A stretch of 13,723 bases of DNA from a bacterium (GTDB taxonomy: Bacteria; SZUA-182; DTGQ01; JAFGSM01): contig JBLIRP010000052.1 of the NCBI GenBank assembly GCA_049472355.1, positions 1-13,723 of the forward strand, in the 5' to 3' direction. Position numbers and translations under genes: made by a program. Shown here piece by piece: positions 1 to 13,723 of the stretch (positions within the stretch are counted from its first letter, which is position 1; every line of letters starts with the position of its first letter). A model generated the notes under the pieces. The model was not told the origin of the DNA, did no database searches, and worked only from the letters and a program-made list of their open reading frames with translations.

Positions 1-444
1 CTGATAGGGTTTCCCATTACCAACGTCCAGGTCACCCTGACGGACGGTGCGGCCCATGCGGTGGATTCCTCCGATATCGCCTTCCGGCAGGCGGCAATCG
101 GTGGTTTTCGCCAGGCGTACCAAAAGGCGAAGCCGATCATCCTGGAGCCCATCATGAAGGTCGTGGTGGAGGTGCCCACCGAGTTTCAGGGTGCGGTGAT
201 GGCCACCCTCAATCAACGGCGCGGGATAATTATCGGCACCACGGAGGAATCGAGCTTCTCCATCATTGAGGCCGAGGTCCCCCTGGCCGATATGTTCGGC
301 TACTCCACCGTGCTGAGGTCCGCAACCCAGGGCAAGGCCGAATTCACCATGGAGTTCTGCCGTTATAAACAGGTGCCTCAGAATATCGCGGAGCAGCTCA
401 AAAAGGAATATAGTGAGAAGATCGCCTCCCAGAAGGCAGCGTGA
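1..444 (+). CDS. fusA: Elongation factor G, C-terminal part (domains IV-V); 5' end lies outside the window
   Basis: Frame is open from base 1 (LIGFPITNVQVTLTDGAAHAVDSSDIAFRQAA). It contains the EF-G signatures H-x-VDSS, ILEPIMKVVVEVP and VPLADMFGYSTVLRSATQGKAEFTMEF. Stop TGA at 442-444. Confidence 0.97.
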   Translation: MIGFPITNVQVTLTDGAAHAVDSSDIAFRQAAIGGFRQAYQKAKPIILEPIMKVVVEVPTEFQGAVMATLNQRRGIIIGTTEESSFSIIEAEVPLADMFGYSTVLRSATQGKAEFTMEFCRYKQVPQNIAEQLKKEYSEKIASQKAA

Positions 445-517
445 CATGGAAATCCATAGGGGACCTCTGAAGACTCTGCGCAGAGGAACCATGCATAACA
501 AGAGAGGTGAACTGGCT

Positions 518-1243
518 ATGTGGCGCGATGCTATTTCCAAAAAAAATCCGATGAGGATCTTTGAAAAGGGCATTCATGGAGGATTGGGCAAGGGAAACCT
601 GGGGGCCATCATGGCGCGGGCCGGGGTGGGAAAGACGGCCTGCCTGATCCAGATATCCCTGGACAACCTTCTCAGAGGGCAGAATGTCCTTCATTTTTCT
701 GTGGGAAAGAGGGTGGACGAGGTACGGGACTGGTACAATGAGATGCTGGGGGACCTCACCCGGGCATGCAACCTGCTCCCCGCCGAGTCCATTCTGGGTG
801 AAATCGAACCCAGGCGGATTATCCAGAGCTATGCTGATCATATGTTCAGTGCGGACCGGATGGAGGCGGGGATCGCCCGACTGAAGGAGCACAGCGGATT
901 CGCGCCCGATGTGGTGCTCGTGGATGGCCATTTCTTCGAATCGCTCTCCAGATCGGATATCGAGCGGATCAAGGATCTCGCCCGGGCGCATGCCATGGAG
1001 GTCTGGTTTGCCGTACAGACCCACCGGGAGGGGGCGGTCGTCAATGATCGGGGGATCCCGGCCCCCTGCCATCTGGTTGACGATCTCCTGAGCGTCGTCG
1101 TGTTCCTCGAACCCTTTGGAGATTCCGTTCGGCTTCGCCTTATGAAGGATCACGATAATCCCAATGCGGAAGACCTTCACCTTCTCCTGGATCCCAACAC
1201 CCTGCTCATACGGGATGAAATCAGCCAGGAACGTATTGCATAG
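518..1243 (+). CDS. RecA/DnaB/KaiC-superfamily P-loop ATPase, single domain, 241 aa, function unknown
   Basis: ATG at 518 follows a GAGGTGA Shine-Dalgarno (504-510). GGLGKGNLGAIMARAGVGKT gives a RecA-like GG..G motif plus Walker A. Also GQNVLHFSV strand, Walker B VVLVDG, and VWFAVQTHR resembling the DnaB-family xSQxNR motif. Confidence 0.8.
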   Translation: MWRDAISKKNPMRIFEKGIHGGLGKGNLGAIMARAGVGKTACLIQISLDNLLRGQNVLHFSVGKRVDEVRDWYNEMLGDLTRACNLLPAESILGEIEPRRIIQSYADHMFSADRMEAGIARLKEHSGFAPDVVLVDGHFFESLSRSDIERIKDLARAHAMEVWFAVQTHREGAVVNDRGIPAPCHLVDDLLSVVVFLEPFGDSVRLRLMKDHDNPNAEDLHLLLDPNTLLIRDEISQERIA

Positions 1244-1444
1244 GCATTGAGGAATCCGGTAGTGCCTTCGCCCGACATGGCAGATACCTGTCCGAGAGTA
1301 TGCAAAATATTGCATCGTGGCACCCCCCATCACATGATCGGCCAATCGAGCCGAACCGGCGAGAAATACGTTAATAGCCCATTATGTAATGGATTTGAGA
1401 GATTTTGATACTTTGTGTAGGCATGGGGTGTATGCTGAATACCA

Positions 1445-1461
1445 TGGGCATTTTTTTTGCA
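1445..1461 (+). promoter_or_regulatory. Putative sigma54 (RpoN) -24/-12 promoter upstream of the repeat-protein gene
   Basis: TGGGCATTTTTTTTGCA: GG (1447-1448), exactly 10 nt, GC (1459-1460), close to the TGGCAC-N5-TTGCW consensus, in AT-rich intergenic DNA. Confidence 0.55.
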
Positions 1462-1833
1462 AAGCATAATGAAGAGAATTTATTTCCGTCTTAATAATAG
1501 TATGTCTATACGATTTAAGTGAAACGAGGTGTATCCGGAATGTTCTTCACCTCCCACACCGTTGATGCATGAGGGAATTGATCAAGAATTTTCTTATTTT
1601 CATAGAGTTGCAAAAGGGTGGTGAACCCGGAATTATTTTTAGTTTTCTTAAGAGGATGGGGGGCCGATAAAGACACGTCGTAGTTGCGGAACATAAGGAC
1701 GCATTGTCAATCATTAAGCAAGATTTTGCTGCGATGATTTTCAACTAAAGAGAGCGAGGTGAAAAGGCAAACAGCTTTCTTTTGAATTAGGTTCTTTGGG
1801 TCAAATTACAAAGAAGGAAAGAGTGAGCAGGTT

Positions 1834-2553
1834 ATGAAGAAAAAGGTTTCGAGTGCGTTAACATTTGTAGGTATCCTTTGTCTCGTAGTCATCCTTTCAA
1901 CCGCTTCGTCAAGCTTTGCCCAGTTCATGCCCCAGTACGGCGGCGGCTATGGCATGCCGCAGTACGGCGGCGGTTACGGTATGCCCCAGTACGGCGGCGG
2001 CTATGGCATGCCGCAGTACGGCGGCGGCTATGGCATGCCGCAGTACGGCGGCGGTTACGGTATGCCCCAGTACGGCGGCGGCTATGGTATGCCCCAGTAC
2101 GGCGGCGGGTACGGCATGCAGCCCTATGGCATGCAGGCCAGCTACGGCATGCAGGGTTACGGCATGCAGCCCTATGGCATGCAGGCCAGCTACGGCATGC
2201 CCCAGTACGGCGGCGGGTACGGCATGCAGCCCTATGGCATGCAGGCCAGCTACGGCATGCAGGGTTACGGCATGCAGCCCTATGGCATGCAGGGCTATGG
2301 CATGCAGCCCTACGGTATGCAGGCTGGCTACGGCATGCAGGGCTATGGTATGCAGCCGTACGGCATGCAGGCTGGCTACGGCATGCAGCAGGGATTCGGC
2401 GGAACCGGATACTATCCAACAAGCGGCGGTACGTCCGGACAGAGATTGCCGCGTCCGGGTCAAACCTATACCCTCTACGGACAGCAGGAGGGTGTGTATT
2501 ACGGCCAGGCCAATCCTCAAGAGTTGTTCGCACTCTTCGGAGGCGGCTACTAA
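1834..2553 (+). CDS. Secreted Gly/Tyr/Gln/Met-rich low-complexity tandem-repeat protein, 239 aa
   Basis: Sec-type signal peptide [31 protein letters not shown], then 152 aa of repeats and a short unique tail ending [10 protein letters not shown]. Differences among copies of the same repeat type are synonymous in this frame. A terminator follows. Confidence 0.88.
1927..2382 (+). repeat. Coding tandem repeat array: 8x MPQYGGGYG (27 bp), 6x MQPYG, 4x MQGYG, 3x MQASYG, 2x MQAGYG
   Basis: Seven consecutive 27-bp units ATGCCSCAGTACGGCGGCGGBTAYGGY at 1927-2115, an eighth at 2197-2223, and interspersed 15/18-bp units. Block 2089-2178 is repeated exactly at 2197-2286. Confidence 0.97.
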
Positions 2554-2578
2554 AACGATATCAACCTGAACCTACAAG

Positions 2579-2619
2579 GCTGCCGGATCTTATCATCACA
2601 GGGTCCGGCAGCTTTTTTT
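2579..2619 (+). terminator. Rho-independent terminator of the repeat-protein gene
   Basis: Stem GCTGCCGGATCT (2579-2590) pairs with GGGTCCGGCAGC (2601-2612), including two G-U pairs, 10-nt loop, then T7 (2613-2619), 25 nt after the stop codon. Confidence 0.88.
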
Positions 2620-2777
2620 GTGCGCGCCCGGCAGGGCGCAACCGCCTGAAGGTGAAAGTCCTTTACACGCCCGACTCGATGTGGATGGGCAATAAAGGGC
2701 ATTTACGGCAATCAGCACATCGATGTGTTGCAAAGGGAAGCGCGGTTTGTGCAGGCGGGTGTTTCTGCCAGAGGCGG

Positions 2778-3731
2778 TCAAAGACCGTGTCGGCCCTCTC
2801 CAGGAAGCGCATGGGGCGATGCATCCATGACCGCGAGGATTCCTTCCTCGATCAGTCGCGCGGCGGTTGAGAAAAAGGGGGCACACTCCTCAACGGATGA
2901 TGAGAGATTCTTCATGAGCACGACAAAGATTCCTGCAAGGAAGTGGTGCACCTTTACCGGGAAAAGAAGGCAACGCTCCATCATTTCTTCCGTGCGGGGC
3001 CCCGGTCTTTTCCTGTTCCTGCGGGTCTCCCAATAAATTTGATAGAGGCTTACAAAGGCGTCCTTCTCAGCGAACCGGGAGCAAAAATCCTCCTGGTCGA
3101 AAAAGCCGCTGACCAGGTCGGAAATCCGTAACGGAAGCATATCCGTGTATTGCCTCCTGACCCGACAGCAATCTTCCTCCAACAGCAGCAGGCCCACCGC
3201 CTCAAGATCGAGAAGCCTGCTGGTGAGAAGTGAGGATGTCCTCCTCCAGAGCATATCGGGGTCGGGGACCTGGCCGACAATAGCGCTCAACGCCTGGAGG
3301 GTATGGAGATAGATCGCCCTTTTCGCGAGCAGGTACTCGTACGTGGTGATCCTGTTCCGGAGCACCCTTTCCTGCAGTCCGATTTTCATCCAGTGGTCCT
3401 TGTGTTCCCTCTGGATGGTTTCAAGGCAAAACCGCTGCTTGTTGAGGAGCATCTGATCGAGTTCCATTTTCTGTACAAGGATTGAGATCTGATTCCCCAG
3501 CGAGGAGAAAAAACGTTGCAGCCGCGAGTTGGCCGAGATAATGGACAGCAGCACAGGGCATTTGAGGCAGCGGACCATCTCCTTGTAGGTGGAGGTGTTC
3601 CTTTTTGACTCGGGGGGAGCGTCGGTATCCGTCGTGTCCGCATGATAGATGCATAACTGGTTGCAGAAGGAACAAAGGGACGTATCGGTTATGGCGCGCG
3701 TGCGATTCTTCTGAAGATTGGTCACTCCCAT
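2778..3731 (-). CDS. Hypothetical protein, 317 aa: N-terminal Cys motifs, helical/coiled-coil linker, C-terminal GAF-like domain
   Basis: ATG at 3731 is preceded by a GGGGAGAACCT ribosome-binding site and a sigma54 box. Contains CSFCNQLC and CLKC. GAF-like patterns: LQALSAIVGQVPDPDMLWRRTSSLL..LEAVGLLLLEE, CLLFPVKVHHFLAGIFVV, FFSTAARLIEEGI. Confidence 0.7.
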   Translation of the reverse strand: MGVTNLQKNRTRAITDTSLCSFCNQLCIYHADTTDTDAPPESKRNTSTYKEMVRCLKCPVLLSIISANSRLQRFFSSLGNQISILVQKMELDQMLLNKQRFCLETIQREHKDHWMKIGLQERVLRNRITTYEYLLAKRAIYLHTLQALSAIVGQVPDPDMLWRRTSSLLTSRLLDLEAVGLLLLEEDCCRVRRQYTDMLPLRISDLVSGFFDQEDFCSRFAEKDAFVSLYQIYWETRRNRKRPGPRTEEMMERCLLFPVKVHHFLAGIFVVLMKNLSSSVEECAPFFSTAARLIEEGILAVMDASPHALPGEGRHGL

Positions 3732-3782
3732 AGGTTCTCCCCCCGGTTTTTTATGCAAAATAGGCTGTACACTTAACAAGAA

Positions 3783-3799
3783 AGCAACTGCTATGCCAA
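3783..3799 (-). promoter_or_regulatory. Sigma54 (RpoN) -24/-12 promoter of the GAF-like gene
   Basis: Minus strand reads TTGGCATAGCAGTTGCT, a near-consensus GG-N10-GC element about 50 bp upstream of the ATG at 3731. Confidence 0.75.
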
Positions 3800-4128
3800 T
3801 AGATGCCCTTTCCCATAGAAGGGATATGCAAGAGCATGGACACATTCTGGGTTTATCGTGTAACATTATGAAATTAAGAACATTTTTCCCTCGACGCCAA
3901 AGAGTGCAGAACAGAAAAAGGGCACTCCAAGGGGTGAAGATTCAAAAACAGCGGGGGAAGGGATGAGCATCCGGCGGTGGGGAAACGTTATGGGTAGCCG
4001 TCAAATATATTATATGATTCAATAGGTTCGCTGCTTCCTGCCGGCATTTTTCAGGCCAGGATCGTTGCAACCATGATGCATTATATTCATTCATTAATGC
4101 AATAGTTGCCTTTTTTTGTTATTTTACT

Positions 4129-4300
4129 TGAAAATCCCCCAGGATTTTCATGCTTCTTTGTGAGCCGAAGGCTCATAGGCATTTCACTTCTACATTCTAC
4201 ATTCGATATTCGCAGTTTCATCAGTCTCATGAGCGTTTCATCTGAAAATCCCCCAGGATTTTCATGCTTCCTTGTGAGCCGAAGGCTCATGAGCGTTTTA
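4129..4300. repeat. REP/BIME-like intergenic element: two 48-bp direct repeats, each with two hairpins, around a heptamer run
   Basis: TGAAAATCCCCCAGGATTTTCATGCTTCYTTGTGAGCCGAAGGCTCAT at 4129-4176 and 4243-4290 (1 mismatch). Hairpins TGAAAATCC-CCCA-GGATTTTCA and TGAGCC-GAA-GGCTCA. Spacer contains TACATTC-TACATTC-GATATTC. Confidence 0.85.
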
Positions 4301-4426
4301 CTATAGTGAGACAGGATGCCCCTTCTTCTTTGTACAGGAAGTCCCGTTCTCTGCCGCCACATGACGTGCATTCGCGGTTTTTGTCGAAAGGAATCCGCAG
4401 CCGTTCCTGAGTGATGCGACATGGTC

Positions 4427-6028
4427 CTAAGGGGTGCTGTCAAGGAGTGCCTCCGGCACGATGTTTCCCCTCCCTAGAATGGCGGGGGGATCGAGTGCCT
4501 TTTTGACCCGGGCCATCTCCCGCAGTCCCTTGTCCCCGTATTGTATCCTCACCAGCTCGTGTTTCAATTTTCCGATCCCGTGCTCGGCCGCCACGACCCC
4601 GCCCAGGGAGACCGCGGTGCGCGCCAGGGACATGACCAGGTCGCCGGCCCTGCTCACCTGCGATGCGTCACGGGGAATAATATTGACATGCAGGTGGTTG
4701 TCACCGATATGGCCGAAGACGACATATTCAAGGCCTGATGCGTGCAGTCGCCTGTGATAGGCCTCCAGCATGTCCCGAAGGTGGCGGTCAGGCACGGCCA
4801 TATCCGTGCTCACCTTGTGGATTTCCCGGTGCTTCCCCTTTCTTTGCCCTATGATGCGGTTTATCAGCTCGGGGACCGCGTGGCGGAATGCCTTCAATCG
4901 TTCCCAGTCCGCCCTTTCCAGCCCCGACCAGGTTTTGTCCATGGATGCCCCATGGGCGAGCAGAAGGGTCTCCCATGCCTCGTACACCTCCTCGATGTTG
5001 TCCTCATCGTAAGCCGCTTCCCAGAAGATTGCCGCACCCGCCCCGGAGGGCACACTGAAGGGGACCTCCTCCCGGCGCAGCACGTCCAGGGAACGGGAGT
5101 CGAAATACTCGAGACACAGGGGGAGGAGCCTCTGTCGAGCCTCGATGGCAAAGGAGACCGCATGGTCCTCCTCGGGGAAAAAGGAGAGGGCGCCCAGGAT
5201 TTCCCCGGGCTTTTGAACCAGCTTCAGACGCACCGCGGTGATCACCCCCAGGGTCCCCTCCGATCCGATGAACAGATCGATCAGGTCCATCCCCGGCCTG
5301 CTGAAGTACCCGCAGGTGGAGTTTGCGTCTGGGGTGGCGTAGCCGGGCGGGGGGAAGGAGGTCTCCCTTCCGGTTGTATCAATAATACGGAACCGGCCGT
5401 CCGAAGAAAGGGGAGATTTGCCCCGCTCCAGTTCCAGGACCTCGCCGTTGGTGAGGGCCACCCGCAGGGCCTGCACGAAATTGCGCGTGGAACCGTAGCG
5501 CAGGGAGCGTGCCCCGGAGGCATTGGTTGCCACGGTCGATCCGATGAGCGCGGTTTCCTCCGTCGGGTCGGGGGGGTAGATATAGGTACGGGGATCTTCC
5601 CTGAAGGGGGTCAGCTTCACTTCCGGCGCAGGAAGGTGTTTTGTCTCCACCTGTTCATGAAAATCGCTGAGCCGGACACCCGGCTCAACCCATACCGACC
5701 ATCCGCCGTCCCGTTCACGGAGGATGTCCAGGACGCGATCCATCCGCTCCATGCTCATGATCACGCCGCCGTAGGGCACCGCTGCGGAGGTGATCCCGGT
5801 CCGCGCCCCGGATATGGTGACGGGCAGGCGCCGTTGCGCCATCTCCTGTAAAACCGCACAGACCTGGGCCTCCGTTTCAGGGAATACGATCTCCTCTGCA
5901 CAGCCGAACCCGAAACGGGACTCGTCCATGAGGTATGCGCCGTACGATGAGGTTATCTCTTCGGGATCGGTAATCCTCCTGGCGGGGTCCCCGGTGCCCG
6001 TTTTCTTGGGAAGCATGCTCTTGATCAT
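4427..6028 (-). CDS. FAD-binding oxidoreductase, GlcD / D-lactate dehydrogenase (VAO/PCMH) family
   Basis: Motifs PVTISGARTGITSAAVP, YPPDPTE, IGSTVATNASG, DLFIGSEGTLGVIT, FGHIGDNHLHVNI, AAEHGIGKLK, KKALDPPAILGRG. Alternative start ATG at 6016. Confidence 0.92.
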   Translation of the reverse strand: MIKSMLPKKTGTGDPARRITDPEEITSSYGAYLMDESRFGFGCAEEIVFPETEAQVCAVLQEMAQRRLPVTISGARTGITSAAVPYGGVIMSMERMDRVLDILRERDGGWSVWVEPGVRLSDFHEQVETKHLPAPEVKLTPFREDPRTYIYPPDPTEETALIGSTVATNASGARSLRYGSTRNFVQALRVALTNGEVLELERGKSPLSSDGRFRIIDTTGRETSFPPPGYATPDANSTCGYFSRPGMDLIDLFIGSEGTLGVITAVRLKLVQKPGEILGALSFFPEEDHAVSFAIEARQRLLPLCLEYFDSRSLDVLRREEVPFSVPSGAGAAIFWEAAYDEDNIEEVYEAWETLLLAHGASMDKTWSGLERADWERLKAFRHAVPELINRIIGQRKGKHREIHKVSTDMAVPDRHLRDMLEAYHRRLHASGLEYVVFGHIGDNHLHVNIIPRDASQVSRAGDLVMSLARTAVSLGGVVAAEHGIGKLKHELVRIQYGDKGLREMARVKKALDPPAILGRGNIVPEALLDSTP

Positions 6029-6095
6029 GACGCGACTACCGTGGTATCGTAATAAACTGCATCATTGTAACGCCCAAAGTAATAGAACATATTAT

Positions 6096-6124
6096 AAACA
6101 GTATACCAAACAAACAGTATACCA
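6096..6124 (-). promoter_or_regulatory. 13-bp direct repeat (AAACAGTATACCA x2) upstream of the oxidoreductase; possible tandem operators or extended -10 elements
   Basis: Copies at 6096-6108 and 6112-6124 (16-bp period). Minus strand reads TGGTATACTG, matching both TGnTATACT (extended -10) and the GTATAC core of GntR/FadR-type sites. Confidence 0.5.
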
Positions 6125-6353
6125 TGATCGATCGACAATCAAAAAAAGGAATGCCTCGGGCATTAGTGAGGTTTATACTAATGAGCAACTTTCTTCAGGA
6201 TGTGGTGATAAACAAGCTGAATGGGTACTACCTCATTCTGCGCGCTAACGATCGAAGGGTGGCAGCGCTCTGCATGTACTGCGTCAATCAGACCGCTGTA
6301 TATTTTATGGTGTTCCTGAGGCTCATCCCGCCACGTATCAGGCACAGGTAGTC

Positions 6354-7046
6354 TCATTCCACCGTTTTTACCTTTCTGGTTTTCTGTTCCTCGGCCATGC
6401 GTCTGTATTTTTCCGGCAGCGGAGGCACCACCATCCCCCCTGAGACCACCACCTTGATCCCCTCCTCGATGCTCATGTCAAGAGGTATCAGGTCCTCCTG
6501 AGGCACGATGATCAGGACGCCGGAGGTGGGGTTCGGCGTGGTGGGGACAAAGATGTTGACCGTCTCCTTCTCCGTGACCAGTTGCACCTCACCCTGTGCA
6601 TCGGAGGTCAGGAAGCCGATGGTGTACACCCCCCTGCGCGGATATTCCACCAGGACCACCTGCCTGAACGCCTTTTTACCCGATACGGATATCGATTCCA
6701 TGAGCTGTTTTGAGGAATGGTAAATGCTCCATACCAGGGGGACCTTGCTCAACAATCGTTCGCCGATATGCACGGTCTTCTTTCCGATGACATTGGTGAC
6801 GATGAGTCCCGTCATGTACGTGATGCACAAAAGGCTCAACAGGCCCAGGATCCCGGAAAGATAGGTGGTGAACCGGCCGGAAAGCCCCGCCAGCCTGGCG
6901 AAAAAGGCGAAGGGACCGGCGAAGAGACGTTCGAAAAGGCCGAAGCTGAAACGCACCATGAGGATGGTGATGAATGACGGCAGAATTACCAGGAGCCCCG
7001 CAAGGAACTTGTTCCGCAAATGGTGCCTGAAATGCTCGAATGACAT
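6354..7046 (-). CDS. DUF502 (COG2928) family membrane protein
   Basis: FLAGLLVILPSFIT N-terminal helix, second TM segment, LLSKVPLVWSIYHSSKQL, VVLVEYPRRG, FVPTTPNPTSG and MSIEEGIKVVVSGG motifs. GGGAGG ribosome-binding site. Confidence 0.92.
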   Translation of the reverse strand: MSFEHFRHHLRNKFLAGLLVILPSFITILMVRFSFGLFERLFAGPFAFFARLAGLSGRFTTYLSGILGLLSLLCITYMTGLIVTNVIGKKTVHIGERLLSKVPLVWSIYHSSKQLMESISVSGKKAFRQVVLVEYPRRGVYTIGFLTSDAQGEVQLVTEKETVNIFVPTTPNPTSGVLIIVPQEDLIPLDMSIEEGIKVVVSGGMVVPPLPEKYRRMAEEQKTRKVKTVE

Positions 7047-7076
7047 AGTGCTCCCTCCCGGCCGGTAATACGTCGA

Positions 7077-8300
7077 TCAACTGATCAACTGGTTTATCTC
7101 AAAGATCGGCCACAGGATCGACATGACGATGAAACCGACCAGCACCCCCATGAAAAGGATAATGAGGGGCTCGAGTACCGAGGTGAGCCCGGCGATGGCC
7201 GACTCCACCTCGTTGGTATACGCCTCCGCGATCTTATGGAGCATCTCTTCCATCTGGCCGCTCTTTTCACCCACTGACACCATGTGAATAACAATGGGAG
7301 GGAAGATGCCCTCCCTCTTGAGGGGCGGGGCGATTTCCTCCCCCTCCTGAACGCTCTGTGCAACCCGATCGATTGCCCTGCCGATGACCTCGTTGTCCAC
7401 GATGTGGCGGACGATCCTGAGGGCCTCCAGGATGGGAAGGCCGCCGCTCAGGAGGGTCCCCATGGTCTGAGCGAAACGGGCGATTGCGAATTTTTTTTTG
7501 AGACTGCCGAATATGGGGACCTTCAGGCTCAAGGAATCCTTGACCAATCGTCCTGATTCGGTCTTGATGTAGCGGCGCAGGAGGAAGTAGAGGGCGATGA
7601 GCACCCCTGCAATGACCACCCAGAAATCCCGTATGAAGAAACTGGTGGATATAAGGATCTGGGTGGGCAGGGGAAGCTGCTGGCTCATCTCGCTGAAGAT
7701 GTTGGTGATGGTGGGGATCACGAATATCATCAAAAAGATGATGACCGCAATACCGATGATGCACATGAGAATGGGATAGGCGAGGCTTGCCCTGATCTTC
7801 CGCTGCTGCTGGATGCTTTGCTCCAGGAAGTCCGCGAGGCGCTCCAGTACGAGGTCCAGCGCGCCGCTCGCCTCTCCCGCCCTCACCATGTGGCAGTAAA
7901 GGTCGGAGAAGACCCGTGGATGTTCCGCCAGGGCATCGGAGAACGCGTTCCCCTCCTTTACCTTCTCCCGAATCTGGATGATGATCTTCTTGAGGGGCTC
8001 CGATTCCACCTGATCGATGAGCGCGGTCAGTGATTGGTCGAGGGGGAGCCCCGCCTTGAGGAGGGTGGCGAGCTGGCGGGTGATAAGTGCGATCTCGGCC
8101 TTCTTGATCCAGCGAAAAAAACCGATGGTGAGGAGTTGTTTTTCCGGAAGAAGCTGCTCGATTTCCGCGGTCTTCAACTCGAAGGCGAAGATCCCGTCAC
8201 GCCTGAGCTTGGTCCTTGCCTCCATGGAGGTCGAGGCATCGATGACCCCTCGAACCGTCTTTCCCTTCGTATCCAGTGCCTTGTATTCATAGACCGCCAT
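7077..8300 (-). CDS. gspF: Type II secretion inner-membrane platform protein GspF (GspF/PilC family)
   Basis: MAVYEYKALD start, TRQLATLLKAGLPL, MVRAGEASGALD..LERLAD, ASLAYP, MVSVGEKSG, LEPLII. 407 aa, directly downstream of gspE. Confidence 0.95.
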   Translation of the reverse strand: MAVYEYKALDTKGKTVRGVIDASTSMEARTKLRRDGIFAFELKTAEIEQLLPEKQLLTIGFFRWIKKAEIALITRQLATLLKAGLPLDQSLTALIDQVESEPLKKIIIQIREKVKEGNAFSDALAEHPRVFSDLYCHMVRAGEASGALDLVLERLADFLEQSIQQQRKIRASLAYPILMCIIGIAVIIFLMIFVIPTITNIFSEMSQQLPLPTQILISTSFFIRDFWVVIAGVLIALYFLLRRYIKTESGRLVKDSLSLKVPIFGSLKKKFAIARFAQTMGTLLSGGLPILEALRIVRHIVDNEVIGRAIDRVAQSVQEGEEIAPPLKREGIFPPIVIHMVSVGEKSGQMEEMLHKIAEAYTNEVESAIAGLTSVLEPLIILFMGVLVGFIVMSILWPIFEINQLIS

Positions 8301-8320
8301 GGTGTGTCCCGTATCCCGAT

Positions 8321-10027
8321 CTAAAACACATCTTCCTGGGTTACCCTGAGCACCTCCTGAATCGTGGAAAGCCCTGCCAGGACCTTGTGCGCCCCGTCCT
8401 GCCTGAGGGTGCTCATGCCGGATTCGATCCCCGTTCTTTTGATCACATTGGATTCCGCCTGCTGCATGGTCAGGCGCCTGATTGCGTCGTCCATCATGAG
8501 GAGCTCATAGATGCCGGTCCTTCCCCGGTATCCCGTGTTCATGCACTCGGGACAGCCCTTTTCCCGGTAGATTCCCCCTTCGGGTATGTCCGATGGCTTG
8601 CATCCGATCTCGGCCAGGGAATTCCGGTCGGGCCGGTACTGCTCCTTGCAGTGCGGACAGGCAACACGCACCAGCCTCTGGGCCAGGATGGCGATGACCG
8701 AGGATGCCACCAGGTAGGGCTCGACCCCCATGTCGATCAGCCTGGTGACGGCGCCTGCGGAATCGTTGGTATGGAGGGTGGAGAAGACCAGGTGTCCGGT
8801 CAGGGATGCCTGGATGGCAATCTCCGCGGTTTCCAGGTCCCTGATCTCGCCCACCATGATCACATCGGGGTCCTGCCTGAGGATGGATCGCAGGCCGTTG
8901 GAGAAGGTCAGGTTGATCTTGGGCATGACCTGGATCTGCCCGATGCCGTTCAACTGGTACTCGATGGGGTCCTCGATGGTGATGATGTTCTTGTCGGCGA
9001 AGTTTATCTTGCTCAGGGCCGCGTACAGCGTGGTGGTCTTCCCGCTTCCGGTGGGGCCCGTGACCAGGATGATGCCGTGGGAGCGATGGATGATGTCGTG
9101 CATCCGCTTGAGTGTATTGCCGCTCATCCCCAGTTCCTCGAGGCGGAGTATGGATCCGCGTTTGTCGAGCAGCCGCATCACCACCCGTTCGCCGAAGGCG
9201 GTGGGAATCGTCGATACCCGTATATCGATCTCCCGGTCCCCCACCCTGATCTTGATCCTCCCATCCTGGGGGAGCCGCTTTTCGGCGATGTTCATCTTTG
9301 ACATGATCTTGATACGGGAGATGATCGCCGTTTGATAACGCTTCGGCGGGGTGAGGGTGTCGTGGAGCACCCCGTCGATCCGGTACCTGACCCTGAGTTC
9401 CTGTTCAAAGGGCTCGATATGCACGTCGCTTGCCCGTTCCTTGATGGCCTGCACGAGTATCAGGTTGACCAGCTTGATGATGGGCGCCTCGTTCACCAGG
9501 TCCAGGAGGTCCTTGGGCTGCTCCCCCAGATCCGTGATAATTCCCACATCCTGCTTGTCCAGGTCCTGCACCATCTTCTCGGCGGTCTCCGGGGCATGGT
9601 GGTAGATCCGGTTGATGGCCTCGTTGATTTCCTCGATGGGACAGAGCACCGGCTCCACATGGCAGCCGGTGATGAGTCGTATATCATCCAGGGGCTGCAC
9701 ATTCACCGGGTTGCAGATGGCAACCCGGATGACCCCGTCCGTTCGGTTGATCGGAATGAGATGGTTTTTCTTGACGAAGTGAAAGGGTATCCCCTCGATG
9801 AGCGAGGGGTCCAGGTCCTGGGAGATGGCCTTCTGAAAGGGCATGTGGAAGTAGCCGCCCAGGCCCTTCAGTACCCTTTCCTCGGTGTCCCCCCCCATGG
9901 AGCACAGGGATTGAATCAGGTGCTCCTCCTTTTCCCGCTTCCTCGAACGGGCCTGGTCCAGCTCTTCCTGGGTGATGATGTGCTCGTTCAGGAGGATGCC
10001 CTCGATGTCTCTGATTGCAGGTTCCAT
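8321..10027 (-). CDS. gspE: Type II secretion ATPase GspE
   Basis: ASDVHIEP, AEKRLPQDG, Walker A GPTGSGKTT, TIEDPIEY, LRQDPDVIMVGEIRD, TGHLVFSTLHTN, Zn motif CPHC...CPEC. Confidence 0.97.
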   Translation of the reverse strand: MEPAIRDIEGILLNEHIITQEELDQARSRKREKEEHLIQSLCSMGGDTEERVLKGLGGYFHMPFQKAISQDLDPSLIEGIPFHFVKKNHLIPINRTDGVIRVAICNPVNVQPLDDIRLITGCHVEPVLCPIEEINEAINRIYHHAPETAEKMVQDLDKQDVGIITDLGEQPKDLLDLVNEAPIIKLVNLILVQAIKERASDVHIEPFEQELRVRYRIDGVLHDTLTPPKRYQTAIISRIKIMSKMNIAEKRLPQDGRIKIRVGDREIDIRVSTIPTAFGERVVMRLLDKRGSILRLEELGMSGNTLKRMHDIIHRSHGIILVTGPTGSGKTTTLYAALSKINFADKNIITIEDPIEYQLNGIGQIQVMPKINLTFSNGLRSILRQDPDVIMVGEIRDLETAEIAIQASLTGHLVFSTLHTNDSAGAVTRLIDMGVEPYLVASSVIAILAQRLVRVACPHCKEQYRPDRNSLAEIGCKPSDIPEGGIYREKGCPECMNTGYRGRTGIYELLMMDDAIRRLTMQQAESNVIKRTGIESGMSTLRQDGAHKVLAGLSTIQEVLRVTQEDVF

Positions 10028-10045
10028 AGACTACACGTTCCTTGT

Positions 10046-12271
10046 TTATTGACCTTCGGCAGGGGTCCCGGGGATGTGCTCCGACGGGGCGGGCTCGGGG
10101 GGCACTGCATCTGCGGATGCCTCGGGGGTTTGGATTGCAGCAGCGGCCTCGAGCTCCACGGTTTGCCCGGGCGTTTCCGTCGCTCCGGGCACACCTTCCG
10201 TCGACTCCTCGTCGACAAGAGATTGCTTGACGCCCGGTATATCGGCGGGGGGCGGTTCCCCTTCCTTGCCTGTGTTGATGTCGAGCTTCATCCTTTGCTT
10301 TTCCAGCGAGGCGCTCTTTTCATAGGTCAATGCCTGGAGCTCCTCCGGTGTTCGGATGATGTGCGGGGTCAGGAATACCTGGAGATTGGTCTTCTCCTTT
10401 CGCTTGGTTGACTTCCTGAACAACCATCCGAGCAGGGGGATCTCCCCCAGGCACGGCACCCGGTCGTAGGTTTCCGACTGGTCGTCCTTCAGGAGCCCTC
10501 CGATGACCACGGTCTGGCGGTCCTTGACTACCACGGTGGTGTCCGCCTCCCTCTTGGTGGTCCAGGGGGGGCCGCCCAGGTCCGTGGTCCGCGGGATCAC
10601 GTTGTCGATCTTGAGCGAAATCTCCAGCTTTACATACCCATCGGGGTTTATGTAGGGGGTGATCTTGAGGGTGAGGCCCACGTCCTTGTAAATAAACGAC
10701 TGCCTGGTCACGTTGTCGACGATATCGCTCTGGGGATAGCTGATGGACTGCCCTATAAGAATTTTCGCCTCCTCATTGTCGGTTGTCAAGAGATGTGGCG
10801 TGGAGAGGATATTGACGTCCTGGTCCCCCTGGTATGCCCGGATCAGCGCCGCGATGTTCGGGAATTCCAGGCTGCCCACCTTGATGGAATCCTTCGCCAC
10901 CCCCATGAATATCCCCTGGGGCAGGTCCCCCGATATAATGCCGGATTGGACCGAGGATATCTCGCCGAAGTTGGTCCCCCCGAACCCCTGGTAGTCGCTT
11001 CCCCCGTCATCCGTGCGGATCTTCTCCACACCTGCACGCCATTCCACCCCCAGTTCCTGATTCTTCCCGAAGGTCACCTCGGCGATGAGCGCCTCCACCA
11101 GCACCTGGGGACGCATCACGTCCAGTTCGTCAATGATCCTGGAAAGGATCTCGTATTCCTGGGGGGAGGCGGTGATGATCAGGGAATTGGTCGCCTTGTC
11201 CGCAGTGATCTGTGAGCCCACGATCGCCGCCGCCACCTCCTGGCCCCCCTTGACCGTCTGGGACCGCTGCTGGCTGATGATGGAGCTCAGCACCTTTGCC
11301 ACCTCCTCGGCCTTGGAGTTCTTGAGCGCCCGGACCCGGATGTTGTCCTTTCCCCGGGGGGCGGGGATATCCAGCCGGTTGATCAGGTCCATGATGGTCT
11401 CCATGTCATCCTCCTGGGCCAGGATGATGAGGGAGCCCGTCCTGTCGTCGGGGATGATCTTTGACTGCACCGCATCCTTCGGAATGACCGCCTTGCGCTG
11501 CCGGGTCCGCTGCACCTTCTGGTCCCCGACCACCTTCATGACCTCTGCGGCGATCGTATCGGGTGACGCGTACTTGAGCGGTACGATCTCGATCCGGACC
11601 TCCGCCGTGGGAATATCGATTTCATGGATGATCTTGACCAGCCTGTCGATATTGGAGAGGGTCTCGGTGAGGATGATCGTGTTGGTGGGCCCGTAGGCGA
11701 TCAGCTTGCTCTCCTTGGACACCAGCATGGAGATCACGTTTTTTACCTCGTTCACATCCGCATGGTTGATGGGGATGAGCTGGGTGATGAAGCTGTCCTC
11801 CGGTCGTGTCCGGAGGGTATGCTCCCTGGTCCGTGTTTCGATGTTCTTGCTGAAGGCATCCCGCACCGGTACGATCTTTACGACGGAGCCCGAGGGTATG
11901 GCGGCGAACCCCTTGACCTCCAGGATGGATTCGAACACCTGATATGCCTCGTCAACGGGTACGGCCTGGGGTGAGATGATGGTCACGTTCCCCTTGACCG
12001 AATCATCGACCAGGAAATTTTTTCCCAGCAGGTCGCTCATGAACTTGATCACCAGCCGGATGTCCACGTTGTTGAAATCGAGGGTGACGTTCTTGGCAGG
12101 TTCCTTTGTGCCGCGTGCATCGGCCTTGCCTCGTTCGTTCAATGCAAGCAGGATGGGCCCCGGCGGCTCCGCCGGGCACCGGGCGACCATGCCCAGCAAC
12201 AATGCAATGCCCAGACCGCCGATGATGAAAATCATGCCGAGCGGTCTTTTTGTCTTCGATGATAGATACAT
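10046..12271 (-). CDS. gspD: Type II secretion secretin GspD
   Basis: N-terminal hydrophobic signal, N0 domain VTLDFNNVDIRLVIKFMSDLLGKNFLVD, repeated N domains, secretin core QVLVEALIAEV, NILSTPHLLTTDNEEAKILIG, VPCLGEIPLLGWLF, KTNLQVFLTPHII. Confidence 0.96.
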   Translation of the reverse strand: MYLSSKTKRPLGMIFIIGGLGIALLLGMVARCPAEPPGPILLALNERGKADARGTKEPAKNVTLDFNNVDIRLVIKFMSDLLGKNFLVDDSVKGNVTIISPQAVPVDEAYQVFESILEVKGFAAIPSGSVVKIVPVRDAFSKNIETRTREHTLRTRPEDSFITQLIPINHADVNEVKNVISMLVSKESKLIAYGPTNTIILTETLSNIDRLVKIIHEIDIPTAEVRIEIVPLKYASPDTIAAEVMKVVGDQKVQRTRQRKAVIPKDAVQSKIIPDDRTGSLIILAQEDDMETIMDLINRLDIPAPRGKDNIRVRALKNSKAEEVAKVLSSIISQQRSQTVKGGQEVAAAIVGSQITADKATNSLIITASPQEYEILSRIIDELDVMRPQVLVEALIAEVTFGKNQELGVEWRAGVEKIRTDDGGSDYQGFGGTNFGEISSVQSGIISGDLPQGIFMGVAKDSIKVGSLEFPNIAALIRAYQGDQDVNILSTPHLLTTDNEEAKILIGQSISYPQSDIVDNVTRQSFIYKDVGLTLKITPYINPDGYVKLEISLKIDNVIPRTTDLGGPPWTTKREADTTVVVKDRQTVVIGGLLKDDQSETYDRVPCLGEIPLLGWLFRKSTKRKEKTNLQVFLTPHIIRTPEELQALTYEKSASLEKQRMKLDINTGKEGEPPPADIPGVKQSLVDEESTEGVPGATETPGQTVELEAAAAIQTPEASADAVPPEPAPSEHIPGTPAEGQ

Positions 12272-12299
12272 ACGTTCCTTTCCTTATATCCCTGGTGCG

Positions 12300-13220
12300 C
12301 TACTCATTGATATCGTATTGCAGGGTAACCTCCTTGTTGTTCCTGAGCACGACCACCTCGATGCGCGATTCGTTCCTGAGCTTCTGATATGCCTCGAACG
12401 CCTTTTCCGCATTGTCCACCGGGATCTGGTTGACCGACCTGATCACATCTCCGTTCCTCAGGCCCATGGTGTCAAAAAAGCTCCGGGGCCTGATATTCGC
12501 CACCTGGAATCCGTCAGGCTGGTCGATCTTTCCTTTAGTAAAGTGCGGGATGATCCTCACCTGGGTGAGGAGCTGGCTGGAATTCTCGAGCACGTTCTGC
12601 ACCTCATCCCGCTCCATCACCCAGTGGTTCTGTCCGATCTTCTTCCCGATACGTCCAGGAATCGCGGTCTCCCCAGGACTCTCCTGAGCGCCCGGTTCCG
12701 TGGACTGATCCAGGGCCGCGCTGATCAAGGCCTCCATATCCTCGAAGGCGATGAGCATTTCCTCCTTGCCCTCGTGCTCCAGGATAACCTTGTGGCGATA
12801 GATCTTGACCAGCTTTGCGGGACCGATCTCGTCCCCTTCGGTGAACAGGTCCTGTTTTCTGGTGGTTTCGTCAAGGATGATGGCAAACGGCACGATCCCA
12901 TATCCGGTCATCGTCCCCAGCAGTTTAAGTCTCAATGCGGTAAGGGGCGCAACCTTCTCCTCTTCCTCTTCACTCCTCTGCGGTCCCTCCTTGCTGGGCT
13001 CCACCTGGAGGAGGTCCCGCTGGGTAATGATCTGGTAGTACCCCTTACGGTTTCTGCTTTTCGGGCTCTCATGCTCTTCGGGCCGAACAGTGAAGGGGGT
13101 GGTGGGCGGAACGTCGAGAATGGTCTTGAGACGGACGGTGACGGCGTCTGCGGCAAGGTATGCCGAGATGGTCGCCAACAGAAGGATGACGATCCAGAAG
13201 ACCTTCTTAACCATACCCAC
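12300..13220 (-). CDS. gspC: Type II secretion protein GspC (TM + HR + PDZ)
   Basis: N-terminal TM helix, HR-like LKLLGT..FAII..QDLFTEGDEI, C-terminal PDZ (GFQVANIRPRSFFDTMGLRNGDVIRSVNQ). First gene upstream of gspD. Start is GTG 13220 or ATG 13214. Confidence 0.9.
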   Translation of the reverse strand: MGMVKKVFWIVILLLATISAYLAADAVTVRLKTILDVPPTTPFTVRPEEHESPKSRNRKGYYQIITQRDLLQVEPSKEGPQRSEEEEEKVAPLTALRLKLLGTMTGYGIVPFAIILDETTRKQDLFTEGDEIGPAKLVKIYRHKVILEHEGKEEMLIAFEDMEALISAALDQSTEPGAQESPGETAIPGRIGKKIGQNHWVMERDEVQNVLENSSQLLTQVRIIPHFTKGKIDQPDGFQVANIRPRSFFDTMGLRNGDVIRSVNQIPVDNAEKAFEAYQKLRNESRIEVVVLRNNKEVTLQYDINE

Positions 13221-13310
13221 TGAACCTCTTTCTTTCTACCTTCACAAAACGTCGGATGCTCCCCTTCTCCGGCATGAAGCAGGGATATACATCCATGAAA
13301 TCAACCTACC

Positions 13311-13339
13311 ACTATAAACCGAATCCGGTATACTGTCAA
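13311..13339 (-). promoter_or_regulatory. Sigma70-type promoter of the gspC operon
   Basis: Minus strand TTGACA (13339-13334), 17 nt, TATAGT (13316-13311), about 90 bp upstream of gspC. Confidence 0.75.
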
Positions 13340-13465
13340 TTTGCCGCCAACCCTGCAACTGACGCTGTATATTTGTAAAAAGAAATACATAGGCCGATGT
13401 GATTGCAGCCGTGCAATATACCTGTACCGCGTTTTGATCCTCTATATATAACAATCGGCAAATCC

Positions 13466-13494
13466 TTGACAGAATTTGGCTTTTTAGGTACATT
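13466..13494 (+). promoter_or_regulatory. Sigma70-type promoter of the chorismate mutase gene
   Basis: TTGACA (13466-13471), 17 nt, TACATT (13489-13494); divergent from the gsp promoter. Confidence 0.7.
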
Positions 13495-13646
13495 TGATCG
13501 AAGAAGGTTGTGTGCCGCGCATCGTCGTGATGCATTGTGGCTACGTAACCATATGAATAAAAGGGATTTATTGACTGCAAACGGAGCGGCCGGCGGTCCC
13601 CGTTTGCCGAGCCTGGCAGCATTATCGATCCGCGAGAGAACAGGGC

Positions 13647-13723
13647 ATGGATTTAGAGGAACTGAGAAAACGAATTGATGCCATCGACCAGGGCATCCTC
13701 CGGCTTCTCAATGACCGGGCCGA
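13647..13723 (+). CDS. pheA: Chorismate mutase (AroQ type) N-terminus, probably bifunctional P-protein; truncated by the window edge
   Basis: ATG at 13647 gives MDLEELRKRIDAIDQGILRLLNDRA, the classic L..LR..ID.ID..I..LL..R pattern. Absent from the ORF track because it is truncated. Confidence 0.8.
   Translation, partial: MDLEELRKRIDAIDQGILRLLNDRA

Follow-up and report, generated by a model that had tools for sequence, protein, structure and literature searches.

The stretch of DNA analysed here, 13,723 nucleotides that are called the window below, contains at positions 1834-2553 of the forward strand an open reading frame (ORF) for 239 amino acids, most of which are short repeats of Met, Gln, Pro, Gly and Tyr behind a putative signal peptide. 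The locus raises the question of whether the repeat is a genuine protein and, if so, what such a chain would do after export. The earlier note on this DNA had inferred an exported, self-associating structural protein, a proposal that gains support from the dozens of similar proteins which we found encoded in the same genome. We favor, with a probability of about 0.55, the reading that the target protein is a scaffold chain of an exported matrix or coat held together non-covalently by aromatic stickers, in which tracts of this kind would tether cargo by their composition. The features of the window to which the argument refers are as follows.

413-1243, forward strand: AAA_25-type ATPase gene, a conserved neighbor (Pfam AAA_25, E = 1e-7)
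1447-1461, forward strand: sigma-54-type -24/-12 motif GG-N10-GC, a candidate promoter (conserved block in 5/5 aligned upstream regions)
1834-1920, forward strand: predicted Sec-type signal peptide, residues 1-29, predicted cut SFA/QF (anatomy, orthologue alignment, pN < pS)
1927-2382, forward strand: 23 uncharged units from Met to Tyr-Gly, residues 32-183 (unit parse, Tandem Repeats Finder, shuffles)
2383-2550, forward strand: non-repetitive tail, residues 184-239, whose core is conserved from Pro206 onward (alignments, tail profile, pN/pS)
2576-2615, forward strand: intrinsic terminator-like hairpin and T run (16-pair stem, 22 nucleotides past the stop codon)
7077-13220, reverse strand: gspC, gspD, gspE and gspF type II secretion genes (Pfam T2SSC, Secretin, T2SSE and T2SSF)

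The repeat protein and its orthologues

Residues 32-183 parse into 23 contiguous units that start with Met and end with Tyr-Gly, with nothing left over: MPQYGGGYG eight times, MQPYG six times, MQGYG four times, MQASYG three times and MQAGYG twice. The earlier counts of 152 residues, 31 Tyr and 23 Met proved exact; the remaining residues are 53 Gly, 23 Gln, 14 Pro, 5 Ala and 3 Ser, without any Asp, Glu, Lys, Arg or His. The description of the protein as charge-free is thus right for the repeat but not for the mature chain (22.3 kDa), in which the tail supplies the only Arg (2) and Glu (2). Tyr recurs every 4-6 residues and Met every 5-9, with no His or Cys in the repeat, and Pro plus Gly comes to 44%. 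There are 23 YGM junctions, whereas 10,000 shuffles gave 1.6 on average and never more than 8, and Tandem Repeats Finder reported a 27-bp array together with 15-, 48- and 108-bp arrays at 1926-2389. When units of equal length were compared, third codon positions accounted for 8 of the 11 variable columns, which indicates that the target frame is the correct one and that the overlapping ORFs in other frames are shadows.

Signal peptides, here and genome-wide, were judged by their anatomy and by a home-made heuristic. That of the target has 3 Lys, a hydrophobic core with a mean KD of 2.87 and an S-x-A at -3/-1; it is kept across the six aligned orthologues, so that the earlier assignment of a Sec signal stands on both anatomy and conservation. 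No family had been recognised in the earlier note, and our searches agree: the target gave no Pfam match at E ≤ 0.1 (curlin repeats included), no NCBIfam match and no Rfam match above threshold, which by sequence comparison places the protein outside every family tested. The Atlas structure model is of low confidence (pLDDT 0.46) and compatible with disorder only, and Atlas matches scoring below 0.8 serve as leads only.

A homologue search with the whole protein returned three matches, one of them a true orthologue. When the tail was searched by itself as a profile, one copy each was found in 5 of the 20 genomes of the class, all within the target's own family of six genomes; the sole family genome without a match is 63% complete. 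pN was lower than pS in 8/8 comparisons for the signal peptide plus tail and in 4/4 for the signal peptide alone, with pN of 0.05-0.31 and pS of 0.47-0.84 in the tail. The target gene is therefore real and conserved, with single-copy syntenic orthologues under purifying selection, and the possibility of a shadow ORF or a slippage artefact was rejected on the unit parse, the single-copy orthologues and the selection on codons. The repeats of the orthologues vary from 87 to 201 residues and use differing units, with the same composition and at most one charge. Preservation of signal peptide, tail and composition, while repeat sequence and length are free, suggests that selection acts on a physical property of the chain.

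Transcription and neighboring genes

The GG-N10-GC block at 1447-1461 fits the sigma-54 consensus, and the source genome (G000) encodes RpoN together with 26 sigma-54 activator domains. If this candidate promoter is used, it implies a 5' leader of about 360 nucleotides. Within the leader (1600-1833), three short purine-rich blocks near 1617, 1748-1762 and 1820-1829 are present in 5/5 genomes, and they have no Rfam match. Downstream, one terminator-like site was found against 1.8 expected in shuffles, so that it is the placement of the hairpin, not its count, that serves as evidence. The target gene is probably monocistronic, as judged from these flanking signals. RNA-library contigs contain the gene in 4/4 runs examined (two studies), and in two of these the pieces are exact, although these contigs span other parts of the window too, may include DNA and are unsuited to ranking genes; transcription of the gene is likely.

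Whether sigma-54 governs the wider set of Gly/Tyr-tract genes described below is a lead only. Sites of this type lie upstream of 9/54 Gly/Tyr genes and 14/313 other exported genes, with a pattern partly picked after the target's own site. After intergenic length was controlled, the excess over other exported genes was marginal (p = 0.05-0.15), and in relatives the counts were 6/33 versus 3/58 (p = 0.054). A family-wide sigma-54 regulon was not accepted on these counts. The upstream motifs shared by the family genes are mainly Shine-Dalgarno words.

The ATPase gene precedes the orthologue at the same position in G001, G002, G004 and G005 (4/4 orthologue loci), and it is probably not a functional partner of the target. 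The gspC-D-E-F cluster is a possible candidate for the route by which the target would leave through the outer membrane; it is followed by DUF502 and FAD-linked oxidase genes, and pseudopilin genes were not seen in the window. A convergent ORF at 2778-3866 (reverse strand, 362 amino acids) has no Pfam or NCBIfam match, and look-alikes, as judged by eye, flank the orthologues in G001, G002 and G005. An endonuclease III gene adjoins the orthologue in G002, G004 and G005 and is absent beside the target.

Related tracts in the genome, order and class

A Gly/Tyr tract filter run on the 21,582 six-frame ORFs of G000 (a genome 87.5% complete) retained 59 ORFs, of which 52 fall within the heuristic signal-peptide set of 469 among 3,133 genes. 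The genome thus holds many proteins that combine a predicted signal with YG tracts, which answers the question of their number raised earlier. Of the 59, 22 consist of a tract alone behind the signal, 10 have a barrel domain at the end, 23 combine the tract with other domains (one of these being a probable false positive), and for 4 the ORF shows no signal. The 22 tract-only proteins contain just 2 Lys and 2 Cys among 3,818 mature residues. Mature N-termini begin with Tyr-Tyr in 24 of the 45 proteins parsed, and others begin with Gln plus an aromatic residue. Terminator-like hairpins follow 16/59 Gly/Tyr genes as compared to 13/400 random genes. Across the 59 proteins Leu stands before YG 273 times and Met 150 times, the two alternating at the same positions. 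The motif GLYGGYG occurs 16 times in 5/59 proteins and in none of 3,074 other genes; the target is without it.

When the filter was relaxed to uncharged aromatic tracts in general, 142 of the 469 exported-type proteins (about 30%) were positive versus 27 of 2,200 cytosolic-type proteins. The tract-bearing proteins, about 150 in all, account for 6% of coding residues. The periodic YG pattern was found in 13/13 genomes of the order (1-134 matches) and exceeded the backwards control in 11; in the other two it did not (G007, 9 vs. 13; G010, 1 vs. 4). Outside the order it was found in 3/7 other genomes of the class (2-4 matches) and in 2/41 outside genomes (one match each). The Met-type unit is confined to 5 of 121 genomes, all inside the order.

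A ~50-residue conserved module was observed behind the Gly/Tyr tracts of five proteins of G000 (C122:38-928, C106:13074-13550, C58:36590-37084, C38:4753-5328 and C91:8579-9076); it is present in G009 and G011 as well. A relative, Zod_Metabat.896, is listed under a novel class and order of the phylum SZUA-182 and came from a sulfidic spring (PMC9040765). At its barrel-domain loci, the gene neighbors in common with G000 are 49-81% identical, with one weaker match of 36%. We accordingly assign G000, the genome of an uncultured sediment bacterium, to this lineage and most likely to SZUA-182. The literature searched, mostly open-access texts, gave no description of these tract proteins, nor any experiment, image or proteome of the lineage.

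Domains joined to the tracts

The tracts are carried by subtilases, two alpha-2-macroglobulins, Kazal repeats, a polysaccharide deacetylase, a cohesin and others, as read in 42 and then 14 selected proteins of G000, a subset of the tract set. Six of ten subtilases have a tract of at least 40 residues. Chagasins are encoded in 13/13 genomes of the order and in 0/7 other genomes of the class, and 23 of the 30 loci fetched (from 37 matches across the order) have a tract. The tag is not universal, since seven of these chagasins and the other four subtilases are tract-free. On the same chagasin domain the tract repeats differ freely, being Gly/Tyr, Ser/Pro/Trp/Gln, Pro/Tyr/Met/Gln or Gln/Tyr/Asn/Pro. 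In the alpha-2-macroglobulins (G000 C120:12731-18517, L074, and C119:11444-15742, L083), the Pfam A2M domain is directly preceded by an aromatic or Gly/Tyr tract, at a spot which we take to be the position of the bait region; these tracts are possibly decoys that mimic matrix chains.

Two folded families accompany the tracts. The first is a domain of about 118 residues predicted as an eight-stranded antiparallel barrel (pLDDT 90.9). All 16 copies in G000 stand behind an aromatic tract (for example C71:7563-8507, L023); there are 3-41 copies per genome in 13/13 genomes of the order and none in the 7 other genomes of the class. Fold searches matched streptavidin (Foldseek, E = 5e-4, TM 0.67) and zebavidin (Z 12.7, rmsd 2.3, 102 residues aligned), with avidin-type and OmpA-type barrels tied. 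Identity in the fold alignments was 13-24%, and there was no Pfam avidin match and no PDB sequence match at E < 0.1. Because most strands of the model have one hydrophobic and one polar face, we read the predicted domain as a soluble barrel.

The second family, designated PPYN, is a Pro/Leu/aromatic domain of about 155 residues with a confident model (pLDDT 89.9). It gave 10-67 matches per genome in 13/13 genomes of the order, none in the 7 other genomes of the class and none in 11 outside genomes. The fold search returned a best Z of 3.0 and no Foldseek match at E ≤ 0.001, a result that does not by itself prove a novel fold, and the best 120 of 622 homologues were all unnamed or hypothetical. 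PPYN proteins are of exported type and about 190 amino acids long; the 35 matches in G000 include tandem arrays at C82:3676-10787 (L090) and also on C27, C52 and C116. The family is possibly the main subunit of the lattice. As the genomes of the order are kin, a pattern of 13/13 versus 0/7 counts as one evolutionary event and not as 13.

A proposed non-covalent matrix with composition as the tag

The sulfur globule precedent discussed below and the order-wide system of tracts fused to enzymes and inhibitors are both points that the earlier note had missed. Free sequence with kept composition, exclusion of charge, even spacing of aromatic residues and reuse on unrelated cargo together argue for a multivalent physical interaction and not for a folded site. 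The target would be a scaffold-type subunit of a coat, sheath or matrix made by one order of SZUA-182. Its gene would be transcribed alone, probably from the sigma-54 promoter, and its product, once exported through Sec, would be set free in the periplasm or outside the cell as a chain that is uncharged and disordered. Evenly placed Tyr stickers, with Met, would bind like chains non-covalently between Gly/Gln/Pro spacers and give a condensate or gel, and the short conserved tail may make a specific contact with a partner. Tracts on proteases, inhibitors and other exported domains would be a tag, coded by composition, through which these proteins are recruited to the material. That three inhibitor classes share this tag with proteases of the cell itself fits a protein material that needs both defence and remodelling, and the tagged proteins would serve these two ends. 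No exporter dedicated to the tract proteins came to light.

Prion-like domains of the FUS/Sup35 type have uncharged G/S/Q/N/P spacers and evenly placed Tyr, and conserve composition over sequence. These are cytoplasmic or nuclear domains of eukaryotes, whereas the tracts of G000 follow bacterial signal peptides. Squid suckerins, in their M2 modules, are like the G000 family in being multi-gene Gly/Tyr/Leu tracts (GGY, GGL, GLYGGYG); as described in PMC9999432, such modules assemble by themselves with no covalent linkage, and in water the peptide GLYGGYGV forms a gel. Unlike suckerins, the present family is bacterial and would be convergent, it lacks the Ala/Thr/His beta-sheet M1 blocks, and the target has Met/Gln/Pro in place of Leu and no GGLY motif. 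In the anammox bacterium Ca. Brocadia sinica, the matrix or S-layer protein Brosi_A1236 is likewise a bacterial extracellular protein with phase-separating disordered parts, and these are stated to adhere and gel as well (PMC7482068). Brosi_A1236 is a single large protein, Ig-like and with two disordered domains, while here the tract-bearing proteins number about 150. By analogy, suckerins and the anammox protein offer a physical precedent for the assembly proposed here.

A bolder version, which we put forward tentatively and would not expect to hold in full, is that of a programmable extracellular condensate in which prion-like tracts on about 150 exported proteins form a sequence-free sorting code. 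The phase itself would consist of tract-only chains and would be organised by the two new folded families; its tagged cargo would comprise proteases, protease inhibitors of three classes and a few multiheme cytochromes. Bacteria attach cargo to their surfaces through defined domains or motifs such as dockerins, SLH domains and sortase signals. Should interchangeable prion-like tracts indeed be present on about 30% of exported-type proteins, the principle of organisation would differ from these, and the bacterial material would correspond to the apical matrices of animals while being ordered by phase behavior and not by docking domains. The idea lends itself to immediate tests on small recombinant proteins. 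Taken alone, the target gene would be a mere curiosity; the system would provide the first biological trait for phylum SZUA-182, which is otherwise only listed or mentioned in passing in the literature found, as far as the accessible texts go. Protein engineering would gain two new folded families from it, and natural suckerin-like sequences by the dozen. One further idea, a protein wall that replaces peptidoglycan, was rejected because mraY is present in 19/20 genomes of the class.

Comparison with sulfur globule proteins and other readings

Sulfur globule proteins (Sgp) are Gly/Tyr-rich, and the target may work as they do, as a periplasmic coat on stored sulfur, polysulfide or another hydrophobic inclusion. 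We regard this as unlikely. SgpA, SgpB and SgpC of Allochromatium vinosum are Sec-exported, repetitive and hydrophobic, have been compared with keratins and with proteins of plant walls and form their own transcription units (PMC10386293, accessible text), a ground plan in common with the target, which has a Sec-type signal by anatomy and heuristic and a repetitive, uncharged, Gly- and aromatic-rich chain. The relative from the sulfidic spring, moreover, is credited with asr/hdr genes in the accessible part of PMC9040765. Against this, globule formers have 1-6 sgp genes for proteins of 11-13 kDa (PMC10386293), while here there are dozens of paralogues, the target is twice that size at 22 kDa, and many tract proteins of G000 are fused to proteases and inhibitors. 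The Pfam SGP model (PF17228) gave 0/21 genomes over its cut-off, in a search without a positive control. The model also missed P0003, an unrelated 172-residue exported Gly/Tyr/Met/Pro repeat protein which we assume to be Sgp-like from its appearance. The rDsr/Sox/Fcc type of host metabolism was not found either: dsrA was over the cut-off in 0/20 genomes, FccB and SoxY domains were not found in G000 (87.5% complete; controls positive in Thermus), and neither was NrfD. Among the 7 strongest Pyr_redox_2 matches in the host, none was named SQR by NCBIfam, the model being general and not SQR-specific. Sulfur globule proteins are thus the nearest bacterial precedent by analogy, as far as the accessible parts of PMC10386293 and PMC10609205 describe them, and the target differs from them in family match, size, gene number and host metabolism.

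An ordered material appears quite improbable. The target would here be the subunit of a cross-beta fibre, a rigid sheath or the coat of a dormant cyst, possibly cross-linked through Tyr. Repeats of Q/G/Y/P resemble those of Sup35 and PrP, the target repeat offers 31 Tyr, and conditional sigma-54 control (candidate promoter, 26 activator domains) would suit a developmental programme. However, high Pro plus Gly, 44% in the target, disfavors cross-beta structure, and neither repeat length nor register is conserved among the orthologues. Curli (CsgA with CsgG/CsgF) and Fap resemble the proposed role of the target, being Sec-exported repeat proteins that form extracellular material, and CsgF itself phase-separates according to the accessible text of PMC10133297. 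The target was rightly set apart from curli in the earlier note: CsgG gave only partial matches in G000 (fewer than 60 of 210 positions, inside 719- and 739-residue frames), the repeats are irregular and Pro/Gly-rich, and no biogenesis operon lies beside the gene. Neighbors of the fapABCDEF type are also lacking within the window. Enzymatic dityrosine cross-linking of the resilin or chorion type, which had been suggested too, found no support, since multicopper oxidase and cytochrome c peroxidase (CCP/MauG) were not found in G000 with positive controls; a tyrosinase search gave no match, its positive control being silent as well. Lys and Cys, which other cross-links could use, are nearly absent from the family.

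We think it very doubtful that the tracts do not co-assemble and that each instead works alone at the surface, whether it adheres to minerals or partner cells, serves as a flexible spacer or is sacrificed to proteases as a decoy. The position of the tract in both alpha-2-macroglobulins is in favor of a decoy, and a short Vibrio biofilm peptide adheres by itself, as described in the accessible text of PMC13733808. Yet 22 tract-only proteins and a uniform exclusion of charge fit spacers poorly. Multivalent, uncharged aromatic chains would in general be expected to self-associate.

A role of the target's Met in binding Cu(I)/Ag(I) or as an oxidant sink, raised in the earlier note, is highly improbable and found no support: Met does open 23/23 units and forms 16-24% of the repeat in 4/4 orthologues, but its spacing of 5-9 residues without His or Cys, the interchange of Leu and Met before YG across the family and the absence of a multicopper oxidase from the genome search all speak against it.

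A dedicated conductive matrix was also rejected, as multiheme cytochromes occur class-wide and only two exported ones bear a tract. They lie near tract genes less frequently (5/34) than do other exported genes (76/296). Paired-CXXCH domains are abundant in 20/20 genomes of the class, which suggests extracellular electron transfer across the class. G000 itself encodes 34 proteins with at least three CxxCH motifs and up to 60, among them giant cytochromes at C92:11987-21760, C67:29575-42546, C136:3232-11849 and on C80, with motif counts of 60, 49, 28, 26, 25 and 24.
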